Made by a program: the position numbers and the translations under genes
Sequence record: MN158214.1
Origin: Escherichia phage BEBK14
Length of the DNA: 50,853 bases
Strand: one strand, 5' to 3'
In this document: one piece after another, positions 1 to 50,853 of the stretch
Numbering within the stretch: the stretch's first letter is position 1
Layout of the letters: every line of letters starts with the position of its first letter
Notes under the pieces: model-generated
What the model was told of the DNA's origin: nothing
Database searches by the model: none
Seen by the model: the letters and a program-made list of their open reading frames with translations, nothing else

Positions 1-41
1 CCCCCCGTGCCTGACGTTGCAGCGTTCAAAAAATCTTTCAT
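1..41 (-). CDS. partial CDS, 5' end only (continues beyond window start)
   Basis: ATG at 39-41 on minus strand with AAGAGG RBS 7 nt upstream (RC of 49-54); frame open to window edge. Confidence 0.3.
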   Translation of the reverse strand, partial: MKDFLNAATSGTG

Positions 42-118
42 TTTTAGATCCTCTTTATTCAAATGTCAATAGTGATGATTGCATTTTAAACATTGTGCTG
101 AAAAAATAAATAAAAAAA

Positions 119-141
119 GGAGGCTTGTAAATTAAGCCTCC
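119..141 (-). terminator. rho-independent terminator candidate
   Basis: hairpin GGAGGCTT/AAGCCTCC with A-run 100..118 on plus (T-run on minus). Confidence 0.5.
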
Positions 142-164
142 TTATAAGTTAATGTTTTATATGG

Positions 165-335
165 TTATTCTGCTGGTGAAAAAGTCAGGTAATAGCCGTG
201 TAATGGTGCGATTATTGCACTGCCTTGCCCGTCGCGGATCTCATACATGCCGCCAGGAATTGCTACAGCCGTGTAAATCAGGCCGACGGTATAAGGCAAT
301 TGCTTAGATGTGTTTCTGGTGCAACGTACTTTCAT
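165..335 (-). CDS. hypothetical small protein (56 aa)
   Basis: minus-strand ORF starting right after stop of 336..1454; followed by hairpin terminator 119..141. Confidence 0.3.
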   Translation of the reverse strand: MKVRCTRNTSKQLPYTVGLIYTAVAIPGGMYEIRDGQGSAIIAPLHGYYLTFSPAE

Positions 336-1454
336 TTATTTCTCTGCCATCTCAGGATAAAACATAAATCTTCCGATTTCGCCGTGTTCTTTGTCGTAAA
401 TGATAACCGCAGCACGGCGACGGGAACGCCAACCGCCTCGCGCGGCGTATGCGTCTTTAGCTGCCATCGTGCTATGTACTTCAACAATGCCGAGCGATGT
501 TTCTGTTACAGTCTGATGATGAAAATGCCCTACGTGCGCATACATCGTTTTTGAGTTGCCGAAGTCCTCCCGCCAGTCTGCCGCGCACATCATTAGCAAT
601 GTTTCCGGCTTGCGGACGGTGTGACCGTGATGATATGCAAGGAAGGTTTTTCCGTACTGCGTATGGTGAACCACTCGCGGCGATACATCAACGTAAACGC
701 GCGGCTCTTTTTCATATGCCGCCGCCATAGCTGCACGTAACCAGATCATGCCGCTTTGGTCATGGTTTCCCTCAATTATCTGGATCTCTACTTCTTTGTG
801 TTTTTTGAGCATCAACTCAATGGCACGACGGACGGCGCGGATTGCCACGTAAACCAATTTTGCGTATCGGCTATCTTGATCCAGGACGTGACCGCTTGCA
901 GGCGTTACTGCTTCCAGGCCGTCACTATGAAGCATGTCACCCCCAATCAGTAGCACAGCTTTCTCGCTGAACGGTGCACAGGCCACAGCATAATCGAAAA
1001 AGTCATTCATTACTTTCTCAGCCGTGGAAGTATCCCAATTCTCGCCGCATTCGTGTTTGTGCGCCATAGCTCCCAGGTGCATATCAAAAACGGGGTAAAG
1101 GGCAAGGCTTTCGCTGTATTCGCTCGCTTCTTCCGGTGTCGGATCTACTCGCGGCAATTCTTCGGTAAAAGCGTCCATAGCTGCACGCATCAACGCTTCC
1201 AGTTGCTCTTTGTCCTTACTGGTCTTTGTCCATTTGACGATCACGTTACCTTCTTTGTCGGTCATGACCGATTCACCGTGAACACCAAAACCAGGAGTTC
1301 CGATGGTTGATATTTTACCCTGTTTTGCCAGTCGTGCCGCTCGGCGCTCGACGCTACGAACGTTAAGGCCGTATTCCTCAGCAATCTGACGATAGCTCTT
1401 ACCCTTTAATCGCTCATGCGTGAATTGCTCGTCCGTTATCTTGCTCTGACTCAT
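336..1454 (-). CDS. HTH domain + calcineurin-like metallophosphoesterase
   Basis: N-terminal HTH-like segment (SYRQIAEEYGLNVRSVERR); metallophosphatase-like motifs GDMLHSDG, GNHD, HHGH in translation. Confidence 0.55.
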   Translation of the reverse strand: MSQSKITDEQFTHERLKGKSYRQIAEEYGLNVRSVERRAARLAKQGKISTIGTPGFGVHGESVMTDKEGNVIVKWTKTSKDKEQLEALMRAAMDAFTEELPRVDPTPEEASEYSESLALYPVFDMHLGAMAHKHECGENWDTSTAEKVMNDFFDYAVACAPFSEKAVLLIGGDMLHSDGLEAVTPASGHVLDQDSRYAKLVYVAIRAVRRAIELMLKKHKEVEIQIIEGNHDQSGMIWLRAAMAAAYEKEPRVYVDVSPRVVHHTQYGKTFLAYHHGHTVRKPETLLMMCAADWREDFGNSKTMYAHVGHFHHQTVTETSLGIVEVHSTMAAKDAYAARGGWRSRRRAAVIIYDKEHGEIGRFMFYPEMAEK

Positions 1455-1554
1455 GATTTTTTCTCCTATTGGTGCATTACGATACTATATATGATAGCGG
1501 TCGCAATGATAACGGGTAACGGTAGAACAAACAAGCGCCACATGATAACCATCC

Positions 1555-1797
1555 TCACTTATAATATTTGCGAGGCTCTCGAATTTTAGCCATTGCCTCT
1601 TTGAAATCAATTTTTGTTGGTATGGCTGGAACTCGCACCATCTTGCGCGGCTTTTCCTTGAGGAAAGTCATTTTGCCGCCTCCGATCACGCTGATGTCTG
1701 CAATATCGAAATATTGCGCGATCTTCTTTATGTCGTCAGCCATCCCCATTTCGTTTATATGTTGCCAGACTGCTTCACGCCCTTGTTCAACTTTCAT
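1555..1797 (-). CDS. hypothetical protein
   Basis: ORF with GGAGG RBS before internal ATG (MKVEQ...). Confidence 0.4.
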   Translation of the reverse strand: MKVEQGREAVWQHINEMGMADDIKKIAQYFDIADISVIGGGKMTFLKEKPRKMVRVPAIPTKIDFKEAMAKIREPRKYYK

Positions 1798-1966
1798 GCT
1801 TATAATATACCTCCGCAAATTCTAATGGGTAGTGACCATATGCAACGCGAAGTAGAATCATTGCAGCGCCCCAATCAAGCTGCATATTGTTTTTCGTTCC
1901 ACCTTTTACCGCCTCGCGTGCTGTTTGTTGCGCCTGGTCAAATGCTTTCTTGCTATATACTACCAT
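1787..1966 (-). CDS. hypothetical protein
   Basis: ORF downstream of extended box element 1981..2042; RBS GAGGAA. Confidence 0.4.
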   Translation of the reverse strand: MVVYSKKAFDQAQQTAREAVKGGTKNNMQLDWGAAMILLRVAYGHYPLEFAEVYYKHES

Positions 1967-2025
1967 TTTCATTTCCTCATGTTCGTTTCGATGAAATAAT
2001 TATGCCCGACAAAATGCCGGGCGTT

Positions 2026-2042
2026 TTAACAAAAAGTGCTGT
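2026..2042 (-). promoter_or_regulatory. 17-bp box copy (extended form)
   Basis: followed on minus strand by hairpin, CATAAT (1999..2004) and TTTCATCGAAACGAA. Confidence 0.5.
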
Positions 2043-2299
2043 TAGTGGATCATTCCGTGCTGAAAATTCCACGAATCGACAAATTCTTGCATGTCATTTC
2101 TGATCTGTTCATGCCATTTTTCAAGCGGGAGTTTTTTTGTCTCCTCAAAGCTCATATCCAATGCGCTTGAAAATTCCCACGGATCGCAATCAATCATCTT
2201 TTTCACGTTAGGGTTTTTATCAAGCGCATCGCAAACCATAGCGCGATAAAGCAACCATTCGCCACACTCATTTAAATAAACGCTTCTTTCTTTTTGCAT
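2042..2299 (-). CDS. hypothetical protein
   Basis: 85-aa ORF, co-oriented and adjacent to neighbouring minus-strand genes. Confidence 0.4.
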   Translation of the reverse strand: MQKERSVYLNECGEWLLYRAMVCDALDKNPNVKKMIDCDPWEFSSALDMSFEETKKLPLEKWHEQIRNDMQEFVDSWNFQHGMIH

Positions 2300-2303
2300 G
2301 ATA

Positions 2304-3005
2304 TTAACTCCGCTTTCTTGCCCGACGCTCTGCCACGGAAGGGCAAATGTCGCTGATTTTAACGTATCGCGTTTTCTGATGCTCGCCTTCTTTCAGTTCA
2401 CGCATGATGAAAATAACGCTTCCTTTGTTGTTGCCCTGTACTGGTTTACCTGTAAGTGCGGAAGTAAACGCCAGGCGTCCGGTGCGTGAATATTCTGTTC
2501 CATCCTCTTTGTAAACTTCTCCAGTGATCCAGATTATTTCCGCCGCGTGCTGTTGCGCTTCATAAAACCATCCTGTTGATGTGTCGCATGGTAAAAGCAT
2601 GTCGATCTGGTTGTTGTGCTCCATCTGCTCAATCGCTTTCTTAACGAATGGCGTGATGTTGCTGTATGGTGGATTAAGCCAGATGTGCTTATTGCTACCC
2701 CACCAACGCTTTAAGCAATTCGTTTCCTTGCTGTAGAATTTTTCGCATACAGCATTATCTTCGCTTGCTGCCGCGTCGATGTCATAATCACCATATTCGC
2801 TTTCCATCCATGCGACAAGCTCTGATGGCGTAGACCATAAATCGCGCACAACGTCCGGCGTATTGCTTCCGTTATATCGGTTGCCAGTCACTTTGAAATA
2901 TTGATTTGACTTAACTGCCTGGTAATGGCCTCCGGTCGCTAGGGCATTACCTACAAACGTTTCTCGTTCGATTTGTTCAAAGCTGATTTCAATTTCTTTC
3001 TTCAC
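2304..3005 (-). CDS. dam: DNA N6-adenine methyltransferase (phage Dam family)
   Basis: NPPY catalytic motif (WLNPPYSN) and overall resemblance to phage Dam-type MTases; apparent GTG start. Confidence 0.7.
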   Translation of the reverse strand: MKKEIEISFEQIERETFVGNALATGGHYQAVKSNQYFKVTGNRYNGSNTPDVVRDLWSTPSELVAWMESEYGDYDIDAAASEDNAVCEKFYSKETNCLKRWWGSNKHIWLNPPYSNITPFVKKAIEQMEHNNQIDMLLPCDTSTGWFYEAQQHAAEIIWITGEVYKEDGTEYSRTGRLAFTSALTGKPVQGNNKGSVIFIMRELKEGEHQKTRYVKISDICPSVAERRARKRS

Positions 3006-3064
3006 GTTAATATCCTCGCGATTGCCTTGTTTATTTGATTATGGCTCAATCCATCGCGCCTGTT

Positions 3065-3081
3065 TTAACAAAAAATGCTAT
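3065..3081 (-). promoter_or_regulatory. 17-bp box copy
   Basis: CATAAT at 3039..3044, 22 bp downstream; box contains TAG stop of 3078..3497. Confidence 0.5.
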
Positions 3082-3497
3082 TTCAGCATGTAATCAACTG
3101 CGATCATGAATTGCTTGTAACCGTAGGTGACGGCAGCGAAGCCTCCAAGCTCACGCACGCGGCGCAAGAATGCTTTTTGCTCTTTGCTGACCGGAGAAGC
3201 CTTCCCCTTGCCGGACTTGTTGACGCGCTTCATTTCAATAGCCGCAAACGGGTAGCGGCCTTTTAATCCAATCAGGATGATGAAGTCACTCACACCCTTA
3301 ACGAGTCCGGCTTGCTGATCCATCATTGCAGTGGCGATTCCCTTGTCTCCTTCGTTTTTCGTATGCCAGGCCAGCAATTCAGGATGAGCATAAGTCACCC
3401 ATTGAAACGCACCTATCTGGTGCGATTCTTCTTTTAGTGTATCTGTTGGATCTCTTTCGTAAAACTCCAGATAGTCACCTTTATCAGTCATTGCCAT
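3078..3497 (-). CDS. VRR-NUC domain nuclease
   Basis: C-terminal segment resembling VRR-NUC (GKGKASPVSKEQKAFL...); immediately downstream of helicase as is typical. Confidence 0.5.
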   Translation of the reverse strand: MAMTDKGDYLEFYERDPTDTLKEESHQIGAFQWVTYAHPELLAWHTKNEGDKGIATAMMDQQAGLVKGVSDFIILIGLKGRYPFAAIEMKRVNKSGKGKASPVSKEQKAFLRRVRELGGFAAVTYGYKQFMIAVDYMLK

Positions 3498-5523
3498 AAT
3501 TAAACTCCTTCTTGTATAGATTATCTTCGCCCTTACTCGTCTTGCGGTGAGTTACCATCGACGGCTGCATGATGTGATTCGCATATTGCATGATTTTTCT
3601 TGCATTGCGATAGCTTGCCACCATGCCAGCAATACGGCGATCCGGTATATGCTTTAACGCGACTCTACGCCATTTATCCCTGCAAATCTGGCTTTCTGAT
3701 TCAGGGAAAAATATCTCTCGCGCCCTGAATGTGTCGATGCCGTCGGAAAGCTCATAATTGAAGATGATCCCTTTCTGATTTTTCGTCATGTCAACCGAGA
3801 AAGATTTTACCTGGAACCAGTCGTTTTTTGTGTAGTGCTTACCGCTTAACTTTTCGTTAGGGTCAATAAGCGACACATCGCAATGCCTGCACACCCTGGC
3901 CGCAATATCATTCTTAGTACCACAGCCGTGATGGATAACCTTTCTGGTGCGCTGGTCTATCCGATCCTCGCATATCTTGTATTTGAAAAACCATTCGCAT
4001 CTGTTTCCGTTTTCGTCTACGTGCATACAACGTCGAGCGTAATAGCTGTTTAACGTCTTGCATACAGGGCAAGGCTTCGGATCTTTTCCGTTTTTGAATC
4101 TCTTCTGATGCTGCGCCTGCTCCAGTATCGGATCGAAATAAAGCTCTCCTAACTCGTCCATCGTGCCGGAAAAGTCCAAAACAAGATGATCGTCTTTATG
4201 AAAGCCCTGCTCTTTGTGCCACTTTTTAAGCAGTCGCATACCGCGACCTAAAAGCTGAATCAACAAAGTTAGCGATCCAATCTTACGCAGAATAACTGAC
4301 GTATCCCAAAACGGCACGTTAACGCCAGTGGTTAGCGCCTGCACCTGGAAGATGTATTTTACTTTCCCCTCGTATGCTTCTTTCAGCCATTCTTTACGCT
4401 GATTGTCGCCAGTCTTGCCAGTGATGATCCGGTAAGTCGTGCCAGGAGGCAACGCTGCCGCCGCCTCTTTACAATGTCTTTCACCTGCACATGTCACCAA
4501 TACGCCGTTACGGTTTTTACATATTTCGTGCACCTTCTCCATGATGCGCTTAGTCATAGTGGCTTCTTCATGGATCTTCTGTTCCATTTTGCGAAGCGTT
4601 TTCGCGTCAAAATCTGCAACTCCGTCCTCGCTGGATGCCTCGAACTCTGACAGGTCATAACCGAGATCGCCAACGTCGCCAAAATTGGTTGGCACAACCG
4701 AACCGAATTTGATCAGATAGTTGGTATCTATGTTAGTAACCTGTTCTCGCCAAAATCCTTTCTGTTTTTTATCTTCAACCAGGATTGGAACCACGCCGCG
4801 AAATTCCGATCCAGTCATGCCAAATATACGCAATTCGTGACCGTATTCCTTCCTGCAACGACGCATCATTTCCATGATGATAACGGTGTACTGTGTCCTG
4901 CCTGTTCCTTCCATTGGCAAGCCATCTTCCCCAATCAGGAATTCATCACACTCATGGGCGTTCGTGATGTCGTAATCTGGATTCTTTACTTTCTCGCCCT
5001 TTTTTGTCGTCATTTGAATGAGCGATTCGTCATTCTCTATCGCGTCGGCAAGGTCTTCCCAATCCACCTGATGACACTCGTCAATCCCGATAACGTGCGG
5101 CGCGTAGTCTCCAAGTGACTTAAACAGGCCGTTAACTACAGTTCCCTCAGAACCAACAACAATAGGAAAGTATGCGCTTTTGGTTTTCAGTCCAGCACAA
5201 TAAATGGAATTTGGCACGCCGAGATTTGTGATCTCCTCTGAATCCTGATCCACAATTTCAGCCTGTCGCGCCAATACCATCATTTTCAAGCCCATTTTCC
5301 GGCATTGCGCCGCAACCATTGCAAACATCAATGTTTTGCCTGCTGATACTGATGCTTTAATAAAGAATGGATGCTGATAATTGCGCATACGCTTTGCGAT
5401 CTCAGTGTATGCAACAACCTGGTAAGGATATGGCACAATATCGCCAACCGTGAAACGCTCCTGTATTTTTCGGATCGTTTCTTCACCTAAAGCGGCTATC
5501 TGCTTTTCAATATTAGGAATCAT
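3484..5523 (-). CDS. SF2 DNA helicase with Zn-finger-like cysteine cluster
   Basis: Walker A (SVSAGKT), DECH box (GIDECHQ), C-terminal CxxC clusters. Confidence 0.75.
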   Translation of the reverse strand: MIPNIEKQIAALGEETIRKIQERFTVGDIVPYPYQVVAYTEIAKRMRNYQHPFFIKASVSAGKTLMFAMVAAQCRKMGLKMMVLARQAEIVDQDSEEITNLGVPNSIYCAGLKTKSAYFPIVVGSEGTVVNGLFKSLGDYAPHVIGIDECHQVDWEDLADAIENDESLIQMTTKKGEKVKNPDYDITNAHECDEFLIGEDGLPMEGTGRTQYTVIIMEMMRRCRKEYGHELRIFGMTGSEFRGVVPILVEDKKQKGFWREQVTNIDTNYLIKFGSVVPTNFGDVGDLGYDLSEFEASSEDGVADFDAKTLRKMEQKIHEEATMTKRIMEKVHEICKNRNGVLVTCAGERHCKEAAAALPPGTTYRIITGKTGDNQRKEWLKEAYEGKVKYIFQVQALTTGVNVPFWDTSVILRKIGSLTLLIQLLGRGMRLLKKWHKEQGFHKDDHLVLDFSGTMDELGELYFDPILEQAQHQKRFKNGKDPKPCPVCKTLNSYYARRCMHVDENGNRCEWFFKYKICEDRIDQRTRKVIHHGCGTKNDIAARVCRHCDVSLIDPNEKLSGKHYTKNDWFQVKSFSVDMTKNQKGIIFNYELSDGIDTFRAREIFFPESESQICRDKWRRVALKHIPDRRIAGMVASYRNARKIMQYANHIMQPSMVTHRKTSKGEDNLYKKEFNYGND

Positions 5524-5581
5524 AACTGTCTCTTTTAATAAGCCATTAGGCGTGTATAATACACACGTTCAAAAGCTATTT

Positions 5582-5598
5582 TTAACAAAAAGTGCTAT
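5582..5598 (-). promoter_or_regulatory. 17-bp box copy in divergent region
   Basis: TATTAT ~21 bp downstream toward helicase; opposite face abuts RBS/ATG of 5609 gene. Confidence 0.45.
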
Positions 5599-5608
5599 GA
5601 GGTGCAAA

Positions 5609-6085
5609 ATGAAAGAAAAGCGAATCGCGGCCTATACTGGTGAGATTGACAAGAGAACATTGAACGGCAACAACGGAACGCGACGCGGCAAGGACAAGAA
5701 GCCACGCAAGCCGCGCACCGGATATTACATACTGAAAGAAGAAGTAAAAGCCGGACTGACCGCTCGCCTTGATATTCTTCTGGAGTATTTCGGAGGTGTG
5801 GCAAATATGGCTCGTCGATTGGGAGTATCCCAGCAAACTGTAAATATGTGGCGCAAGCGCGGGATGATTTCAGCGATGGGCGCACAACGCGTGCATAATG
5901 ACTACAAATATAATGGCTGTAAAGGCTATCGCGCATCATTCTGTCGCCCGGATCTAAAATTCGACTCAAACGGTAAGCCGCTTGTTACACGTTGCGAACG
6001 TCGTGAGATGTTGCGAGTGGTAACGATGCGCGATTATGAACCTGGCGGAATATTTTACAAAGAACCAAAAAGCACAAATAGCTAA
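5609..6085 (+). CDS. HTH DNA-binding protein (putative transcriptional regulator)
   Basis: ATG 5609 follows box copy and GAGGTG RBS; HTH-like segment GVANMARRLGVSQQTVNMWRKRG. Confidence 0.5.
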   Translation: MKEKRIAAYTGEIDKRTLNGNNGTRRGKDKKPRKPRTGYYILKEEVKAGLTARLDILLEYFGGVANMARRLGVSQQTVNMWRKRGMISAMGAQRVHNDYKYNGCKGYRASFCRPDLKFDSNGKPLVTRCERREMLRVVTMRDYEPGGIFYKEPKSTNS

Positions 6086-6142
6086 AGTTAATTGCCTGGC
6101 GTGGTTTATCATTGCCAGGCTTTTTCTTGTATGAGGTTTACA

Positions 6143-7054
6143 ATGCACTACGACAAAGACGAAGTTTTACCGCGTATGCTTGGAATGTGGCAAACTGCAT
6201 TAATGAAACTATGCAATGCGCCTCAATCTTTCTTTAATGGCAAGCATCAACCGTGCCTGTATTGTGGTGGCAAAGATCGCGCTCGTTGGACTAACCAACT
6301 CGCAAAGAAAGGTGATGGCGGCAATATCTGCAACGTATGCGGTAACGATAGCGGGATCGGGTTGTTTATGCGATTGCGCGGGGAAAGCTATAGCGAAGCA
6401 ATTAACACGCTGGGCGACTGGCTCAATCTCGTTCCGGTCGAAGTGGTGGCAAAGGCTAACAAGATAGCGTCGCGCTCGTCAGGCTACAATTTCGGGAAGC
6501 AGGCCAGCCATGAATGCTGTGAAAGAGTAATGGCAAAGACGCTTAAATTTGATCGCACTCCTTTAAGCGTATTTGAAGGAATCTACCCGCCTGATGATGG
6601 TCATTACGATTGCGGCGTTAAGGATGGGCGATACATTCACGCGCTTCCGTGCCGACTTGTTCACGAAGACGGCGTGGATGATGAGATGTGCAATATTCTC
6701 TTTATCACCGAGGAAGGCGATAAATCATTTCTGGCAAAGGATTACACGCGCGGATCGGTTGTTGTAACTGGTAGCACAGATAAGACGATCTATTTGTGCA
6801 CTGACTGGGTAAATGCTCAGCATGTGCACCTTGCGACGGGGCAAGAAGTATGGACGTGCTACAATAACTACAATCTTGAGATGGTTGCCCACAGATACAA
6901 AGGAAATCGAAAGATGCGCGTCGTATGCCATAAAGATGATCGGGATGTAATAATCGCCGCCGATGAAAGAAACCTTGATGTTATGCTGCCGATTGGTGGA
7001 AACTTCAAAAATGGCATTGAGAAAAAACTTTACAAGCCTGAATCGCTTTTATAA
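6143..7054 (+). CDS. DNA primase (primase Zn-ribbon + Toprim-like)
   Basis: PCLYCGGKDRARWT...CNVCGN zinc ribbon typical of P4/T7-type primases; downstream acidic Toprim-like motifs; GAGG RBS before ATG 6143. Confidence 0.6.
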   Translation: MHYDKDEVLPRMLGMWQTALMKLCNAPQSFFNGKHQPCLYCGGKDRARWTNQLAKKGDGGNICNVCGNDSGIGLFMRLRGESYSEAINTLGDWLNLVPVEVVAKANKIASRSSGYNFGKQASHECCERVMAKTLKFDRTPLSVFEGIYPPDDGHYDCGVKDGRYIHALPCRLVHEDGVDDEMCNILFITEEGDKSFLAKDYTRGSVVVTGSTDKTIYLCTDWVNAQHVHLATGQEVWTCYNNYNLEMVAHRYKGNRKMRVVCHKDDRDVIIAADERNLDVMLPIGGNFKNGIEKKLYKPESLL

Positions 7055-7094
7055 GATTAGCGAGAATCCATCGTTATCACTTCCTTTATGCTTA

Positions 7095-7118
7095 CCCCGC
7101 TACGCGGGGTTTTTTTTT
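7095..7118 (+). terminator. rho-independent terminator
   Basis: CCCCGCTACGCGGGG followed by T9. Confidence 0.7.
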
Positions 7119-7149
7119 GCCTGCAAAACTGCTATTCTCAATGTTGTCA

Positions 7150-7166
7150 TTAGCAAAAAGTGCTAT
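7150..7166 (-). promoter_or_regulatory. 17-bp box copy (variant TTAGCA; no -10 partner)
   Basis: between terminator 7095..7118 and RBS/ATG of fibre gene; orientation opposite to flanking genes. Confidence 0.35.
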
Positions 7167-7183
7167 ACAGGAGAAAATTACAG

Positions 7184-9145
7184 ATGGCAATTTATCGCAA
7201 AGGTCAAGCGTCAATGGACGCTCAAGGCTATATAACTGGCTACGGGACGAACTGGCGTGAGCAGTTAACGCTGATCCGTTCCGGCGCAACCATTATTTTT
7301 CTGACTCAGCCGCTACAGGCCGCAGTTATCACCGAAGTGGTCAACGATACTAGCATTCGAGCAATCACCACTGGTGGTGCTGTTGTTCCCCGTTCAGACT
7401 ACATAATCTTGCTTCATGACTCGTTAACTGTTGATGGCCTGGCGCAAGACGTAGCGGAAACATTGCGCTACTACATGGGGAAAGAGTCGGAGCTTGCTGG
7501 ATTTATTGAGATCATCAAGGATTTTGATTGGGATAAGTTACAGAAGATCCAAGAAGACGTAAAGACAAATGCTGACGCAGCAGCAGCAAGCCAGCAGGCA
7601 GCTAAAACCAGCGAGAATAACGCGAAGACAAGCGCAACAAATGCAGCGAATAGCAAGAAAGGCGCTGATACTGCAAAGGCTGCCGCTGAATCCGCGCGCG
7701 ACGCTGCAAACACTGCAAAGACTGGCGCTGAAGCAGCAAAGTCTGGCGCTGAATCCGCGCGTGACGCTGCGAACACTGCAAAGGCAGGAGCTGAAAGTGC
7801 GCGAGATCAAGCGGAGGAATACGCAAAGCAGGCCGCAGAACCTTACAAGGACTTATTGCAACCGTTGCCGGACGTGTGGATACCATTTAATGATTCCCTG
7901 GATATGATTACCGGATTCTCGCCGTCATACAAAAAGATTGTCATAGGTGATGATGAGATCACGATGCCAGGTGACAAGATTGTTAAGTTTAAACGTGCAT
8001 CAACCGCTACTTACATTAACAAATCAGGTGTTTTTACAGTTGCAGCAATTGATGAACCACGTTTTGAAAGAGATGGATTGCTGATTGAAGGGCAGAGAAC
8101 AAACCATATGATTAATGCTTCAACTCCTGCTGGTTGGGGTCGCTCAGCTTCTGTGCAAGTGACAGCGAATACAGATTCATTTGGATTTCTTTATGGTCGC
8201 TTCGCTCCAGATCAGTCTACTGTTGGCAAAACAGATGCGCTAAACCTTGCATCTGTTATTTCTAATCACAGCCTTGATACATCTGGCAATGAAAAAAATG
8301 TTACTGCTTCATGCAGATTTAGATCAGATAAAGATGTTAGATTGAGGGTAAGATTTGCCGCTGGCGATGATATTGGTAGTATAGCATTCGCTGGAGATGC
8401 TTACATAAAACTTAAAGATCTTTCAGTTCAAAAAACTGGAGGTGCTGCAAACAGAATTAATGTTGAGGTTTACACTGATGATCTTGCTGGATGGAATATT
8501 GCAATTGTTACATTCCAGGCAATAAAAAATAAGGTAAACGCTCAGTTTCAAATATCTCCAGTCTCTGCTTATGCCGAAGGTGATTATCTTGAATTGTCAA
8601 CCCCTCAAGTTGAATTGGGATCTGGTGCTTCTTCTTATATTCAATCAGGTACGACACCAGCCACAAGGGCAAGCGATATGGTTACAGTGCCAATAAAAAA
8701 CAACCTTTACAATTTGCCGTTTACAGTTCTTGTGGAGGCTCATAAAAACTGGAGTAGAACGCCAAATGCTGCGCCTCGTGTTTTCGATACTGGAGGTCAT
8801 CAATCTGGTGCGGGAATTATTCTTGCTTTCGGGTCTGCCGAAGGCGATGCTGATGGATTCCCTTATTGCGATATAGGTAAATCAAACAGAAGGGTTAACG
8901 AGAATGCGAAACTAAAAAAGATGATCATAGGAATGAGAGTAAAGAGTGATTACAATACTTGTTGTGTAAGTAATGCCAGAATATCAAGCGAAACAAAAAC
9001 GGAATGGAGATATATAGTATCAACGGCTACTATAAGGATTGGCGGACAAACAAGTACAGGCGAACGCCATCTTTTCGGGCACGTTAGAAACTTCCGTATA
9101 TGGCACAAGGCGCTAACAGATCATCAATTGGGGGAAATTGTTTAA
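7184..9145 (+). CDS. tail fibre protein
   Basis: Ala/Lys-rich coiled-coil repeats (AESARDAANTAK x2) followed by large beta-rich C-terminal domain. Confidence 0.55.
   Translation: MAIYRKGQASMDAQGYITGYGTNWREQLTLIRSGATIIFLTQPLQAAVITEVVNDTSIRAITTGGAVVPRSDYIILLHDSLTVDGLAQDVAETLRYYMGKESELAGFIEIIKDFDWDKLQKIQEDVKTNADAAAASQQAAKTSENNAKTSATNAANSKKGADTAKAAAESARDAANTAKTGAEAAKSGAESARDAANTAKAGAESARDQAEEYAKQAAEPYKDLLQPLPDVWIPFNDSLDMITGFSPSYKKIVIGDDEITMPGDKIVKFKRASTATYINKSGVFTVAAIDEPRFERDGLLIEGQRTNHMINASTPAGWGRSASVQVTANTDSFGFLYGRFAPDQSTVGKTDALNLASVISNHSLDTSGNEKNVTASCRFRSDKDVRLRVRFAAGDDIGSIAFAGDAYIKLKDLSVQKTGGAANRINVEVYTDDLAGWNIAIVTFQAIKNKVNAQFQISPVSAYAEGDYLELSTPQVELGSGASSYIQSGTTPATRASDMVTVPIKNNLYNLPFTVLVEAHKNWSRTPNAAPRVFDTGGHQSGAGIILAFGSAEGDADGFPYCDIGKSNRRVNENAKLKKMIIGMRVKSDYNTCCVSNARISSETKTEWRYIVSTATIRIGGQTSTGERHLFGHVRNFRIWHKALTDHQLGEIV
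7685..7783. repeat. 63-bp period direct repeat inside tail-fibre gene
   Basis: GCTGAATCCGCGCG(C/T)GACGCTGC(A/G)AACACTGCAAAG at 7685..7720 and 7748..7783. Confidence 0.7.
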
Positions 9146-9423
9146 TGCGTGATTTAACATTAAAATTTGCAGACAAGGCCGATTTTTCGGCCTTTTTAGG
9201 AAAAATTAATTGGGATGATAACGAATCCATTCAGGATGCAATCCTGCTCGATGTAATCGGCAATACTTACACAGTAATTGCACGATCTGACGATGGCGAT
9301 GAGATTGCGCGAAAGAACGACGGCTATTTCGTCAATGTGCGAATCATTGATGATAAGTTTGATGCCGTAATTTTTAACGGCTACGTGGTTGAGTTAGATC
9401 AGCCGATTAGAGAATGGGCTTAA
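9145..9423 (+). CDS. hypothetical protein (fibre-associated?)
   Basis: ATG overlaps stop of fibre gene (TAATG). Confidence 0.4.
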   Translation: MRDLTLKFADKADFSAFLGKINWDDNESIQDAILLDVIGNTYTVIARSDDGDEIARKNDGYFVNVRIIDDKFDAVIFNGYVVELDQPIREWA

Positions 9424-9435
9424 GGAGTTAGGAAA

Positions 9436-10131
9436 ATGGCTACAGTAACTGTTATACCTACTGATATAACGAAGCTGAAAAATGATGTTTCTACGATAAA
9501 ACAGGATGTTTCGACACTAAAGCAGGATGTCGCCGGAAAAGCATCAACTACTGATGTTGACAATAAGTTGAAACCGTATCTAAAACAAACTGATCTATCA
9601 TCCGAGTTGAGTAGCGGAAGGTATAGTGGGAGTTTTTACCCCCTAACTGGTAACGATGCATTTTATTTATTTAATATTAACACAACCGCTCAATCAGCAA
9701 ACTTATGGCTTGATCCAAATGCTGGAGTGTCGCAAGTTTTACGCTCCACTTCCTCTTCTCGTTATAAGAGCAGCGTAGAATCGGTTATTGATGAATATGC
9801 GGATCTGATGCTTGAAATGCGTCCTGTGTGGTATCGGTCAACTTGTGAAAGCGACCGTAAAGATTGGGGATGGTACGGACTGATTGCAGAGGAAGTTGGA
9901 GAGGTTGCGCCGGAGTACGTTCACTGGCGACCGCTGCAAGAAGGAGAAGATCCTGCCATTGCTTCAAGTAATGGCATGGTGGCGGAAGGCGTTATGTATG
10001 ACCGCCTCACTGTTCCACTGATTCACCACGTCAAGAATCTGAAAGCGGAAAATGAGGAGATGAGAAAAGAAATTGACGAGCTAAAAGCGGTTGTAGCGGC
10101 ACTGGTAAACAAACCAACCACGTTAGACTAA
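9436..10131 (+). CDS. short fibre-like protein with C-terminal intramolecular chaperone (peptidase S74-like) domain
   Basis: N-terminal heptad repeats; C-terminal segment (GLIAEEVGEVAPEYV...MYDRLTVPLIHHVKNLKAENEEM) resembling endosialidase-chaperone domains. Confidence 0.5.
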   Translation: MATVTVIPTDITKLKNDVSTIKQDVSTLKQDVAGKASTTDVDNKLKPYLKQTDLSSELSSGRYSGSFYPLTGNDAFYLFNINTTAQSANLWLDPNAGVSQVLRSTSSSRYKSSVESVIDEYADLMLEMRPVWYRSTCESDRKDWGWYGLIAEEVGEVAPEYVHWRPLQEGEDPAIASSNGMVAEGVMYDRLTVPLIHHVKNLKAENEEMRKEIDELKAVVAALVNKPTTLD

Positions 10132-10137
10132 AAAAAT

Positions 10138-10159
10138 GCCCCGCATATGCGGGGCTTTT
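10138..10159. terminator. bidirectional rho-independent terminator
   Basis: GCCCCGCATATGCGGGGC flanked by A-run and T-run, between convergent genes. Confidence 0.65.
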
Positions 10160-10163
10160 GTTA

Positions 10164-10610
10164 TCAGAATGGAATGTCGTCGTCAAAATTCATTGGCGGC
10201 TGATTGCTTTTCTGTGGTTGCTGGCGAGGATGCTGCTGTTGCGGTTGCCCCCATCCACCTTGATTCTGCTGTTGCTGCTGTCCTTCGGTGCGCTGGCTGA
10301 ATACCAGTCGTGGTTGTTCCATCTGCAACGTTACGTAGTTGTTACCGTTATGCTCGCGCTGGTTGATGCGTAGAACTTCCGCAGAGATGGAAACGACTTT
10401 ACCAACCTGCAACGCGTTATCATACCACTGACGCATTGCATCGCTTGATGCGAAGAACGTTGCGCTATAGTTTGAATATATCCGTTCACCACTCTGTTTG
10501 TCTTTAATAGACTCCGACAATTCCACAATATACATCTTGTAAGCGCCGGAGTTGCTTTGTCCTTCTTTTGTGTATGGCTCTTTTCGGATCGTTCCTGTGA
10601 CTACGTGCAT
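10164..10610 (-). CDS. ssb: single-stranded DNA-binding protein
   Basis: OB-fold-like N-terminus, Gln/Gly-rich linker and acidic C-terminal tail DDDIPF; AGGAG RBS before ATG at 10610. Confidence 0.75.
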   Translation of the reverse strand: MHVVTGTIRKEPYTKEGQSNSGAYKMYIVELSESIKDKQSGERIYSNYSATFFASSDAMRQWYDNALQVGKVVSISAEVLRINQREHNGNNYVTLQMEQPRLVFSQRTEGQQQQQNQGGWGQPQQQHPRQQPQKSNQPPMNFDDDIPF

Positions 10611-10631
10611 TTTGTTTTCTCCTATGAAAAT

Positions 10632-10647
10632 GGGGCGCAAGCGCCCC
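10632..10647 (-). terminator. hairpin, terminator candidate between Erf and SSB
   Basis: GGGGCGCAAGCGCCCC followed by T-rich tract on minus strand. Confidence 0.45.
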
Positions 10648-10651
10648 GTTT

Positions 10652-11305
10652 TTATTCAAAATCGGTGATGTTAGCCGATTGTACTTGCTCAGGTTTTGCG
10701 GTGTCAACGGAATCACTTGCCAGATTCTTTTTCGGTTGCGCTGGATTAAAACCGCGAGCGCCGCAGATTTCGATTTCTGCTTTTCGTTTCTCGTAGTGTT
10801 CCTTAACGACCTGTTTACTTGCTGGATCGCTTGCGCTCCATGCTTTCTTGAATGTTTCCTGCAATTCAGGCACTGACTCGCATTTATCAAGATCACGTTT
10901 CCAGTCGTTTGCAGACTTAACAGCGATTTGCGCATCATCGTCAGCCTGGCTTAAACCGAACGCTGCCGCCGCAGAATAGCGCCTACCGTATGTAAAAGCA
11001 GATCCTACACCTTGCGGATCATTCTTCACGATTGGGATGTCAAAGAAATATTTCACCCACTGACCTGATGTGTGCATTACTGTTGTTTCGACTCGCAGCG
11101 TGTTATTTTCGATGCGGCTGCCGTCCTGCATTAGCATTAGGTCGTTATCCATCAACGCTGGAGTTATTGCATCAAGTACAGCGTCAAGTGTGGCGTAACG
11201 GTTTTTCAGATGGCTGTTTTGTCGGTCTTTTTTAACCTTCACAAACATTGAACGCGCTTTGTGTAGCGCCGGAAGTACAAGATCGAATTTCTCTGATAGC
11301 TGCAT
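10652..11305 (-). CDS. erf: Erf-family single-strand annealing protein
   Basis: resemblance to Erf recombinases ([12 protein letters not shown]...); adjacent to SSB and exonuclease. Confidence 0.6.
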
Positions 11306-11381
11306 AATTAACCCCTTATTTGTTAACCTGCGCGGCGAATTATAACACCGCGCTAATCATTTGTTTAGCTATTTGTGCGGT

Positions 11382-12443
11382 TTAAATCAGATACTGCTTG
11401 AACTGTCGGCGCACAAATTCAGGCGTATCCAAGCAAACTTCCGGCTCACCGTTTGCATACGCAGGCCATACGTCATGATGCTGGCACATAGCAAACTGTT
11501 GGATCACGCTAACATACTGGACTCGGCCTATCTTCAATTGCTCGCTGTTCATGCGGAAAGCCAACGGCAAATAAGGCTCTTTCTTCTCCTGGGCTAACAG
11601 GCGCATAACTACAGGGCGCTTCTCGTCTGGATATGCCTTCCTGAATAAATCATGTTGCAGCGCCATTTTCAGATAATAGCCGTGGTTGTAAGCCAGTCGC
11701 ATAAACTCCATCGGATTTGCGCTCATTGTGGTTTTGTAGTCAGTTATAACAACCGCTTCTGGATAGATAATATCGCGGCAAATTGGCTGACCTTTTTCGT
11801 CATAACCATCAATTAGCGTGGCGGTGACGTTTTTCACTACGTCAACGTGATCACATCGAACTTTAACTTTTACGCCGTTGATTTCGCCGAATAACGACAA
11901 TTCACGCTGTGCCGTCGGGCTGTTCATGCAGGCGTTATGTTCCGGTATGGATTCCAGAACCTGGCGCATTGCCACGCAAGCATCGTAATCTTTCGCGTCG
12001 ATTAACTGTACGCCGTCGGCTCTGGCCTGGCTTTCTGCGATCATGTCGATTAACCACATGATGTTAAGGTCTTCGCCACAATCAACCATCATTTTGATAA
12101 GGTCGGGGTAAGCCTTTCCGCTTGTCCCTTTCAGGCCAAAAGATTTCAGCTTTGCAGCCAATGCCGTTTGGCTTGTGATCAACTCTTTGAAGTCTTCCGG
12201 CGCTGGCGCACGGCGGTAAGTTTTATCAAATAGCTCCTTGCTTTCGAAGTTGGTATGCGACTGCGTACCGAAAACGAGCGCCTTGCTCTTATCGTCGCGC
12301 GGCTTGAACTTCCACGCAGCAGGGCAAGTGCTGTAAATCTCTGCCAGACTTGAACCGCTAACATATTCAGCCGTCCATGCTTCTGGATCGTGATAAAGCT
12401 CGTTGCTCATTTCTGCGCTGGTGTAAGCCATAAATTTATTCAT
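11382..12443 (-). CDS. putative recombination exonuclease
   Basis: 353-aa ORF in recombination module next to Erf; GAGGG RBS; family assignment is inferred from context. Confidence 0.4.
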   Translation of the reverse strand: MNKFMAYTSAEMSNELYHDPEAWTAEYVSGSSLAEIYSTCPAAWKFKPRDDKSKALVFGTQSHTNFESKELFDKTYRRAPAPEDFKELITSQTALAAKLKSFGLKGTSGKAYPDLIKMMVDCGEDLNIMWLIDMIAESQARADGVQLIDAKDYDACVAMRQVLESIPEHNACMNSPTAQRELSLFGEINGVKVKVRCDHVDVVKNVTATLIDGYDEKGQPICRDIIYPEAVVITDYKTTMSANPMEFMRLAYNHGYYLKMALQHDLFRKAYPDEKRPVVMRLLAQEKKEPYLPLAFRMNSEQLKIGRVQYVSVIQQFAMCQHHDVWPAYANGEPEVCLDTPEFVRRQFKQYLI

Positions 12444-12560
12444 GATTAGCCCTCATTGGTTGGTATGCCTGCATTTTAGCTATTTGATGCGTTTAGTCAA
12501 TAGGTGATTTGTTTTTTCTGTTTTCTAAACGCTTCTTTTGGGCTTAAGAACAAAATCTGA

Positions 12561-12790
12561 TTATAAGTGATTGAATATCAGGTTGTTATTTTTCTGTTCT
12601 CGCGTTCGCGTATCTGCTCAGCTTTATACATACATATGCAATACACAGTGAGCATCTGTAATTACATAAATCAATACACTCACCAAACATGCTACACACC
12701 ACAACCCAATGAAACACAGAGAACAAATAAAAACAAATATAGATACATAGATAAATAAACTCTTTATTTTTTATGTATATAGATGATTTT
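12561..12790. other. AT-rich divergent control region A with GTTCGCG repeats and poly-purine/AT block
   Basis: no ORFs; TTATAAGTG...GTTATTTT...GTTCTCGCGTTCGCG and ATACATAGATAAATAAACTCTTTATTTT blocks homologous to 43022..43350. Confidence 0.55.
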
Positions 12791-12880
12791 ACTGTCTATT
12801 GTTTGTCCAATTTGTGTTTAAGTTTTGCGCTAAAATTAAGGAGGTGTGAATTTGATAACAAGCGAGAACAGAAAAAACAA

Positions 12881-12897
12881 ATAGCACTTTTTGCTAA
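12881..12897 (+). promoter_or_regulatory. 17-bp box copy (variant TTGCTAA)
   Basis: TATAGT at 12918..12923, 20 bp downstream; precedes lipoprotein gene. Confidence 0.5.
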
Positions 12898-12954
12898 ACT
12901 CGATGTTCAAGATCTTGTATAGTTGGAAACAACAACAACTAAGGAGATACAAAG

Positions 12955-13224
12955 ATGAAAAAATTAATCGCAGTTATCGCCACCGTAGCCGCTCTGACCG
13001 GATGCGCAGCGTCGCCTACTGGCAGCTTCAAAAAGATCGATTGCACGGCAAAATTTAACGTTAAAACATTCCCTGTTAACGGATTCCATGAAGTCAAAAT
13101 TAATGCAGTACGCGAAAACAGATTCAGCCAAAAGCAATACAGGTTGAGCGTTGACAATAAAGAAGTTAAATTTATCAACCGCTGGCAAAATGAAAGTAAA
13201 TTTATTGATTTGAGGTGTAATTAA
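12955..13224 (+). CDS. lipoprotein, possible Cor-like superinfection exclusion protein
   Basis: signal peptide + lipobox LTGC; 89 aa; sits beside tail-fibre/J region as cor does in T1-like phages. Confidence 0.45.
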   Translation: MKKLIAVIATVAALTGCAASPTGSFKKIDCTAKFNVKTFPVNGFHEVKINAVRENRFSQKQYRLSVDNKEVKFINRWQNESKFIDLRCN

Positions 13225-13502
13225 TGGCGCAATATGGTTATGCAATATATGACGATCGAGGAAGGGAAGTTACAGGACTTTTAACGCCTGTTTTCTTTCT
13301 TGATAAATTCACTCAGCCATCAGGTAGCAAGACTTACCAAAACAGGCCGCCAGGTAAATCATTGAAAGCAATATATGTTGGCATGAATTCCTGGCGTGGT
13401 GGCGACCCTGGCGCACCAAACTTATCGGTAAGTGGCGACACCGTTACATGGAGTGGGCTTTCTGGATCTGATTCAAGATATATATATACTTTTTGGGGGT
13501 GA
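13224..13502 (+). CDS. hypothetical protein
   Basis: ORF translationally coupled to neighbours (ATGG/TGATG overlaps). Confidence 0.4.
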   Translation: MAQYGYAIYDDRGREVTGLLTPVFFLDKFTQPSGSKTYQNRPPGKSLKAIYVGMNSWRGGDPGAPNLSVSGDTVTWSGLSGSDSRYIYTFWG

Positions 13503-14119
13503 TGATGTACGGGATGAGCATAAAAAAATCAGACGGATCATTATGGTTAAGCCCAGATTTCACTCCGGTTAATCTAATTGATCGGGCAGTTATATCTGCT
13601 AATACCGGAACAGTTTTTACTTCGTCAATTCCTATTGATAGGGTGTGTTTTTTCTTTGTTAGATTGACTGCTAAATCATACATATCATTTACGCAATTTA
13701 ACAATGGAGGAAGACACGCAATAAGACTTGATAGATCTGATAATCAGGGGGATGTTATTGTTTATGCTTTTAGCAACATGGTTACGCCTCCTGGTAGTCA
13801 CGGGATAGCATTTTATAATGCTAGTGGTGAAATGGTTTATCATGGAAAAATGAGGCCTTTGGATGCAAAACTTGTATCTGTAAGCGGGATCGCGTTTGAT
13901 GTTAATTTGGGATACCCTTGCGCCATAATGCCATCACTGACAGCGTTAAACTCTGTTCCTAATCCGGCTTTAGGTGGATTCATGATATTTGAATCTCAGG
14001 CTGCTGCGTATGGCAACGGTGTATATTCTTTCTCTAGGCAAGTTGCACAAACTCCTGGCCCAGTTGGTATTTACACCGCTTCATCTGTTTTGGTTATAAA
14101 TACATCACACTATGATTAA
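13502..14119 (+). CDS. hypothetical protein (AT-rich, N-terminus paralogous to 13224..13502)
   Basis: ATG overlaps upstream TGA; ends at bidirectional terminator. Confidence 0.4.
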   Translation: MMYGMSIKKSDGSLWLSPDFTPVNLIDRAVISANTGTVFTSSIPIDRVCFFFVRLTAKSYISFTQFNNGGRHAIRLDRSDNQGDVIVYAFSNMVTPPGSHGIAFYNASGEMVYHGKMRPLDAKLVSVSGIAFDVNLGYPCAIMPSLTALNSVPNPALGGFMIFESQAAAYGNGVYSFSRQVAQTPGPVGIYTASSVLVINTSHYD

Positions 14120-14126
14120 AATTAAA

Positions 14127-14147
14127 GGGGGCTATGCCCCCTTTTTT
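14127..14147. terminator. bidirectional rho-independent terminator
   Basis: GGGGGCTATGCCCCC + T6, between convergent genes; overlaps J stop. Confidence 0.65.
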
Positions 14148-17100
14148 ACCAGCTTCCGGTAATCCTTCCGACTTCAACCCTCAATACTCCGTTTGCATCT
14201 TTTACCTTCAATCCCTCATTGGTGAATTTAGTAGCTCCTTCTCCTGGCGTTGATCCGTAATTCTCAAAGATTCCGTTTTTATCAAGCCTCCATCCTTGCT
14301 GGTTTTGAACAAAGTTGTTTGACTGAATAACATTACCAATCATCGCATTAGTGATTGATCCGTTCTTCACCAAAAGACTATTAATGAAAACCTGATTATT
14401 CTCAACCACGAAAGGCAAAGTGAAAGTCCCTCCAGTAGAGCTAGTCATAATGGCGAACCTGTTCGCATCAAACAAAACTTGCGAGATAAGACCGGATGAA
14501 CCCTGAGAAAGCTGCATTACCATGCCTGCGCTGTACTTCTGCCCCTTGTAAGTAAGACCCAATTTCATAGCGTACTTAGCGCCAACCGAATCAACGTTAG
14601 CCCACGAATCCAACTTTTCAACCAATGCAGATTCAACGTCGCCAAATCGTGCTGTTAATGCCTGATCGGCTTGTACTCGCGCCTCCTCTTCATTGGCGAT
14701 AGCTTGCCTTACTTCCGAAATGCTGGCCTCAACGTCAACCTTGATTGCATCATTGAGATCATTAATCTCTTTAGTAAATTTTGCATCAAGCTGTTGTACC
14801 GCTTGCGCTCGCGCTTCTGACTCGTTAGTGATTGTCTGCCTTACATCGCTAATGCTTGCAGAAGTATCCTTGCGCACACCGTCGATTTCTTTTGTGAATT
14901 TAGAATCAAGCTGCTGAATTTGAGTTGCTCGCGTCTCTGATTCAGTGGCGATTGCCTCCTGCACTGTCTTAATGCTTGATGTTATCTCGCCATCAATTGA
15001 AGCCCTCAATTCTTCGATTTGAGTTACTCGCGCCTCAGTCTCATTTGCGATCAACTGAACAGCATGACCATATTCAGCCTTTCGCTTTCCGTTCTGTACT
15101 CGCGTCCATTTCAAGTTAGCGTCAATCGCCAAAGCGTTCTGGATTATTGCCTGCGCCTGGTCTTTGATCTTGTTCGCGCTTTCGATGGCGTTCTCCTTGA
15201 TTTCTTGCCCTGCTTCGCTATCAAAAATCTTATCAAGAATATCTCCTAAAACAGATTCAACATCATCTGATGCCATGCCACGAACAAAATCAGTCCAGCT
15301 AGAAACGTTGCCGATTCTGTCAACGCTGCGGATTCTATACCAGACAACCTGACCCGCTGGTAGTGTACTGTGCCAGTATTCATATTGCGGGTATGGGATC
15401 AGCGTTAACAGGCTTGAGTTTTCAACCGTTCCGTCTGGCGACTGGTGAAGCTCAATGTAGGCCGTGTCTCCGCTTCCTTCTGGCATACCCCATTTAATAC
15501 GAATGCCGAAAACTTCATTATCTGATGCGGTTAAGTTAACTGGCGCGCCTGGCTCACCAACTTTACCAGTCAGGGATGCTGTTGCAATCTTCGACCATGC
15601 TGACGTACTGCCGGAAGCTGAAACAGATCTGACCCTTACTTGATAGTTCCCTGAATAAATCCCTTCTACTTCCGTCTCTTTGTTCGCTGTGCGCGGCGTA
15701 TTTAGCCAGTTGCCATCACCTTTTCGCCATTGCATTTCATACAGTGACGCATAAGGCACTTTATCCCACGACACAACCATCGTCTCAACGCTAACACCCT
15801 GGACAACACGGGAATATGACGACACCTGAACATTTTCCGGGGCTTGCATGATGTCCGGCTGCACGATTGAGATAGGACGATCATCAATGTTTACGCCATA
15901 ATCAATTTCGTCGTATTTGTTAGGATCGTATTCAACCGCCGTAATCGAGTAGGTAAATTCTTCCTCAGTGTCACCCTTGCTGATTCCTGTTACAACGTAC
16001 TGTTGCAACGCAAGGTCTGTTCGGTCGATTGCAAATACGGTGTCCGGTTTTACGTCGAATCCGAACCCTACGTTTAACTCAATGGTTTTTCCGTCCGCGC
16101 TGACTTTTGAGATTGTGCGCTTAACTGGTTTTCCGTCCGGTCTGTTGATGATAATGAAATCACCTGGTCTAGCGTCAATCTTAAACGGAACGAATACCTG
16201 CAATCCGGAAACTTCCATTACGCGACCTGATAGGTTGAGCGTTAAGTTGCTGCTCAGGAAGTTATCAGAAATCGCGATAACGTCACCGATAGATGGGATC
16301 ATCCCTTCCAGCCCGGTAGCAAAGTTTACCGTTTGGCTGCGCAGGTTGGTTTTCAGTATCCAGCGTCCGCGTCGATTCGCTTCGCTTCGACGGGTACAAC
16401 CAATCGCCGTGATACTTGTTGGATTGTAGCCAAAACGTAACGCCGCCTCAGTGTCAAATACGCCCTCAACGTCCTGTTGATACATGTTTTGCTCATCGTC
16501 AAACGTAACGTTGCATTGAGTGTACATGCTCTTTTCGCTGGCGCTCGTGTACTGAAAATCTCCATTAATTACGTTGTCGTTTGTAAAGATGTATGATGGC
16601 TCGCGCGGTTTATCCACCACTACAGACAAGCTCTCGCCATTCCAAAAAGTCATTCCTCGGAAGATTGAGCAAATGTCACGAATAAGCTGATAAGCCTCAA
16701 TCTGGCTTTGAATCACCATATCGCATAGGTAGCGCGGCTCTGTTCCTCCCTTGCCATCTGGAACCATCTGATCACAATACACCCCAGCCTCGTATAGACT
16801 CCACTTGTCGATCTGTATTCCCAATTCTCGTTGATCAAGTCCATAACGCTGATTAGTAACCAAATCGTAAAGAACCCATGCCGGATTATTTGACCACGCT
16901 TTTTTAAATGTTCCGTCCCATGTTCCAGAATACCGACGAGATACAGGATCGTAATTGCTGGGAACCTGAATCAACTTCCATTTCTTTTTAATTGAAATGT
17001 TAGGGATCTGGTTAGGGAACAGTTCGCTGTCAAACTCGACGTAAACAAGCCCAGTCAGTGGGTAACGGAATTTTGCATCAATTACCTCGGCGTAACTCTG

Positions 17101-17724
17101 AATGCGGATCAGATCTGTTACCTTAGACGTTGTGCTGTCAGGTGTAACACGGCGAACGCGAAGCAAAACACGCTCATTGAATTTCGGCAAGTCAATGCGT
17201 CGGCTACGGTCGTATCCGGTGCGCGTCTTGCCGTTAATGGTGTCGGTCATTACTTCTTTGTATGAATCACCATCAACCGCCATATCAACTGCATATGTAA
17301 CGGTAACGCCCACCAGGTCGCCGTTATCCTCCTGCTTAATACCCACTGGCATTAGCATTTTGATGCGTATTGCGGAAAGCGTCTTATTCGTTACCGACAA
17401 AACATATGGCGTATTTGTAGTCAAATCTCGATTGATGATCACCTCGTTTGACGTGTCAGTAAAACCCTGAATGTATTCCTGATCCTGCGTTCCTGGCCTA
17501 AACTCTGCTTTAACGCCTGGATAGTTTACAGTTCCATCGTCAGCGATAACCGGAACATCATCAAGATACAGATCACGTAATGAGAAATCCGCGTCACACT
17601 CACCATCGGATACGGCAAGCAGGATTTTAATTTTGTTTATTGAAATCAGGTTATCTTCAAGGTCTTTAGGCACGTAAGGTTTTTTCGACCCACCCTTACT
17701 GCCAGTTATAATATTTTTAGCCAT
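14146..17724 (-). CDS. central tail fibre / host specificity protein (lambda J-like)
   Basis: 1192 aa; N-terminus GSKGGSKKPYVPKDLEDNL resembles lambda gpJ start; C-terminal coiled-coil repeats. Confidence 0.8.
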   Translation of the reverse strand: MAKNIITGSKGGSKKPYVPKDLEDNLISINKIKILLAVSDGECDADFSLRDLYLDDVPVIADDGTVNYPGVKAEFRPGTQDQEYIQGFTDTSNEVIINRDLTTNTPYVLSVTNKTLSAIRIKMLMPVGIKQEDNGDLVGVTVTYAVDMAVDGDSYKEVMTDTINGKTRTGYDRSRRIDLPKFNERVLLRVRRVTPDSTTSKVTDLIRIQSYAEVIDAKFRYPLTGLVYVEFDSELFPNQIPNISIKKKWKLIQVPSNYDPVSRRYSGTWDGTFKKAWSNNPAWVLYDLVTNQRYGLDQRELGIQIDKWSLYEAGVYCDQMVPDGKGGTEPRYLCDMVIQSQIEAYQLIRDICSIFRGMTFWNGESLSVVVDKPREPSYIFTNDNVINGDFQYTSASEKSMYTQCNVTFDDEQNMYQQDVEGVFDTEAALRFGYNPTSITAIGCTRRSEANRRGRWILKTNLRSQTVNFATGLEGMIPSIGDVIAISDNFLSSNLTLNLSGRVMEVSGLQVFVPFKIDARPGDFIIINRPDGKPVKRTISKVSADGKTIELNVGFGFDVKPDTVFAIDRTDLALQQYVVTGISKGDTEEEFTYSITAVEYDPNKYDEIDYGVNIDDRPISIVQPDIMQAPENVQVSSYSRVVQGVSVETMVVSWDKVPYASLYEMQWRKGDGNWLNTPRTANKETEVEGIYSGNYQVRVRSVSASGSTSAWSKIATASLTGKVGEPGAPVNLTASDNEVFGIRIKWGMPEGSGDTAYIELHQSPDGTVENSSLLTLIPYPQYEYWHSTLPAGQVVWYRIRSVDRIGNVSSWTDFVRGMASDDVESVLGDILDKIFDSEAGQEIKENAIESANKIKDQAQAIIQNALAIDANLKWTRVQNGKRKAEYGHAVQLIANETEARVTQIEELRASIDGEITSSIKTVQEAIATESETRATQIQQLDSKFTKEIDGVRKDTSASISDVRQTITNESEARAQAVQQLDAKFTKEINDLNDAIKVDVEASISEVRQAIANEEEARVQADQALTARFGDVESALVEKLDSWANVDSVGAKYAMKLGLTYKGQKYSAGMVMQLSQGSSGLISQVLFDANRFAIMTSSTGGTFTLPFVVENNQVFINSLLVKNGSITNAMIGNVIQSNNFVQNQQGWRLDKNGIFENYGSTPGEGATKFTNEGLKVKDANGVLRVEVGRITGSW
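14690..15060. repeat. imperfect ~114-bp period repeats encoding C-terminal coiled coil of J-like protein
   Basis: repeated ESEARxQAxQQLDxKFTKEI segments in translation; repetitive shadow ORFs on opposite strand. Confidence 0.5.
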
Positions 17725-17779
17725 GTTTTTTTTACCTTTTGTGCTATTTGCGTGTTTACATTATACGGACGAAAAAAAA

Positions 17780-17797
17780 GCCGCGCAACGCGCGACT
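17780..17797. terminator. hairpin, terminator/attenuator candidate between I-like and J-like genes
   Basis: GC-rich inverted repeat flanked by A8 and T5. Confidence 0.4.
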
Positions 17798-17805
17798 CTT
17801 TTTGT

Positions 17806-18405
17806 TTATGCTTTATCTTCCGCGTAGCTTCCAGCCGACCAGATCGCACCACCAACGGTGCGCAATCCGTAAGGTATTGGAAGTGGATAGCCAGCCGCAG
17901 AAGTGTTTACAGCCCCACCAAAGGCATATGACGGTTTGTTCTCTGTGGCTGTTGCCTGCATTTTTGCCCCTCCTGGTTGCGGTGATAGCATTTGCGTTAC
18001 CCCTCCCAATGCCATAGCGCCACCCATAAGGAAAGCAGACGATGCAAACGAACTAGCCATCATTGCTGCTACGCCGCCAGTTGCAACCACTGCCACTGCC
18101 ATGATTGTAACACCCAAGATGGATTGGAACAGGCCGCCGGACTTCGACCCCGTGGGAATTGGAATTATCCTGATCTCTTTCGCGCATTGCCAGGTGCGAT
18201 CGTCATGCTGGCTAATCTCTTTGCCGTCAACAATAACAGCGTAACGCATACGCGATCCCACCTCGCTTTGCATGTAATCCTTGAATCCTTCAATCTGTGA
18301 AGAAAGGGCGCGGATTGCTTCGGGGTATGAGTCAACGGCTAATTTGTGAAATACACCAAAACGACGGCCTAACGACCCCGACAATTTAATTGTTTTCAAT
18401 GTCAT
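17806..18405 (-). CDS. tail assembly protein (lambda I-like)
   Basis: size, Gly/Ala-rich C-terminus and position after K-like gene. Confidence 0.6.
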   Translation of the reverse strand: MTLKTIKLSGSLGRRFGVFHKLAVDSYPEAIRALSSQIEGFKDYMQSEVGSRMRYAVIVDGKEISQHDDRTWQCAKEIRIIPIPTGSKSGGLFQSILGVTIMAVAVVATGGVAAMMASSFASSAFLMGGAMALGGVTQMLSPQPGGAKMQATATENKPSYAFGGAVNTSAAGYPLPIPYGLRTVGGAIWSAGSYAEDKA

Positions 18406-19117
18406 ATTTTAGATCCTTATGCCTACATACCATTACCGCATGTTCCTGATACCAGCCTGAATACAGATCAATTTTTGATAGCTTACCAAAAGCGTGATGC
18501 AATAGCTGGTTGTTGCCTAAGTATATTCCGGCGTGATTCCAGACTGGCGATGATAGCTGAAAAATCACCATGTCGCCTGCCTTCGGATCCTGATTGGTTG
18601 GTATGAACCCCTCTTTCAGATAGTTTTCCTCATAGAGATTCTCGCCGTATTCAGGCTTCCACCATTCGTAAGGTTTTCGGAAGTCGTTCAGTTCTACGCC
18701 ATTCTCTTTGTGCCAGGCCATAACAAGCCCCCAGCAATCATAAGAACCAAGCGACCAGGGGCGACCAGTCAGTGGGCGTGTTTCCGGCTCTATTATTCGC
18801 ATATCGCCTTCCGGCCAGGAAACGATAACCCATGATACGCCTGTTTCGTCACACATACATGTGTCGTGCGCGCTGGGTATTGTACTTGCCCCATCGCCAG
18901 TGTGTGAATGCACAATAGCAATAAGCTCGCCACTGTCGCACGCTTCGACGTATTCCATCGTATCCATTTCAAAGTGATTTTCTGGATCATCATGAACATT
19001 TGTTATGTGGTGATATTTCTGTACCCGCGATTTTTGAGTGATAACCCCGCACGCCTCGCGCGGGTATTCGTCTTTAACGTGCTGCATTATTTCAAGTTTA
19101 ATCTTTGCACTAATCAT
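18386..19117 (-). CDS. tail assembly protein K-like (MPN/JAMM + NlpC/P60)
   Basis: HSHTGDG JAMM-like motif and Cys/His NlpC/P60-like region; position between L and I. Confidence 0.7.
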   Translation of the reverse strand: MISAKIKLEIMQHVKDEYPREACGVITQKSRVQKYHHITNVHDDPENHFEMDTMEYVEACDSGELIAIVHSHTGDGASTIPSAHDTCMCDETGVSWVIVSWPEGDMRIIEPETRPLTGRPWSLGSYDCWGLVMAWHKENGVELNDFRKPYEWWKPEYGENLYEENYLKEGFIPTNQDPKAGDMVIFQLSSPVWNHAGIYLGNNQLLHHAFGKLSKIDLYSGWYQEHAVMVCRHKDLKYDIENN

Positions 19118-19875
19118 TATTGATTTCTCCTTAACAGGCTTGCCACTGGTGCGCCGCCAAAATCAAGCTCGTTTTCCGCGCCAAATCGAAGTTTGCACGC
19201 GTTCACCGTTCCGGCGCAAAAGTCTTGCGATGGATCAGTTACCGGATTGTTGTCTTTGTCGAACATTCGCGATCCGTTATAGCTGCAACCTTTACCGCTG
19301 CGATACCAGTTACGCTGCGCCCAATAGCAGACGCTTTGTGTCACTCGCGGCGGGATCATGATTCCGTCCATATCGTATGGAGATGTAAGGTCAAACTTTG
19401 CCAGAGTTCGGTTAAACTGACTCGGACGCTCAATGTAATAAACCATTCGCCGGAAAGCACCATCTTTGATGTTCCCATCCTCGCCCAGCAATTCAGCCGG
19501 AATAACGTATATGGTAACTTTCGCCTGCATCATGCCGTTGTAATTTCGGATCATTGCGCTAACCTGGCTATCAAGGTTGGACAAGATTAATTGCGGCTTG
19601 TCTGCCTTTCCGTTACTGGTAAAGTTAATTCCGGTGATTCCAAACGGTCGCGCCCCGTATTGCTCACCACGAAAAGTAATTTCTTTCGGTGGCAATATTC
19701 CTGTTTGCTGCGCCTGTAATAATTCTTCCGGCGTGTAGCGTATATTCTCGCCGTGTAAGCGGTAAACGCGAGCGCCAAACTTCGTTCCGTCAATCTCAAT
19801 AAGCGTGATGATTTCTCCTGGATACAGGCTTTGTAAGCAGTTATGTAGATCTTGTCTTCCGGTTGTTTCAGCCAT
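19117..19875 (-). CDS. minor tail protein (lambda L-like)
   Basis: start MAETTG... with GGAGGA RBS; track ORF extension upstream crosses a hairpin and is rejected. Confidence 0.65.
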   Translation of the reverse strand: MAETTGRQDLHNCLQSLYPGEIITLIEIDGTKFGARVYRLHGENIRYTPEELLQAQQTGILPPKEITFRGEQYGARPFGITGINFTSNGKADKPQLILSNLDSQVSAMIRNYNGMMQAKVTIYVIPAELLGEDGNIKDGAFRRMVYYIERPSQFNRTLAKFDLTSPYDMDGIMIPPRVTQSVCYWAQRNWYRSGKGCSYNGSRMFDKDNNPVTDPSQDFCAGTVNACKLRFGAENELDFGGAPVASLLRRNQ

Positions 19876-19916
19876 AATAAGTCCTCCTGTTTGCTGCATT
19901 GTAACACCAATAAAAA

Positions 19917-19936
19917 GGCCGCACAAAAGCGGCCTG
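19917..19936 (-). terminator. hairpin, attenuator candidate between M-like and L-like genes
   Basis: AGGCCGC...GCGGCCT with flanking A/T runs. Confidence 0.4.
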
Positions 19937-19940
19937 TGTT

Positions 19941-20291
19941 TTATCCCATTGATGTAAATTGCTCCGTGAAAGTAGCTTTGACTTCCTGAACGGTTGCAGA
20001 AATCGGAGTTGCGCCAACGCTGCCTCCCTGCACCCTGAATAACCCCAATTGACCGTCCGGCATTTCCCAAACAAACGGTTTTAATCTGTGATTATGCAGA
20101 AAGTTCAGCACCTCCCTGTAATCACGTCCGGCGTACACGATGGTAAACTCTCGCCGCACCGTGTTAAATCCGCCGGATGCTACTTGCGTGTATCCGTTAC
20201 CAAAAACGACCTCCCTGTCGTTGTTGGATGTGGTCATTGCTCCGCCGCCTCCTTGCGTTTGCGTGCACCATTTGAATCTTTCCAGCTTCAT
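19941..20291 (-). CDS. minor tail protein (lambda M-like)
   Basis: 116 aa, immediately downstream of tape measure. Confidence 0.6.
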   Translation of the reverse strand: MKLERFKWCTQTQGGGGAMTTSNNDREVVFGNGYTQVASGGFNTVRREFTIVYAGRDYREVLNFLHNHRLKPFVWEMPDGQLGLFRVQGGSVGATPISATVQEVKATFTEQFTSMG

Positions 20292-20293
20292 GA

Positions 20294-23218
20294 TTAGCCT
20301 CGCTTGCTCATAACAAATTCGTAAACTTCGCCGCCCTGCGTACAGGAACGTTTAATCATATCGGTGAAAATCATCTTAACGCCAGTTTCTATACCTTTCG
20401 GATCGCTACCGTTGTTAATATCAACGCTAATACCGCCGATATTGAATTGCGCCGCGCCAGCATTGATGCCACCGCCGCTATAGCTGGAACCACCAACCAC
20501 GCCGCCGTTAGCATAACCGCGCATCAACTTGTAAAGGTTGCCGACTCCGATCCGCTTCGTTGCCTCCTTCGTCATGACAAATTCACCCTTGTGAACCACT
20601 CCAGCCGCTTCATATTTCCCGCCGTCGCCAGTGTAACCGCCATCAGAGAAGCCGCGAGGACGGAATGACGGAACGGGGAATGACTGACCAGATCCGCCGC
20701 CAGTTTTAGGACTTCCGCTAACCCATCCCATCGCTGCCTGAATTGCGTAGGCAATACTCAACTGCGTAATGATGTTCATAATCATTTTGATGATTGAAGA
20801 TGCGAAGTCTTTAAAACTGCTTTTTCCTGTGCTCAATAGCTCCACAAACTGATCGCTGATTCCGTTTAATGCGTTGGTCATTACGTTACCAAATTGACCG
20901 CCCAAATCCATAGCCGAATCAATCCAGTTTTTCGTAGAGCGTTCAATCCCTGCGATTGAGTTCATGCTCAACTCATCTTGCATTGCGTAGACTTCGTTGA
21001 TCTTATCAATCATCTCGGCGAGTCTTGCATCAGTAAGCTGACCGCCTTTTGCCAGCCAGTCAGTGACGATGCGTTGCCGTTCAAGCTCCCTTTGCGTCTC
21101 TCGGTCGCTCATGCCTTTTTGCTGTAGCTCAAGCGATTGAAGCGTTTCCTTTTGACGATGCAAGAATTTAATTGATGTATCCTGCAACTGGATCTGGTCG
21201 CCAAGTATAGCCCGCTGCTCTGCCAGCGAAAGGATCTTATCCTTGTTGGCAATAATGCTTTTTTCTTCGTCAGTAAGCTGGCGTTTCTGTGATGCTTCCT
21301 GCAAGACCTGGATTTTTGCTTGCTCAGTCCATAACGCCCGGCGCTGCTGGCTGATTGATGCAATGACAGTTTCGTGCTCCTTCAATACTCGCAATTGAGT
21401 CTCCAGTGCAACAATGTCTCGCTGATACTGATCCTCAATCCTGTCTCCAGCCGACACTTTGACCTTTTGAGAACGTGCTTTGTCACGCTTCGCCAGTTCT
21501 TCGGCCTCTTTCCTGATTGCTTCGCGCGTCTTCTCTGAATACTGCTGCTCTGTCGCCGCGCGTTCACGCATCATTTCAATGTAACCCATCTCGCCCTTTC
21601 TGACTCGCGCGTCGCGTTCTTCGATGGACTTCGCCAGTTCTTCGTTTTCCTTCTTGCTCTTGTCGATGATTTCCTGCTGCTGCTTGATAAATTCATCGCC
21701 AACACCGCTAAGTCCTGGGATGTTCTGCATCGCTTTAGTGGCAGAAATAACAAACTCACCGATCAGAATATCACCCTGATTAAGCAAGTAGCGAACCTGC
21801 TCAACCGTTGCCGCCACAACGTCAGTGATCAGGTTAAGCGCACCAATTGTGTGATCGCCTACCCATCCCCAGGCGTCAGAAGCCCACTTGCGCACGTCGT
21901 CCCACATCTTTTCTAACGGCGTTGCCGAATCGGCAAGGTTGGCAAGGCGTTGCTCCATTACATCGGCGAATAGCTCGGTCGCCCGTGTTACTGCCGCAGT
22001 TTTGCCGCTGGTTTTTTCAAGGTCGGCGATATAGGTTAGCTGTCCTTGTTTCAGGAAGTTAAATTCTTCGTTTAGCTTAGCCAGACCTTTGACCGGATCA
22101 TCAGCAATCTTGTTAAAGTATTCCGTAATCTTTCCGCTTGATTCGCCCGTTACCGCTGACCATTGCGCAGTCGTTTTGGTGATTGCCCTGATTTGGGTAA
22201 TCGTAAACTTACCGGATCTTGCAAGCTCGGTTGCAATGTTGCGGATACTTCCAATCGTTGCATTCGTGCTACTGTTGATGTCCTGCGCCATCTTTTCGAA
22301 TTGCGCCGCGTTAGTTCCGGCATAACCTCCAGTCAGGACTAACGCCTCATGCAAGTTTCGTTGCGAAGAGTAGGAATCATAACCCGCTTTCACCAAAGCA
22401 CCCAGGGAAACAACAAGCGCACCAACGCCAACATTTACCGGATTAAGGTACGACAACAACGCTTTGAACGTGTTAGAGATTCCACCGAATGAATCCTTAA
22501 TCTGCCCGCCCTGCTGGATTGCAACCAACCATACAGGCATACCAGAAGCAAGCGAAGTGACAACATCAGTGATCTGCGCCGGAAGCATTCTCATAGCCTG
22601 CCGATATTGTCCCATTGAGATGCCTAATTTTTGGGCTTGCTTATCCTGCGCTTTCATCTGCGAGATAAATGGCGCTGCCTCAGCACTTACCCCTAGTTGT
22701 GCGGCGCGAATCTCCAGCAATTCCTCTCTGGTTTTCCCTGCTGCCTCAGCTTGCTGTTGCAATGCAGAGATGAATTTACGCGCCTCAGCCTCTGCACGGG
22801 CTTTCTGTTTCGCTTCCTCTGCCGCTGCTCGGCCTTCTTCGGTTAATGCTTTCTTTGTGGCGATCAGCTTATTCTGCTGCGTTTCCAAGATAGCGCCAAG
22901 CTCAAAGAAAGTATCATCAGGCACTACGCCTTTTTTCCAAAGGGAATCAAGCTGTGATGCCGCTTGTCGCAACTTATCCATTTTTGCCGATGTCGGATCA
23001 ATGGAGTCCTGAATTTTTCTAAACTCCGCTCTCTGCCTGCGCAATTCCTCGGCAAGCTGTTTAGCCTGCTGTCGTGCTATTGCCTCAGTATCAACGAATC
23101 CCTCGACGCTGCTCTTTGCGTCGTCGTTGGCCTTCTTGAACTGCTGCAATGATTTAACAGCATTCGTGACCTGCGACACGTCAACGCCAAGTGTTAAGCC
23201 TGCGTATTTATCAGCCAT
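20294..23218 (-). CDS. tail tape measure protein
   Basis: 974 aa, long coiled-coil, Gly-rich C-terminal region. Confidence 0.8.
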   Translation of the reverse strand: MADKYAGLTLGVDVSQVTNAVKSLQQFKKANDDAKSSVEGFVDTEAIARQQAKQLAEELRRQRAEFRKIQDSIDPTSAKMDKLRQAASQLDSLWKKGVVPDDTFFELGAILETQQNKLIATKKALTEEGRAAAEEAKQKARAEAEARKFISALQQQAEAAGKTREELLEIRAAQLGVSAEAAPFISQMKAQDKQAQKLGISMGQYRQAMRMLPAQITDVVTSLASGMPVWLVAIQQGGQIKDSFGGISNTFKALLSYLNPVNVGVGALVVSLGALVKAGYDSYSSQRNLHEALVLTGGYAGTNAAQFEKMAQDINSSTNATIGSIRNIATELARSGKFTITQIRAITKTTAQWSAVTGESSGKITEYFNKIADDPVKGLAKLNEEFNFLKQGQLTYIADLEKTSGKTAAVTRATELFADVMEQRLANLADSATPLEKMWDDVRKWASDAWGWVGDHTIGALNLITDVVAATVEQVRYLLNQGDILIGEFVISATKAMQNIPGLSGVGDEFIKQQQEIIDKSKKENEELAKSIEERDARVRKGEMGYIEMMRERAATEQQYSEKTREAIRKEAEELAKRDKARSQKVKVSAGDRIEDQYQRDIVALETQLRVLKEHETVIASISQQRRALWTEQAKIQVLQEASQKRQLTDEEKSIIANKDKILSLAEQRAILGDQIQLQDTSIKFLHRQKETLQSLELQQKGMSDRETQRELERQRIVTDWLAKGGQLTDARLAEMIDKINEVYAMQDELSMNSIAGIERSTKNWIDSAMDLGGQFGNVMTNALNGISDQFVELLSTGKSSFKDFASSIIKMIMNIITQLSIAYAIQAAMGWVSGSPKTGGGSGQSFPVPSFRPRGFSDGGYTGDGGKYEAAGVVHKGEFVMTKEATKRIGVGNLYKLMRGYANGGVVGGSSYSGGGINAGAAQFNIGGISVDINNGSDPKGIETGVKMIFTDMIKRSCTQGGEVYEFVMSKRG

Positions 23219-23240
23219 TTCATTTACTCCAGGTATTAAA

Positions 23241-23258
23241 AAAGCGCCCGTAGGCGCT
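23241..23258 (-). terminator. hairpin terminator candidate
   Basis: AAGCGCCCGTAGGCGCTT with A-run on plus (T-run on minus). Confidence 0.45.
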
Positions 23259-23265
23259 TTGATTG

Positions 23266-23457
23266 CTATTTTTGGTGCATCATTTCTAATGCTTTTTGTT
23301 CCATGATTCGCAAATCGTTTAAGGCCATTTCTTCATCTTCTATTTTATAGATTCTGAACAACATCGGCAAAACATTATAGTCAAATCCGTAAGCACCAGA
23401 TCCGGCGCTTCTCCACTGCGTTTGCATTGCACAAAAAACATCCCATGACTGCATCAT
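23266..23457 (-). CDS. tail assembly chaperone T-segment (likely expressed by -1 frameshift from G)
   Basis: frame is open upstream into the end of 23577..23891 in the -1 frame. Confidence 0.4.
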   Translation of the reverse strand: MMQSWDVFCAMQTQWRSAGSGAYGFDYNVLPMLFRIYKIEDEEMALNDLRIMEQKALEMMHQK

Positions 23458-23576
23458 GCTTTCATCGAAAATAACCTCCGGCGGCTCCTCGCCTTCGTAG
23501 TCGGCGCGTGTTAATCCGACCGCTTCAAGCTCTGCGTCTGTCGGTGGCTTCTGGTAAAACAGGTAAACCGCGCGCC

Positions 23577-23891
23577 TTAACCCTTTACGCGCTGACCAGC
23601 CAGAGCGCCTAAGTAGGATTGAACGAGCGCCAACGCTGACCCAGGGTAATAATCGACTAACAGTTTTGCGTTTTCGTGGTTAAATTCTTCTTCAAGATCC
23701 CAACCCGTCGCAATGTTCATGATAAAGTCGGAATCTTTGATCCCCTCTTTCCGGTAAAGCTCCTGGACTTCCGTCGCTTTCTTGTGCTTCACGGTGAAAA
23801 TGATTTTCTGTTCGCTCCCGTCAGGCATAACGAAGTTTACTGGTAGCTTGAAGTCCGGCAGTGGGCCAAGTGTTAATTTCATCTTTGCCAT
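23577..23891 (-). CDS. tail assembly chaperone (lambda G-like)
   Basis: 104 aa between major tail and tape measure genes; AAGGAG RBS. Confidence 0.5.
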   Translation of the reverse strand: MAKMKLTLGPLPDFKLPVNFVMPDGSEQKIIFTVKHKKATEVQELYRKEGIKDSDFIMNIATGWDLEEEFNHENAKLLVDYYPGSALALVQSYLGALAGQRVKG

Positions 23892-23907
23892 TTTAATTTC
23901 TCCTTAA

Positions 23908-23924
23908 ATAGCATTTTTTGTTAA
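23908..23924 (+). promoter_or_regulatory. 17-bp box copy
   Basis: between major-tail terminator and G-like gene RBS; TAGATT 22 bp away on plus strand (antisense to late genes). Confidence 0.35.
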
Positions 23925-23967
23925 AAGTCTGAATGACTTGTTTGATAGATTCTACAGGAACGAAAAA

Positions 23968-23984
23968 AGGGGCGCAATGCCCCT
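23968..23984 (-). terminator. rho-independent terminator candidate after major tail gene
   Basis: AGGGGCGCAATGCCCCT preceded by A6 on plus. Confidence 0.55.
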
Positions 23985-23989
23985 TGTAA

Positions 23990-24652
23990 TTACTGAACAT
24001 CGGAAGGAAGGAAGGTGAATCGACCTTTCAGAGAAACGGAAAGGGAAACTGTTTCCATTTCGTTGACGGTCGTCTGCGGGATCTCGTTAAACGAAAGAAC
24101 ACCAGCCCAGCAACGCATTTCTTTCGCCTTTGGAACGAACATTCGCAACGCCGTAACCTCACCTCCTTCATCAGCTTTTCGAAGCAATGGATAAATTGGA
24201 TTATCGAACTCATGCGCGAAAGTGTAGGTAAGAGATACCGCGCTTTTATATGTTGGTAGCTGCTGCTCCTGGTCGTCAGATAAACACTGATAAGTGTAAT
24301 ATTGCTGTTCGCCGCCGTCCTGTGACAGATCCTGAACGCATGGAATTTCAACCCATGAATTGATTTTCGCAAACGATGCAGTACCACCGGAAGGGAAGAT
24401 ATTCTGATCTGTAGTATCAATACCCTCAAGCGTTACGCTAGTTTCTTCGCCATTCTGCTTGACGCGAAGAACGCGATCAACCATCTTACCCCATGAGGAA
24501 GTAGTGATAATTACATAATCACCTTTCTTAAACTCAGTGCCGCCTGATGCAACTGTAAATACAGGATCTGCTGCGTTAGAAATAGCCGTTGCTTGCACAT
24601 CAGTAGCTCGATTGCTTTCAATAAAAATTTGAGAACCGTTAGGAAGGTGCAT
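23990..24652 (-). CDS. major tail protein
   Basis: 220 aa, position upstream of G/T chaperones; terminator hairpin follows. Confidence 0.65.
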   Translation of the reverse strand: MHLPNGSQIFIESNRATDVQATAISNAADPVFTVASGGTEFKKGDYVIITTSSWGKMVDRVLRVKQNGEETSVTLEGIDTTDQNIFPSGGTASFAKINSWVEIPCVQDLSQDGGEQQYYTYQCLSDDQEQQLPTYKSAVSLTYTFAHEFDNPIYPLLRKADEGGEVTALRMFVPKAKEMRCWAGVLSFNEIPQTTVNEMETVSLSVSLKGRFTFLPSDVQ

Positions 24653-24658
24653 AGTAAA

Positions 24659-25057
24659 TTACTCCTTTGTTTCAATTCGAACATAGAACCTGATCGGAAT
24701 CAACCAACCAGTTTCACTTTTTTGTAGCTTATGGACTTTCGCCCCTTCGCTAATATAGCCAGTTTCTAAGATTTTACCATCATAGAAAAAACTGGCAATC
24801 TCTTTAGCAAGTTTTCTACCTTTGTCAGATCCAGCACCTGGAGGAATAATAACGCCAATCTGAACCATCCCAATATAAGAAACACATCTACGGTCAATTG
24901 AGAAAAACTCCTTGTCAACTTCTGTATAATCGAACCGCAACCACATAGAACCATCGGCAGGCGGTACAAACTCGACGTTTTCATAAGCGATTTTAAATCT
25001 GCTTTCAAATTCACCAGTAAGCGCCTTGCGCGCTGCCAACATCAATTCATAGTCCAT
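24659..25057 (-). CDS. tail terminator / tail completion protein
   Basis: position between neck genes and major tail gene. Confidence 0.45.
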   Translation of the reverse strand: MDYELMLAARKALTGEFESRFKIAYENVEFVPPADGSMWLRFDYTEVDKEFFSIDRRCVSYIGMVQIGVIIPPGAGSDKGRKLAKEIASFFYDGKILETGYISEGAKVHKLQKSETGWLIPIRFYVRIETKE

Positions 25058-25487
25058 TTTTTTTCCTCGACTCTTTGATTGCTTCTGCTATATACGTTCT
25101 TAACTTCGCTGCAACAATTCCCAGCACACCCGCTGGCGCTTGCTTTGAATGCCCGTACTCTAGGGCGTTAGCATAAATCAACATATTGGAAAAATAAATC
25201 GACCTTACCGCGCCGCCGCCACGCATGATGGCAAAGATTGCCCGCTTGCCTTCCGCAATAGTCTTATCTCCGTGCTTATCATATTGATTCAGTGCGTACA
25301 GTGGCGGGGAATTTGCTGTCACCTGCCAGTTTCCCCGATAGCGCCCCGTATCAACTGGCGAGCGTCTTACCAGATCTGTGTGTACCTTAACGGCGAACAA
25401 TTCTATGCAATCCTCAAGACCATCATTTACGGCGTTAATCCAGCGGTCAATGTCGCCGTGAAATTCCTTGATCTTGTAGTTAGCCAT
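25047..25487 (-). CDS. neck protein, HK97 gp10-like
   Basis: YANALEYG-type motif; start set at MANYKIKEF after AGGAGGG RBS. Confidence 0.5.
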   Translation of the reverse strand: MANYKIKEFHGDIDRWINAVNDGLEDCIELFAVKVHTDLVRRSPVDTGRYRGNWQVTANSPPLYALNQYDKHGDKTIAEGKRAIFAIMRGGGAVRSIYFSNMLIYANALEYGHSKQAPAGVLGIVAAKLRTYIAEAIKESRKKNGL

Positions 25488-25860
25488 GTACCGCAACCCT
25501 CCTAAGTATTGGCCTGTAGGCGACCGTGATGTTTGTCTGTCTGACTGGTCGCGCTTCAACTACTATATAACGCTCACCATCAACATCAATGTGATACCCG
25601 TTCTTAATTTCTACGGAATTAGTGAAAACTCCCAGCTTGTCGGTTACGCGGATTGTTTCGCCGTCCACCTCACGCGTTCGAGGCGACCGGATCAGACCTT
25701 TAATCATTACGCTTACTTCCGGCTTCTCTACCTCCTCGCCTCCCACAATATCTACGCTACCCTGTTGCGTGATACACTTAAACTCACCAGCGCCATCGCT
25801 GAAAAAGTTAATTCCAGCCGTAGCCAATCGTGCGATCTCATTGTAGTTCATCGGCAACAC
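25480..25860 (-). CDS. head-tail joining protein
   Basis: position and size in neck module. Confidence 0.45.
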
Positions 25861-26330
25861 CTCCGGCGCAATCCAGTTACCAGGCCAAATCCGCCACCAT
25901 GCTTACGGTTTAGCGCCTCGTACATTTTTCCCCACGGTGTCTGGCGGATCATCTTTCCGCTTGCGTCATTGGTCACGCGGTCAAACGTCTGACTAAATTC
26001 TCCAGTCAGGGAAAACGACGCAATACGGCGTGAGTAACTCTCCACGCTCTCACCTTCCTGTTTCATAGCTCCGTCCAACGTCATAAGGTGCAAGGTGTAA
26101 AGAGCAACCGCTTTAGGGTATGAGTTTTTAAACCGCTTTTTGCAAACAAACTCTTTAGCAAGCTCAATCCATGCCACAATTAAATCGGGATCAACTTGTT
26201 GCATTGGCGGCGCTAACTTCACGATTTGCTGCATGATTTCAGCGTCTGTGTAAAATTCATCTACCATTTTGTTTTCTCCAGATGTGACAAGGGGCGCATA
26301 AGCGCCCCAATTATTAATATTCGCCGCCAT
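25848..26330 (-). CDS. head-tail connector / head completion protein
   Basis: position after capsid module. Confidence 0.45.
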
Positions 26331-26589
26331 CCTCTAGCTCTTTGCGGCTCTTACCCTCGGTAGGATCTTTTTTGCGCTTCTTCTCCGCTTTCTCCTTGAT
26401 TTGCTCGTTAATTTCTGAATTGTCTTTAACTTCCACATCTCCGCGAGCGATCAGGTATTCAATTGCGGAATCATTAATGCGATCAGATTCAATTTCAATT
26501 TCATCACCAGGATGATAACGCTTACCATCCATAATAATCATGCAAACGCCAGTTACTTTAAGTTTTAAATTTTTGCTCATTTTGCGCAC
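26314..26589 (-). CDS. hypothetical protein
   Basis: 91-aa ORF between capsid and connector genes. Confidence 0.4.
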
Positions 26590-26635
26590 TCCATAAATAA
26601 AAAGGGGAACCCTTAAGGCTCCCCATGTTATCTAA

Positions 26636-27610
26636 TTACACAGCCTTTTTCAAGCCAGTAATTAGAACCATCGTAAACGGACGGTAAATTGTAAGGCCAG
26701 TGCACTTTGAAGTACAAGGAACTTTAAAATGCAGATCTTTCGGCTGTGCAGGCAGCATATTGAATGCCTCCGGGATCTCAATACTCATGTTCATTGGATC
26801 TTTTTCGTAAACCAGGCAGCCTTTAGTGCCTTTGCCGTCAATATCCTCAAGCTCTGCAATGGAGTCGATGGTGATACCGTCGTTTTGCTTCTGGAAGTAT
26901 TCCAAATAGCTTTCAGTGGTATTTTCCATTCGAACCGTAAGGACTTTACGCATAGACGGCGGAATCAGGATGTTGGTCGCGCGATGCTGACCTTTGGTTA
27001 CTTCCTCGATCGTTTCGATTGCAGTCTCCAGTTCATCGCTTGCAACTTTTGGAAACTTGGTGTTTCCGTCGTTACTCAGCCATCCTTTTGACGTGATTTT
27101 AGTCAGGTTTGGATGATCGAAAACGGAAACGATCTTATGAGGCTTGGAACCTTTGAAAACCAGGAAGTTAATAAGCTGATCATGTGCATTCTGCGCTGCG
27201 TTAGCCTTGCGAGTAGAAAGGCTTTTGCCAGTTCGCTGACCTGCTTTGATTTCGTCAATTGAGATCAGGAAAGCGTTACCCATGCGGAACACTTTGCCAA
27301 ACTCAGAAGTCATAAGAGCGTCAACGGTCGGCAGGTCGTCGGTGTAGTCTGCAATAATTTTCGCGTAACCAACTTTATCAAAAGTCTGATACTCGAAAGT
27401 TTTGTCGGTGTCGCTCAGTTCATTGGTGACAGGGAAGACGCGAAGCGCAGAACCCGCTGGGTACTCTTTTTCGTAAGCAGTGGATCGGATTTTGTGTAAC
27501 TCCTGCGCAGTCCAAATACCCATGTCGGAAGCGTCACCCTTGATACCTTGCAATTGCAGGTGATTAGACACAATGGAAGCGTCTAGCTCATCATATTTTT
27601 TCTTTGTCAT
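26636..27610 (-). CDS. major capsid protein
   Basis: 324 aa; start MTKKKYDELD after AGGAG RBS; preceded by hairpin and box copy. Confidence 0.7.
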   Translation of the reverse strand: MTKKKYDELDASIVSNHLQLQGIKGDASDMGIWTAQELHKIRSTAYEKEYPAGSALRVFPVTNELSDTDKTFEYQTFDKVGYAKIIADYTDDLPTVDALMTSEFGKVFRMGNAFLISIDEIKAGQRTGKSLSTRKANAAQNAHDQLINFLVFKGSKPHKIVSVFDHPNLTKITSKGWLSNDGNTKFPKVASDELETAIETIEEVTKGQHRATNILIPPSMRKVLTVRMENTTESYLEYFQKQNDGITIDSIAELEDIDGKGTKGCLVYEKDPMNMSIEIPEAFNMLPAQPKDLHFKVPCTSKCTGLTIYRPFTMVLITGLKKAV

Positions 27611-27629
27611 GATTTTTCTCCTATAAAAA

Positions 27630-27652
27630 AGGCTGTTAACAAGTAACAGCCT
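27630..27652 (-). terminator. hairpin + T-run between box copy and capsid RBS
   Basis: AGGCTGTTAAC...GTTAACAGCCT with A-run on plus. Confidence 0.45.
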
Positions 27653-27656
27653 CATG

Positions 27657-27673
27657 ATAGCACTTTTTGTTAA
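27657..27673 (+). promoter_or_regulatory. 17-bp box copy
   Basis: upstream of capsid-gene hairpin/RBS; TATTCA 22 bp away on plus strand. Confidence 0.35.
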
Positions 27674-27700
27674 AGGTGCAAATCTATTTTGTGGTATTCA

Positions 27701-28543
27701 TTAAGTGCCTACTGTTTTCCTGAACACTATGTCAAACTGATCAGCAACTCCAGAACCGTCGTTTGCAGTCCAGTTAACATTAACATGACCACCTACTCCA
27801 GTAGGAACTACAAGACCAGTGCGACTAACGCTTGCAACCTTTGGATCTTGCTCGTTTGTAATCGTCCACTGCCCCGTTTTGTCGTCAGCCCATGTTGGAA
27901 CAACGGTTACTTTTAGCTGAACGTTGTCAATTGTTTCTGTTCCCTCTACATAACCATTTTCGGCCTCAATGATCGCACCAGTAAGAAGGTATTTTCTATG
28001 ATGAAGCGGCGTTATTCTGACTCCGACTATGTTCATTGTTTCATCAAACTTGTAAAAGTCACCAGTAAAAATCCAGCCATCGACGATTTCATCCCCATCA
28101 CTACTTGCTACAAAGCCATCATTGTTAACATAAACAAGATCGCCATGTTCAGGCGCAGACTCAATCGTTTGAGTTAAGCACCATACAACCCCTCTTGTTA
28201 AAATGTTGATAGAATCTCCTTCCTTATAGTCAGAGTATCCGTCTTCCTCGTTAACCGTTGTCGTGATATTGCTCCTTATGGCAACACCAGCAACCACAGC
28301 ATCACCCTCTTTGTGATCAACAAATATGTTGTAACCTTCAACTCTTTCTTTAAAGAAAACAACCTTTCCAGCAATGATGGATTCAGAACCGCAAACTCCA
28401 ACTCTTTCTTTAAAGAAAACAACCTTTCCAGCAATGATGGATTCAGAACCGCAAACTCCAGTGCCATCAATGTTGTAGCGAGTAGAATCAACCAGGCATC
28501 CAGGACAGGAAAGCCCCATAACAGATGAGTAATCTTTAGCCAT
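27701..28543 (-). CDS. structural (head decoration-like) protein with C-terminal Ig-like domain
   Basis: N-terminus paralogous to 28595..29104; Ig-like C-terminal segment; contains 60-bp tandem duplication. Confidence 0.5.
   Translation of the reverse strand: MAKDYSSVMGLSCPGCLVDSTRYNIDGTGVCGSESIIAGKVVFFKERVGVCGSESIIAGKVVFFKERVEGYNIFVDHKEGDAVVAGVAIRSNITTTVNEEDGYSDYKEGDSINILTRGVVWCLTQTIESAPEHGDLVYVNNDGFVASSDGDEIVDGWIFTGDFYKFDETMNIVGVRITPLHHRKYLLTGAIIEAENGYVEGTETIDNVQLKVTVVPTWADDKTGQWTITNEQDPKVASVSRTGLVVPTGVGGHVNVNWTANDGSGVADQFDIVFRKTVGT
28341..28460. repeat. perfect 60-bp tandem duplication (2 copies), in-frame within 27701..28543
   Basis: 28341..28400 identical to 28401..28460; duplicates 20 aa GVCGSESIIAGKVVFFKERV. 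Confidence 0.9.
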
Positions 28544-28568
28544 CTCATTTCTCCTTACATAATAAAAA

Positions 28569-28588
28569 AAGGCGCTCAAGCGAGCGCC
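28569..28588 (-). terminator. rho-independent terminator candidate
   Basis: AGGCGCTCAAGCGAGCGCCT preceded by A7 on plus. Confidence 0.55.
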
Positions 28589-28594
28589 TTAATT

Positions 28595-29104
28595 TTAGCT
28601 TGGGAAGACTTGAACTTCAAACAAAGTCAACAAATCGCTACCAGTACCAAAAGTGGTTTTATCTCCAGTGTAGATCCAGTTCGTATTGATGGCACCAGCA
28701 CTTTTCACCTTGCCAGTGTTTTCATCAATTTTCACAGGCTCGCGATATTGTGGAGTTTTTGATTTATCAGAATCATCGCCAACCATCCAGACTCTGCCCT
28801 CGGTCATAACGTTGATTCCGCCGCCAGCCTCATAAACCATTCGCCCATTATCAGCCGTGGTTTGAAAGTGCGAGCGGATGCCAACGCCATAAGGAACATC
28901 ACCACCACCAGAAATAACGTCGATCAGCTTATTACCCATTGAGTCAACGCCTTTTAGCTTAACAGCCACGCCAACGAGGATTGGGATGCCGTCTTCCTTG
29001 TCAAGAACGCAAGCGCCGTCGATGTTATAAGCGGAAGTGTCAGACACCTGACCAGGAAGTGCGCGCGCCATTACGTCAAAGTAACTTGCTCCAATTTTAG
29101 CCAT
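28595..29104 (-). CDS. structural (head decoration-like) protein, paralog
   Basis: shares YNIDG...VAGVA N-terminal region with 27701..28543. Confidence 0.45.
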   Translation of the reverse strand: MAKIGASYFDVMARALPGQVSDTSAYNIDGACVLDKEDGIPILVGVAVKLKGVDSMGNKLIDVISGGGDVPYGVGIRSHFQTTADNGRMVYEAGGGINVMTEGRVWMVGDDSDKSKTPQYREPVKIDENTGKVKSAGAINTNWIYTGDKTTFGTGSDLLTLFEVQVFPS

Positions 29105-29120
29105 TTTATTTCTCCTTTGA

Positions 29121-30233
29121 TTATTTCAGTTTAGCAAAGCGAGCGTTTGGATTAAGAGGCTTGTCTTCGTCTTCCTTATTGGAACAGAAAGAGTCACCCT
29201 TAACTGCTTGTCTCTGCGCTGCCATTTTATCAGAAGTCTTCGCAATATCGAAAGCGGTTTCGATGTAAGCGTCAGCCTTGTCTGATACGTCCGCACCAGT
29301 AACCTCTTTGATGTAAGCAACTTTGATTGCTTTTGCGTCCAGGCCGTCGCACTTGATGCCAATCTCTGTAGCGTCAGCAACAAGCGCGGCGTGCGCTTCT
29401 GCGTCAGCTTTGGCCTGCTTCACAGCTTCTTCAATCTTAGCCGGAATGCCATCAACCTTAGCCTGCAATGCGTCGCGCTCTGCCTCAAGTGATGCAGCCT
29501 TGTCTTTCTCAGCTTTGGCATCAGCTTTCAGGTTGTCAATGTGCGCAGCAACTTCTTTCGGCACATCAAATTCTACAGCTCCATCAAGTTTAATTTTAAC
29601 GTTCATTTTTTCATCCTCTTTGTTTGAAATATCCTCGTCACTATACGGAAAATCTTGCTCACTATCAAGGTTTAGTTTAGCGACTCCGGCACGACCACGG
29701 AAAACTAGCGCGATATGATTAACTCTGATGTTCGTCTGAATGGCATCGAACTTAACCCAATCAGGAGAATCCGGTTTCCAATCTTCTTTCATATCTTCTT
29801 CAAAGATATATTCTCCTGTTTGATTATTTCCCCAGCCTGGCTTATCAATATCAACGGAAGTGTAACCCACAGAGATTTCCGCAGTGGCGCGCTTCTTCGC
29901 GCTGTCAATCGCGCGTTTAGAGTAAATGCTTAACGGCACTTCTACCCCGATCCCGTTTGGAACGCCAGCGCCAGCACAGGAACCAACAACCACTTTTTCC
30001 GCGTTCTCAGGCGTGACGGTAACATGCCCGATAGTGATCGGCTTGCCTGCGAACGTCTCCAGGGAGTCGGCCTTGAATACCTCTGACGCTGGGCGAAATT
30101 CACGTCGAACGCCGAAAGGAGTTTGGTACTCCTGCAAACCGATACGCGCCACAATTGGGCGATCCACTAAAAATCCGTTATCGTCAAAGTGCGCTTTGAC
30201 GCGCACACTATCAAACCTTTGTTTTGCCTTCAT
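29121..30233 (-). CDS. prohead protease / scaffolding protein
   Basis: N-terminal domain resembling DUF2213-type prohead proteases, C-terminal Ala/Lys-rich coiled coil. Confidence 0.55.
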   Translation of the reverse strand: MKAKQRFDSVRVKAHFDDNGFLVDRPIVARIGLQEYQTPFGVRREFRPASEVFKADSLETFAGKPITIGHVTVTPENAEKVVVGSCAGAGVPNGIGVEVPLSIYSKRAIDSAKKRATAEISVGYTSVDIDKPGWGNNQTGEYIFEEDMKEDWKPDSPDWVKFDAIQTNIRVNHIALVFRGRAGVAKLNLDSEQDFPYSDEDISNKEDEKMNVKIKLDGAVEFDVPKEVAAHIDNLKADAKAEKDKAASLEAERDALQAKVDGIPAKIEEAVKQAKADAEAHAALVADATEIGIKCDGLDAKAIKVAYIKEVTGADVSDKADAYIETAFDIAKTSDKMAAQRQAVKGDSFCSNKEDEDKPLNPNARFAKLK

Positions 30234-30247
30234 TAATTAGTCTCCTG

Positions 30248-30994
30248 TTAATCCCATTTTGGAATAGCCCAACAACGACAACCAAATTCCTCGCCAGGGA
30301 AAACATGGTTTTCACTCAGCCGAATCAGTTTACCTTCCCACTGGACGTGTTTCAATCGCTCGCGCTCGTCTAACATCCCGTGCCAGTAATAGGCAGACAC
30401 TCCGGCATCATAAAGGCGCTGGCGCATTAGACGACTGTTCCATGCGCCAACCATATTTTCCGCCCTGGTCTTTCCCCATGAACTATAGACGGCGAATCGT
30501 TTCTCAGCCAGTTCATTAACCTGTTTGTCACTGCTTCCTCGAAAGTTGGCGCTGCGTATATTTGTTGACCAGTCAGAAACGATGTTAGTAAACAGCTTTC
30601 TCAGGGATGATTCAGTAAGTCCGATCCATTGACCGTATAACGTCCTATACCATTCCTCTTGTGCGTTAGCGCCGACCGCGATCAGAACAATGACAGCTAC
30701 GTTATCTTTGCCGCCAGTAGCGCGCGCGATGTTAATAAACTGCTGCGCATTGAATTTGTAGATCGCCAGTGCGATAGCCGGAAGGCTTGAAACGATGGCG
30801 CTGATTAAGTCGGTAGACAGATTGTTGATCTCATCCTCTGCCGCGTTAATCTCTGCGTCGCTTGCGTCAAATTTCATTGCCTTTGTCCGGCGGCGCATCA
30901 GCACAACCAGATCTCGAATCGCCTCCTGAATTGAGCGGCTTAATTGCCGCTCGCTGGCTTCAGGAAAGCGCCATTGTTTAACGGCGCGTTTCAT
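30248..30994 (-). CDS. head morphogenesis protein (SPP1 gp7 / Mu F-like)
   Basis: position directly after portal; 248 aa. Confidence 0.6.
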   Translation of the reverse strand: MKRAVKQWRFPEASERQLSRSIQEAIRDLVVLMRRRTKAMKFDASDAEINAAEDEINNLSTDLISAIVSSLPAIALAIYKFNAQQFINIARATGGKDNVAVIVLIAVGANAQEEWYRTLYGQWIGLTESSLRKLFTNIVSDWSTNIRSANFRGSSDKQVNELAEKRFAVYSSWGKTRAENMVGAWNSRLMRQRLYDAGVSAYYWHGMLDERERLKHVQWEGKLIRLSENHVFPGEEFGCRCWAIPKWD

Positions 30995-30996
30995 GA

Positions 30997-32280
30997 TTAT
31001 TCTCCCTCAGTGCCTGGCTCCGGCTCCACTGGCTCCGGCTCCGGCAATTTGATGTTGTTGGTGTCTTTCAGTTTAACTTTCGGCGCGATAGCTCGCAATG
31101 TGTCGCGTGCTTCGTCTGCGTCAATAAATTGGCCTTCGATAGCTGCTTTCAGAGAAGTAATATTTTTGTTAAGGATTTCAGCCTCGTCCTTATCGCTCGG
31201 CACGCTCAACGGCGCAAAGTCGATGCTCCACTCGTTTTCAGTGATCAGGAACGGCAGGAGAAATTCCAGGATTGGCTTGTAGTCCTCAATGCGTTTTCGT
31301 TCGATCAGTTTGTAGAACGTTTCAAGCGCGGTGTTTTGACTGGCGCTCACGCCGCCGACGTTTTTATTTTTCAGAATGATTTCATGGATACCTGACAGGG
31401 AAACAATACGATCAAGTTTCTTCTCCAGGAAGGCATCCACGCCTGAAATGTCAGAATTAAGAACGTCGTATTCTTCATCTTCCGCGTCAATCCCGATTGC
31501 ACGGCCTACACCGCTTTCATCGTCAACCTGCGCTAGTCGCAAGCGTGCCGCCTGTTCACCTTCGTTGTCGTCGCACAGGTCAGCCAGTCCGCGTGCTTTC
31601 CATACCGCCTGTTGTTTGCGGCGTAGTAGCTGTGTCGCCAGTTCTTCACAATAGTTGTAATCAACGATGGCCTCAATCAGCCGCTTATTGAGAATTGACT
31701 CGCCCCATCCATCGTTACGTCGTCTCTGCGCGTTAGGAATACGTTCACCGTCGATAACACAAATTCGTGTGTAGTGTACTTGATATTCCGGCATATCATC
31801 GCCAGGTTGGATGGTGTAAAGCACTGGCTCACCGTAGCGGACGTTTCGGGGATTTGTTTCACGTTTTTCTACTCGGATCTGGAAGCGGTCATATACGCGG
31901 ATGTCTTCAAGCATTGCGCCTTCGCGGACGGCTGACTTTAACGCTCTCCCGTCGTTGACTATTGCCACAATTGCAGCGCCACCGAACAATCGCGACCAGC
32001 ACAGGGCATCAATGATTTTTGCATTAAGGCGCTTCTCATCCCAAATAGAGCGGAAAGCGGCCTCATCTTCTATGCCATCAATATTAAACCCAGGCGTCAC
32101 CATCTCTTCCGGCACAACGTCGATGATTCTTTTTGCCATGCCATCAACGGCGTAAAAGTCGGCAAGCGTTCGCTGTTCCAGTCCTTGCATGTAAAATGGC
32201 TGATCGACTCGTTGGTTTTGGCTTCGCTTGAAAATATCGTTGTACCCGTCGTACTTTATGGTTTTATTTTTCTCACTCAT
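30997..32280 (-). CDS. portal protein
   Basis: 427 aa immediately downstream of large terminase; acidic C-terminus. Confidence 0.75.
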   Translation of the reverse strand: MSEKNKTIKYDGYNDIFKRSQNQRVDQPFYMQGLEQRTLADFYAVDGMAKRIIDVVPEEMVTPGFNIDGIEDEAAFRSIWDEKRLNAKIIDALCWSRLFGGAAIVAIVNDGRALKSAVREGAMLEDIRVYDRFQIRVEKRETNPRNVRYGEPVLYTIQPGDDMPEYQVHYTRICVIDGERIPNAQRRRNDGWGESILNKRLIEAIVDYNYCEELATQLLRRKQQAVWKARGLADLCDDNEGEQAARLRLAQVDDESGVGRAIGIDAEDEEYDVLNSDISGVDAFLEKKLDRIVSLSGIHEIILKNKNVGGVSASQNTALETFYKLIERKRIEDYKPILEFLLPFLITENEWSIDFAPLSVPSDKDEAEILNKNITSLKAAIEGQFIDADEARDTLRAIAPKVKLKDTNNIKLPEPEPVEPEPGTEGE

Positions 32281-32300
32281 GATTATTCTCCTAATAAAAA

Positions 32301-32320
32301 AGGCTGGAAAAATCCAGCCT
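32301..32320 (-). terminator. hairpin + T-run between terminase and portal
   Basis: AGGCTGGAAAAATCCAGCCT preceded by A-run on plus. Confidence 0.5.
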
Positions 32321-32335
32321 TGATTATACTTTCTT

Positions 32336-32352
32336 TTAGCAATTCGTGCTAT
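32336..32352 (-). promoter_or_regulatory. 17-bp box copy (variant CGAATTGCTAA)
   Basis: contains TAG stop of terminase; TATAAT 32323..32328 only 7 bp downstream, then hairpin + T-run, then portal RBS. Confidence 0.45.
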
Positions 32353-33917
32353 TTATTGCGTAGACCTGCCAGTTTTTTCATGCGAGCAACCGGATCATCT
32401 GCCATATTCATTTCAAGGTTAACGGCATCAACCAGTGTGTCGACAATATCATCATGTGGATGGCTATCATCGAACGTAAAAGCCGCAACCTCTGAAAGTA
32501 TCTCATCAAGCATGGGGTGTGATTCAGGTAATGCCACACGTCCAGCCTTCATTACTGGCGCTGCGTCCATAGCTCGCGTTACCTTGTCCTTGTCGCGCTG
32601 CACCGGATTGATGGCAATTGGCAACTTTTTAGCTGCACTCTGGATCAGGCCAGTTCCCGATGATTTGTCTTCTACGTGTATGCGGCGCAACGTTCCGCAC
32701 TCCTTGTTTCGCTTCCAGCATTGATTAACGAACGCTACAAAATTTGTTTCCAGTTCCGGCGCTTCCCACTTTCCGCGAACGCCATCAATGAAGTAAACGC
32801 GGTTTTTATACATCCCCCAATAGCAGATCACAGAATAGTCGTTAAGTTCTCCTGTTTTCTGAGCGGTATCAACGGTAATGAATGTGTATTCAAAGCGATC
32901 TGGCTTCTGAACGGTTGCCCTATCCCCGCCGCCGTAATATTGGAACCACTCCACCTTAAACACGTTTCCACCAAGCGCGATAGGATGCTGCTGGTACTGG
33001 CTTGCGAACGTGTAAGGATCTGCATTCCGCAGGGCAAGCAATTCCTCCGCGCTTTCCTTTGCAGGCCAGAAGGAGTAATGCGCCACGCCATCAATATACA
33101 CGGGCTTGCTGCTTAACACGTCGCGGTCAAACTCAGGTTTCAACCAGTCAGGCAACGTTTCCCGATAATCCTCGGTAACGAGCGCCGGAATGCTCACGAC
33201 CTTAAACTTGATGCCGCCCATACCGCCATTCGTCATAAACCAAGTCGAATCATTGACGTGTAGCCGCTGCTGAACCATTACAATCGGCGTGGTGTCTTTC
33301 ATTCGACGTGATCGCACGGTGTTTTTCAGGCGCATGTGTCCGGCTTCGCGCTTAACCTTTGATAACTGGTCGTCTGGTTTATCTGGATCATCAAGAACCA
33401 GCATACCAGTAAAGCCATCATCCATGTAGCCGCCGCGCAAGCCAGTTACCTGTCCACCAATAGAGCGGGAATTAACCTGCAATTTAACTTTCCCTTTCTC
33501 AGTGACTATCAGGTCTTTTGCGCTGGCCTTAGCCAGTTTGCCAGGCCATAGTTCCTGCCATTCCGGAGATCCAATAATCTCCTTAATCCTGTTGCTATTC
33601 TGCTGCACAAGTCCGTCACTAAACGAAAGATTCAGATTTCGCACCTTCTTGCTTTTTAGTGACGCATAAGGTGACATATGGATCGAAAATATCTCGGTTT
33701 TACCACTGCCAGGGGTTATATTGAAAATCACGTTTTGTGATTCGCCTTTGATGATTTTCTCTACTTCGCTGCACAGGTAGCTGAAATGCCAGTTACCTAA
33801 AAACTTTTGCCCCTGGAGTAGCTGGAACCAGATTCGAATCATCTTTTCGAATGAATGCTCGCTCATTTCCTTAATGGCGCGTTTCTGCGCCGCTGTTAAA
33901 TCTTCCCAAATAAGCAT
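32349..33917 (-). CDS. terminase large subunit
   Basis: Walker A-like GSGKT and nuclease-domain acidic residues; 522 aa. Confidence 0.85.
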   Translation of the reverse strand: MLIWEDLTAAQKRAIKEMSEHSFEKMIRIWFQLLQGQKFLGNWHFSYLCSEVEKIIKGESQNVIFNITPGSGKTEIFSIHMSPYASLKSKKVRNLNLSFSDGLVQQNSNRIKEIIGSPEWQELWPGKLAKASAKDLIVTEKGKVKLQVNSRSIGGQVTGLRGGYMDDGFTGMLVLDDPDKPDDQLSKVKREAGHMRLKNTVRSRRMKDTTPIVMVQQRLHVNDSTWFMTNGGMGGIKFKVVSIPALVTEDYRETLPDWLKPEFDRDVLSSKPVYIDGVAHYSFWPAKESAEELLALRNADPYTFASQYQQHPIALGGNVFKVEWFQYYGGGDRATVQKPDRFEYTFITVDTAQKTGELNDYSVICYWGMYKNRVYFIDGVRGKWEAPELETNFVAFVNQCWKRNKECGTLRRIHVEDKSSGTGLIQSAAKKLPIAINPVQRDKDKVTRAMDAAPVMKAGRVALPESHPMLDEILSEVAAFTFDDSHPHDDIVDTLVDAVNLEMNMADDPVARMKKLAGLRNK

Positions 33918-33929
33918 AAAACACCACCA

Positions 33930-34457
33930 TTAGATATTATCCAGAATATCGCGTACAGCCTCGCGCACTTCCTCAGCCGTCACGGATTCGATGCTGGAAT
34001 CAGCCGTGGCCTCAACGTTGATGCTTGCTGGCTTGTCTATTCCGATCTCTTTGCCGATTAAGCCAGGGTTAATCATGTTGTGAGCGGCAAGCTGAAATTT
34101 TTGCTCAAATACAACGGAATCAATAAACGCCATAACATCGCTGTAACCTGGGAGTTTTCGCAGTCTCTGGATGTTGCTGTCAGAGATACCGGAAAACAAA
34201 GAAAATCCGGTCAGCGTAAACACTCGCGGCTTATGCACTTTGCTTTCATACACATCGCCCTGGAAAGATGCCGTTTCTGCCGCCTGGATGTGGTTTTGTT
34301 CTGCCCAGGTGAAGTAACGCACAGCCAGATCGAAAATCTGTTCCGGTGTGTATCGGCTGCTGGCCTGCACGGTGACAATATCTCCGTATTTCTTGTTATA
34401 TAGTTCCTTGAAGTTTTGAACCTTCACTACTGGCTCAGGATTGCGTGCCATAATCAT
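33930..34457 (-). CDS. terminase small subunit
   Basis: position upstream of TerL; start set at internal ATG after AGGAG RBS. Confidence 0.5.
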   Translation of the reverse strand: MIMARNPEPVVKVQNFKELYNKKYGDIVTVQASSRYTPEQIFDLAVRYFTWAEQNHIQAAETASFQGDVYESKVHKPRVFTLTGFSLFSGISDSNIQRLRKLPGYSDVMAFIDSVVFEQKFQLAAHNMINPGLIGKEIGIDKPASINVEATADSSIESVTAEEVREAVRDILDNI

Positions 34458-34510
34458 TTCTCCTTTTTGATAACAGGGCATCATTATAGCAAATAACAGG
34501 CAATAAAAAA

Positions 34511-34535
34511 CCCGCCATAAAGGCGGGCTGTTTTT
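34511..34535. terminator. bidirectional terminator candidate
   Basis: CCCGCC...GGCGGG flanked by A6 and T5. Confidence 0.5.
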
Positions 34536-34537
34536 CG

Positions 34538-34780
34538 TCACTCAAGCAATTTGTATTCCACTTTTCCGTCCATTGCTTTGATGTGCTTGTGAATTTCCTG
34601 TCCGATCCGCAGGTATCGACCGCGAACATGCCATTTCTCATCCTTGCTTGAGTAAATGGCAAACGCCGCCTTGCCTTTACGTGCAAGATGAGCTATTGCG
34701 ACTGACGTCAGGCATCCCCATGCAAATGCGCCAGCAATAAAGGTGAGGATATAACTTAAAACAAATAGTAACGTACTCAT
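34538..34780 (-). CDS. small membrane protein
   Basis: N-terminal hydrophobic segment; terminator follows. Confidence 0.4.
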   Translation of the reverse strand: MSTLLFVLSYILTFIAGAFAWGCLTSVAIAHLARKGKAAFAIYSSKDEKWHVRGRYLRIGQEIHKHIKAMDGKVEYKLLE

Positions 34781-34918
34781 GACATTTCCTTTACAAAGTT
34801 AATGGAAAATTGATGTGTTTCAGGATTCGCCCCTGAAAGGCGTTTTGCAAGGTTAACGGCGTGCTCTGCATTAAAGGCCGCAACCTCACATTCAAAATCT
34901 TGTTTGCAAGATGAGCAA

Positions 34919-35152
34919 TTACGCCCCATCCGTCGAATCGTTAGTTTCACCTTGTAAATCACTGGCGATAACCTCACGCTTAATGCAAGTAATATTATGA
35001 ATCGGGTAGGCAACATCACCGATAGAAATACACGTATCATCACCATTAAGCTGATTTTCTGTGACTTCTACCGTAAAGCATTTATCAAAGCTACCGTAGA
35101 AAGGATGAATGACCTCATCGCGAAAGGCAATTGTAAGTTTGAACTTTTGCAT
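34919..35152 (-). CDS. hypothetical protein
   Basis: 77-aa ORF. Confidence 0.35.
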   Translation of the reverse strand: MQKFKLTIAFRDEVIHPFYGSFDKCFTVEVTENQLNGDDTCISIGDVAYPIHNITCIKREVIASDLQGETNDSTDGA

Positions 35153-35297
35153 TTTATTTGCTCCGTAAAAAAGGCGCTACGTCTTACAGTGTCCCAGCAT
35201 AGCGCCGTTGTTTGTGACTATCGCGTCACGCGTTCGGCAGCAAGGCCGCTCTTACGTTTACGGGATTGATGCTATCCAATCATGACAACGTTGTCAA

Positions 35298-35528
35298 TCA
35301 TTCGCGGTCGAAAGCATTACCCCACCTCCCGCGCAAGTAACCGCACAGCCAGATAAATTGCGTGATCGTCAACATTGGCGCGATTGGTTGGTAGTGCTCT
35401 GCAATGATGCTCTTCATTACTTCATCAACATACTTCCCGCGCTTTTCTACATCCGCTTTCATCGCCTCGCCGCACTTTTTAGCCTGGCGTTTAGCTGCGT
35501 TGAATTGCGCCTCATTCATGCCGAACAT
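35298..35528 (-). CDS. hypothetical protein
   Basis: start at internal ATG overlapping stop of small upstream ORF (ATGA-type coupling). Confidence 0.35.
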   Translation of the reverse strand: MFGMNEAQFNAAKRQAKKCGEAMKADVEKRGKYVDEVMKSIIAEHYQPIAPMLTITQFIWLCGYLRGRWGNAFDRE

Positions 35529-35656
35529 CAGTATCCTCTCCCCTTCCATTCTTCCGCAAGTTTGAAATAGTTCATAGCTTCTTCTACATCTCCGCGCTCC
35601 AGTGCTTCCTCCTGCTTCTCTTTGCACCACTGCGAAGGCTGCTTGTACTCACCCAT
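35528..35656 (-). CDS. hypothetical small protein (42 aa)
   Basis: AAGGTGA RBS; below ORF-track size cutoff; translationally coupled to downstream gene. Confidence 0.3.
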   Translation of the reverse strand: MGEYKQPSQWCKEKQEEALERGDVEEAMNYFKLAEEWKGRGY

Positions 35657-35726
35657 AAAATCACCTTACTTAAAAAATAGCTCGTTAGAATGCTATTGAG
35701 GCGCTCTAGCGGCTATGTGTTTTTAA

Positions 35727-36041
35727 TTAAAAACCGTCGAGAATCTCCCGAAAGTTGTTTAGCGTCTTAACTTTTGCCTTGTCCCACGTTACAGATCCTG
35801 CATCTTCCCACGGGGAACCAGGGCCGTGATTTGTCATATCGTCAATCAAGCAAGAGATCTCATCAATGACAATATCTTTTAAATGATCGCGGTGCTCAAT
35901 ATCTTCTACAGGCTCAAAAGCCTGAATGACACCGCCTAAAACCTGTTGCTGCGCCTGTGCCTTGTCAAAATCATCATGAATGAAGCGATGCTCTTTTTTG
36001 TTCTCGTTTGTTCCGATTTGGTAGTAGTGAATGTAAATCAT
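35727..36041 (-). CDS. hypothetical protein
   Basis: 104-aa ORF in tightly packed early cluster. Confidence 0.4.
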   Translation of the reverse strand: MIYIHYYQIGTNENKKEHRFIHDDFDKAQAQQQVLGGVIQAFEPVEDIEHRDHLKDIVIDEISCLIDDMTNHGPGSPWEDAGSVTWDKAKVKTLNNFREILDGF

Positions 36042-36346
36042 TTGTATTTCTCCGATACATGATTTGCAACTGATTGAACGTAATCAGCAAATGCCGACTC
36101 CATGCTTTCATTCTTTCGCTTCCAGTCCTCAATCTGCTGATCTCGGTAGCCATTCTCACCAAACCATGCCGCTGTTTCTGCCTGATCAGAACCAGCGGGA
36201 ACAAATGCGTGTTCAAGCTGGTTAAAAACTTCACGCGCTACAGACTCAGGAATTTTAACCGTTGCCTGAATACCGTTATCATCTCGCCAACCAAAGGCCG
36301 CTAACATAATTCGCGCTTGCTCTTCTGAAAGGTTGATCGTAATCAT
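36038..36346 (-). CDS. hypothetical protein
   Basis: overlapping start/stop coupling with neighbours. Confidence 0.4.
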   Translation of the reverse strand: MITINLSEEQARIMLAAFGWRDDNGIQATVKIPESVAREVFNQLEHAFVPAGSDQAETAAWFGENGYRDQQIEDWKRKNESMESAFADYVQSVANHVSEKYK

Positions 36347-36594
36347 TCGATAATCTCCGCTTCTTCGTTTGTCAAACTAAACCAATCTGTTTCCTTCACT
36401 TCGCCAAATTCGCCGCTACGGTTAACGCCAGCCATAGCCCACATCTCACCGTCTTTGTAAAGCTCTACTACCATTTCCTTTCCATTTTCGAATCCAGCCC
36501 ACTCGCGCAATGTGGGTGATTCTGGATCTGGACGATAGTCAACATTGATTAACTTAACGCGAACATGGCCTACAAAACTTTTATCTTTCATCAC
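36343..36594 (-). CDS. hypothetical protein
   Basis: overlapping start/stop coupling with neighbours. Confidence 0.4.
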   Translation of the reverse strand: MMKDKSFVGHVRVKLINVDYRPDPESPTLREWAGFENGKEMVVELYKDGEMWAMAGVNRSGEFGEVKETDWFSLTNEEAEIIE

Positions 36595-36780
36595 TTATCC
36601 CTCAAACTGAAATTGTGGATTCTCGCCGCCTAGCGCATTACCTATTGTCACCACTTCAAGTTGTCGACCTTCTTTGTCGTATGTAACCAGCGTTCCGAAG
36701 CTGCCACCTTTCTTGTAATTGTATTGCTCACATTCGAACTTCATAACGGAAAATTTTGTTTTAACTGTCAGCGTTGCCAT
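36595..36780 (-). CDS. hypothetical protein
   Basis: GAGGAGG RBS before ATG (MATLTVK). Confidence 0.4.
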   Translation of the reverse strand: MATLTVKTKFSVMKFECEQYNYKKGGSFGTLVTYDKEGRQLEVVTIGNALGGENPQFQFEG

Positions 36781-36837
36781 GTTCCGGCCTCCTCTGTTGT
36801 CGATGCGCATATAATACAAAACCAGCCGAAGCTGGTT

Positions 36838-36854
36838 TTAACAAAAAGTGCTAT
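36838..36854 (-). promoter_or_regulatory. 17-bp box copy
   Basis: contains TAG stop of 36851..37147; hairpin 36821..36836 then TATTAT 36811..36816. Confidence 0.5.
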
Positions 36855-37147
36855 TTATATAGCGCACATTCGATTTCCCAGTGCGCAAACTCATCAAAAT
36901 CATGTTGCGTCAGTGGGCGATCTTGAGTTGCGGCCTCTTCCATCATTTCGGTTAGCGTTTCGTTCATGAACGGGAAAGGGTGCTCCAGGTCGTAGCATCC
37001 AGCCAGGCATCGTGCAAAATGTCGAACTGATTTATACTCTCCGCGATTGATAGTGTAAGGTGAATTTTTAGAATCATCCCAGCCTCGACGGCGAATTTCT
37101 CTTTCAAAGCCATTGATAAGCATTTTGCGCATAGTTGCCATTTTCAT
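36851..37147 (-). CDS. hypothetical protein
   Basis: stop TAG lies inside box copy 36838..36854. Confidence 0.4.
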   Translation of the reverse strand: MKMATMRKMLINGFEREIRRRGWDDSKNSPYTINRGEYKSVRHFARCLAGCYDLEHPFPFMNETLTEMMEEAATQDRPLTQHDFDEFAHWEIECALYK

Positions 37148-37161
37148 TCTCCTATAGAAAA

Positions 37162-37180
37162 CGCCACCTTGCGGCGGCGC
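37162..37180 (-). terminator. hairpin terminator candidate
   Basis: CGCCACC...GGCGGCG imperfect stem with flanking A/T. Confidence 0.35.
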
Positions 37181-37185
37181 GTGTT

Positions 37186-37386
37186 TTACTTTTTCTTTCC
37201 GGTCAGCACATAACGCTTTCCGTTTTCGAATCCGTCACAATAGCCAGCATAACCGCCAGCCATGAAGATAATCAACCCGCCGATTGACTCAACAATGCCG
37301 CTATAATTATAAGCAAGGTAGCAACCAGCGATAAGGGCAATAAAAGTGATAATTGCTATCTTCATTCGTGATCCTATACATCGCAC
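37186..37386 (-). CDS. small membrane protein
   Basis: two hydrophobic segments in 66 aa. Confidence 0.35.
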   Translation of the reverse strand: MRCIGSRMKIAIITFIALIAGCYLAYNYSGIVESIGGLIIFMAGGYAGYCDGFENGKRYVLTGKKK

Positions 37387-37625
37387 TTATTAACAACAAG
37401 CAAACGAAGGCGTGATTTGCGGAATCGGTGCGCTGTTTTCGCATACATTGCCGCCGAACTGTATCGGGCAAACTCCATAGCGAACAGGCCGAATGAATCC
37501 TCTGTCAGATATTCCCAGCGACCGCGCCAGGTGCTACGACGTTGCAGATAGTAAACCTTGCATTCAGTGCAACACACGATCCGGTATTCTGGACGAATAA
37601 GCCGCTTTAGTGCATTGATAACCAT
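37374..37625 (-). CDS. hypothetical protein
   Basis: 83-aa ORF. Confidence 0.35.
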   Translation of the reverse strand: MVINALKRLIRPEYRIVCCTECKVYYLQRRSTWRGRWEYLTEDSFGLFAMEFARYSSAAMYAKTAHRFRKSRLRLLVVNKCDV

Positions 37626-37724
37626 AATCCAAACCTCAAACAGTGAAAAATTAACAGAACGAATAGTATCACAGCCATCGCCTTATGAAAATCAAATGGC
37701 GGCTTTGGATTAGTCGAATCGACG

Positions 37725-38120
37725 TTATTTGCCAGCATTGCGCGCTATCCCCTGGTAGGTTTTGTAAAAATCATCGCCAGTCTTCTTGAACTTACAGGCG
37801 TTGCGAGCAAGTCGGCGCATACGTCGCGCATCGTATCTGGCATTCTGGAATGGAGTTTTCATGGTCTTTACGTGGCAGCCGCGATGGTTGCGAATGCGTT
37901 TAAGGTCTGCAATCACCCCCTTAGTAGACTTGATCACATAGTTGTCGAACCCCAGTCGATCGGTAATGATATAGCCAAACTTAATGCGCGGACGTTTAAT
38001 CGTCATGCCAATGTAACGTGATTGAACTGTTACAACCTCTCCTTTACGAAGACCGCTTTTTTCGTCTGCCCAGGTTACGCGAAATTTTGTTCCGATGCGG
38101 ATATTGTTAAGCTCTAACAT
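37725..38120 (-). CDS. hypothetical protein
   Basis: ATG preceded by box copy and TATAAT. Confidence 0.4.
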   Translation of the reverse strand: MLELNNIRIGTKFRVTWADEKSGLRKGEVVTVQSRYIGMTIKRPRIKFGYIITDRLGFDNYVIKSTKGVIADLKRIRNHRGCHVKTMKTPFQNARYDARRMRRLARNACKFKKTGDDFYKTYQGIARNAGK

Positions 38121-38178
38121 TGTTGATTCCTATGTTTACTGAACGGGGTAAATTATAGCGGAGCATTGCGCCCCGCGT

Positions 38179-38195
38179 TTAGCAATTCGTGCTAT
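38179..38195 (-). promoter_or_regulatory. 17-bp box copy (variant CGAATTGCTAA)
   Basis: contains TAG stop of kinase gene; TATAAT at 38152..38157, 21 bp downstream. Confidence 0.5.
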
Positions 38196-38782
38196 TTGAT
38201 TTTTGTGAAATACCACTGCACGGTTTCGATGATTTCCTCTACCGTCTTTTCTGGCTCGCCATCGTGCAATGTGAAATCGTAATGCTTGAGGCGGTGATGA
38301 TAGTCGCCCATGTCGATATAGTTTCGCGAGTCGCCATCGAACGTGTACCCCTCGCGATGCAGTCGGCAAATGTGCACTTTGTGACCTGCTTTAATCAGTG
38401 GCTTGATTTCTTCTGGAAAGCCGCCGTCTGTTACGATAATTGCAAGGTCGCGGTACATTTCGTGAATCTGCTCAACCATTCTCCAGCCGAAATACTGTTC
38501 CCCAAATGCTGGCTTCATTACCTCCTCGCTAATCCAGATCATGAACTGGCGCGGTGATTTTCCCTGCAATATCACCTGAGGCTTTTCTTTCTGTTCCCGG
38601 TCGTTGTACAAGTCCATAAATTCATCGTATCTGTACACACCAAGCATGGAGAACGCAATATCGAACATTGGCTGTTTGAATGATGCCTTAACTGCTGGGT
38701 ATCGGTGTCCGGTAAGGTATGCCGCAATGGTGTCCTTTCCCACTCCAGGTGGCCCATTCAGGATAATGATGTCTCTTTTCAT
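38192..38782 (-). CDS. P-loop kinase (polynucleotide/nucleotide kinase-like)
   Basis: Walker A GPPGVGKDT near N-terminus, 196 aa; stop TAG lies inside box copy. Confidence 0.55.
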   Translation of the reverse strand: MKRDIIILNGPPGVGKDTIAAYLTGHRYPAVKASFKQPMFDIAFSMLGVYRYDEFMDLYNDREQKEKPQVILQGKSPRQFMIWISEEVMKPAFGEQYFGWRMVEQIHEMYRDLAIIVTDGGFPEEIKPLIKAGHKVHICRLHREGYTFDGDSRNYIDMGDYHHRLKHYDFTLHDGEPEKTVEEIIETVQWYFTKIK

Positions 38783-39105
38783 TTTCTGCTCTCCACAAAA
38801 GTAATAGTCTCAACAAGTTTTGGATTAATCATGTCGCTTCGTCTAGGCTCTATGCTTGAGTCTTTATGCAAGCATCGGCCTTGCATAGCAATTTTATCTG
38901 CAAACTTTTTGCGCACACAGTCGAAGCTGTATTCATCCAGCTCTACGTTGTAGGCGACGTCTTCGCCATCAATGGACTCAATAGCGAATAGTGAATCCCT
39001 CATGTCGATTCTGTCTATGGCCTGGAATATTTCAATTTTGCGTGTCATTTCTTCGTCTCCTCGTCTGCTGTAACAACATGAATGCTGATTTCTTCCCTTG
39101 AGCAA
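38779..39105 (-). CDS. hypothetical protein
   Basis: 108-aa ORF. Confidence 0.35.
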   Translation of the reverse strand: MLKGRNQHSCCYSRRGDEEMTRKIEIFQAIDRIDMRDSLFAIESIDGEDVAYNVELDEYSFDCVRKKFADKIAMQGRCLHKDSSIEPRRSDMINPKLVETITFVESRK

Positions 39106-39239
39106 CCGAAATCAACAACGGTTTTTAGTGCCTCGACTCGCTCTATGAATGCCTCGCCATTTTCGATCTTGTCTGCAAGGTCGCGCAAGTAGTTAACTGC
39201 TTTTTCCTGCAATGGATGCATTGATGGAAGTTTATACAT
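39045..39239 (-). CDS. hypothetical protein
   Basis: 64-aa ORF. Confidence 0.3.
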   Translation of the reverse strand: MYKLPSMHPLQEKAVNYLRDLADKIENGEAFIERVEALKTVVDFGCSREEISIHVVTADEETKK

Positions 39240-39251
39240 CGGTTTCCTCTA

Positions 39252-39551
39252 TCACTTGCGCGCCATTTTGCGAAGCTGGCGACTTGTTAGTTTGCGCGGA
39301 TCGACTACGTGGCTGGCAACAATTCGGCCTCCTGCAACCAATACTTTATACCAGTGGTTATGGTTGCTTTGTTCCGTTGCATACCATCTAAACATGAAGA
39401 ACGCAGGTGAAATTCTGCCACGAAGAGAAGGTCTGCACTTCCCGCGAGCGTCGCGATACATCGCGATTGAGATGTGGCCTTGATGGTTTACGTGGTAAAG
39501 GTGAACCCCCATCTCGTTTGTGAATTTATAAATCGCGTTACGAACCAACAT
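39252..39551 (-). CDS. hypothetical protein
   Basis: ATG preceded by box copy, TATAGT and GAGGAA RBS. Confidence 0.4.
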   Translation of the reverse strand: MLVRNAIYKFTNEMGVHLYHVNHQGHISIAMYRDARGKCRPSLRGRISPAFFMFRWYATEQSNHNHWYKVLVAGGRIVASHVVDPRKLTSRQLRKMARK

Positions 39552-39609
39552 GATGTTTTCCTCTTTCGTTGTTGATGGGCTTACTATACCGCAAGCCCGA
39601 TAATCTGTT

Positions 39610-39626
39610 TTTGCAAAAAGTGCTAT
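39610..39626 (-). promoter_or_regulatory. 17-bp box copy (variant TTGCAAA)
   Basis: TATAGT at 39583..39588, 21 bp downstream. Confidence 0.5.
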
Positions 39627-39780
39627 TTACGAACGCATAACGCTGTTACATCCTTCCCACTATCTGACATGTGGAGAATAACTTGCTTTCGCGCCTCCTG
39701 GCATCTTGATTCGCCGTGGAACTCCTGCGACTCAATAGCTGCGGAGTTGTAACTTGTGACAAAGATTAAAAGCAACCAAG

Positions 39781-40320
39781 TCATTTTAAACACTCCACGC
39801 CGTGAGATTGCAGGTGAGCGTGTGGCTTGTCGTATTCCGTGACCTGATAGGTTGTGATCCCCAGGCTTCGGAAGTGCTTAACCACATTCGGAGAATCGTC
39901 AAAGGCGCAAACAATGTTGCCCAATCCAATAGCGCGCAAGGCTTCTTCTTTAATAACCGTATCCTTTCGGTTGTCCTCCTGGCGGCGCATGATGATTTCG
40001 TCAAACTTCACGCCGTTCTCATTCAACCATTTGCAGGTTTCATAGCGAACCTCGTCGCTGCGTCCGGTAAGAATAACGACGGCAAAGCCAGATACCCACA
40101 AACCATTGATAACAGCAATCGTGCTCTTAATCGGTGAATCTCCGGCGGCTGCCCTGTTAAATTCGCTCCACGATTCCGTAAGGTGCAAGTTTTCGGTTGG
40201 CAGCAAGTGCAAACGATGCGATCCGTCCGATAGCGTGCCATCCAGATCAACGATAACAATAGGCTTGCTGGTAATTAATTCGTATTTCTTTCCCCATAGT
40301 TCGAAAGTGTATTTTTTCAT
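39781..40320 (-). CDS. HAD-superfamily phosphatase (polynucleotide 3'-phosphatase-like)
   Basis: DxDGT motif (VIVDLDGTLSDG) near N-terminus and downstream HAD-like motifs. Confidence 0.55.
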   Translation of the reverse strand: MKKYTFELWGKKYELITSKPIVIVDLDGTLSDGSHRLHLLPTENLHLTESWSEFNRAAAGDSPIKSTIAVINGLWVSGFAVVILTGRSDEVRYETCKWLNENGVKFDEIIMRRQEDNRKDTVIKEEALRAIGLGNIVCAFDDSPNVVKHFRSLGITTYQVTEYDKPHAHLQSHGVECLK

Positions 40321-40330
40321 ATATTAATCC

Positions 40331-40513
40331 TTAAAATGTTTTATGGATGTATTCAGCAGTAGCCACAAGCAAAATGATCCATCCTGGAATACTGAAGCAG
40401 GTCATAACGAATGAATTATCATAGCTCAGTCTGAATTTATGCCTCGCACAGTGGATAAGCCACGCAAAAAGAAACACAATCCAGCCGAGAACAAGCCGAG
40501 TAAAATCATCCAT
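40331..40513 (-). CDS. small membrane protein
   Basis: hydrophobic 60-aa ORF. Confidence 0.3.
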   Translation of the reverse strand: MDDFTRLVLGWIVFLFAWLIHCARHKFRLSYDNSFVMTCFSIPGWIILLVATAEYIHKTF

Positions 40514-40731
40514 TATTTCACTTCCTCAAATTCAGCAATTACCATCGCGTGCGCCATAACCTTAGTTCCTTCGCCGCCGTTCAGGAACATGCGATGCCCT
40601 TTGCTATTGCTCACGTAAAAAGATCCGGTTGATGATTTCAACTTTTGCGCCGTATAGATTTCACCAGGCGTGAACATGCCAACGCAACCATAACCAACGG
40701 AAACGCATTTCATCTTCTTGTTAACGTACAT
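40513..40731 (-). CDS. hypothetical protein
   Basis: AAGGAG RBS before internal ATG (MYVNKK). Confidence 0.35.
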   Translation of the reverse strand: MYVNKKMKCVSVGYGCVGMFTPGEIYTAQKLKSSTGSFYVSNSKGHRMFLNGGEGTKVMAHAMVIAEFEEVK

Positions 40732-40787
40732 AGTTTTATCTCCTTCGTTGAAAGTGAGGCCATTATACCTGGCCCCACATTTGAGTT

Positions 40788-40804
40788 TTAACAATTCGTG
40801 CTAT
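40788..40804 (-). promoter_or_regulatory. 17-bp box copy (variant CGAATTGTTAA)
   Basis: abuts TAA stop of 40805..41770; TATAAT at 40761..40766, 21 bp downstream. Confidence 0.5.
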
Positions 40805-41770
40805 TTACACTTTGACCTTCCACTTAACCATCGTTCCGCGCTTGATGCTGATCTCACCTGCAACCGTCCGGTTTTTAGCGCCGCCATAGTGAAGCAGGAG
40901 GATAACAACATCATCATGAATTTCGATCGTCTTTGGTGTAGCCGTTAATTCATACCATGTACCATCATCAAGCTGGACTCCTTTTAGCTTAGAGGCAAGC
41001 GGCATTGACTCAATGCGCCCAATAGTAACCACTTCACCTTTTTCGACGCGTACAGTCTTGCAACGGTCGGCTAATGACTGTTTAAACTGATCGCGAAGCT
41101 CGTTTATAGACTCAACTCGCGCCTGCGTTTCGTTAGCAATTGCAGTTTTTAGTTCATCAACCAATTCATGAATTGCTTTACCATTATTTTTAATAGCGTC
41201 TCCATCCTTGTTGATCTTCCAATAATCTGGAATCGAAAAAATGTGTTTTGCAATGTCTTCCACGTAATACACCTTATCTTTTTCATTGTGTGGGTTGAAT
41301 CTATTGTGACCATTAACAAAGAAATCAACTTTTAGCTCTGATTTCTGACCATCGCTATAAACGCCGTTATCTCTTGATGTATATGTTATCGTGCTATCAC
41401 CAGTGGCTCGGAACGTGATCGGATACTTGATATTGTCCACGTTTAAGCACCACAGCTTTTTATAGTCGCATGTTTTCATCTCGACCATAGGAATCTCTGC
41501 GCGTTCCGGCGAGCGCACTGGTAACACTTGGCCTTTATATGGCTTGTAGTGGAGGCTGGTATATCCTGGCATTGCGTAGCCATAGTCTTTAAGGGCGTTG
41601 TAGTGCGTATTGTGTGCATCAATAAAGTGTTCAATCTCAATTGTTGATGGGCTTAGTTTGTCGCTATTCATATCAACCTTATGGCATGTTTTTTCATCGG
41701 TAAAAATGTAATGACCAATGCCGCGAGATTCGAATGTGATCGGGAATTTAATGTCAGCAAGTTTTAACAT
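40805..41770 (-). CDS. hypothetical protein with internal duplication and coiled coil
   Basis: two IKxPITF... repeats in translation; AGGAG RBS; stop TAA abuts box copy. Confidence 0.45.
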   Translation of the reverse strand: MLKLADIKFPITFESRGIGHYIFTDEKTCHKVDMNSDKLSPSTIEIEHFIDAHNTHYNALKDYGYAMPGYTSLHYKPYKGQVLPVRSPERAEIPMVEMKTCDYKKLWCLNVDNIKYPITFRATGDSTITYTSRDNGVYSDGQKSELKVDFFVNGHNRFNPHNEKDKVYYVEDIAKHIFSIPDYWKINKDGDAIKNNGKAIHELVDELKTAIANETQARVESINELRDQFKQSLADRCKTVRVEKGEVVTIGRIESMPLASKLKGVQLDDGTWYELTATPKTIEIHDDVVILLLHYGGAKNRTVAGEISIKRGTMVKWKVKV

Positions 41771-41838
41771 GGTGCTTTCTCCTGATTGGTTTAACAAAAT
41801 TATTTCTGGTTATAGGCCGGATTTTACGGCCTGGATTA

Positions 41839-42021
41839 TTACTTAATTCTTACCTCAACATTAATATCTGCGTTGGGGGCGAATAGCTGCGCCTTGCCGT
41901 TAACGCGAATGGTGAGAATGTTCTCTTTGCGGCAGTTATCCAGCACCAGGCGATATTTGCCAGCAAACTTAACCATCATTCCCGGTTTGACTTCGCTCAT
42001 TTTGATGATTTTATCCATCAT
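41839..42021 (-). CDS. hypothetical protein
   Basis: 60-aa ORF after ~200-nt GC-rich leader. Confidence 0.35.
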   Translation of the reverse strand: MMDKIIKMSEVKPGMMVKFAGKYRLVLDNCRKENILTIRVNGKAQLFAPNADINVEVRIK

Positions 42022-42240
42022 TAACCCCTTTCACATAAATAACCGTTTAATCTTTGGTGACGGGCTTCACTTCGTCGGTAGCCTCAGTTCAGTGACCTAT
42101 CTAGCGTTCTGCCTGGTGGCGAGTGTGATAGTTCTGGCCTCACGGTTGGGAATCCTGACACTTCGATCAAGCCCCTGCGTCGCTCCTCTCCCGCAGCAAT
42201 CCTTGCCGCCCGTCTATGTGTGTATTATGCCTGGTTATCG
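42022..42240 (-). ncRNA. GC-rich ~200-nt untranslated leader / candidate structured RNA
   Basis: lies between -10-like CATAAT (42224..42229) and gene 41839..42021; no ATG-initiated ORF; GC-rich with multiple inverted repeats. Confidence 0.3.
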
Positions 42241-42250
42241 TTTTTGAGTT

Positions 42251-42267
42251 TTAACAAAAAGTGCTAT
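42251..42267 (-). promoter_or_regulatory. 17-bp box copy
   Basis: contains TAG stop of lipoprotein gene; CATAAT 42224..42229, 21 bp downstream; followed by long GC-rich leader. Confidence 0.5.
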
Positions 42268-42527
42268 TTCACGTTTGTTGTGTTCTGGTAGTGACTAACC
42301 GACTTACCTTCGTTAGTTGACCAGTTTGCGCTACCCTGGCAGTTGGTAAAGTACACGTATCGGCTATCGCTGAACCTGTACACATCGCAACCATCAACTG
42401 TAAATAGTTTTCTGACGTTGTAAGTATCGGCAGGGTTAGCCATTTGTGCATCGACGTAAGCACCATCACCATTGCATCCGGTCAGGAATGCTGTTGCCAT
42501 AAAAACCGCCATTAATGCCTTATTCAT
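42264..42527 (-). CDS. lipoprotein
   Basis: signal peptide + lipobox LTGC; GAGGAG RBS; stop TAG inside box copy. Confidence 0.45.
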   Translation of the reverse strand: MNKALMAVFMATAFLTGCNGDGAYVDAQMANPADTYNVRKLFTVDGCDVYRFSDSRYVYFTNCQGSANWSTNEGKSVSHYQNTTNVK

Positions 42528-42528
42528 T

Positions 42529-42990
42529 TCATTTCTCCTCGTTAACAAGATTGCGGATCATTTCCTGGTAGCGGCTTATTCCTTCGCAAGCTCCAGCCAG
42601 TTTATCGCCTTGCATATCGGTAACGTTTGGCATTGATGCAAGAATGCGAGCGGCGAACTTTTCTACCGCCTTTGCCTGGACGGCTGGCAAGTCTTCGCTC
42701 GTGATCACCTTGCGCTTAACGTCGCGATTCAGGCTGAAAACGTAAAACTTATCGTCTTCCGTTTCTTCCGTTCTGATTCGCACCTTTCCAACCGCTTTCA
42801 CTTCCGGCACGCGGTTGATTATTGTGCGGCTGTATGCCTGATTCTTTGTCACCTTGTAGTAGTCGTCGCCGTTTAACATTCCGGCAAGGTCGAGAACTGA
42901 CATTTTATGCTCTACAATCTCGCCGCTTGCAAGGCGTCGACCAAGCTCTCGCAACCAGTCGCAATAGTCTTTCGATGTTTTCTGACTCAT
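42529..42990 (-). CDS. hypothetical protein
   Basis: AGGAGG RBS; first gene of leftward early transcript from divergent region. Confidence 0.45.
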   Translation of the reverse strand: MSQKTSKDYCDWLRELGRRLASGEIVEHKMSVLDLAGMLNGDDYYKVTKNQAYSRTIINRVPEVKAVGKVRIRTEETEDDKFYVFSLNRDVKRKVITSEDLPAVQAKAVEKFAARILASMPNVTDMQGDKLAGACEGISRYQEMIRNLVNEEK

Positions 42991-43021
42991 TGTCATTCCT
43001 CCTGTTGGTCAGTTGCAGGCC

Positions 43022-43430
43022 ATTATAAGTGCTATTTTATGCGTGTCAATGTTTATTTTGTCCGTATAACGTTCGCGTCCTGTTCGCGTTGCCGAAGTTT
43101 TGAGAGAATCACTACATAACCACATGATTTGCAATAAGTTTTTACCGCTTGTTTTCTTTCTGTTCGCGCTGTTAGCGCAATATCGCAATAAAAGTATATA
43201 TACATACTCATTCCACCAGGCGCGCAACTATCCATATATATACCAACAAAGCGACACCGCAACCATCACATACCACACTAACAACGCTAACAAGAAATAA
43301 CACATAAATATATACATAAATAAATATTCTTTATTTTCAATGTATTATAAGGGATTTATTTTGTTTTTTGCGTTCGCAATACATTGAAAAACAGCGCGGA
43401 AACATGTCGCCCTGAAACGCGAACACGCAC
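43022..43430. other. AT-rich divergent control region B with GTTCGCG repeats (possible origin/operator region)
   Basis: GTTCGCG at 43071, 43082, 43162; CGCGAAC at 43418; ATACATAAATAAATATTCTTTATTTT block; no convincing ORF over ~720 bp. Confidence 0.55.
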
Positions 43431-43643
43431 GAACAAAATAAACAGCTTCTGTTTGCTGACGCCACCAGGACGAGGCGAGAGGGCAACTACTTTCTATACA
43501 CCCCGCCCCACATGATTAATCACATACGCAATCAATCGAAAAACCTGGTAAACGCATATCACACTAACCAATTTAACAGTTAAGCAACTTATTCCGATTA
43601 TTCTTTGAGCGTGGAATAACTGGAATAATGCACCAGGCATGGA

Positions 43644-43660
43644 ATAGCACTTTTTGTTAA
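43644..43660 (+). promoter_or_regulatory. 17-bp box copy
   Basis: TACATT 43682..43687, 21 bp downstream, then ACACACATCGAAAC; precedes first rightward early gene. Confidence 0.55.
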
Positions 43661-43722
43661 AACCGAATCATTCTGATCGGGTACATTACACACATCGAAA
43701 CAAACCGCTCAGGAGATAGCAA

Positions 43723-43995
43723 ATGAACATCAGTAAAACCACTTTCAATTTCGCTAAGCGTCACGGTCTGGATCTGACTGTTGAGAACTTAGGCGATGTT
43801 CTGCAACTCTGCATTTGGGAAGCAGATAACGATTGCGAGTGGCTTTGCTCTTATCGTATCAACTACGATTGCTTGACCTGGCACGGCAATATCTATCTGC
43901 CGCAAGAGGTGAAAGAAGAATTGCCAGCGACTATCAACAACGAAGTTTTCTTGCGCCGGGTGCTGAAATTTATCAGTGAGGAGATCAAGAAGTAA
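43723..43995 (+). CDS. hypothetical protein
   Basis: first gene of rightward early operon; GGAG RBS. Confidence 0.45.
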   Translation: MNISKTTFNFAKRHGLDLTVENLGDVLQLCIWEADNDCEWLCSYRINYDCLTWHGNIYLPQEVKEELPATINNEVFLRRVLKFISEEIKK

Positions 43996-44261
43996 TGGCG
44001 GTGATTACCGAAAATGATTTAGATCTGGCGGAGGCATTTTGCAGGGCGGCCAGGTCTAACCTGGATGTGACTACTAAATTTATTCCGGTGCGCCCACTCT
44101 TTTCATGTGCGCCCGTGAATAAACCGACTCGCGTAATGATCGTGATTGAAGGTGATGGCCTGTACGCTGAAAAGACTTTCCACATCAGCAACATTAAAGG
44201 CCGCGCTGATTTTATCAATGATGTTTGCTTATTGCAGGAGAAGAAAAAATGCTTAATGTGA
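43995..44261 (+). CDS. hypothetical protein
   Basis: TAATG coupling with upstream gene. Confidence 0.4.
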   Translation: MAVITENDLDLAEAFCRAARSNLDVTTKFIPVRPLFSCAPVNKPTRVMIVIEGDGLYAEKTFHISNIKGRADFINDVCLLQEKKKCLM

Positions 44262-44461
44262 TCAAGAAAGCCCGTGAGATGGGTATGGATGTTTCAATCT
44301 GCGACGCGTCCGCGCGTCACCCGTTAGCGCCGGAAAATATGGTTGTAGTCATTGTGCATAATCACCGCTATGAGTGCCGTGCGATGTTTGATAAGCATGA
44401 TAAAGAGGCGCAACGCTGTTTTATCAACGAAGTTTGCGATCTGTATGGGAGAATCAACTGA
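44249..44461 (+). CDS. hypothetical protein
   Basis: GGAG RBS before ATG 44249. Confidence 0.4.
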   Translation: MLNVIKKAREMGMDVSICDASARHPLAPENMVVVIVHNHRYECRAMFDKHDKEAQRCFINEVCDLYGRIN

Positions 44462-44727
44462 TGGCACGTATCAATGCACCTATTCCAGTAAAGCGCAAAG
44501 CACGTTTGCTCAATAAAGGATGTTACGCCCTGATGCCTGCATTTAAGGATCGCACCTTTCCGGTTATCGTTAACGTGTCTCACGTAAGCCGTAGCGGAAA
44601 CCTGGTATTCGTTAAAGGTGAAGATCTGGCGGCGCTTGGATTCTATGGCGGTGTTTACGGCGAACCGCTCGGCTTCTGGCTTGTAGATCCGTTAACTGGC
44701 GAGCGTGAAATCGAATTTCTGGACTAA
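44461..44727 (+). CDS. hypothetical protein
   Basis: stop TAA abuts box copy. Confidence 0.4.
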   Translation: MARINAPIPVKRKARLLNKGCYALMPAFKDRTFPVIVNVSHVSRSGNLVFVKGEDLAALGFYGGVYGEPLGFWLVDPLTGEREIEFLD

Positions 44728-44744
44728 ATAGCACTTTTTGTTAA
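44728..44744 (+). promoter_or_regulatory. 17-bp box copy
   Basis: TATATT 44766..44771, 21 bp downstream; abuts TAA stop of upstream gene. Confidence 0.5.
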
Positions 44745-44802
44745 AAACGATGTGCGCCTGAATGGTATATTACATCCATCGACAACAAACGAGGATTTAA
44801 AG

Positions 44803-45000
44803 ATGGAAAATCAGGTTGATGTTAAAGTTGTTAAGCGCGACAAGTCTCACGAAAAAGGTTTGTTTAAGAAAGGTGCTGAAATCACCATTGACCTTGATGA
44901 TATGGAGGCGTACCACTCAGGGCTAACTTGGAACGTGCGCAAATGTGAAAACGGCATGTTCAAGTTAAATGGCTTTGAAACATACATGGAGATCATCTAA
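44803..45000 (+). CDS. hypothetical protein
   Basis: GAGGA RBS before ATG 44803. Confidence 0.4.
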   Translation: MENQVDVKVVKRDKSHEKGLFKKGAEITIDLDDMEAYHSGLTWNVRKCENGMFKLNGFETYMEII

Positions 45001-45212
45001 TGGCAAAGCAATTAAAACTTAAATGCGTTGAAACTTACGACTCGGTTTGGCGTTTTACGCTAGGCAAAGAATACACTCTAAAGGGCGATCTCAAATATGA
45101 TCCGCATGTTATTTCTGATAACGGCCATCACCTTTATTTGATGGAAGACAACGACTCATATATTGGCGCTGGAGTGCAAGGTCATAAATTTAAGCTGGCA
45201 AATAAAAAATGA
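45000..45212 (+). CDS. hypothetical protein
   Basis: TAATG coupling. Confidence 0.4.
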   Translation: MAKQLKLKCVETYDSVWRFTLGKEYTLKGDLKYDPHVISDNGHHLYLMEDNDSYIGAGVQGHKFKLANKK

Positions 45213-45320
45213 GGCTGGTAATATTCCGCAACGCCTGGATGTTGGCTGTTGCAAATGACCATTACGGCGGCGGCGGTAAACGCGCCGCTCTACACTCTTA
45301 CTTTAACTGAGGAAAATATA

Positions 45321-45560
45321 ATGACTGCTAAATCAATCAAGGTTGAAAATATTCTTGCTGCTGTTAAGGCGCACCACCGCTTAATTGTTCGACTTGATAA
45401 AACAAGCGGAATCAGCCAATTAACCATCACTGAGGGTAAAGGCGGTTACACTGTTGGCATTCATCCAGGCGGCAAGCTGCGAAAATTCAGCGAGGCCGGA
45501 TTAAAAGAAATGCTGAATGAATACTCTTTTTACATTCAAAGTTGGAAGGATGCAAAATAA
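45321..45560 (+). CDS. hypothetical protein
   Basis: GAGGAA RBS before ATG 45321. Confidence 0.4.
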   Translation: MTAKSIKVENILAAVKAHHRLIVRLDKTSGISQLTITEGKGGYTVGIHPGGKLRKFSEAGLKEMLNEYSFYIQSWKDAK

Positions 45561-45605
45561 TGCTCCACGGGCGCCATAATGCGCCCACAAATACAGGAAA
45601 CAACC

Positions 45606-45716
45606 ATGAATAAGTTTTTAGATATTACTTTTGCGTGCGTTTCTGGAAGCATTGGATTGGCGTTAATCGCTGCTGGCGCTGCTTTGATTTACATTTCTTT
45701 TGAGGTGATTTCATAA
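45606..45716 (+). CDS. hypothetical small membrane peptide (36 aa)
   Basis: AGGAAA RBS; single hydrophobic helix; TAATG coupling to next gene; below track cutoff. Confidence 0.25.
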   Translation: MNKFLDITFACVSGSIGLALIAAGAALIYISFEVIS

Positions 45717-45940
45717 TGAGTCAGGACGGATTTTTTGAACGCCTTCAAATGGCAGAAGATGCCGGACTAAATAAAGAGGCGGCGCTTGAAGTTGCATATA
45801 AGATTAAGACTCTTGATGAGGCGCTAGGTGATATGGATATGAATCTTGAATCAAGCGCAATATTTGCAGATCCCACTATGATTGTTAATGATTGTGGATG
45901 CGATTTCGATCCTAGCTGTCCTCGCTGTTTTCCGTTTTGA
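45716..45940 (+). CDS. hypothetical protein
   Basis: 74-aa acidic ORF. Confidence 0.35.
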   Translation: MSQDGFFERLQMAEDAGLNKEAALEVAYKIKTLDEALGDMDMNLESSAIFADPTMIVNDCGCDFDPSCPRCFPF

Positions 45941-45950
45941 GGTAATGACG

Positions 45951-46655
45951 ATGTATAAAGGTTTAATATTCTCCCTATTTGATGGGTCTGGTAAAGCCGT
46001 TAAAGATTGGGCTGATAATGGCTATAAGTGCATTTGCTTTAATGCTGACGGTGGCGATCACGGTGATTACCAGTCAGTGCGCATAAAGCATGAGAATATC
46101 GAATATGTTAACGTCTGGATTGACGATGCTTTTTATGTTAAGGCAATAAATAATGAGTGGGGCAATCCTGATTTTATTATGGCCTTCCCACCATGCACTG
46201 ACCTTGCAAATAGCGGATCTCGCCATTGGGCTAAAAAACGCCTTGAGAATCCATCGTTCCAGGATGATGCCGCCGACACTTGCAGAATCGCGGCTGATAT
46301 AGCTGATTATTTCGGTGTTCCTTACATGATCGAAAATCCGGTTGGCAAGTTGTCAACGTTATGGCGAAAGCCTGATTATACGTTCCATCCGTGCGATTAC
46401 GCTGGCTATCTGCCGGAAGATGATAAGCATCCAGACTTCCCTGATATTATTCCGGCGCGTGATTGCTACTTTAAGAAAACATGCCTTTGGACTGGAAACG
46501 GCTTTATCGTTCCACAGAGAAAACTGGTATTGCCAACCGAGAAGGATAACCCAGGCTGGGCTAAAACTGGTGGCAAATCATCCAGAACAAAGATGATACG
46601 CTCCCTCACTCCGCGAGGATTTGCTCGCGCCGTATTTGAGGCAAACTCAAAATAG
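45951..46655 (+). CDS. putative DNA (cytosine-5) methyltransferase-like protein
   Basis: motif I-like FSLFDGSG, PC motif (PPCTDL), ENV-like (IENPVG); short for a complete C5-MTase. Confidence 0.45.
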   Translation: MYKGLIFSLFDGSGKAVKDWADNGYKCICFNADGGDHGDYQSVRIKHENIEYVNVWIDDAFYVKAINNEWGNPDFIMAFPPCTDLANSGSRHWAKKRLENPSFQDDAADTCRIAADIADYFGVPYMIENPVGKLSTLWRKPDYTFHPCDYAGYLPEDDKHPDFPDIIPARDCYFKKTCLWTGNGFIVPQRKLVLPTEKDNPGWAKTGGKSSRTKMIRSLTPRGFARAVFEANSK

Positions 46656-46668
46656 CACTTTTTGTTAA
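46652..46668 (+). promoter_or_regulatory. 17-bp box copy (extended form)
   Basis: contains TAG stop of MTase-like gene; hairpin 46672..46690, CATAAT, GTTTCAACGAAAAC. Confidence 0.55.
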
Positions 46669-46727
46669 AACGCCCGACCTTGAGTCGGGCATAATGCGTT
46701 TCAACGAAAACAACTGGAGAAAATCAA

Positions 46728-47114
46728 ATGAAAGTTATCCGCAATTCCGACAACAAATTGATGAACGGTCGCTATAAAACTGTTTACACAAAAGTAGCTG
46801 GCAGCGACGACGTGATCGAGATGGAGGAATTTCAGGTTAAGGCGCTGGCTAAGGGCGCGAAGTGGGAATCAGCCAACCAGGACGAATACCGCACTATCAA
46901 GGCAAAGACGATTCTATGTACGTTTGTTGATCACCGGATGGCAACCAAAAAAAGTTTTAAAGCTGGAAAGCGTTACCAGGTCGAACAGGGTCGCGCTCTT
47001 GGGGCAGTTGCTGGTTACGTCTTCGATGAGGACGGCGACCGATGGACGCTCTACCGCGAGGAGGTCGGATTCTCTGCTGGTTACTCTTATCTTTTTGAGG
47101 CCAAATATTCATGA
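46728..47114 (+). CDS. hypothetical protein
   Basis: preceded by extended box element. Confidence 0.45.
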   Translation: MKVIRNSDNKLMNGRYKTVYTKVAGSDDVIEMEEFQVKALAKGAKWESANQDEYRTIKAKTILCTFVDHRMATKKSFKAGKRYQVEQGRALGAVAGYVFDEDGDRWTLYREEVGFSAGYSYLFEAKYS

Positions 47115-47332
47115 TCCGCAGTGAATACCGATATAAAGTAACTCACGCCACAACTGCAACTTTCAAGCCTGGCGATATTGTCAGGCCAATAAAGAGAACT
47201 GCGGAAGGTTGGCTGATTGGGTATTCATATCACAAGTCGCTTTACTTCACTTTTAAGGATGATGTAACCGGAGAATGCTACAGCGACCGCCAGCCGGATC
47301 GCCTACTGGTTGCAATCGAGCGGATCAAATAG
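47111..47332 (+). CDS. hypothetical protein
   Basis: ATGA coupling; stop TAG inside box copy. Confidence 0.4.
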   Translation: MIRSEYRYKVTHATTATFKPGDIVRPIKRTAEGWLIGYSYHKSLYFTFKDDVTGECYSDRQPDRLLVAIERIK

Positions 47333-47345
47333 CACTTTTTGACAA
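47329..47345 (+). promoter_or_regulatory. 17-bp box copy (variant TTGACAA)
   Basis: contains TAG stop; TTGACA within box, TAACAT 47367..47372, 21 bp downstream. Confidence 0.5.
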
Positions 47346-47399
47346 ATAAGGGTAGTATTGGTGCGGTAACATACACTGCACCAAATAGGAGTCGATTTA

Positions 47400-48983
47400 A
47401 TGAATTTTTCATTTGAAACAAGTCAGTTATCACCGAAACAAATCATTGAAACCGCCGAATCTCAAGGTATTTCCCCTGTTCGTGTATCCATTCAGGCCAA
47501 CGGATACCGCCAATCTTCAAGCTATTGGGGTCAGGTGGAAGATATTAACGGCGGTAACGACCGCTACCCTGTCATTTCACTTGGGAATGATGTTGATGTA
47601 GTTGGTAAGCTGGCGCGCAATCTTGCGAGATCTGTTCAATTCCCTGAATCATCGGCCTACATGCACTTTATCGGATGTATTTCTGCCGCTATGCTTGGTC
47701 GATTCACAGTTGACTACCACGGAACAGATCAGCCGACCGCGCTTTACGTTGTGACAAGCCAGCCTCCGTCGGCAGGTAAATCCGCGATTAACAGTCTGGC
47801 TATTGCTCCTATGGTTGCAGAGGTTGATCGCATCAACGAGCAACGCAAGAAAGATCGAAAAAAGATACAGGCAAAACTTGCCGGACTACTAAAGGAGATG
47901 AAAAGCGAACGCTCCGGCGCAGATATGGAGATTCTATATCAAGAAAAAGAAGATCTGGAAGAAAAACTAAGCAAACTTTGCGATGTTGTTTTCCCTGTTT
48001 CCGACACAACGCCTGAGGGATTGGCAAAGATAAATAACAGGCAAGGCAACTTCGCGGTTATTTCTGATGAAGCAACCAGTATTAACAGTCTGCTTGGTCT
48101 GACTTACGCTAATAGCGAGCGCAAAACTAACAGCGAACTTGTGTTAAAAGCATGGGATCACGGCCATGTTTCTATCGCCCGTTCTAATGCAGACAATAAC
48201 ATGAGTTTTTTTGCGCTTGGATGTATGAGTGTTATCGCCCAGGATGAAACCATTAATGGCATCATGGATGCAGGATCTCGTGGCATCGGTGTAAGCGAGC
48301 GTTTTCTACTGGTGCGCGAACAGCCGTTAATCGGTACGCGTGTATTTGTGGATGAGAATGGTGATTCAACTTACGAACCAGTAGACGGTGAATTGAAAGC
48401 GCAATACTTTCAGTTGGTGCATAACATTATGAGCGAAATTAACGTTTCTCTGAAAGTTAGCCGTTCTGCAATGCGCGTGCTGAACATTGCACGCCAGGAT
48501 ATGGAACCGCATCTTGCCGACGGCGGAAAGTATTCGCATACGATGCTACGCGGTGCGCTGGGTAAAATGGATAAGCAGGTGATCCGCATTGCTGCCGTTC
48601 TGCATGTGATACGCAATTGGTTTAATCCTGCTGGATACCCGCAAAAGTCTAGAGAGATTGACGTTGACACGATGCAAGAAGCCTTGCTGATGTTCCATGA
48701 ATTGAGCAAAACGTATATCAGCGCGGCGAACGCGTCAGGCTATGCTGGTGATGATGCCGAGATGTCAAAACTGATTGAGTTAATCACCCGCCACGGTAAG
48801 GCAAATAAAGGCGTATTGAATGTCCGCGCTTTGTATGAGGCAGCACGCAAGGTAAAACCTTTCCTGGGGCAAGCTGGCGTGATGAAGCGCATAGAATCGC
48901 AACTGCTTCCGATGCTTGAGCAAAAAAACTACGTTTGTGTTATTAATGGTGTTATTTTTGTGAATCCTGTGTTAATGGGGTAA
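47400..48983 (+). CDS. P-loop NTPase, DUF3987/YfjI-like
   Basis: Walker A-like QPPSAGKS and Walker B-like VISDE; 527 aa. Confidence 0.45.
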   Translation: MNFSFETSQLSPKQIIETAESQGISPVRVSIQANGYRQSSSYWGQVEDINGGNDRYPVISLGNDVDVVGKLARNLARSVQFPESSAYMHFIGCISAAMLGRFTVDYHGTDQPTALYVVTSQPPSAGKSAINSLAIAPMVAEVDRINEQRKKDRKKIQAKLAGLLKEMKSERSGADMEILYQEKEDLEEKLSKLCDVVFPVSDTTPEGLAKINNRQGNFAVISDEATSINSLLGLTYANSERKTNSELVLKAWDHGHVSIARSNADNNMSFFALGCMSVIAQDETINGIMDAGSRGIGVSERFLLVREQPLIGTRVFVDENGDSTYEPVDGELKAQYFQLVHNIMSEINVSLKVSRSAMRVLNIARQDMEPHLADGGKYSHTMLRGALGKMDKQVIRIAAVLHVIRNWFNPAGYPQKSREIDVDTMQEALLMFHELSKTYISAANASGYAGDDAEMSKLIELITRHGKANKGVLNVRALYEAARKVKPFLGQAGVMKRIESQLLPMLEQKNYVCVINGVIFVNPVLMG

Positions 48984-49378
48984 TGATGTTCATTCTGGAT
49001 CTCTACAGATGGTGTGAGTCTTACGACTGGTTTACTCGTCAGCACATTGCAAAATTTATCTATCAGCACAGAGAATGTGAACGCCTGGCGAAGCAGGCCG
49101 GATTCACCCCGCGCATGTTCGCTTCCATGCTATCGAAAGAGTTTTGCGCAAGAATGATGGGCGCTGGTTATCTGGATGGCGTTGAAGGTAGATTTTGGTG
49201 CATTGACGGATCTGCCCGTAGGCCGTTCGGATTCGAATTTTACACCTTTGAGGGAATGCAAAATGAATGGATAAGGGATATGGCACGGATAGGAGAAATG
49301 AGTGATGATGAACTCTTTGGAGCAAAGTCTAATAGACAAGATATTGAAATTTTGCGCCGTAAATTCAATATCACATGA
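48983..49378 (+). CDS. hypothetical protein
   Basis: 131-aa ORF coupled to upstream gene. Confidence 0.4.
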   Translation: MMFILDLYRWCESYDWFTRQHIAKFIYQHRECERLAKQAGFTPRMFASMLSKEFCARMMGAGYLDGVEGRFWCIDGSARRPFGFEFYTFEGMQNEWIRDMARIGEMSDDELFGAKSNRQDIEILRRKFNIT

Positions 49379-49499
49379 TGATTTCATTCATGCGTTACTT
49401 ACGCTGCTTTTATCGGATATGCGTGCCTTTGACACTTCCGAACACAATTTATGTGATGATGATGGTGTCTTGCTGGTTACGGTGAAGCGGATGGAATAG
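49305..49499 (+). CDS. hypothetical protein
   Basis: AGGAGA RBS; stop TAG inside box copy. Confidence 0.3.
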   Translation: MMNSLEQSLIDKILKFCAVNSISHDDFIHALLTLLLSDMRAFDTSEHNLCDDDGVLLVTVKRME

Positions 49500-49512
49500 C
49501 ACTTTTTGTTAA
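49496..49512 (+). promoter_or_regulatory. 17-bp box copy (extended form)
   Basis: contains TAG stop; hairpin 49516..49534, TATATT, GTTTCATCGAAACGAA. Confidence 0.55.
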
Positions 49513-49571
49513 AACGCCCGGCTTATAGTCGGGTATATTTGTTTCATCGAAACGAATATGAGGAAAACAAA

Positions 49572-49790
49572 ATGAGCAACAAATTTTTTACCGTGGCGCT
49601 GATTATCAAACATGAAAACGGCACTACCACTGAGATCCCTACAAAATTCCCAGCCGACTCCTGGACTCACGAGCAAGCTGTCGGATATGTTGAGGAAATG
49701 GCTAAACGCGTAATGGCTGGTCATTATGATATTGAATTTCAGGAAAACCAGAAGCTAACAAATCATTCACACGAATGGCCTGATGCTTAA
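49572..49790 (+). CDS. hypothetical protein
   Basis: GAGGAAA RBS; followed by terminator. Confidence 0.4.
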   Translation: MSNKFFTVALIIKHENGTTTEIPTKFPADSWTHEQAVGYVEEMAKRVMAGHYDIEFQENQKLTNHSHEWPDA

Positions 49791-49795
49791 AAATA

Positions 49796-49821
49796 AAGGA
49801 GGCTTTAAGCCTCCTTTTTCT
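49796..49821. terminator. rho-independent terminator between early operon and lysis cassette
   Basis: AAGGAGGCTTTAAGCCTCCTT + T5; near-identical stem to 119..141. Confidence 0.65.
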
Positions 49822-50191
49822 TTGTCCAGAAGTAGATAGCAAGCATTACGGCGAATGTGGCAAAACATACGATTATCGGGTCGTACCATCTGCCGTTATC
49901 ACCCTGCACAACCTGGATTTTTTCCGCATTGATGGTATTGGCCTGAATGGTTGATGCCTTAACCGTCTTCTTGCTGGATGTATCCACCTTTTCGACCTTC
50001 GATTCTTTAAAGGTGTTTTCCTGCTTGCTGCTGGAGTCTTTTTTTGCGGTAATACCAACGGCCTGCTTCACGTTCTCCGCGCCAGCCTGGGCGCTAATAT
50101 CTGGCTTACTTCCGGTCAGTAGGCCAACTGGACTTATAGCAGAACAGCCGGACAATAAAACCGCCAGTGCAATAGCTGTGATTCGTTTCAT
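49805..50191 (-). CDS. unimolecular spanin (lipoprotein with C-terminal TM helix)
   Basis: lipobox LLSGC at N-terminus plus C-terminal hydrophobic helix; follows endolysin. Confidence 0.6.
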   Translation of the reverse strand: MKRITAIALAVLLSGCSAISPVGLLTGSKPDISAQAGAENVKQAVGITAKKDSSSKQENTFKESKVEKVDTSSKKTVKASTIQANTINAEKIQVVQGDNGRWYDPIIVCFATFAVMLAIYFWTKKKEA

Positions 50192-50679
50192 TACAGATCC
50201 CTCATGCAGTATTTAAACTCAACCGCGCGACGGTTGCGTAAACCTTTAGAGCGTTCTTTCTTTCCGGTTTTAGGATTCGTGAATTTATCCCACCGCCATA
50301 ACTGCTGGCACGCTTCCGGCAATCTGCCCTGATTAATCAGTTTAAGCATTGTCGAATTGCGGAATGCACCCACACCAGCGTTAAAAGTGAAACTATACAT
50401 CGCCGCTCTCATCGTGGCTGGGATTTCAACCTTCACGCGCTTGTCTACTTCATCCTTCGCCACCTTGATATGTTTTGCCAGTAGCGCATCGCATTCGCGC
50501 TTTGTGTAGGTCTTGCCGATAATCACATCTTTTCCGGTGATTCCGGCGCATACCGTCCAGACTCCGGCAATATCTTTATATGGCGTGTATCTGATCCCTT
50601 CGATTTCCTCAAGAAGTGGAGAAGTAAGAGCAAGCGCAGCGCCGATGGCGACGGCGACGACGCTATTTCTTGCGCTCAT
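50191..50679 (-). CDS. endolysin, GH24 lysozyme with SAR-like N-terminus
   Basis: lysozyme-like core; weakly hydrophobic Gly/Ala-rich N-terminal segment. Confidence 0.7.
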
Positions 50680-50853
50680 TATTTACCCCTAATTTCAATT
50701 GCTTTTTTAAAGTCACCACTATCAAGCGCCTTCTGGAAGGCTTTACTATCACGCCACCGCAGATAAGCGCCCCACACGCCGAAAATAGCCATCAATACGA
50801 AGCTGGCAATTGCAATTGCAGTTTGTCCGGTTACTGCTCCCGTGATTGATGCA
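50679..50853 (-). CDS. holin, partial (N-terminus beyond window end)
   Basis: frame open to window edge; hydrophobic segment then charged C-terminus; stop overlaps endolysin ATG (TAATG). Confidence 0.5.

Follow-up and report, generated by a model that had tools for sequence, protein, structure and literature searches.

On the minus strand of Escherichia phage BEBK14 (MN158214.1; the whole stretch of 50,853 nt analyzed here is referred to as the window), about 200 nt separate a -10 hexamer from the first open reading frame (ORF). The question raised by this locus is what such a leader might contribute to the transcript that begins with it. The original prediction, made from the letters of the window, described a GC-rich untranslated leader and offered as possible readings a structured 5' UTR, a small RNA, or a processing or attenuation element. 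From the analyses described below we conclude, with very little reservation, that the leader contains a member of a new family of approximately 156-nt structured, cis-located leader RNAs, which forms the very 5' end of an early phage transcript synthesized by the host RNA polymerase (RNAP). The family comprises about 170 phages; it is larger than was first supposed and is not a local peculiarity.

Promoter, leader and first ORF in the BEBK14 window

The window belongs to a T1-like (Drexlerviridae) coliphage and shares approximately 97% identity with MatMar and WaterSpirit across the leader region. The pairing of CATAAT with an upstream box, on which the original prediction was built, is confirmed. 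All 14 copies of the box in the window have a -10-like hexamer 18 nt downstream. A structured leader follows only one of these 14 identical promoters, while the other 13 are followed by ordinary leaders of 20–35 nt. The features of the locus are:

42248..42267, minus strand: promoter box ATAGCACTTTTTGTTAAAAC (read from 42267 to 42248), with 14 matches in the window versus 0.94 expected by chance
42224..42229, minus strand: -10 hexamer CATAAT, paired with the box ATAGCACTTTTTGTTAAAAC
about 42217, minus strand: predicted transcription start (A), placed from promoter geometry at the usual distance of 6–7 nt from the -10 hexamer
42053..42219, minus strand: covariance-model match, approximately 135.5 bits (E value 7e-35), the sole copy in the window, where the next match has 12 bits
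42059..42214, minus strand: RNA element of 156 nt, built of nine short helices that form two stacked three-way junctions, with approximately 65 invariant nt
42022..42058, minus strand: spacer and Shine-Dalgarno sequence (SD) AAGGGG (42025..42030), unstructured, G-poor and A/U-rich; CA-rich in most other lineages
41839..42021, minus strand: first downstream ORF, 60 aa, phrog_8121, of unknown function; cargo of the leader in the lineage of the window only

The GC content was correctly said to exceed that of the surroundings: it is 57.5% for 42053..42219 versus 45.7% for the whole window, which corresponds to the 99.5th percentile of 167-nt windows. The base composition of the same stretch includes 31% G and 26% C, G thus not being markedly above C. 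The spacer is 100% identical to that of swan01, and both its length and its composition match the ordinary leaders of BEBK14. The leader was also correctly described as devoid of ATG-initiated ORFs. The sole ORF on its sense strand is a 28-aa ORF with a TTG start (42084..42170), which is not conserved; no reading frame, sense or antisense, is open across all types of the family, and the length differences among members include non-multiples of three. Several database records nevertheless annotate hypothetical proteins over the element, or extend a methyltransferase CDS into it, and at minimum the present results call for a correction of these annotations.

Single-sequence folding does not distinguish the leader, since the MFE z-scores of +0.74 (sense) and -0.03 (antisense) are both insignificant. 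The case for more than chance therefore rests on conservation and covariation across relatives.

Distribution, covariation and anatomy of the RNA

A sensitive BLAST search was performed with a 241-nt region against 50,697 phage records. The first 62 nt, which cover the promoter and the beginning of the leader, are shared by many T1-like phages, and the remainder recurs in quite different phages. With the K-type query the element was found in 171 phage records, almost always as one copy per genome. The carriers include nearly every Dhillonvirus (among them HK578, Gluttony, and SECphi18), a minority of the T1-like Drexlerviridae, Sortsnevirus (sortkaff and IME279), and KA2-1/Arya-like and BUCT618-like phages (Klebsiella phage KA2-1, Enterobacter phage Arya, and BUCT618); PHB17 is another named carrier. 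Copies of the HK578 type are present in 134 of the 157 Dhillonvirus-like genomes at a coverage of at least 80%. Within Dhillonvirus the element has 95–99% identity versus 90–95% for the terminase gene, and the elements of the window and of swan01 are identical at 167 of 167 positions versus 64–92% identity for the flanking ORFs. The element is thus under stronger constraint than its neighboring genes. It has spread horizontally among virulent siphophages of the Enterobacteriaceae and is confined to phages of these hosts.

No BLAST match was obtained in 5,426 complete E. coli genomes or in the plasmids of PLSDB. A strict, exact pattern scan of 185,579 species genomes returned a single contig, a mis-binned phage. 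IMG/VR and a metagenome collection contained close relatives only, and looser patterns in IMG/VR yielded mostly chance coding matches or the same approximately 24 contigs, the covariance model finding no match in the extra loci. Because neither the IMG/VR pattern scans nor the covariance model produced new members, the family appears to be narrow at these sensitivities.

MAFFT and RNAalifold performed poorly on unrefined alignments and all-versus-all covariation was swamped by lineage structure; a hand-made structural alignment was therefore employed. It started from 18 distinct members, segmented by hand with N as padding, and gave 93.6% paired cells, two-sided changes in 28 of 48 pairs, and a covariation score of 0.50, as against scores of 0.02–0.07 and 29–44% paired cells for register-slid controls. 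Applied to the fetched loci, the covariance model built from this alignment recovered 43 copies, 37 of them distinct, and returned the same match in the window as before. Model-based realignment of the 37 distinct sequences gave 93.7% paired cells and compensatory change in 28 of 49 pairs, as against 30–40% paired cells for register-shifted controls, values that belong to alignments fitted to the structure and representing only about 10 sequence types. On the model-made alignment, RNAalifold independently finds P1, P2, P3, P4, P5, P7, and P8, and adds a 2-bp helix bridging both junction strands. Independent compensatory changes also occur inside Dhillonvirus, where an A-U pair of P7 is replaced by U-A and by C-G and where P1 has variants. 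Folding and covariation across related phages had been proposed as a check, absence of conserved structure in homologues being the outcome that would have spoken against the element; the structure is conserved across the family. The components of the RNA, in the order in which they are transcribed, are:

42208..42214, minus strand: P1 5' strand GACGGGC, closing the whole element and starting about 3 nt from the predicted 5' end
42195..42207, minus strand: P2 hairpin GGCAA-GGA-UUGCU, with an invariant GGA loop, a covarying stem, and a CsrA-site-like CA(A)GGAU
42193..42194 with 42069..42070, minus strand: 2-bp helix GC/GU (columns 29-159: 16 A-U, 16 G-C, 3 G-U, and 1 U-A)
within 42187..42194, minus strand: purine-rich 5' side of the internal loop, G and then the invariant GGAGA, after the GC of the 2-bp helix
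42182..42186, minus strand: P3 5' strand GGAGC, forming a long-range helix with 42077..42082
42142..42180, minus strand: arm 1, a single long hairpin arm made of P4a (ACG/CGU), P4b (GGGG/UCCC), and P5 (CUUGAU-CGAAGU-GUCAGG)
42086..42139, minus strand: arm 2, made of P6 (GG, CAG / CUG, CU), P7, and P8
within 42086..42139, minus strand: P7 (CUAUC/GAUAG and an A-U pair) and P8 (CU(C)GCC-ACCA-GGCAG)
42066..42085, minus strand: GAG, P3 3' strand GCU(A)CC with a bulged A, invariant GACGAA, GU, and GAA
42059..42065, minus strand: P1 3' strand GCCCGUC, with covariation in all seven P1 pairs

The inverted repeats quoted in the original prediction are real: GGCGAGTGTGATAG is the plus-strand image of P7/P8, and CAGGATTCCCAACCGTGAGGCC covers P5/P4. 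The stem of P2 covaries, as illustrated by AGCUAUA/UAUAGCU in the member L066. The internal loop that follows is 6x6, purine-rich and invariant, with N-GGAGA opposite GACGAA. P3, which encloses both arms, includes an R-Y pair that is A-U in 19 members and G-C in 18, with zero exceptions. In arm 2, two-sided changes affect four of the six pairs of P6, six of the seven pairs of P7, and three of the five pairs of P8; between P7 and P8 lies the invariant internal loop CA/AACGC, and in most members a GNRA-type loop closes P8. The invariant core consists of the GGA loop, the GGAGA/GACGAA purine loop, the CGWAGU loop, AACCGUGA, and the CA/AACGC loop. Among the unpaired columns, the search for tertiary pairs returned lineage-confounded candidates only.

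The strand on which the molecule is folded follows from arm 1. Three pairs of P5 covary and the G.U pairs of the P4a/P4b/P5 arm are invariant. Since these pairs would be C.A mismatches on the opposite strand, the folded molecule is the gene-sense RNA. Among the readings offered at the outset, a structured 5' UTR is accordingly the one that holds, the leader being a covariation-supported multi-helix RNA of the gene-sense strand that separates the promoter from the first ORF. A classical attenuator is not supported, as the leader has neither a terminator/anti-terminator pair nor a conserved alternative structure that would sequester the SD.

Genomic context and candidate functions

In all lineages, which represent about 10 sequence types, the element starts 1–5 nt past the predicted start of a sigma70-type promoter, and its end lies 24–44 nt from the SD and first start codon, the spacer in between being poor in G and rich in CA. 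The downstream ORFs are unrelated between lineages and are all of unknown function; no partner protein is shared among them, and even members of one lineage may have different first ORFs. The element is thus a portable "promoter + leader" module which is not attached to any particular gene. Most T1-like relatives have the same promoter and the same downstream genes and lack the element. At the same spot they have a 7-bp hairpin, GGGCGGC-ACGGC-GUCGCCC, which is the P1 of the K-type element minus its interior. In T1-like phages the core is therefore accessory and can be lost, while the 5' stem is kept.

The transcription units behind the element vary. In HK578 it heads the sole long early operon that runs leftward (genes 44 to 26; 19 genes, approximately 12 kb), and all three annotated promoters of the genome lie within the divergent region that holds it. 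Judging from their size and position, the large ORFs gp38 (763 aa) and gp33 of this operon would be replication genes. Directly behind the first gene is a strong intrinsic terminator, GGCCCGC..GCGGGCC followed by U5 (-17 kcal/mol); the Dhillonvirus terminator reads GGCCCGCUAAUCUGCGGGCC-U5. No promoter is predicted over the 1.9 kb past the HK578 terminator. In KA2-1, the element heads a co-directional block of 21 genes and 10 kb. The unit of BUCT618 measures only 1.4 kb and is bounded by terminator-promoter pairs, ending at a terminator with a promoter directly after it. In the window the unit is also short, the same promoter recurring 1.4, 2.6, and 5.4 kb downstream of the element; no intrinsic terminator was found there within 4 kb downstream, and none was seen downstream of the element in sortkaff. 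A layout in which the element lies downstream of an early promoter and ahead of terminators in a long operon is present in Dhillonvirus, compatible with KA2-1, and not evident in the window, sortkaff, or BUCT618.

The near letter-for-letter sharing of the element by about 170 otherwise unrelated phages indicates that it probably engages a conserved host machine. Similarly, the fold, the 5' placement, the independence of the gene behind, the horizontal spread, and the constraint point to a partner that the hosts have conserved and that is independent of the gene downstream. By analogy with the put RNA of phage HK022, our best guess, which we put forward tentatively and would not call probable, is that the element is both a 5'-end clamp and a put-like modifier of the host RNAP. 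The nascent RNA would fold on emergence into two stacked three-way junctions. In P1, nt from about +2 to +10 would be paired to the element's 3' end, with 1–5 nt left unpaired at the 5' end, and this clamp would protect against 5'-end-dependent decay of the transcript by RppH and RNase E. The invariant core would then dock on a conserved enterobacterial machine, for which the candidate is, as with HK022 put, the elongating RNAP that just made the RNA. A polymerase docked in this manner would be resistant to pausing and to termination, whether intrinsic or Rho-dependent, throughout the operon that follows.

The basis for the clamp is the established relation between 5' stem-loops and 5'-end-dependent mRNA decay, and this layer of the model is supported by the retention of a P1-type hairpin in the core-less T1-like relatives. 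The architecture of the Dhillonvirus operon, with the HK578 terminator at the head of a long unit, favors the docking on RNAP. In contrast, the short units of the window lineage and of BUCT618 argue against it. Furthermore, the core is dispensable in most T1-like phages, which an optional booster or an anti-host function would fit no less well; the element has double the size of put and shares no homology with it; and so elaborate a core is found more typically in riboswitches and ribozymes than in the antiterminator RNAs that are known.

Several other functions might be assigned to the same molecule. The leader might recruit an abundant host RNA-binding protein, with CsrA as the candidate, for stability or translation. 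CsrA bound to the GGA loop and the single-stranded GGAGA would block RNase E or assist ribosome loading, which would boost whichever ORF follows and tie early expression to host physiology; a parallel is found in the flhDC leader, which CsrA protects. The sequence of P2, CAGGAUG or CAAGGAU in most types, would correspond to the CsrB repeat and SELEX-like core. The invariance of this GGA and of the unpaired GGAGA, the location at the extreme 5' end together with the P1-only hairpin kept in core-less relatives, the modular and, in T1-like phages, accessory nature of the element, and the resemblance of its spacer to ordinary BEBK14 leaders are all consistent with such a platform. However, one GGA hairpin needs neither six more conserved helices nor about 50 more invariant nt, and the second CAGGAU takes part in base pairing and has disappeared from L066; judged from these sequence motifs, a role of this kind is unlikely, if worth bearing in mind. 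We consider a phage-specific riboswitch, in which a ligand would stabilize P1 and set either the accessibility of the 5' end, and with it the half-life, or the loading of Rho on the C-rich spacer, to be rather improbable. The 5' UTR location and the aptamer-like architecture (a closing P1, multi-way junctions, invariant junction nt, and covarying stems) would suit it, and an output based on the 5' end would explain the strict distance of 1–5 nt from the predicted start; on inspection, however, P1 is not followed by a U-tract, and the lineages show no consistent pairing of its 3' strand with the SD, the downstream genes have no common function, and no Rfam riboswitch matches at E≤10. A trans-acting RNA would arise if cleavage in the A/U- and CA-rich spacer freed a stable RNA of approximately 160 nt with ends protected by P1, which could, early on, sequester a host factor or an anti-phage defense protein as a decoy or sponge. 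Nucleotide conservation exceeding that of adjacent genes, movement between unrelated phages, accessory status in T1-like phages, early expression, absence from host chromosomes and plasmids, and proximity to small early genes of unknown function would agree with such a product, to which we nevertheless give little credence: in none of the approximately 10 lineages does the element have its own terminator or lie away from an ORF start, the distance to SD/ATG always being 24–44 nt, and it has no long rRNA complementarity above that of shuffled sequences.

The remaining readings are weaker. Phages are rich in small ribozymes, and a large self-cleaving or otherwise catalytic RNA, by which the operon transcript would be processed at its 5' end, would fit the size of the element, its two three-way junctions, and the many invariant nt of its junctions and internal loops. 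We regard this as very improbable, as no Rfam ribozyme matches, no recognizable catalytic core is seen, and cleavage at either end would break up the P1 clamp kept by relatives. A replication transcript, i.e., a primer or an origin-activating RNA, is suggested by the Dhillonvirus element, which occupies a divergent promoter region adjoining a primase/helicase gene, and by the helicase genes beside the element in KA2-1 and PHB17. In BUCT618, sortkaff, and the window, by contrast, the element does not adjoin replication genes, T1-like relatives manage without it, and G shows no marked excess over C; there is scarcely any likelihood that replication accounts for the family. Finally, the 28-aa TTG ORF could be a small protein-coding gene with a non-ATG start, or the whole similarity could be functionless and due to chance. 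Both possibilities are practically negligible and are refuted by covariation and broken frames: no frame is open family-wide on either strand, the indels are not multiples of three, the substitutions in the helices are compensatory, and conservation across unrelated genomes excludes chance.

The phages of E. coli belong to the most thoroughly studied viruses, and large, ornate and highly conserved RNAs that lack an Rfam family are uncommon in them. Whatever the element binds must be conserved across the Enterobacteriaceae, be it RNAP, the ribosome or a decay factor, a metabolite, or a defense protein, and must matter enough that the RNA stays more constant than the terminase gene. It is quite conceivable, though we stop short of expecting it, that the family is either a second class of self-sufficient RNAP-reprogramming RNA, structurally unlike put and disseminated among virulent coliphages, many K-12-infecting laboratory isolates included, as a portable "promoter + antiterminator" cassette, or the first phage-only class of riboswitch; in the riboswitch version, a host-state or immune signal may be read via control of 5'-end accessibility. 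A put-like antiterminator would make a general strategy of what is now a curiosity of one phage and would offer synthetic biology a compact part that needs no protein, and a riboswitch or decoy would add a new layer to phage-host sensing. Many of the approximately 170 element phages were isolated on laboratory strains of E. coli K-12, which opens every hypothesis to direct testing.

Comparison with known RNA classes

A covariance search against Rfam, which had also been suggested, was negative: Rfam 15 (4227 models) gave no match in the whole window at the gathering threshold, and no match in 41800..42400 at a permissive E≤10. On seven other members it returned nothing but a chance miRNA match elsewhere. 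No tRNA cloverleaf had been recognized at the outset, in agreement with ARAGORN, which finds neither tRNA nor tmRNA. No hairpin abuts the P1 3' strand, and a tRNA-like 3' NCCA after P1 was rejected as it is not conserved (ACCA, ACCU, UAAA, or CAAC, depending on the type). As both the Rfam and the tRNA checks are negative, the family is a new one and not a known one. The conserved 14–17-mers occur in no paper found in the literature search, nothing relevant was retrieved for Dhillonvirus, Drexlerviridae, or put-like RNAs, and the element is absent from a microbiome RNA-motif supplement. With rRNA, no long complementarity beyond that of shuffled sequences was detected; two 11-nt same-sense identities with 23S rRNA are marginal when compared with shuffles.

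The CsrA-binding RNAs CsrB, CsrC, and RsmZ, as well as the flhDC leader, resemble the element in its CAGGAUG/CAAGGAU, in the GGA of a 5'-proximal hairpin loop, and in the single-stranded GGAGA. The total number of GGA per element is 3–7, mostly in stems, with one invariant GGA loop and one single-stranded GGAGA. CsrB carries approximately 18–22 CsrA sites, whereas the element has one or two plausible sites and, unlike the CsrB/CsrC/RsmZ group, is fused to mRNA and has no terminator of its own; the few GGA loops, the missing terminator, and the junction with mRNA do not fit an sRNA of the CsrA-sponge type. Moreover, in comparison with both these sRNAs and flhDC, the greater part of the conserved structure of the element is unrelated to the GGA motifs. 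With riboswitch aptamers the element shares the 5' UTR position, a closing P1, multi-way junctions, invariant junction nt, and covarying stems, but it differs in lacking an Rfam match, a visible expression platform, and functionally coherent downstream genes, and in being restricted to phages. The SD is located about 10–30 nt past the P1 3' strand, and inspection for an expression platform revealed no U-tract after P1 and no partner for the SD conserved across lineages, which would leave room for an output based on Rho or on decay.

The 5' stabilizers of the ompA type found in E. coli mRNAs are simple hairpins without sequence conservation. P1 of the element is comparable, as it begins 1–5 nt from the predicted 5' end and as core-less relatives keep the 7-bp hairpin, although the stem of the element encloses 140 nt of highly conserved structure. 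Like lambda nut and the rrn leaders, the element is a leader RNA signal near the head of early operons; unlike them, it contains neither boxA (GCUCUUUA) nor a boxB-like hairpin with an N-type partner. Look-alikes of ops and boxA were rejected on inspection, and the CA-rich "UUAAC" stretches after P1 resemble the ordinary leaders of BEBK14.

Any likeness in operation to put, to an ompA-type stabilizer, or to a riboswitch would be a functional analogy only. The closest functional parallel that we propose is put, which acts in cis via the zinc-binding domain of the RNAP beta' subunit and suppresses pausing and termination without protein factors. In HK022, the put RNA is approximately 70 nt long and forms two stem-loops in a V shape; putL is found shortly downstream of an early promoter, put exerts its effect on terminators 10 kb or more away, and the RNA docks on the transcribing RNAP, which becomes resistant to pausing and termination (PMC9378689). 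The element, with 156 nt, nine helices and two three-way junctions, is a different molecule, and it is present once per genome in virulent phages, whereas put occurs twice per genome in a temperate lambdoid phage. With filters off, the element model R1 attains at best 5.6 bits in the HK022 immunity region (27.5–30.2 kb), and membership in the put family is ruled out by size, by fold, and by this score. The likeness is one of situation: both are cis-located, promoter-proximal, structured nascent RNAs in an early operon of an E. coli siphophage, and the element is indifferent to the identity of the downstream gene and, in Dhillonvirus, is placed ahead of a terminator and a long operon.

Promoters in the window

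The sequence ATAGCACTTTTTGTTAAAAC is a conserved promoter box found at 14 sites in the window.

Sites of the ATAGCACTTTTTGTTAAAAC promoter box in the window
2023, 3062, 5579, 36835, 39607, 40785 and 42248, minus strand
12885, 23912, 27661, 43648, 44732, 46656 and 49500, plus strand

The box is followed 18 nt downstream by a (C/T)ATAAT-like -10, beyond which lies a CA-rich leader of short length. With TTGTTA as the -35, the two hexamers are separated by 22 nt, and the geometry is therefore not that of a canonical sigma70 promoter. The box may be an UP-like element or the binding site of a phage factor. A perfect sigma70 consensus promoter (TTGACA-16-TATAAT, 12/12) is located at 43022..43049 on the minus strand. 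It lies upstream of the ORFs preceding the 156-nt structured leader RNA (the element) and, among the early promoters of this region, is probably the strongest.

Promoter and element region in related phages

In the fetched locus of tonnikala, a T1-like relative, a promoter of the window type is followed at positions 1548-1566 by the 7-bp hairpin GGGCGGC-ACGGC-GUCGCCC and nothing more. This hairpin is identical to P1, the closing stem, of the K-type element. The same arrangement is present in vB_EcoS-95 and about 150 T1-like records, whose BLAST matches are confined to query positions 1-62, i.e., the promoter and the start of the leader. The hairpin in the tonnikala-like phages looks like a deletion remnant in which the 5' stem has been kept.

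Among the phage database matches, 19 records named 'Campylobacter phage A14b/A136/...' carry the T1-like promoter region (~90% identical). These sequences probably come from coliphages and were deposited with an incorrect host name. The DNA methyltransferase CDS annotated in PHB17 (1843-2601 of the fetched locus) runs across the promoter and 5' half of the element, and its stop is the UGA within the invariant CCGUGA; the C-terminus of the protein is probably fused or over-extended. 'Hypothetical proteins' are annotated over the element in several further records.

In the Dhillonvirus HK578 (~2336-2432 of the fetched locus), and likewise in WFI, a second promoter (TTGAAA-17-AATAAT with TG) lies immediately upstream of that of the element. 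The predicted transcript, ~60 nt in length, ends in a clean terminator (GCGCCG...CGGCGC + U9), and this unit is a candidate small RNA or insulator.

An intergenic spacer and similarity to 23S rRNA

A GC-rich hairpin without a U-tract on the sense strand (AGGCCG-UAAAAU-CCGGCCU) occupies window 41813..41833, between the 321-aa ORF and ORF60, the 60-aa ORF downstream of the element. swan01 lacks this hairpin and shows a gap of 53 nt at that spot; the hairpin belongs to an indel-prone intergenic spacer.

The element itself shares two same-sense 11-nt identities with E. coli 23S rRNA.

Identities between the element and E. coli 23S rRNA
42161..42171, CUUGAUCGAAG, 23S rRNA position 1881
42137..42147, AACCGUGAGGC, 23S rRNA position 2886, at the 3' end

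Their significance is marginal, as shuffled sequences give ~4.5 matches of at least 9 nt; mimicry of rRNA by the element is a possibility.

Follow-up and report, generated by a model that had tools for sequence, protein, structure and literature searches.

A conserved non-coding region between two early operons of a T1-like coliphage: predicted outward promoters, a possible iteron-type origin cassette and a probable packaging-start segment

Introduction

In iteron plasmid replicons and in the O-ori cassette of lambda, an AT-rich stretch with an IHF-like site, a set of repeats, a promoter and a gene follow one another in that order. The iterons of lambdoid phages co-vary with their initiator as an exchangeable cassette in which the AT-rich part is conserved, and the ori of SaPIs has an AT-rich region placed between two sets of repeats. 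A related arrangement of short repeats is described for the satellite phage P4, whose sequence record marks (C)TGTTCACC as 'ori type 1 repeats' in both ori and crr, the latter with the tandem CTGTTCACA CTGTTCACC.

To our knowledge, the replication origin, the early regulation and the exact pac signal of T1, one of the original T phages, have never been defined. Headful packaging from pac has been documented for both T1 and TLS, with published positions that derive from restriction digests, and the pac of TLS was located by low-resolution restriction mapping and then set at AGATTT by analogy with the pac motif of P22 (PMC11447400). A 21-nt repeat has also been described at 18 intergenic places in TLS, its function not being known to the authors (PMC11447400). 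That report apart, our search of the literature on T1-like phages yielded neither an origin nor mapped transcription starts nor precise data on pac. An unannotated gap of ~700 bases occurs in hundreds of Drexlerviridae genomes, and we describe here the gap of one T1-like phage and its counterparts in relatives.

Results

The region under study is the gap at 42997-43722 (726 bases) of the window, by which we mean the whole stretch of 50,853 nucleotides that was analysed. This non-coding stretch separates two early operons of a T1-like coliphage and is a conserved control region. Over the 901 bases around the locus, identity is 98% with Escherichia phages WaterSpirit and MatMar and 96-99% with BabyEgg and Jahat_MG145, and the classified relatives belong to the Drexlerviridae, Tempevirinae, genus Warwickvirus, which makes the phage T1-like. 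As the initial annotation of this DNA had said, the gap lies between divergent operons. It is flanked by a leftward gene (42996..42529, Pfam DUF7174) and a rightward gene (43723..43995, PHROG 6147), each of which heads a run of small genes. The cumulative GC skew has its minimum at 43-44 kb, in the same place as the switch in gene orientation. Since the minimum follows gene orientation, it provides no independent evidence for an origin.

A promoter candidate faces outward at either end of the gap. The leftward early promoter, P_L, is composed on the minus strand of TTGACA (43049-43044), a 16-nt spacer and TATAAT (43027-43022), a 12/12 match to the sigma-70 consensus located 26 nt before the leftward start codon, with a ribosome binding site (cctcct) at 42999-43004. 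Conservation of both hexamers extends from the Warwickvirus alignment to most of the other lineages, and P_L is predicted to be an active promoter. The rightward early promoter region (43644-43722, plus strand) opens with a 21-nt box and continues with a -10-like TACATT (43682-43687), the ribosome binding site AGGAG (43711-43715) and the ATG at 43723. The box had been reported as a terminal copy that launches the rightward early operon, and it is indeed present as ATAGCACTTTTTGTTAAAAC at 43644-43663, 79 nt ahead of the ATG of that operon. The segment 43644-43722 is ~95% conserved across Warwickviruses and 81-89% conserved in >100 Drexlerviridae records. Throughout the window there are 17 copies of the box, each with a TAtAaT-like hexamer ~39-45 nt downstream. 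At 43644-43663 the sequence agrees exactly with the 21-nt intergenic repeat of T1-like phages and TLS, aaATAGCACnnnTTGnTAAAA; aaATAGCACnnnTTGnTAAAA runs in the direction of transcription, at a published distance of ~76 nt before the start codon compared with 79 nt here. This known box simply marks the right-hand edge of the region. A sigma-54 reading of the box was rejected by eye, as the spacing is 2 nt short and the GG is absent.

We compared the gap across other Warwickviruses, TLS, T1 and a dozen viral contigs and found a constant order of parts. From left to right these are the leftward promoter, two to three short direct repeats, a TATATACATA-like element, a CA-rich tract, an AT-rich core, two to four inverted copies of the repeat, a variable segment and the box promoter. 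This layout is kept in every lineage examined, with both subfamilies sampled, despite the changing sequence of the repeats. A block at 43191-43240 that contains GTATATATACATA and GCGCGCAACTATCCATATATATA is near-invariant among Warwickviruses, and most lineages have a TATATA[CG]ATA element after the left repeats. The CA-rich tract, which the initial annotation had also recognized, occupies 43241-43300 and is strand-asymmetric (A29 C20 G5 T6 on the plus strand); both among relatives and in a second copy of the locus, termed region A, its composition is retained and its sequence is variable.

The AT-rich block that was said to be shared with region A extends over 43300-43375, aligned with 12735-12800 in region A, and we propose that it may serve as a DNA-unwinding element with an IHF-like site. 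Its consensus across subfamilies and across regions A and B (the latter being the gap itself) is ATATATATAA.TAA.T.ATT.ATTT...TATA.TATAT.AG. The A+T content in 100-nt windows across 43251-43400 reaches 72-78%, which is among the highest in the window. This core is the sole central part that can be detected in distant genera, for example in Klebsiella phage Samwise, and its conservation is far above that of the neighboring DUF7174 gene. IHF-like sites with one mismatch occur four times in the region compared with an expected 1.1, and the exact IHF consensus was read by eye from the aligned sequences of several other lineages. DnaA boxes in the region are none better than one mismatch, and these occur at background rate; searches of the region for a GATC cluster, Fis boxes and LexA boxes found none. 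A near-consensus LexA box of T1 has no counterpart in the window. A 13-nt perfect inverted repeat (43334/43378) was dropped from consideration as it is not conserved in the tonijn group.

GTTCGCG is located at 43071, 43082 and 43162 on the plus strand and in inverted form, CGCGAAC, at 43418, and a variant, GCGTTCGC, spans 43370-43377; the initial annotation had correctly placed all five. The first two belong to a direct pair, CGTTCGCG (43070-43077) and CTGTTCGCG (43080-43088) on the plus strand, which represents lineage-specific extra copies and is missing in the tonijn group. The family-conserved site is instead a tandem iteron-like pair, CTGTTCGCG CTGTTAGCG, at 43160-43177 on the plus strand, which has a 9-nt period and a position that is conserved family-wide. 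To the right of the core lie the inverted copies AACGCGAACA (43416-43425), CACGAACA (43428-43435) and AAATAAACAG (43436-43445), on the minus strand. The region of the window thus holds three direct and two to three inverted copies, and equivalent sets are found in relatives.

At the position of the tandem, tonijn has CTGTTCACG CTGTTAACG, TLS has CTGTTCACG TGTTCACG, W011D has CTGTTAACG twice, L008 and L016 have TGTTATC twice and T1 has CGTGTTAATC three times. The classes of repeat can also be followed across the core. Left direct copies of CTGTTCGCG are accompanied by right inverted CGCGAACA in this window, CTGTTCACG and CTGTTAACG by GTGAACA and GTAACAG in tonijn, TGTTCACG by CGTGAAC in TLS, TGTTATC by GATAACA in L008 and 2019SD1, and the three CGTGTTAATC copies of T1 by GATTAACACG. 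Left and right sets therefore agree inside each lineage, and the repeat sequence changes between lineages. Because the repeat varies in this way and GTTCGCG is missing from most relatives, GTTCGCG is lineage-specific; it is not conserved as such, only the TGTT core and its placement being kept, which the initial annotation overlooked. Among 17 regions, TGTT[AC] has an orientation of 32+/10- in the left flank and 14+/31- in the right flank (Fisher p=3.6e-5), a p-value that is a rough guide only since the sequences are related and the flanks are skewed in composition. With so short a core as TGTT and flanks rich in T or A, base composition may account for part of this bias. TGTT 9-mers listed automatically for a covariation table were too noisy for use.

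Exchange boundaries between relatives demonstrate that the locus is made of two independently assorting modules, a division that had also been overlooked. The split is at ~43445, with module 1 at 42529-43445 and module 2 at 43446-43722, and it is derived from two independent comparisons, 025133 with 032316 and 017938 with 2019SD1. Contigs 025133 and 032316 are 90-100% identical on either side of a swapped segment, which begins at the 3' end of the DUF7174 gene and stops ~281 nt short of the rightward gene. What has been swapped is exactly the DUF7174 gene plus the repeat/AT-rich unit, with TGTTATC repeats exchanged for TGTTCACG, and within this stretch the AT-rich core is 77-83% identical. The right-hand boundary ~281 nt upstream of the right gene, equivalent to ~43445 here, recurs in the second pair, 017938 and 2019SD1. 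Relatives thus exchange module 1, which contains the DUF7174 gene, P_L, the direct CTGTTCGCG-type repeats, the CA-rich tract, the AT-rich core and the inverted repeats, as one cassette.

The DUF7174 gene (42529-42996, minus strand) is the first of the leftward early operon and encodes a protein of 155 aa (Pfam DUF7174 E=2.5e-50, PHROG 4841) that is hypervariable among relatives, with identities of 14-69%. Across the change of repeat class between 025133 and 032316, the small terminase is 99% identical, the C-terminal winged helix of the helicase differs in one residue of the last 80 and the Cro-like protein (5609-6085) differs in two residues, compared with an identity of only 30% for DUF7174. 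Since the helicase winged helix, the Cro-like HTH protein and the small terminase are identical or nearly so in phages with different repeats, we rejected all three as readers of the variable repeat positions. DUF7174, which alone among the proteins compared tracks the repeat type, is a candidate for the cognate binder of the repeats. This co-variation could be mere linkage as the gene adjoins the repeats. One natural chimera, L194, has a DUF7174 whose N-terminal half is of the tonijn type and whose C-terminal half is of the type of this window, and its repeats are tonijn-type. In a nearly invariant stretch of the protein, Y-x-R-[T/Q]-x4-R-V-P-E-V, T at the variable position goes with TGTTC- or TGTT..CG-type repeats and Q goes with TGTTATC, a correspondence that is suggestive only given the small sample and the physical linkage of the gene to the repeats.

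In virulent phages the first of the early genes often serve anti-defence and evolve quickly, which would likewise account for the variability of DUF7174. Relatives of DUF7174 were sought in the PDB and in other Pfam families, including Rep, O, RepA and DNA-binding families, with none found. Its homologues are all unnamed proteins on contigs of at most ~53 kb, the longest of these being T1-like in size. A winged-helix-like pattern in DUF7174 is a reading of its sequence by eye. When the small terminase was used as a query for related loci no relatives were found.

The second copy of the locus, region A (12444-12955), is flanked by an exonuclease VIII-like gene (minus strand) and a cor-like lipoprotein gene (plus strand). 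The initial annotation saw here a shared AT block; region A is in fact a full, if shorter, paralogue of module 1 together with a box promoter. Its order is that of region B, with a leftward promoter, CTGTTCTCG CGTTCGCG (12594-12610), TATACATACATA, a CA-rich tract and an AT-rich core, followed at the right end by inverted CGAGAACAG (12862-12870) and a box at 12881. The variable segment is absent from region A and is exclusive to region B. Region A is also found in T1 (29851-30377) and in other relatives. In the 025133/032316 pair the repeats of region A do not follow the class of region B, which counts against module 1 being an origin.

The density of short repeats had been taken by the initial annotation as typical of origins or operator arrays. 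This was the right pair of candidates, and the relatives do show an origin-like anatomy. We propose, with a probability of roughly 0.45, that module 1 may be an iteron-type replication origin together with DUF7174 as its cognate binder. This reading is favored by the arrangement of repeats, CA tract, AT core and inverted repeats between outward promoters that is kept across lineages, by the cassette exchange in which only DUF7174 follows the repeat type, and by an AT-rich core that is far better conserved than the adjoining gene. It is also favored by the resemblance of the repeats to the P4 type-1 iteron and by the homology of the phage primase to the alpha protein of P4. Relative to the iteron TGTTCACC, the window sequence TGTTCGCG matches at 6/8 positions and the sequences of tonijn and TLS (TGTTCACG or TGTTCACC) match at 7-8/8. 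The primase (6092-7054) aligns with residues 13-263 of alpha at E=1e-10 and has a zinc-ribbon Pfam domain in common with it. The 2024 re-annotation of TLS looked for a replication origin and reported none (PMC11447400), which we count for the origin reading. Counted against it are the lack of DnaA boxes and of a GATC cluster in the region and the lack of similarity of DUF7174 to initiator or DNA-binding families.

A distant 48-kb phage provides a further comparison. It has a DUF3987 protein that is 36% identical to that of the window and the same replication genes, together with a terminase of the Terminase_3 rather than the Terminase_6 family. One small gene away from its DUF3987 gene is a divergent gap of 477 nt in which direct and inverted GGGGAAGG repeats surround an AT-rich core. 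This indicates that the architecture goes with the replication genes and not with the packaging genes.

The main rival to the origin reading is that module 1 would be an autoregulatory operator cassette, with DUF7174 a regulator that acts on the repeats around its own promoter, loops across the AT-rich core and shuts off or times early transcription. The repeats at 43070-43088 are just 20-40 nt upstream of the -35 of P_L, and the inverted repeat of region A directly adjoins its box promoter, both of which fit an operator. Regulator/operator pairs typically swap as a gene plus its sites in one cassette, the swappable immunity regions of lambdoid phages being an analogue. The authors of the TLS study also weighed regulatory roles for repeats in these genomes (PMC11447400). 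We nevertheless regard an operator function for module 1 as doubtful, since it leaves unexplained both the conservation of the AT-rich core and CA tract across cassettes and the duplication at region A, which has no adjoining DUF7174 gene, and since a third divergent junction (5524-5608) does without such a module. The two roles are compatible with each other because initiators of iteron replicons are commonly autoregulatory, repressing their own promoters.

It could also be argued that the repeats are functionless, the result of chance or drift in a T-rich/A-rich promoter spacer whose functional parts would be confined to the promoters and the AT-rich DNA upstream. GTTCGCG occurs 10 times in the whole window with 8.9 copies expected, and 4/10 of these are inside the 726 bases. 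Four copies of any G+C-rich 7-mer were obtained in 16/3000 dinucleotide-preserving shuffles of the region, a test thereby corrected for all G+C-rich 7-mers, and the 8-mer version gave 63/3000. This is a moderately strong result at most, and chance would sit well with the lack of GTTCGCG itself in most relatives and with a common core, TGTT, that is short and frequent in T-rich DNA. We still consider it improbable, as many lineages have tandem pairs at the same position and matching inverted copies across the core, such as TGTTATC with GATAACA and CGTGTTAATC with GATTAACACG, and as these patterns are densest here in the whole window. Specifically, the density of TGTTC.CG in the region is the highest in the window (3 copies/450 nt compared with a mean of 0.15, sd 0.43), as is that of CTGTT. 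Copies of TGTTCGCG at 34621 and 36558 are inside small genes and were taken as chance occurrences.

Module 2 most likely combines the site where packaging begins (pac), which has been placed here in T1 and TLS, with the box-type promoter of the rightward operon. Its variable segment (43446-43640), found in region B only, carries a palindrome, TGATTAATCA, at 43513-43522, and a TTATTCC / GGAATAA array is located at 43589-43646 that is likewise present in T1, L011, L016 and L018. Both reference records begin within the homologous gap, that of T1 162 nt and that of TLS 195 nt ahead of the rightward gene's counterpart, and the T1 record annotates 1-2800 as terminal repeat. By homology to these records, the T1 and TLS genome ends correspond to ~43528-43561, in module 2; that these ends map to the right part of the gap had escaped the initial annotation.

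In P1 pac and in SPP1 pacL/pacR, sites for the small terminase are found on either side of the cleavage region. By analogy, the GTTCGCG repeats could be the terminase recognition part of pac, the small terminase binding both sides of the cleavage region. The repeats around a central region do resemble P1 pac, and the genome ends of T1 and TLS are inside the homologous gap, where the TLS pac was also restriction-mapped at low resolution. We would give this explanation long odds. The mapped ends are in module 2, ~100-150 nt to the right of the inverted repeats, and two phage pairs whose small terminases are 97-99% identical have different repeat classes. Furthermore, the module recurs at region A, whereas T1 has one known pac site, and the distant phage with the other terminase family has an analogous architecture beside its replication genes. 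Terminase recognition of the GTTCGCG repeats is thus unlikely.

We agree with the initial annotation that no convincing ORF is present in 42997-43722, as the six internal ORFs lack a PHROG match and both flanking genes are matched. In the close relative BabyEgg (95% identical), a 2-nt insertion at 43201 would put the three overlapping ORFs out of frame, alignment of the tonijn group shows gaps of 23 and 12 nt, and the records of tonijn, FritzSarasin and swan01 have no gene annotated in the gap. An Rfam search of the gap (gathering threshold and E<=1) gave no match, and folding of the gap as RNA gave z-scores of only -1.4 and -2.2, an unremarkable stability; PHROG comparison, alignment and folding together found neither a conserved reading frame nor a conserved RNA structure in the gap. 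That the gap encodes small proteins or a small RNA, as the four or five small genes called there by automatic annotation of WaterSpirit and BabyEgg would have it, is hardly credible given these indels, the zero PHROG and Rfam matches and the ordinary RNA stability.

Discussion

The locus is best read as a composite early control region that combines a pair of outward-facing promoters, an iteron-like origin unit whose likely partner is DUF7174, and a distinct segment for the start of packaging. Of these parts the origin is the tentative one, standing somewhat short of even odds. The anatomy, its conservation, the cassette behavior and the promoter matches are directly visible in the genomes compared, and from them binding, melting and origin activity can be pictured as follows. 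Host RNA polymerase would start at P_L and give rise to DUF7174 protein, which would bind the CTGTTCGCG-type repeats, present as direct copies to the left of the AT-rich core and as inverted copies to the right. An IHF-like bend and the negative supercoiling generated by two outward early promoters may then melt the core, where the MCM-like helicase (47400-48983) and the P4-alpha-type primase (6092-7054) would subsequently load. Region A (12444-12955) might act as a second origin or as a helper site similar to crr of P4. The helicase in this scheme is a DUF3987 protein for which a model with pLDDT 88 has MCM subunits as its best Foldseek matches (E=1e-4, TM-score ~0.34). The model ends in a generic winged helix, and a Foldseek search with this C-terminal domain retrieved generic winged helices only.

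A fuller version of this proposal, to which we lend rather less credence, is that module 1 would be the T1-like origin and DUF7174 a new small initiator that reads P4-like TGTTC repeats and recruits the MCM-like helicase and the alpha-type primase. Origin and initiator would then be swapped together as a cassette, and region A would be a second origin or a crr-like enhancer. If true, this would give DUF7174, so far an uncharacterized Pfam family, a function and would show that replication specificity modules are shuffled among virulent phages. T1-like phages are notorious laboratory contaminants, and such knowledge would aid in engineering or containing them. The result is in any case a testable map that comprises a promoter pair, an origin-like unit with DUF7174 as a candidate partner, a second copy 30 kb off and a packaging segment.

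Among known systems, the ori and crr of P4 resemble this locus in several respects. The window has CTGTTCGCG CTGTTAGCG in the 9-nt register of crr, and relatives have CTGTTCACG or TGTTCACC; direct and inverted copies occur in both systems, as do two separated cis elements, and the phage primase is homologous to the N-terminal, zinc-ribbon/Toprim part of alpha. Unlike in P4, the two elements of the window are 30 kb apart, each between divergent promoters, and the helicase is a separate MCM-like DUF3987 protein as opposed to the D5/SF3 type that is fused to the alpha primase. The window also lacks the C-terminal origin-binding domain of alpha (Pox_D5): a tblastn search of the window with alpha 600-777 gave a best E=0.06, with nothing significant, and hhalign comparison of Pox_D5 with DUF7174 and with the helicase winged helix gave a probability of 0.2. 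The locus thus resembles P4 at the DNA level and in its primase, yet it is no member of the P4 system.

Iteron replicons, such as pSC101-type plasmids, the lambda ori with the O gene and the SaPI ori, have the same order of parts as module 1. They differ in that the adjacent DUF7174 protein (~150 aa) has no similarity to the Rep, O and RepA families, and in that the gap is without DnaA boxes and its repeats are few and only 8-9 nt long, their part in an origin being a proposed one.

The pac region of T1 and TLS is the same locus, a homologous gap of ~700-780 nt between the same two operons. It differs in emphasis, as the point here that is equivalent to pac is in module 2, away from the GTTCGCG repeats. 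Earlier work on T1 and TLS already covers the gap, its pac content and the box; relative to the literature that we searched, the origin-like anatomy, the duplication at region A, the cassette behavior and the resemblance to the P4 iteron are new.

Promoter-like boxes and the array upstream of the rightward early operon

The 21-nt intergenic box of TLS and T1-like phages, ATAGCACTTTTTGTTAAAA, occurs at 17 sites in the window, with examples on the minus strand at 2042, 5598, 36854 and 42267 and on the plus strand at 12881, 44728, 46652 and 49496. Downstream of the box, a TAtAaT-like hexamer lies at a distance of ∼39–45 nt and is followed by a CATCGAAAC-like motif. A GCCCGAC...GTCGGGC hairpin separates the box from the -10 hexamer in several copies (2042, 46652 and 49496). 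Plus-strand copies at 23908 and 27657 are antisense to the late genes that surround them.

Directly 5' of the box promoter in region B, positions 43589–43646 hold a palindromic array of the form TTATTCC-N-(T)TATTC ... GGAATAA-N-GGAATAA ... GGAATAG. This array is shared by T1 and by three further related loci (L011, L016 and L018), whereas the tonijn group and TLS carry different repeats at the same place. In T1 it lies near the genome end. We regard the array as a candidate terminase or regulator site.

The small terminase (33930–34541) is 99–100% identical in only four records, the one listed being WaterSpirit, as against no more than ∼67% identity in all other T1-like phages. The adjoining large terminase shows 91–94% identity in the closest contigs.

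Paralogous and tandem repeats

Region A (12444–12955) is a full but shorter paralogue of the repeat/AT-rich unit and has its own predicted divergent promoters. It is flanked by an exonuclease VIII-like gene on one side and a cor-like lipoprotein gene on the other. Its T1 counterpart spans 29851–30377, where the repeats are TGTTACAC.

Tandem repeats are also present inside two open reading frames. The ORF at 27701..28579 contains a 60-nt duplication (28333–28452) with copies that are 97% identical, and a long ORF at 7160..9145, unannotated here, contains 63-nt (21-codon) repeats at 7655–7780.

Relatives of the genes flanking region B

A homologue of the rightward first gene, 49–50% identical, is found in ∼14 contigs (L034–L047) of 20–38 kb, most of them 30–36 kb. 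In most of these the homologue sits exactly at one contig end, which suggests that they represent another element family with assembled ends at this gene. Between 15 and 22 records named 'Campylobacter phage' (MG0656xx) are 63–87% identical to this coliphage region and its terminase. Such T1-like matches are odd given Campylobacter hosts, and they may be contaminating T1-like coliphages.

On the leftward side, a Logan contig (L194, SRR28172390, 51982 nt) carries at 1001–1462 a natural chimera of the DUF7174 gene, with an N-terminal half of tonijn type and a C-terminal half of window type. The chimera shows that recombination has occurred within the DUF7174 gene.

The distant phage L128 has the same replication genes as the window and a divergent gap (9306–9783) whose AT-rich core is flanked by GGGGAAGG and AAAAGGGTT repeats. 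One small gene lies between this gap and the L128 DUF3987 gene. In the window the DUF3987 protein (47400–48983) is annotated as 'helicase', and its structure was modelled confidently (pLDDT 88). The closest structural matches of the model are eukaryotic and archaeal MCM subunits, and its C-terminal winged helix resembles those of MCM4 and MCM8.

Follow-up and report, generated by a model that had tools for sequence, protein, structure and literature searches.

The 234-codon gene analysed here, set in the whole 50,853-nucleotide stretch of Escherichia phage BEBK14 (MN158214.1; the window), most probably codes for a DNA cytosine-C5 methyltransferase of unusually small size. In all likelihood this is an active, AdoMet-dependent enzyme of a distinct, minimal phage-borne family whose members are ~210–260 aa long (PHROG 757). 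The C5 methyltransferase reading rests on the fold, on invariant catalytic residues and on published experiments with the Dcm of phage K42, and these also bear out the proposal of the sequence-only reading that the genome carries a second, orphan C5-cytosine methyltransferase beside its Dam-family gene. The gene is itself an ordinary, already known feature, since the nearest genomes annotate a DNA cytosine methylase and a close homologue, K42/KarlJaspers Dcm, has been characterised.

The reading frame starts with ATG, runs for 234 codons and ends in TAG (ORF list and sequence; Table 1). An alternative TTG start at 45882 would give a 257-aa protein overlapping the preceding ORF, and this longer version is annotated in the FritzSarasin CDS (bas04_0049) and in cluster P0001. 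It was set aside in favour of the ATG at 45951, which is better supported because both Jahat_MG145, the closest genome, and KarlJaspers are annotated with the ATG, and because the escaper mutation published for K42, 9 bp before the start codon, hits the GAGG ribosome-binding site; an identical GAGG lies upstream of KarlJaspers dcm (sequence comparison). The GC-rich hairpin past the stop codon has no T-run, is absent from the output of the terminator scan and is not a canonical intrinsic terminator.

Table 1. Features of the methyltransferase gene, its surroundings and the Dam gene (positions in the window)
Feature	Position	Strand	Basis or remark
Probable short C5-cytosine DNA methyltransferase CDS, phage 'Dcm-like' gene	45951..46655	+	ORF, PHROG 757, annotated relatives
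Shine-Dalgarno GAGG	45939..45942	+	8 nt 5' of the ATG; overlaps TGA of the preceding small ORF
Motif I, F10-D-G-S-G14, AdoMet-binding loop	45978..45992	+	Follows strand 5–9
Motif IV, P80-P81-C82, catalytic cysteine	46188..46196	+	PC of DNMT3B, PCQ of E. coli Dcm
Motif VI, E128-N129-P130, ENV counterpart	46332..46340	+	hhalign onto ENV of E. coli Dcm
K175-K176-T177, probable motif VIII counterpart	46473..46481	+	Start of strand 177–182 (model)
Short segment in the target-recognition place, residues ~183–216	46497..46598	+	Mostly coil and two short helices; boundaries inferred
R217-S-L-T-P-R-G-F-A-R-A227, C-terminal helix region, motifs IX/X counterpart	46599..46631	+	Conservation, model
Hairpin GCCCGAC-cttga-GTCGGGC	46672..46690	+	GC-rich, 7 bp; 17 nt past the methyltransferase stop codon
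DUF3987 helicase-like gene	47400-48983	+	PF13148, E=3e-40; two ORFs downstream of the methyltransferase
T1-type Dam N6-adenine methyltransferase, 233 aa, NPPY	2304..3005	-	Pfam PF05869 Dam, E=8.2e-62

A chance ORF can be excluded, since 1499 of 50,697 phage records hold a homologue (tblastn, lowest E 2e-157) and a profile search (E ≤ 0.001) yields 2048 clusters at 50% identity; at 90% identity the homologue clusters number 3366. The carriers include Drexlerviridae, Klebsiella siphoviruses, rV5-like and other large myoviruses, RB49 and others. Nearly all homologues in the 50% clusters are ~210–260 aa long, whereas bacterial C5 methyltransferases of solved structure have 313–388 aa and the catalytic domain of DNMT3 has ~285 aa; this consistency in length points to a distinct short family rather than a truncated gene. 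The gene had been called unusually short, and at 234 aa it is so, together with its family. The Jahat_MG145 counterpart is 99.6% identical and annotated 'DNA-cytosine methylase', the FritzSarasin protein is 96% identical, and annotations in other relatives read 'DNA methyltransferase', 'dcm' or 'Dcm-like C5 cytosine methyltransferase'. One family member (P0263) carries an HNH endonuclease domain, and several other homologues (313–453 aa) contain additional stretches that match nothing in Pfam. Four unannotated 'Campylobacter phage' records (MG065640, MG065641, MG065666 and MG065672, phages A14a/A14b/A12a/A141) match the BEBK14 genome, at ~80% identity over ~70% of its first 25 kb, or hold rV5-like methyltransferase homologues; their Campylobacter jejuni host labels look doubtful.

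Against PHROG 757 ('DNA methyltransferase') the protein scores E=4.2e-85, with residues 2–233 aligned to profile positions 13–219 of 247. Scans of the protein against Pfam and NCBIfam gave zero matches even at E ≤ 10, so that the gathering threshold of PF00145 (DNA_methylase) is not reached, and 54 diverse family members yielded four sub-threshold PF00145 matches, the best at E=0.0039. The sequence-only reading had named the lack of a significant C5-methyltransferase profile match as grounds for giving up the idea; Pfam and NCBIfam did come back empty, yet PHROG 757 matched, and the absence of a match taken as refutation would have wrongly discarded the idea. Judged by its modelled fold and its catalytic motifs, the protein is a member of the C5 superfamily, though it fails PF00145.

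In the standard C5 mechanism, a cysteine attacks C6 of the cytosine, a methyl group is transferred to C5 and a glutamate acts at N3. The BEBK14 protein appears to retain the catalytic core, namely the motif I FDGSG, Cys82 in PPC, Glu128 in ENP and a basic KK(T) strand. Cys82 would attack a flipped-out cytosine at C6, AdoMet would donate its methyl group to C5 and Glu128 would protonate N3. Motif I pairs with 'LFDGIATG' of DNMT3B (HMMER), and close homologues all keep D11, G12, S13 and G14. Across the 54 diverse members (33–56% identity), C82 is invariant (54/54), as are E128, P147, Y173, W180 and P188, and at least 90% of the members also hold F79, P80, T83, G89, K96, N129, P130, R139, D171, K175, T177, R217, S218, P221, G223 and A227. 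The motifs FDGSG and PC are present as originally noticed, but the literal ENV is absent; motif VI reads E128-N129-P130-V131, with the Val shifted one position by a Pro. For the basic motif VIII pattern Q/R-x-R-x-R, the corresponding strand offers only K175-K176-T177. This stretch is probably the motif VIII equivalent, as proposed through superposition on DNMT3A in the K42 preprint (10.1101/2023.08.16.553469), and K175 and T177 each recur in 90% or more of broad-family members. The R217–A227 region shows weak BLASTP pairing with the 'RRLTPRECARLMGF' segment of Dcm.

Strand 2 of methyltransferases usually ends in an acidic residue that binds the AdoMet ribose. In this protein and its close relatives the residue in this place, residue 31 (nt 46041–46043), is Asn, with Asp33 nearby, whereas at least 90% of broader-family members have Asp in the column. 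A catalytically dead or vestigial methyltransferase-like protein, acting by DNA binding only, could account for this Asn and for the very short length without a normal recognition domain, but it is very improbable: the catalytic Cys and Glu are invariant family-wide, KarlJaspers Dcm, closely related to the active K42 Dcm, also has Asn31, and a catalytic-residue mutant of the K42 enzyme loses its phenotype.

The predicted structure agrees with a C5 methyltransferase. A confident AlphaFold2 model built from 22 homologues (pLDDT 88.5, pTM 0.88) adopts the class I methyltransferase fold and is structurally closest to C5 DNA methyltransferases. In a Foldseek search of the PDB, the top 46 matches were DNMT3A/3B/3C catalytic domains (E ~1e-7), followed by the CP-933R prophage methyltransferase. 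The structural score was 13.5 for DNMT3B (191 of 234 residues aligned), 12.5 for both DNMT3A and the DNA C5-carboxymethyltransferase (8yf3), 12.2 for the CP-933R prophage enzyme (3g7u), 11.1 for M.HhaI, 10.8 for M.HaeIII and 10.6 for M.MpeI, with unrelated Rossmann-fold proteins reaching at most ~11 and DNMT2 and RNA methyltransferases scoring below the DNA enzymes. The structural comparison therefore indicates that the catalytic core is complete. Residues 86–89, directly after the catalytic cysteine, form the sole stretch with pLDDT below 50; a mobile catalytic loop is a feature of other C5 methyltransferases, and in the model residues 86–89 may be such a loop. Profile searches against PDB chains with the single protein, the 22-sequence profile or the 54-sequence profile never went below E ~0.17: DNMT3B was matched at E ~0.2 across motifs I–IV, a match absent with the 54-sequence profile, and M.HaeIII at E=0.21. 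The DNMT3A/DNMT3B catalytic domains differ from the phage protein in that they are only 15–17% identical to it, are longer, read CpG and form oligomers with regulatory domains, and nothing here indicates a direct evolutionary link to DNMT3.

The classical type II C5 methyltransferases (PF00145; M.HhaI, M.HaeIII, 3g7u) share with the phage protein the fold and the order of motifs I, IV and VI, but are 313–388 aa long and have a target-recognition domain several times larger, which in these enzymes spans roughly 80–100 residues. In the AlphaFold model, no large target-recognition domain separates motifs VIII and IX. Between strand 177–182 and the C-terminal helices (211–218 and 222–232) there are only ~30–35 residues (~183–216), consisting of coil and two short helices, and the initial impression that there is no room for a normal recognition domain is thus confirmed. 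Within this segment P188 is invariant and a 2-aa indel separates close relatives.

The protein resembles E. coli Dcm and M.EcoRII, which methylate the inner cytosine of CCWGG, in its reported target motif, its annotation name and its C5-methyltransferase fold. E. coli Dcm differs, however, in having 472 aa, and its similarity to the phage protein is negligible (BLASTP E=5.7; hhalign probability 0.2%, E=0.27), although the non-significant hhalign alignment with the E. coli K-12 enzyme still pairs PPC with PCQ and ENP with ENV. An orthologue of E. coli Dcm was rejected because neither BLASTP nor hhalign reached significance, and 'Dcm-like' is therefore a functional label only.

Experimental support comes from work on phage K42, which is 95.4% identical to KarlJaspers/Bas06 (10.1101/2023.08.16.553469; according to papers that cite it, the preprint later appeared as Wang et al., Cell Rep 2024;43:114857). 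All four K42 escapers from retron Ec86 (Eco1) are disrupted either in a 711-bp 'dcm' gene or at the base lying 9 bp before it, expression of K42 Dcm is toxic only alongside the retron, and 34 of 35 Ec86-sensitive phages carry such a Dcm (10.1101/2023.08.16.553469). LC-MS against a synthetic standard detected high 5mC in msDNA with wild-type K42 Dcm, and low 5mC with the C82A/E128A/K175A/K176A mutant or the empty vector; the mutant is inactive and has lost the phenotype (10.1101/2023.08.16.553469). Furthermore, changing CCTGG in the msDNA stem-loop abolished defence (10.1101/2023.08.16.553469), and later papers take the triggering of retron Ec86 by Dcm as established. The N6-adenine methyltransferase of Bas51 in the PLoS Biol 2025 retron paper is a different enzyme.

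The KarlJaspers (Bas06) Dcm belongs to the same family as the BEBK14 protein and is 86% identical to it over the full length (711 bp, 236 aa). The two differ by a 2-residue deletion in the 234-aa BEBK14 protein at ~198 and by 30 other substitutions, and since the gap at ~198 is the only one, C82, E128, K175 and K176 carry identical numbers in KarlJaspers Dcm. Given this identity and the conservation of all four mutated residues, the BEBK14 enzyme would be expected to trigger retron Eco1. In cells carrying retron Ec86/Eco1, methylation of the msDNA stem-loop would be sensed and infection aborted, as seen for K42.

The same experiments bear on what is transferred and to which substrate. A transfer other than methyl, of the carboxymethyl type, or action on another substrate, such as DNMT2-like m5C formation in RNA or tRNA, is highly unlikely: LC-MS detected 5mC in msDNA with the K42 homologue, DNMT2 and RNA methyltransferases score below the DNA enzymes in the structural comparison, and one homologue of 563 aa (P0258) fuses the short C5-methyltransferase domain to a D12-class N6-adenine DNA methyltransferase (PF02086, E=2.5e-48), which points to DNA as the substrate. 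The suggestion of the sequence-only reading that the protein might be a diverged enzyme with another substrate is thus disfavoured, given that 5mC appeared in DNA upon expression of K42 Dcm.

Within the methyltransferase reading preferred here, CCWGG as the target is only partly supported. The preprint assumed CCWGG from E. coli Dcm and backed it by msDNA mutagenesis only, without methylome mapping (10.1101/2023.08.16.553469). In the literature on phage methylomes (5mC in Drexlerviridae, 'Dcm-like'), nothing bearing on the specificity of the family was found. In MG1655, the dcm+ strain used in the K42 Dcm assays, msDNA 5mC is low until the phage enzyme is expressed, and the phage and host enzymes may therefore differ in specificity or in access. 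An active C5 DNA methyltransferase with a specificity other than that of Dcm (recognition of a shorter or looser motif, modification of the outer cytosine in CCWGG, or preferential action on hairpin or single-stranded DNA) would be compatible with this low 5mC, with the ~30–35 residues at the recognition position, with DNMT3 enzymes, which read a 2-bp site, being the closest structures, and with the lack of a detectable relationship to genuine Dcm. It would also be in line with the preprint authors' mention of toxicity of the phage enzyme itself and with the requirement for both CCTGG cytosines in retron triggering. Such a specificity is nevertheless rather unlikely, since mutation of CCTGG in the msDNA abolishes the response, CCWGG is specifically exempt from the strong palindrome avoidance of the genome, and the protein-bound, multicopy msDNA may simply lie out of reach of host Dcm. 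Somewhat more doubtful still is a minimal DNMT3-like enzyme that does not copy host Dcm and in which the ~30–35-residue segment gives a different or looser specificity.

Across the whole genome (1-50853), restriction-type palindromes are avoided to an extreme degree, with many 6-bp ones found 0–2 times against 10–29 expected (Table 2). CCWGG and GATC are essentially unavoided, as expected if they are methyl-protected; this lends indirect support to CCWGG as the target, with host Dcm and Dam being an equally good cause.

Table 2. Observed and expected counts of selected sites in the genome
Site	Observed	Expected
TCCGGA	2	28.6
GGCGCC	1	21
AGCGCT	0	18
AAGCTT	0	13
GATATC	0	12.5
GGATCC	1	14
GAATTC	2	15
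GGWCC	0	24
CCSGG	10	27
CCWGG	125	136
GATC	253	286

During infection, the enzyme would methylate phage DNA and any other accessible DNA. With the reported target, CCWGG (the EcoRII/Dcm site), such methylation would pre-empt CCWGG-specific restriction in hosts without Dcm, and the methyltransferase may thereby bring an anti-restriction benefit. The broad anti-restriction protection once envisaged from two orphan methyltransferases is conjectural: in the BASEL survey, the restriction resistance of Drexlerviridae did not follow their methyltransferase content in any recognisable pattern, and the one documented effect, triggering of retron Ec86/Eco1, harms the phage. Warwickvirus phages are generally restriction-resistant in the BASEL survey, and palindrome avoidance, rather than methyltransferases, may lie behind this resistance.

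The window is a T1-like coliphage; most of it matches Escherichia phage Jahat_MG145 (Drexlerviridae, Tempevirinae, Warwickvirus) at 98–99% identity. The methyltransferase gene lies in a run of + strand ORFs from ~43.7 kb to ~49.4 kb, bounded by a divergent intergenic region (~43.0–43.7 kb) and a hairpin at 49795-49817, in agreement with the rightward operon described earlier; early expression of the run is assumed. The hairpin ending this rightward cluster has a 10-bp stem and T-runs on both strands and is bidirectional terminator-like. A perfect sigma-70 consensus (TTGACA, 16 nt, TATAAT; 12/12) at 43022-43049 on the - strand points leftward in the divergent intergenic region. In a promoter and terminator scan of 41.5–50.9 kb, sites were no more numerous than in shuffled sequence, and the scan therefore does not define the boundaries of transcription units. 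The order of small + strand ORFs, methyltransferase, two small ORFs, DUF3987 helicase-like gene and small ORF is conserved; KarlJaspers, of the genus Hanrivervirus as opposed to Warwickvirus here, has likewise a small ORF, dcm, two small ORFs and the DUF3987 helicase. Among the neighbouring ORFs scanned against Pfam, no Vsr-type match was found. The NPPY-type Dam-family gene was correctly recognised and matches PF05869, but lies on the minus strand. Adjoining Dam at 3078-5523 (-) are a VRR-NUC nuclease and a ResIII/Helicase_C helicase.

If the specificity does prove to differ from that of Dcm, it would explain why dcm+ cells alone leave retron Eco1 untriggered, and the protein would represent the smallest sequence-specific C5 DNA methyltransferase scaffold. 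The family is carried by ~1,500 phage records (~3% of sequenced phages) and covered by no curated HMM library; being invisible to Pfam and NCBIfam, its members are often labelled 'hypothetical protein' by automated pipelines. Carrying the gene predicts sensitivity to retron Eco1, which is relevant for the choice of phage or host.

What the first reader, a model, noticed from the sequence alone, without database searches (positions are those of the whole stretch)
47400..48983. Large DUF3987/YfjI-like P-loop protein in the early operon
The 527-aa protein has a Walker A-like QPPSAGKS and Walker B-like VISDE but no recognisable helicase or primase motifs beyond these. Proteins of this type occur in prophages and plasmids with unknown function and may participate in replication initiation or defence evasion.
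Basis: partly seen in the sequence, partly recalled or inferred. Interest (0 to 1): 0.45.

Follow-up and report, generated by a model that had tools for sequence, protein, structure and literature searches.

The report
T1-like phage MCM-type DNA helicase
The 527-residue protein is the well-conserved DUF3987 "DNA helicase" of T1-like coliphages, a distant relative of the MCM replication helicases that most likely unwinds the phage DNA for replication, so the finding is real but ordinary and already annotated.

Summary
The ORF is real: 47400..48983 (+), 527 aa, with QPPSAGKS and VISDE as described. The window is a T1-like (Drexlerviridae) coliphage, about 99% identical to phages WaterSpirit, MatMar and Jahat_MG145. 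The protein is 100% identical to a GenBank phage protein. Full-length homologues occur in 908 phage records, including T1 ST9 (59% identity), and are mostly annotated "DNA helicase".

Beyond Walker A and B, it carries invariant residues that I read as further AAA+ motifs: pore-hairpin R261, sensor-1 Q281, an MCM-like arginine finger SERF (R301), and K389.

Relatives are fused to DnaG-type or AEP primase domains or to the DnaB N-terminal domain. Other relatives sit directly beside the primase, SF2 helicase, exonuclease, Erf and SSB genes. A DUF3987 protein (AgaPH) was shown in 2025 to be an ATP-dependent 5'->3' helicase.

Best reading: the phage's replicative helicase, working with the phage primase and SSB and the host polymerase. 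There is no evidence for defence evasion. The family is already known and interest is low.

The parts
47387..47391 (+). Ribosome-binding site AGGAG, 8 nt upstream of the ATG
   Evidence: Sequence read directly
47400..48983 (+). CDS of the 527-aa DUF3987-family AAA+ helicase (orthologue of T1 ST9)
   Evidence: ORF. Pfam DUF3987 E 2.8e-40. PHROG 2373 'DNA helicase' E 6.6e-243. 59% identity to T1 ST9.
47400..47597 (+). N-terminal small helical module (aa 1-66: three short helices, then a loop). This part is replaced by a DnaB N-terminal domain in relative P0184.
   Evidence: AF2 secondary structure. Profile match to P0184 starts at position 59. P0184 domains.
47760..47783 (+). Deviant Walker A / P-loop QPPSAGKS (aa 121-128). 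K127 is invariant.
   Evidence: K127 in 136/136, Q121 in 132/136
47784..47975 (+). Long helical hairpin (aa 129-192) that extends the helix after the P-loop. Present across the family.
   Evidence: AF2 helices 125-167 and 173-192. Weak WWC1 helical-hairpin match. Few gaps in this stretch in the family alignment.
48057..48071 (+). Walker B strand VISDE (aa 220-224). E224 is invariant. D223 varies across the family.
   Evidence: Strand 218-222 in the model. E224 in 136/136, D223 in only 51/136.
48165..48212 (+). Beta-hairpin before sensor 1 (aa 256-271) with invariant R261. Inferred to be the DNA-contacting pore hairpin (pre-sensor-1 hairpin).
   Evidence: Strands 256-259 and 268-271. R261 in 136/136. 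The role is inferred by analogy with MCM.
48231..48248 (+). VIAQDE (aa 278-283), on and just after the sensor-1 strand. Q281 is the inferred sensor-1 residue.
   Evidence: Strand 274-280. Q281 in 135/136.
48294..48308 (+). SERFL (aa 299-303), which resembles the MCM 'SRFD' arginine-finger motif. R301 is invariant.
   Evidence: R301 in 136/136. It lies at the start of strand 302-306. The MCM motif is recalled from memory.
48546..48575 (+). LRGALGKMDK (aa 383-392) in the lid domain. Inferred sensor-2 region.
   Evidence: K389 in 136/136, R384 in 96/136. Helices 381-388 and 390-406.
48750..48980 (+). C-terminal winged-helix domain (aa 451-527)
48983..49378 (+). Translationally coupled 131-aa winged-helix protein (TAATG overlap). 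Orthologue of T1 ST10. Found only in Drexlerviridae-like phages.
49795..49817 (.). Bidirectional terminator-like hairpin closing the + strand module and the convergent lysis genes
   Evidence: I3
6092..7054 (+). Phage primase (zinc ribbon of the primase-helicase type). Presumed working partner.
   Evidence: Pfam Zn_Ribbon_Prim. Orthologues annotated as DNA primase. The primase lies beside the DUF3987 gene in relatives.
3484..5523 (-). SF2 helicase (ResIII + Helicase_C), the phage's second helicase. Co-inherited with the DUF3987 gene and the primase.
10164..10640 (-). ORF at the position of the gene annotated 'single-stranded DNA binding protein' in relatives. It sits in the Erf / exonuclease recombination module.
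   Evidence: Annotation of the syntenic gene in FritzSarasin. Erf and exonuclease neighbours. This ORF itself had no Pfam match.

Best explanation
The gene encodes a ring-forming AAA+ DNA helicase of the DUF3987 family, in the MCM-related 'superfamily 6' branch. It most likely serves as the replicative helicase of this T1-like phage. Proposed mechanism: subunits assemble into a ring. ATP binds at subunit interfaces through the P-loop (K127), the Walker B glutamate (E224) and sensor-1 Q281 of one subunit, and through arginine finger R301 (and possibly K389/R384) of the neighbouring subunit. ATP hydrolysis moves the R261 beta-hairpins along single-stranded DNA in the central channel and unwinds the duplex. 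The C-terminal winged helix, and possibly the translationally coupled 131-aa winged-helix protein, bind DNA or partner proteins. The helicase works with the phage's own primase and SSB. Because the phage encodes no DNA polymerase, it must work with the host polymerase. Shown here: family membership, the predicted fold, residue conservation, fusions with primase domains, and gene neighbourhood. Inferred: ring formation, the role assigned to each residue other than Walker A/B, polarity (5'->3' if it behaves like AgaPH), and that this protein rather than the SF2 helicase drives the fork.
For: Pfam DUF3987 at 139 bits. PHROG 2373 'DNA helicase', E 6.6e-243, full length.

K127, E224, R261, R301 and K389 are invariant and Q281 is 135/136 across 136 representatives, each from a different 50%-identity cluster.

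Fusion proteins: Zn_ribbon_DnaG + DUF3987 (P0150), DnaB N-terminal domain + DUF3987 (P0184), AEP BT4734-like_N + DUF3987 (P0255), NrS-1 polymerase HBD + DUF3987 (P0265).

In 35-37% identical relatives, the gene lies immediately beside the primase, SF2 helicase, exonuclease, Erf and SSB genes.

The window has a primase, an SSB-position ORF, Erf and an exonuclease. The TLS paper states that TLS and T1 have no apparent DNA polymerase gene (PMC11447400).

Literature: DUF3987 was predicted to be an SF6 replicative helicase with a C-terminal wHTH (PMC4889955). The DUF3987 protein AgaPH is an oligomeric, ATP/dATP-dependent 5'->3' helicase that is abolished by Walker A/B mutations (PMC11724360).
Against: No T1-like DUF3987 protein has been tested biochemically or genetically in anything I could read.

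In this phage the gene is about 8 kb from the primase, in a separate module of small unknown genes. The SF2 helicase, not this gene, sits beside the primase.

Plain HMM searches do not connect the protein to Pfam MCM or to any solved structure by sequence.

The Walker B aspartate is not conserved in the family.

The MCM N-terminal OB/zinc domain is absent.

MCM and BcMCM move 3'->5', whereas AgaPH moves 5'->3', so the polarity here is open.
Confidence: 0.62

Rival explanations
1. It is a recombination or repair motor (a branch-migration helicase like ComM or RuvB) that serves recombination-dependent concatemer formation. The SF2 helicase next to the primase is the fork helicase.
Confidence: 0.15
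2. It is an origin-recognising initiator or loader ATPase (ORC/Cdc6- or DnaC-like in role). It opens the origin through its winged helix, perhaps with the coupled 131-aa winged-helix protein, and recruits the host DnaB instead of unwinding at the fork itself.
For: The C-terminal winged helix resembles ORC/Cdc6 winged helices. The gene is translationally coupled to a small winged-helix protein. AAA+ initiators share the core fold.
Against: The AAA+ core aligns best with MCM over about 250 residues, whereas ORC/Cdc6 hits cover only the roughly 85-residue winged helix. The beta-hairpin with invariant R261 is, as I recall, a feature of translocases. A family member unwinds DNA. No iterons were found in or around the gene.
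Confidence: 0.12
3. It is an ATPase that acts in host takeover or defence evasion (for example a MoxR-like remodelling ATPase) rather than on DNA.
Against: No PADLOC match. The defence-escape studies I read do not mention this gene. Primase fusions and replication-gene neighbourhoods point to DNA replication.
Confidence: 0.04

Closest known systems
AgaPH, the PriCT-DUF3987 helicase of a Seonamhaeicola mobile element (PMC11724360)
   Same: It has the same Pfam domain (DUF3987) with Walker A and B motifs and a small C-terminal domain. It is the only family member I found with demonstrated activity: oligomeric, ATP/dATP-dependent, 5'->3' unwinding, and binding to its primase.
   Different: AgaPH has an N-terminal PriCT domain and pairs with an AEP primase-polymerase encoded next to it. 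The phage protein has a short helical N-terminus, pairs (presumably) with a zinc-ribbon primase encoded about 8 kb away, and belongs to a virulent phage without its own polymerase. I did not have the AgaPH sequence, so identity was not measured.
T1 ST9 and TLS 'yfiJ' DNA helicase, and PHROG 2373
   Same: These are direct orthologues: 59% identity to T1 ST9 and 79.6% to TLS, with the same length and the same downstream ST10-like gene.
   Different: There is no functional difference I could see. None of these has been characterised experimentally.
Archaeal and eukaryotic MCM replicative helicases (superfamily 6)
   Different: Sequence identity is only 10-16%. There is no Pfam MCM match and no OB-fold/zinc N-terminal domain. 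A long helical hairpin follows the P-loop. The Walker A motif starts with Q-P-P. MCM moves 3'->5', whereas the one tested DUF3987 protein moves 5'->3'.
Prophage and island MCM-like helicases: Bacillus cereus BcMCM and SCCmec Cch (DUF927)
   Different: They belong to different Pfam families. BcMCM unwinds 3'->5'. They are structurally less similar to the phage protein than true MCMs are.
DnaB-type (SF4) phage helicases such as T7 gp4 and T4 gp41
   Same: They have the same presumed job: a ring helicase working with a zinc-ribbon/TOPRIM primase. One DUF3987 relative even carries the DnaB N-terminal domain.
   Different: They have a RecA fold, not an AAA+ fold. The protein has no DnaB_C match.

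Membership tests
DUF3987 (Pfam PF13148) | Match to the family HMM above the gathering score | tested here: met
   139.1 bits against a cut-off of 27, residues 82-430 on profile positions 3-349 of 364. All 23 aligned homologues also match.
DUF3987 (Pfam PF13148) | Conserved Walker A lysine and Walker B acidic residue | tested here: met
   K127 and E224 in 136/136 representatives. The Walker B aspartate is variable (51/136).
DUF3987 (Pfam PF13148) | [quoted passage not shown] | tested here: met
DUF3987 (Pfam PF13148) | Association with a primase, by fusion or by adjacent gene | tested here: met
   Fusions in relatives. Adjacent primase in relatives. In this window the primase exists but lies about 8 kb away.
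DUF3987 (Pfam PF13148) | ATP-dependent DNA unwinding and oligomerisation, as shown for AgaPH | not testable with these tools
   Needs purified protein. Known only for AgaPH.
MCM family proper (Pfam PF00493, superfamily 6 helicases) | AAA+ core most similar in structure to MCM | tested here: met
MCM family proper (Pfam PF00493, superfamily 6 helicases) | Sequence match to the MCM profile | tested here: not met
   No PF00493 match at E <= 1 for the protein or any of 22 homologues. No PDB match by sequence or profile.
MCM family proper (Pfam PF00493, superfamily 6 helicases) | N-terminal OB-fold and zinc-binding domain | tested here: not met
MCM family proper (Pfam PF00493, superfamily 6 helicases) | Arginine finger in an SRFD-type motif at the strand after sensor 1 | tested here: met
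   S299-E300-R301-F302 at the start of strand 302-306, with R301 in 136/136. The MCM motif itself is recalled from memory.
MCM family proper (Pfam PF00493, superfamily 6 helicases) | Hexamer with 3'->5' polarity | not testable with these tools
   The only tested DUF3987 protein moves 5'->3'.
DnaB-type SF4 helicase | RecA-fold DnaB C-terminal domain | tested here: not met
   No DnaB_C match. Structural hits are AAA+, not RecA-fold.
Helicase loader (DnaC, lambda P, T4 gp59 types) | Match to a loader family profile or fold | tested here: not met
   No such family in Pfam, PHROGs or NCBIfam. No loader among the listed structural hits.
Known anti-phage defence proteins | Match to a PADLOC model | tested here: not met
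   No match at E <= 0.1. PADLOC does not cover anti-defence proteins.

The most novel reading that the evidence does not exclude
T1-like phages may run a hybrid replisome that has never been described biochemically. In it, an MCM-clade AAA+ ring helicase moves 5'->3' like DnaB. It is brought to the origin by its own winged helix together with the translationally coupled 131-aa winged-helix protein. It is coupled to a bacterial-type zinc-ribbon primase and to the host Pol III holoenzyme. The family-wide helical hairpin after the P-loop would then be the docking arm for the primase or the host clamp loader.
Probability: 0.3. Interest if true: 0.45.

Novelty: already known. Interest (0 to 1): 0.15.

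Why it matters
It matters little as a discovery. The gene is a conserved, already named component of a very well-sampled phage family, and the function of its protein family has been predicted since 2016 and demonstrated for one member in 2025. It has modest value as a reminder that the replication machinery of T1-like phages is still uncharacterised experimentally. That machinery comprises an MCM-type helicase, an SF2 helicase and a zinc-ribbon primase, with no polymerase. The annotation 'hypothetical protein' in many records can safely be upgraded to 'DUF3987-family AAA+ DNA helicase'.

Tried and rejected
- NCBIfam gave no match.
- Sequence and profile searches of the PDB gave only chance-level hits.
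- PADLOC gave nothing for the helicase. It gave only a chance-level Csn2 hit for a neighbouring ORF.
- A relaxed Pfam scan of all 23 homologues did not recover MCM or any other AAA+ family. The MCM link therefore rests on predicted structure and on the published profile-profile result.
- A repeat search found no iterons or origin-like repeats in or next to the gene.
- The promoter and terminator scans were at background level. The exceptions were the terminator-like hairpin at 49795-49817 and one perfect promoter-like site at 43049-43022.
- Papers on defence-escape mutants of Drexlerviridae contain nothing about this gene.
- The supplement of PMC4889955, which might list T1, is not held.
- A search for old T1 genetics on host dnaB dependence found nothing usable.
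- I considered SF3 (P4 alpha-like), SF4 (DnaB-like) and loader identities and rejected them for lack of any profile or fold support.

Full report
**Observation**

The + strand carries an ORF from ATG 47400 to a TAA stop at 48981-48983, encoding 527 aa. An AGGAG ribosome-binding site lies 8 nt upstream of the start. The stop codon overlaps the ATG of the next ORF (TAATG). That ORF runs 48983..49378 and encodes 131 aa.

**What the window is**

Bases 46000-50000 are 99.1-99.4% identical to Escherichia phages WaterSpirit, MatMar and Jahat_MG145. They are about 80% identical to many Warwickvirus and other Tempevirinae phages of the family Drexlerviridae, the T1-like phages.

The protein is 100% identical to a GenBank protein of phages BEBK14 and BabyEgg. 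tblastn finds it in 921 phage records, 908 of them over at least 80% of its length. These are mostly Klebsiella, Escherichia, Salmonella and Shigella phages.

The T1 orthologue is ST9, at 59% identity. The downstream ORF corresponds to T1 ST10, at 50% identity. Records annotate the gene as 'DNA helicase', 'putative helicase', 'yfiJ: DNA helicase' (in TLS) or 'hypothetical protein'.

**Family assignment**

- Pfam: DUF3987 (PF13148), E 2.8e-40, 139 bits, residues 82-430.
- PHROGs: phrog_2373 'DNA helicase', E 6.6e-243, end to end.
- NCBIfam, PADLOC and sequence searches of the PDB: nothing significant.
- A profile of 23 homologues searched against 1.84 billion cluster representatives found 5751 relatives at E <= 1e-3 and 3275 at E <= 1e-10. 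The family is large.

**Structure**

An AlphaFold2 model built on the 23-sequence alignment is confident, with mean pLDDT 86.8 and pTM 0.82.

The model's order of elements is as follows:
- a small N-terminal helical module (residues 1-66)
- two helices, then strand 116-120 leading into the P-loop
- a very long helical hairpin (125-192)
- the Walker B strand (218-222)
- a beta-hairpin (256-271)
- the sensor-1 strand (274-280)
- strand 302-306
- a helical lid (330-445)
- the winged helix (451-527)

**Motifs**

I aligned the protein with 135 representatives, each from a different 50%-identity cluster. The following residues are identical in all 136 sequences: K127 (Walker A), E224 (Walker B), R261 (in the beta-hairpin), G297, R301 and K389. 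Q281 is identical in 135 of 136.

S299-E300-R301-F302 sits where MCM has its SRFD arginine finger. VIAQDE ends the sensor-1 strand. LRGxxGKxDK lies in the lid where sensor 2 is expected. The roles of R261, Q281, R301 and K389/R384 are my inference from their positions and from my memory of the MCM motifs.

Two oddities are worth noting. The first glycine of Walker A is Q121, which is conserved in 132 of 136 sequences. The Walker B aspartate D223 is not conserved: D in 51, A in 48 and S in 31 sequences.

**Evidence from relatives**

Longer family members are fusions:
- P0150: DnaG-type zinc ribbon + DUF6371 + DUF3987, matching almost the whole profile
- P0184: DnaB N-terminal domain + DUF3987
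- P0255: AEP BT4734-like N domain + DUF3987
- P0265: NrS-1 polymerase HBD + DUF3987

P0150 and P0184 are single called genes on their contigs.

In phage-like contigs that encode 35-37% identical homologues, the gene lies directly beside replication and recombination genes. In L005 the order is DUF3987, DnaG-type primase, SF2 helicase, DUF3799 exonuclease, all in one direction. In L006 and L007 it is followed by a small gene, a Zn_Ribbon_Prim primase and an SF2 helicase. L006, which extends further, continues with an exonuclease, Erf and SSB.

The same set of genes exists in this window:
- SF2 helicase, 3484..5523 (-)
- primase, 6092..7054 (+)
- an ORF at the position of the annotated SSB, 10164..10640 (-)
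- Erf, 10652..11305 (-)
- exonuclease, 11382..12443 (-)

Here, however, the DUF3987 gene has been separated from them. It sits in a + strand module of small genes (about 43995..49790). A terminator-like hairpin at 49795-49817 ends this module, facing the lysis genes.

**Literature**

- Kazlauskas et al. 2016 linked phage DUF3987 proteins to MCM by profile-profile comparison. They noted the association with primases and the C-terminal wHTH, and proposed that these proteins are replicative helicases (PMC4889955).
- Kazlauskas et al. 2018 listed DUF3987 among the helicase-like domains fused to AEP primases (PMC5862659).
- A 2025 paper purified a PriCT-DUF3987 protein, AgaPH. It is oligomeric and binds its primase-polymerase. 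It unwinds 5'-overhang and forked DNA (5'->3' polarity) with ATP or dATP, and it is inactivated by Walker A or B mutations (PMC11724360).
- The TLS paper notes that TLS and T1 have no apparent DNA polymerase gene and probably use host enzymes (PMC11447400).
- A prophage MCM-like protein, BcMCM, unwinds 3'->5' (PMC2715239).

**Best explanation**

The protein is a ring-forming AAA+ DNA helicase of the DUF3987 family, in the MCM-related branch. It is most likely the fork helicase of the phage, acting with the phage primase and SSB and the host polymerase.

I put about 0.85 on 'it is a DNA helicase' and about 0.6 on 'it is the replicative helicase'. The lower figure reflects two gaps. The phage has a second (SF2) helicase next to its primase, and no genetic or biochemical data for any T1-like orthologue were available to me.

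Rival readings, in order of likelihood:
- a recombination branch-migration motor
- an origin initiator or loader that recruits host DnaB
- a non-DNA ATPase used in host takeover (least likely)

Defence evasion has no support.

**Comparison with known families**

The protein is a member of DUF3987 by every feature I could test. It works like an MCM, but it is not a member of the MCM family proper. It has no MCM profile match and no OB/zinc N-terminal domain. It also has an extra helical hairpin after the P-loop.

**Novelty and verdict**

The finding is real but ordinary: a conserved, already annotated gene of a heavily sampled phage family. Its family function was predicted in 2016 and demonstrated for one member in 2025. 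Interest is about 0.15. The only open questions are experimental: polarity, partners, the division of labour with the SF2 helicase, and how the helicase is loaded.

**Side observations**

- The 128-aa ORF at 46728..47114, two genes upstream, is 72% identical to a 128-aa ORF at the same position in phage SECphi27. Among the ORFs of exactly 128 aa in the first 50 kb of that genome, it is the only one with an obvious ribosome-binding site. [quoted passage not shown] So this ORF is probably the orthologue of that trigger.

Noticed in passing
window 46728..47114 (+): This 128-aa ORF (phrog_2684, unknown function) is 72% identical to a syntenic 128-aa ORF of phage SECphi27 (record LT961732.1, 6629-7015). 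Among the ORFs of exactly 128 aa in the first 50 kb of that genome, it is the only one with an obvious ribosome-binding site. A preprint (10.1101/2022.08.27.505566) reports that an unnamed 128-aa SECphi27 protein triggers the Mokosh type I defence system, so this ORF is probably the orthologue of that trigger.
   Followed up: partly
window 48983..49378 (+): This 131-aa ORF overlaps the helicase stop codon (TAATG). It is the orthologue of T1 ST10 and is found only in Drexlerviridae-like phages. It is predicted with confidence (pLDDT 87.7) and has a MarR/ArsR-type winged helix. Some GenBank records call it 'YdbL', which looks like a transferred misnomer. It is a candidate DNA-binding partner of the helicase or a regulator.
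   Followed up: partly
window 48066..48068 (codon of D223) and family alignment: The Walker B aspartate is not conserved in the DUF3987 family (D 51, A 48, S 31 of 136), whereas the following glutamate is invariant. The first Walker A glycine is replaced by a conserved glutamine, Q121.
   Followed up: partly
window 47784..47975 (aa 129-192): A long two-helix hairpin extends the helix after the P-loop. It is present throughout the family, judging by the few alignment gaps there, and it gives a weak match to the WWC1 helical-hairpin family. Its role is unknown. I do not recall such a feature in MCM.
   Followed up: no
window 43000..43990: This is the divergent intergenic region between the - strand and + strand gene blocks. 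It holds a perfect sigma-70 consensus promoter-like site on the - strand (43049-43022), several short direct repeats (D1, D2, D7) and inverted repeats (I2, I4). It is a candidate early control region or origin.
   Followed up: no
window 45882..46655 (+): This ORF has no Pfam match at E <= 0.1 but matches PHROG 757 'DNA methyltransferase' at E 2.4e-85. Relatives annotate it as a Dcm-like C5 cytosine methyltransferase. The phage also carries a Dam methyltransferase at 2304..3005 (-).
   Followed up: no
phage collection hits: About 20 records named 'Campylobacter phage', with host Campylobacter jejuni, match this T1-like coliphage region at the DNA and protein level. These are probably mislabelled or contaminant T1-like phages.
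   Followed up: no
L005 611-4705; L006 8001-12743: In more distant relatives, the DUF3987 gene, the primase and the SF2 helicase are contiguous. In T1-like phages the DUF3987 gene has moved to a separate module about 8 kb from the other two. The three genes appear to be inherited as a set.
   Followed up: partly

Follow-up and report, generated by a model that had tools for sequence, protein, structure and literature searches.

The lysis genes of Escherichia phage BEBK14 (MN158214.1) are organized as a compact cassette of three minus-strand genes encoding a holin, an endolysin, and a unimolecular spanin (u-spanin), located at 49805..50853 and 1..41 of the window, the 50,853-nucleotide sequence analyzed here. 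The cassette very probably represents a T1-type late lysis module of a Drexlerviridae coliphage (Tempevirinae, Warwickvirus-like), with some steps of the full mechanism deduced rather than observed.

Organization of the lysis cassette and related records

The gene order agrees with the original prediction, which listed a holin, an endolysin, and a single spanin, and the three minus-strand genes lie exactly where they had been placed. Both pairs of neighboring genes are coupled by a TAATG stop/start overlap. The products match PHROG families with E values of 1e-45 (spanin), 2e-53 (endolysin), and 3e-34 (holin), which cannot be attributed to chance.

The window corresponds to a complete, circularly permuted genome that has been linearized, and its end runs directly into its start in phages BabyEgg and Jahat_MG145. 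Four records, BabyEgg (PP925846), MatMar, WaterSpirit, and Jahat_MG145 (MK552105), share 99.5 to 99.9% nucleotide identity with it over positions 49500-50853 and 98 to 99% identity across 91 to 96% of its first 25 kb. Few or no differences are seen in their lysis genes, and the records depart from the window only in the linearization point and a few substitutions. The genes are annotated as holin, endolysin, and spanin in three of the four records (BabyEgg, MatMar, and WaterSpirit), while the Jahat_MG145 record names them holin, lysozyme, and lipoprotein. In phage PeterMerian, an identical architecture is annotated with the last gene as "u-spanin." The three-gene cassette has already been described and annotated and is nothing new. 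Its value lies mainly in correct annotation, as part of a complete Drexlerviridae genome with what appear to be a standard pinholin-type holin, a SAR endolysin, and a u-spanin.

Comparison with the phage T1 cassette

The lysis cassette of T1 consists of gp13 (holin), gp12 (endolysin), and gp11 (u-spanin) (NC_005833 42878..43982). Gene order and stop/start overlaps are the same in T1 and the window, and the products measure 71, 162, and 133 amino acids (aa) in T1 and 71, 162, and 128 aa in the window. Amino acid identity amounts to 61% for the holin and gp13 (E value, 4e-31), 66% for the endolysin and gp12 (1e-80), and 47% for the spanin and gp11 (3e-36). By this similarity, each product is the orthologue of its T1 counterpart. 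An LSGC lipobox and an E-x8-D-x5-T catalytic triad are common to both cassettes, as are the flanking genes, with an exonuclease and a DUF7244 gene upstream and a converging small gene and a helicase downstream. However, HNH endonuclease insertions near the cassette are a feature of T1, the window spanin is 5 aa shorter than gp11 and does not conserve the sequence of its transmembrane domain (TMD), and the nucleotide similarity between the two phages is below the reach of megablast.

Full synteny and whole-genome identity place the window in the Drexlerviridae, subfamily Tempevirinae, as a Warwickvirus-like phage. The earlier assignment to T1-like phages is upheld by these two lines of evidence, but the subfamily differs from that of T1 (Tunavirinae), and the u-spanin that had been cited in support is not diagnostic by itself. 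Since the same spanin family is found in Autographiviridae (Klebsiella phage KpV41), a u-spanin alone is no marker of a T1-like phage.

T1 gp11 is the experimentally characterized prototype of the u-spanins; it complements lambda Rz/Rz1, and its lipobox is required (PMC6139136). With two exceptions, the members of this family reside in cassettes with a pinholin and a SAR endolysin (PMC6139136), in agreement with two other papers (PMC11447400, PMC13164509). For T1 gp12 and gp13, no experiment was found in the literature on T1-type lysis cassettes. With gp11 as an existing experimental model, the present orthologue is one more sequence of the family and does not advance the general question of how fusion of two membranes is brought about by a single-chain spanin with a beta-rich fold.

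Holin

The holin gene was termed partial in the original prediction, which proves to be an artifact of the linearized circular permutation. Its 3' part (50679..50853, minus strand) comprises the C-terminal 57 codons and the stop codon, a TAA that overlaps the endolysin ATG by one base. The 5' part (1..41, minus strand) contributes the first 14 codons, beginning with the ATG at 41..39. Joined across the junction, the two parts yield a complete 71-aa open reading frame (ORF), identical to the BabyEgg holin, with an AAGAGG Shine-Dalgarno sequence approximately 8 nt upstream of the start. An in-frame TTG located 7 codons upstream, considered as a possible dual-start motif, was rejected, as it lacks a Shine-Dalgarno sequence and the relatives are annotated from the ATG. 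The protein matches PHROG 2877 ("holin"), the family of T1 gp13, over its full length (residues 1-71; E value, 3.4e-34), and an NCBIfam search returned no model matching it.

By composition and homology, the protein is most likely a small-hole pinholin. It contains an uncharged stretch of 42 residues (4-45), in which a weakly hydrophobic half rich in Gly, Ala, Ser, and Thr precedes a truly hydrophobic half, followed by a basic cytoplasmic tail. This layout matches that of EssD, the S21-type prototype pinholin, quantitatively. Residues 7-23 (88% Gly/Ala/Ser/Thr) have a dG of +7.0, compared to +6.5 for TMD1 of EssD, and the second segment, from residue 25 to about 41-45, has a dG of -0.9, compared to +0.2 for TMD2. 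Like S21/EssD of phage 21 and DLP12, the window holin is 71 aa long and ends in a basic tail, but it shares no detectable sequence similarity with them; a BLASTP comparison with EssD gave no alignment at an E value of 100 or below.

It is conceivable, though unlikely, that the protein is not a pinholin and instead spans the membrane with a single TMD (N-out, C-in) or is an otherwise canonical large-hole holin, with a topology unlike that of S21. Hydrophobicity sufficient for stable insertion is confined to residues 25-45 (dG of -0.9, versus about +7 for residues 7-23), and no polar or inter-helix loop is visible between the two putative TMDs. The missing similarity to EssD points in the same direction. 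SAR endolysins can function with canonical holins, as in phage P1. A single TMD is also noted in the T1 GenBank record, whereas two holin TMDs are proposed in the TLS paper (PMC11447400). The uncharged stretch of 42 residues does leave room for two helices, the hydropathy layout follows that of EssD/S21, and T1-family holins were classed as pinholins in a survey by the Young laboratory and in later papers (PMC6139136, PMC11447400, PMC13164509). As a holin, the protein would accumulate in the inner membrane, trigger at a set time, and collapse the proton-motive force.

DUF7244 gene upstream of the cassette

Just upstream of the cassette lies a gene (165..335, minus strand) for a 56-aa DUF7244 protein, a standalone SH3-like domain (PF23896; E value, 8.5e-28). 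Its product is 53% identical to T1 gp14 and, judged by this similarity, is its orthologue. The gene abuts an exonuclease-like gene and is separated from the holin by a hairpin at 117..143. DUF7244 was found in 174 phage records; the gene is present in the Warwickvirus clade of the window, but three other Tempevirinae lack it at this position. The protein has been proposed as an auxiliary component of the lysis module (PMC13164509, 2026). It carries no export signal, and its gene belongs to the upstream transcription unit.

A wider reading, which we consider doubtful, would combine an unusual holin with this neighbor. The T1-family holin would be either a convergent, non-homologous pinholin with no loop joining its two helices or a single-pass protein with a Gly/Ser/Thr-rich periplasmic N-terminus, and the DUF7244 protein would act as a fourth lysis factor. 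Published work on T1 relatives has already brought up both the holin and the DUF7244 readings, and the claim made for the spanin is unaffected by them.

Endolysin

The endolysin gene (50191..50679, minus strand) encodes a 162-aa GH24 (T4-lysozyme-type) muramidase (PF00959, Phage_lysozyme; E value, 2.2e-37). Its catalytic triad, E27, D36, and T42 (E-x8-D-x5-T), is intact and is invariant in nine sequences, including R21. The best match in the PDB is the full-length SAR endolysin of phage 21 (3HDE; E value, 2.4e-42), aligned from residue 7. The endolysins of phage 21 and DLP12 (R21/RrrD; PDB 3HDE, 3HDF, and 4ZPU) are true homologues with 49 to 50% identity including the SAR region (50% for DLP12 RrrD).

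The weakly hydrophobic, Gly/Ala-rich N-terminus described in the original prediction is indeed present. The segment spanning residues 7-23 consists of 47% Gly, Ala, Ser, and Thr, contains no Cys, and is preceded by Arg4. Its summed Hessa dG equals +1.15, compared to +0.15 for R21 and -2.3 for the TMD of the spanin. This composition, together with the homology that extends from residue 7 on to the SAR endolysin of phage 21, favors the proposed SAR type, and we infer from both that the enzyme would be released from the membrane without cleavage. Cys is absent from the first 30 residues in all eight endolysin family members (0/8) and in R21. Because the segment holds no Cys, the endolysin is presumably of the R21 type and not of the disulfide-caged type of P1 Lyz. 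The likeness to phage 21 and DLP12 has its limits: the six-residue linker TGPSGN, which leads from the SAR segment to the catalytic Glu in R21, is absent from the window endolysin, and these phages have a two-component spanin (rzpD follows rrrD in the DLP12 locus) in contrast to the u-spanin of the window.

Alternatively, the N-terminus could be an ordinary cleavable Sec signal peptide, giving a soluble periplasmic enzyme that is restrained by other means. The Arg4 n-region, a hydrophobic core of approximately 12 to 17 residues, and A-L-A at residues 15-17, which resembles an AxA site for signal peptidase I, fit this view, and sequence gives no reliable distinction between SAR domains and signal peptides. 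We nevertheless hold it to be quite improbable. In phage 21 R, an uncleaved protein of solved structure (3HDE), the region aligned with this segment is the SAR domain, and marginal hydrophobicity with 41 to 53% Gly/Ala/Ser/Thr is kept in 8/8 relatives even though the sequence varies. In addition, the catalytic Glu27 is only 4 residues past the segment, which fits inactivation by a membrane tether, and T1 gp12 and its TLS orthologue have been published as SAR endolysins (PMC6139136, PMC11447400). As a SAR endolysin, the protein would be exported by Sec and kept inactive at the inner membrane, on the periplasmic side, by its uncleaved SAR segment. Upon depolarization, this segment would leave the bilayer, and the endolysin would refold, as described for R of phage 21, and degrade the peptidoglycan.

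Unimolecular spanin

The spanin gene (49805..50191, minus strand) encodes a 128-aa protein that matches PHROG 1804 with an E value of 1.1e-45. Membership in the gp11 u-spanin family calls for an identity of 40% or more to a member across no less than 40% of the length (Kongari et al. 2018, PMC6139136), and the window spanin, which is 47% identical to T1 gp11 over 122/128 aa, falls within this family. Its N-terminus has the features of an outer-membrane lipoprotein signal, with a basic n-region, a hydrophobic core, a lipobox Cys, and no Asp at position +2. The lipobox LLSGC, with Cys16 followed by Ser17 at +2, matches a PROSITE PS51257-type rule. At the C-terminus, a hydrophobic segment (IIVCFATFAVMLAIYFW, residues ~106-122) is followed by the basic tail TKKKEA. 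Residues 106-122 have a KD value of 2.41 and a summed Hessa dG of -2.3, and AF2 places a helix at residues 105-127 (pLDDT, 73 to 87). The motif rule, the hydropathy, and the AF2 helix thus bear out that one gene carries both the LLSGC lipobox and a C-terminal TM helix, as had been proposed. Cys occurs only at the lipoylation site (16) and within the TMD (109), leaving a periplasmic domain of ~89 aa without Cys.

These features are conserved among relatives. The lipobox rule [LIVTA][LSTV][ST]GC matches 9/10 diverse spanin relatives; in the tenth, the Vibrio Vc1 protein, the aligned Cys lies in a variant RSIAC context that is rejected by the rule. The Cys and the next Ser are invariant columns of the family alignment, and in the relatives the residue after the lipobox Cys is Ser wherever it can be scored, except in KP1801 (Ala, by motif scan). 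A C-terminal hydrophobic segment with a basic tail is found in all 10 relatives, and the nine whose lipobox was scored all lack a Cys in the periplasmic part.

For the periplasmic domain of the gp11 family, a beta-rich fold has been reported, in which four or more beta elements come after a short helix (PMC6139136). The AF2 prediction for the window spanin is a single-sequence model with a mean pLDDT of 56.5, usable only for the signal helix and the TM helix; in the periplasmic part, it gives a low-confidence helix at residues 32-44 and no strands (pLDDT, 44 to 49). No Pfam model matched the spanin, and the PDB search gave no relative (best match E value, 0.99). The NCBIfam model "spanin2" scored below threshold over residues 8-89 (23.9 bits, cutoff of 80; E value, 3e-5) and is uninformative. 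The spanin family is present in over a thousand phage records.

The protein might instead be a lipoprotein that serves a different purpose, for example superinfection exclusion in the manner of Cor, the outer membrane being disrupted by something else. Such a role could account for the weak PHROG match of residues 1-56 to Cor (phrog_1119; E value, 1.6e-4) and for the bare name "lipoprotein" in the Jahat_MG145 record. However, the Cor match is confined to the signal and lipobox region, whereas the spanin match is full-length and 41 orders of magnitude better. With 47% identity to T1 gp11, which complements lambda Rz/Rz1 (PMC6139136), a C-terminal TMD kept across the family, and a gene translationally coupled to that of the endolysin, a role other than that of a spanin is highly improbable. 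A hidden two-component spanin of the Rz/Rz1 type, whose o-spanin gene would overlap the last gene or lie inside it, is hardly credible at all: even though embedded o-spanin genes are very often missed in annotation (196/528 absent; PMC6139136), the spanin itself is the only lipobox ORF in all frames of the circularized cassette with ATG, GTG, or TTG starts, the sole sizeable alternative-frame ORF (49873..50058, 61 aa) encodes a highly basic sequence with neither a signal sequence nor a Cys lipobox, and the spanin ORF begins with a lipoprotein signal and has its TMD at the C-terminus, while an i-spanin would have an N-terminal TMD.

The cassette therefore lacks an embedded Rz1-like ORF, and the gp11 orthologue represents the unimolecular, T1-type spanin arrangement that had been predicted. 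Compared to lambda Rz/Rz1, it occupies the same last-gene position and would serve the same function in disrupting the outer membrane. It differs in that both membrane anchors are on one polypeptide, with no embedded gene and no periplasmic cysteines, and in that the periplasmic domain of its family is reported to be beta-rich and not a coiled coil; the two systems share no sequence homology. In the proposed pathway, the u-spanin would receive its lipid at Cys16 and, in keeping with Ser at +2, reach the outer membrane, while its C-terminal helix remains anchored in the inner membrane; a single polypeptide would thus cross the periplasm through the murein mesh. Once this mesh is gone, the spanin would oligomerize or collapse and fuse both membranes, releasing the progeny.

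Transcription unit and terminators

The three genes of the cassette, linked by translational coupling, most probably share one transcription unit. A sigma-70 promoter scan for the cassette revealed no convincing site, with counts at chance level. The best candidate (69..40) was rejected because it overlaps the holin start codon; a second site (131..103) scores only 9/12.

At its downstream end, a bidirectional intrinsic-terminator-like hairpin at 49795..49817 (AAAGGAGGC-TTT/TAA-GCCTCCTTT) was scored on both strands. The spanin stop codon (49805-49807) lies in its loop, and the minus-strand 5' arm encodes the C-terminal K-E-A of the spanin. This hairpin would end both the lysis transcript and that of the converging plus-strand gene (49572..49790). 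In T1, the same stem overlaps the gp11 stop codon, so that a terminator hairpin covers the spanin stop in both phages, and a terminator is annotated there in the T1 record. The hairpin at 117..143 (minus strand), which separates the holin from the DUF7244 gene, shares its 8-bp stem (AAGGAGGC/GCCTCCTT) with the downstream one; this stem pair occurs exactly twice in the window versus 0 expected. Also terminator-like, the hairpin presumably delimits the lysis transcription unit on its upstream side. In T1, too, a hairpin occupies this position, and both phages thus have terminator-like hairpins on either side of the cassette.

Organization of the lysis cassette

At its right end, the window carries three consecutive minus-strand ORFs with no gaps between them, in the order holin (50679..50853 continued at 1..41), endolysin (50191..50679, 162 amino acids [aa]) and spanin (49805..50191, 128 aa). 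Once translated, they carry the lysis-gene features originally predicted for this region. Each gene junction is a TAATG stop/start overlap and each of the three starts has a purine-rich Shine-Dalgarno sequence 7 to 9 nt on its 5' side, the usual mark of translationally coupled lysis genes. The holin gene had been called partial, which is true of the window end, where only its 3' part lies; joined to positions 1..41, the gene is complete (71 aa).

Escherichia phage BabyEgg shares 99.9% identity with the segment 49500-50853, and MatMar, WaterSpirit and Jahat_MG145 share 99.5 to 99.6%. In BabyEgg, the bases past the last base of the window (CCCCCCGTGCCTGACG...) match the window exactly from position 1 onward, and the match coordinates of Jahat_MG145 run unbroken across the window end and start. 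Because both relatives are contiguous at this point and the joined ORF is identical to the BabyEgg holin, the window is a complete, circularly permuted genome of ~50.85 kb, with the cut inside the holin ORF. An arbitrary linearization point is unsurprising, given the 2.8-kb terminal repeat region in the T1 annotation. Gene callers run on the linear record would truncate or miss the holin.

A hairpin with a 10-bp stem and T-runs on both strands (49795..49817) forms the putative terminator of the lysis genes and of a converging plus-strand gene (49572..49790). The hairpin loop contains the spanin stop codon, and the conserved K-E-A (KKEA) at the spanin C terminus is encoded in the 5' arm, so the same bases are constrained by both RNA structure and protein sequence. 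A terminator-like hairpin with the same 8-bp stem (AAGGAGGC/GCCTCCTT) is located at 117..143, with the DUF7244 gene on one side and the holin on the other. This stem occurs exactly twice in the whole genome (117..143 and 49796..49816; 0 expected by chance), and the two hairpins bracket the cassette. The arrangement is the same in T1, where one hairpin separates gp14 from gp13 and AAAGGAGGC-GTAA-GCCTCCTTT lies over the gp11 stop. Since hairpins flank the cassette in both phages, the three lysis genes are a discrete unit. A scan for σ70 promoters gave counts at chance level and no convincing promoter for the cassette; the best match, which overlaps the holin ATG, was rejected.

A unimolecular spanin of the T1 gp11 family

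The spanin was predicted to combine an N-terminal lipobox with a C-terminal transmembrane domain (TMD), and both were found. Its lipoprotein signal (lipobox LLSGC) ends at Cys16 under a PROSITE PS51257-type rule. Residue +2 is Ser, which fits the established rule for Lol-dependent outer membrane sorting. The protein is most hydrophobic at residues 106-122 (KD, 2.41; summed Hessa-scale dG, −2.3), which are followed by a basic tail (C terminus, ...DPIIVCFATFAVMLAIYFWTKKKEA) that fits an N-out, C-in orientation. Single-sequence AF2 modeling was confident only for the C-terminal helix (105-127) and the signal helix. The only cysteines are Cys16, the lipoylation site, and Cys109, within the TMD, in agreement with the published observation of unimolecular spanins (u-spanins) without periplasmic cysteines (PMC6139136).

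These features were compared across ten relatives, drawn from six lineages of Drexlerviridae and from one Autographiviridae phage. Nine of the ten fit the lipobox rule; the exception is the Vibrio Vc1 protein, whose aligned Cys stands in a variant RSIAC context. The lipobox Cys and the next Ser are invariant columns of the alignment, while the motif scan gives KP1801 an Ala right after the Cys. All ten share the C-terminal hydrophobic segment and basic tail; the sequence of the segment is not conserved, and several periplasmic positions are invariant. No second lipobox-bearing ORF exists in any frame of the circularized cassette from any ATG, GTG or TTG start, which excludes a two-component Rz/Rz1 system whose Rz1 equivalent would be embedded or overlapping.

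The window spanin matches phrog_1804 (E = 1.1e-45) and T1 gp11 (47% identity over 122 residues; E = 3e-36). With a published family threshold of 40% or more identity across 40% or more of the length (PMC6139136), it is a member of the gp11 family. For T1 gp11, complementation of lambda Rz/Rz1 and mutational tests of the lipobox have been published (PMC6139136). By tblastn, gp11-family spanins are present in 1171 phage records. One lies within the 1201..2441 region of the locus from Klebsiella phage KpV41, a Drulisvirus podophage of the Autographiviridae (~47% identity over residues 1-117), where the order is spanin-holin-endolysin. That this spanin is found in Drulisvirus podophages with a different gene order suggests that unrelated families of phages have exchanged the gene horizontally.

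Endolysin and holin

The endolysin is a GH24 lysozyme (Pfam Phage_lysozyme, E = 2.2e-37; phrog_7, E = 2.4e-53) with 66% identity to T1 gp12 (E = 1e-80). Its closest solved relatives are the full-length phage 21 endolysin R21 (3HDE; E = 2.4e-42) and DLP12 RrrD (4ZPU; E = 2.1e-41), and the alignment begins at residue 7, within the N-terminal hydrophobic segment. The T4-lysozyme-type triad E27-x8-D36-x5-T42 is invariant among eight T1-family endolysins and R21. Residues 7-23 are 47% Gly/Ala/Ser/Thr and marginally hydrophobic (dG, +1.15), compared with +0.15 for the signal-anchor-release (SAR) segment of R21, +1.7 to +3.1 for relatives and −2.3 for the true TMD of the spanin. This weak hydrophobicity and the alignment with 3HDE support the predicted SAR-type endolysin, whose segment would be released from the membrane. 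That the N terminus is instead a cleaved signal peptide is formally possible, given an A-L-A motif at residues 15-17; published annotation agrees with the SAR endolysin call (PMC6139136, PMC11447400, PMC13164509). As the SAR-like segment has no Cys, regulation of the SAR endolysin is predicted to be of the R21 type and not of the disulfide-caged P1 Lyz type. Because the 6-residue linker of R21 is missing here, the catalytic Glu lies 4 residues past the hydrophobic segment, a spacing that fits putative inactivation by membrane tethering.

The holin belongs to the T1 gp13 family (61% identity, E = 4e-31; phrog_2877, E = 3.4e-34). BLASTP found no similarity to DLP12 EssD, the S21 representative of the prototype pinholin family, yet both proteins have 71 aa and closely similar hydropathy layouts. 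The window holin has one uncharged stretch of 42 residues (4-45). G/A/S/T account for 88% of the first half (7-23), which has a dG of about +7.0 (EssD TMD1, about +6.5), and the second half (25-41) has a dG of −0.9 (EssD TMD2, +0.2) and is followed by a net-basic tail. Unlike in EssD, no polar loop separates the halves, a probable reason for the disagreement between the T1 record (one TMD) and the TLS paper (PMC11447400; two TMDs). Taken together, we consider it likely that this holin is a pinholin.

As a mechanism, the published pinholin/SAR-endolysin/u-spanin pathway has the best support. Holin triggering would depolarize the inner membrane, and the tethered muramidase, once set free, would refold and destroy the murein; both steps are suggested by homology to phage 21 R and by composition. 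The u-spanin, attached to the outer membrane by its lipid and to the inner membrane by its helix, would then be freed from the murein mesh and fuse both, as its orthology to T1 gp11, with published complementation, suggests. Even for T1, the fusion mechanism remains a model.

Relationship to T1 and neighboring genes

The original observation of this cassette is confirmed, and its interpretation is supported by T1 orthology, the lipobox and TMD, and the absence of an o-spanin ORF. The finding is correct, ordinary and already known. Summer 2007 reportedly described the T1 system. All cassette features have been described previously, in T1 (Kongari 2018, PMC6139136), TLS (PMC11447400) and KanT1 (PMC13164509), and three of four essentially identical GenBank genomes annotate holin, endolysin and spanin.

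The cassette was also said to support a T1-like assignment. Synteny and genome-wide identity establish that assignment; the spanin alone does not, because Klebsiella podophages such as KpV41 also have a spanin of this family. In both T1 and the window, the upstream neighbors encode an exonuclease-like protein and a small DUF7244 protein, and the downstream neighbors are a small converging gene, a YdbL-like gene and a gene for a DUF3987 helicase. Among near-identical relatives, those whose records give a taxonomy are classified as Drexlerviridae, Tempevirinae, Warwickvirus; the phage is T1-like at the family level and differs from T1 in subfamily.

The DUF7244 ORF (165..335, minus strand, 56 aa; Pfam E = 8.5e-28; 53% identity to T1 gp14) lies between the exonuclease-like gene and the holin. 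Its product has been proposed as an auxiliary lysis component, the "standalone SH3" (PMC13164509), but three points argue against a direct lysis role here: no N-terminal hydrophobic export signal or TMD is obvious when the sequence is read by eye; the gene start abuts the stop of the exonuclease-like gene; and the terminator-like hairpin lies between it and the holin. The gene is present in 174 phage records and is not at the same position in three other fetched Tempevirinae loci (PeterMerian, damhaus and ElisaCorrea).

The conserved, converging 72-aa gene at 49572..49790, which shares the spanin terminator, matches phrog_27210 (E = 5.6e-13) and has no Pfam match; all Tempevirinae loci fetched have an annotated counterpart here. 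The exonuclease-like gene (336..1454, minus strand) is annotated as "DNA repair exonuclease" in relatives. Its product has an N-terminal σ70 region 4/HTH-like segment (PF08281, E = 7e-5, below the Pfam cutoff) and a faint metallophosphoesterase match (E = 0.12).

Between 13 and 21 unannotated MG0656xx records named "Campylobacter phage A1xx" (C. jejuni label) show 80 to 85% nucleotide identity to most of the genome and carry the same Enterobacteriaceae-type lysis cassette (matches to 49867-50852 and 1-25000). Their C. jejuni host label looks doubtful, perhaps reflecting contamination or a carried-over coliphage.
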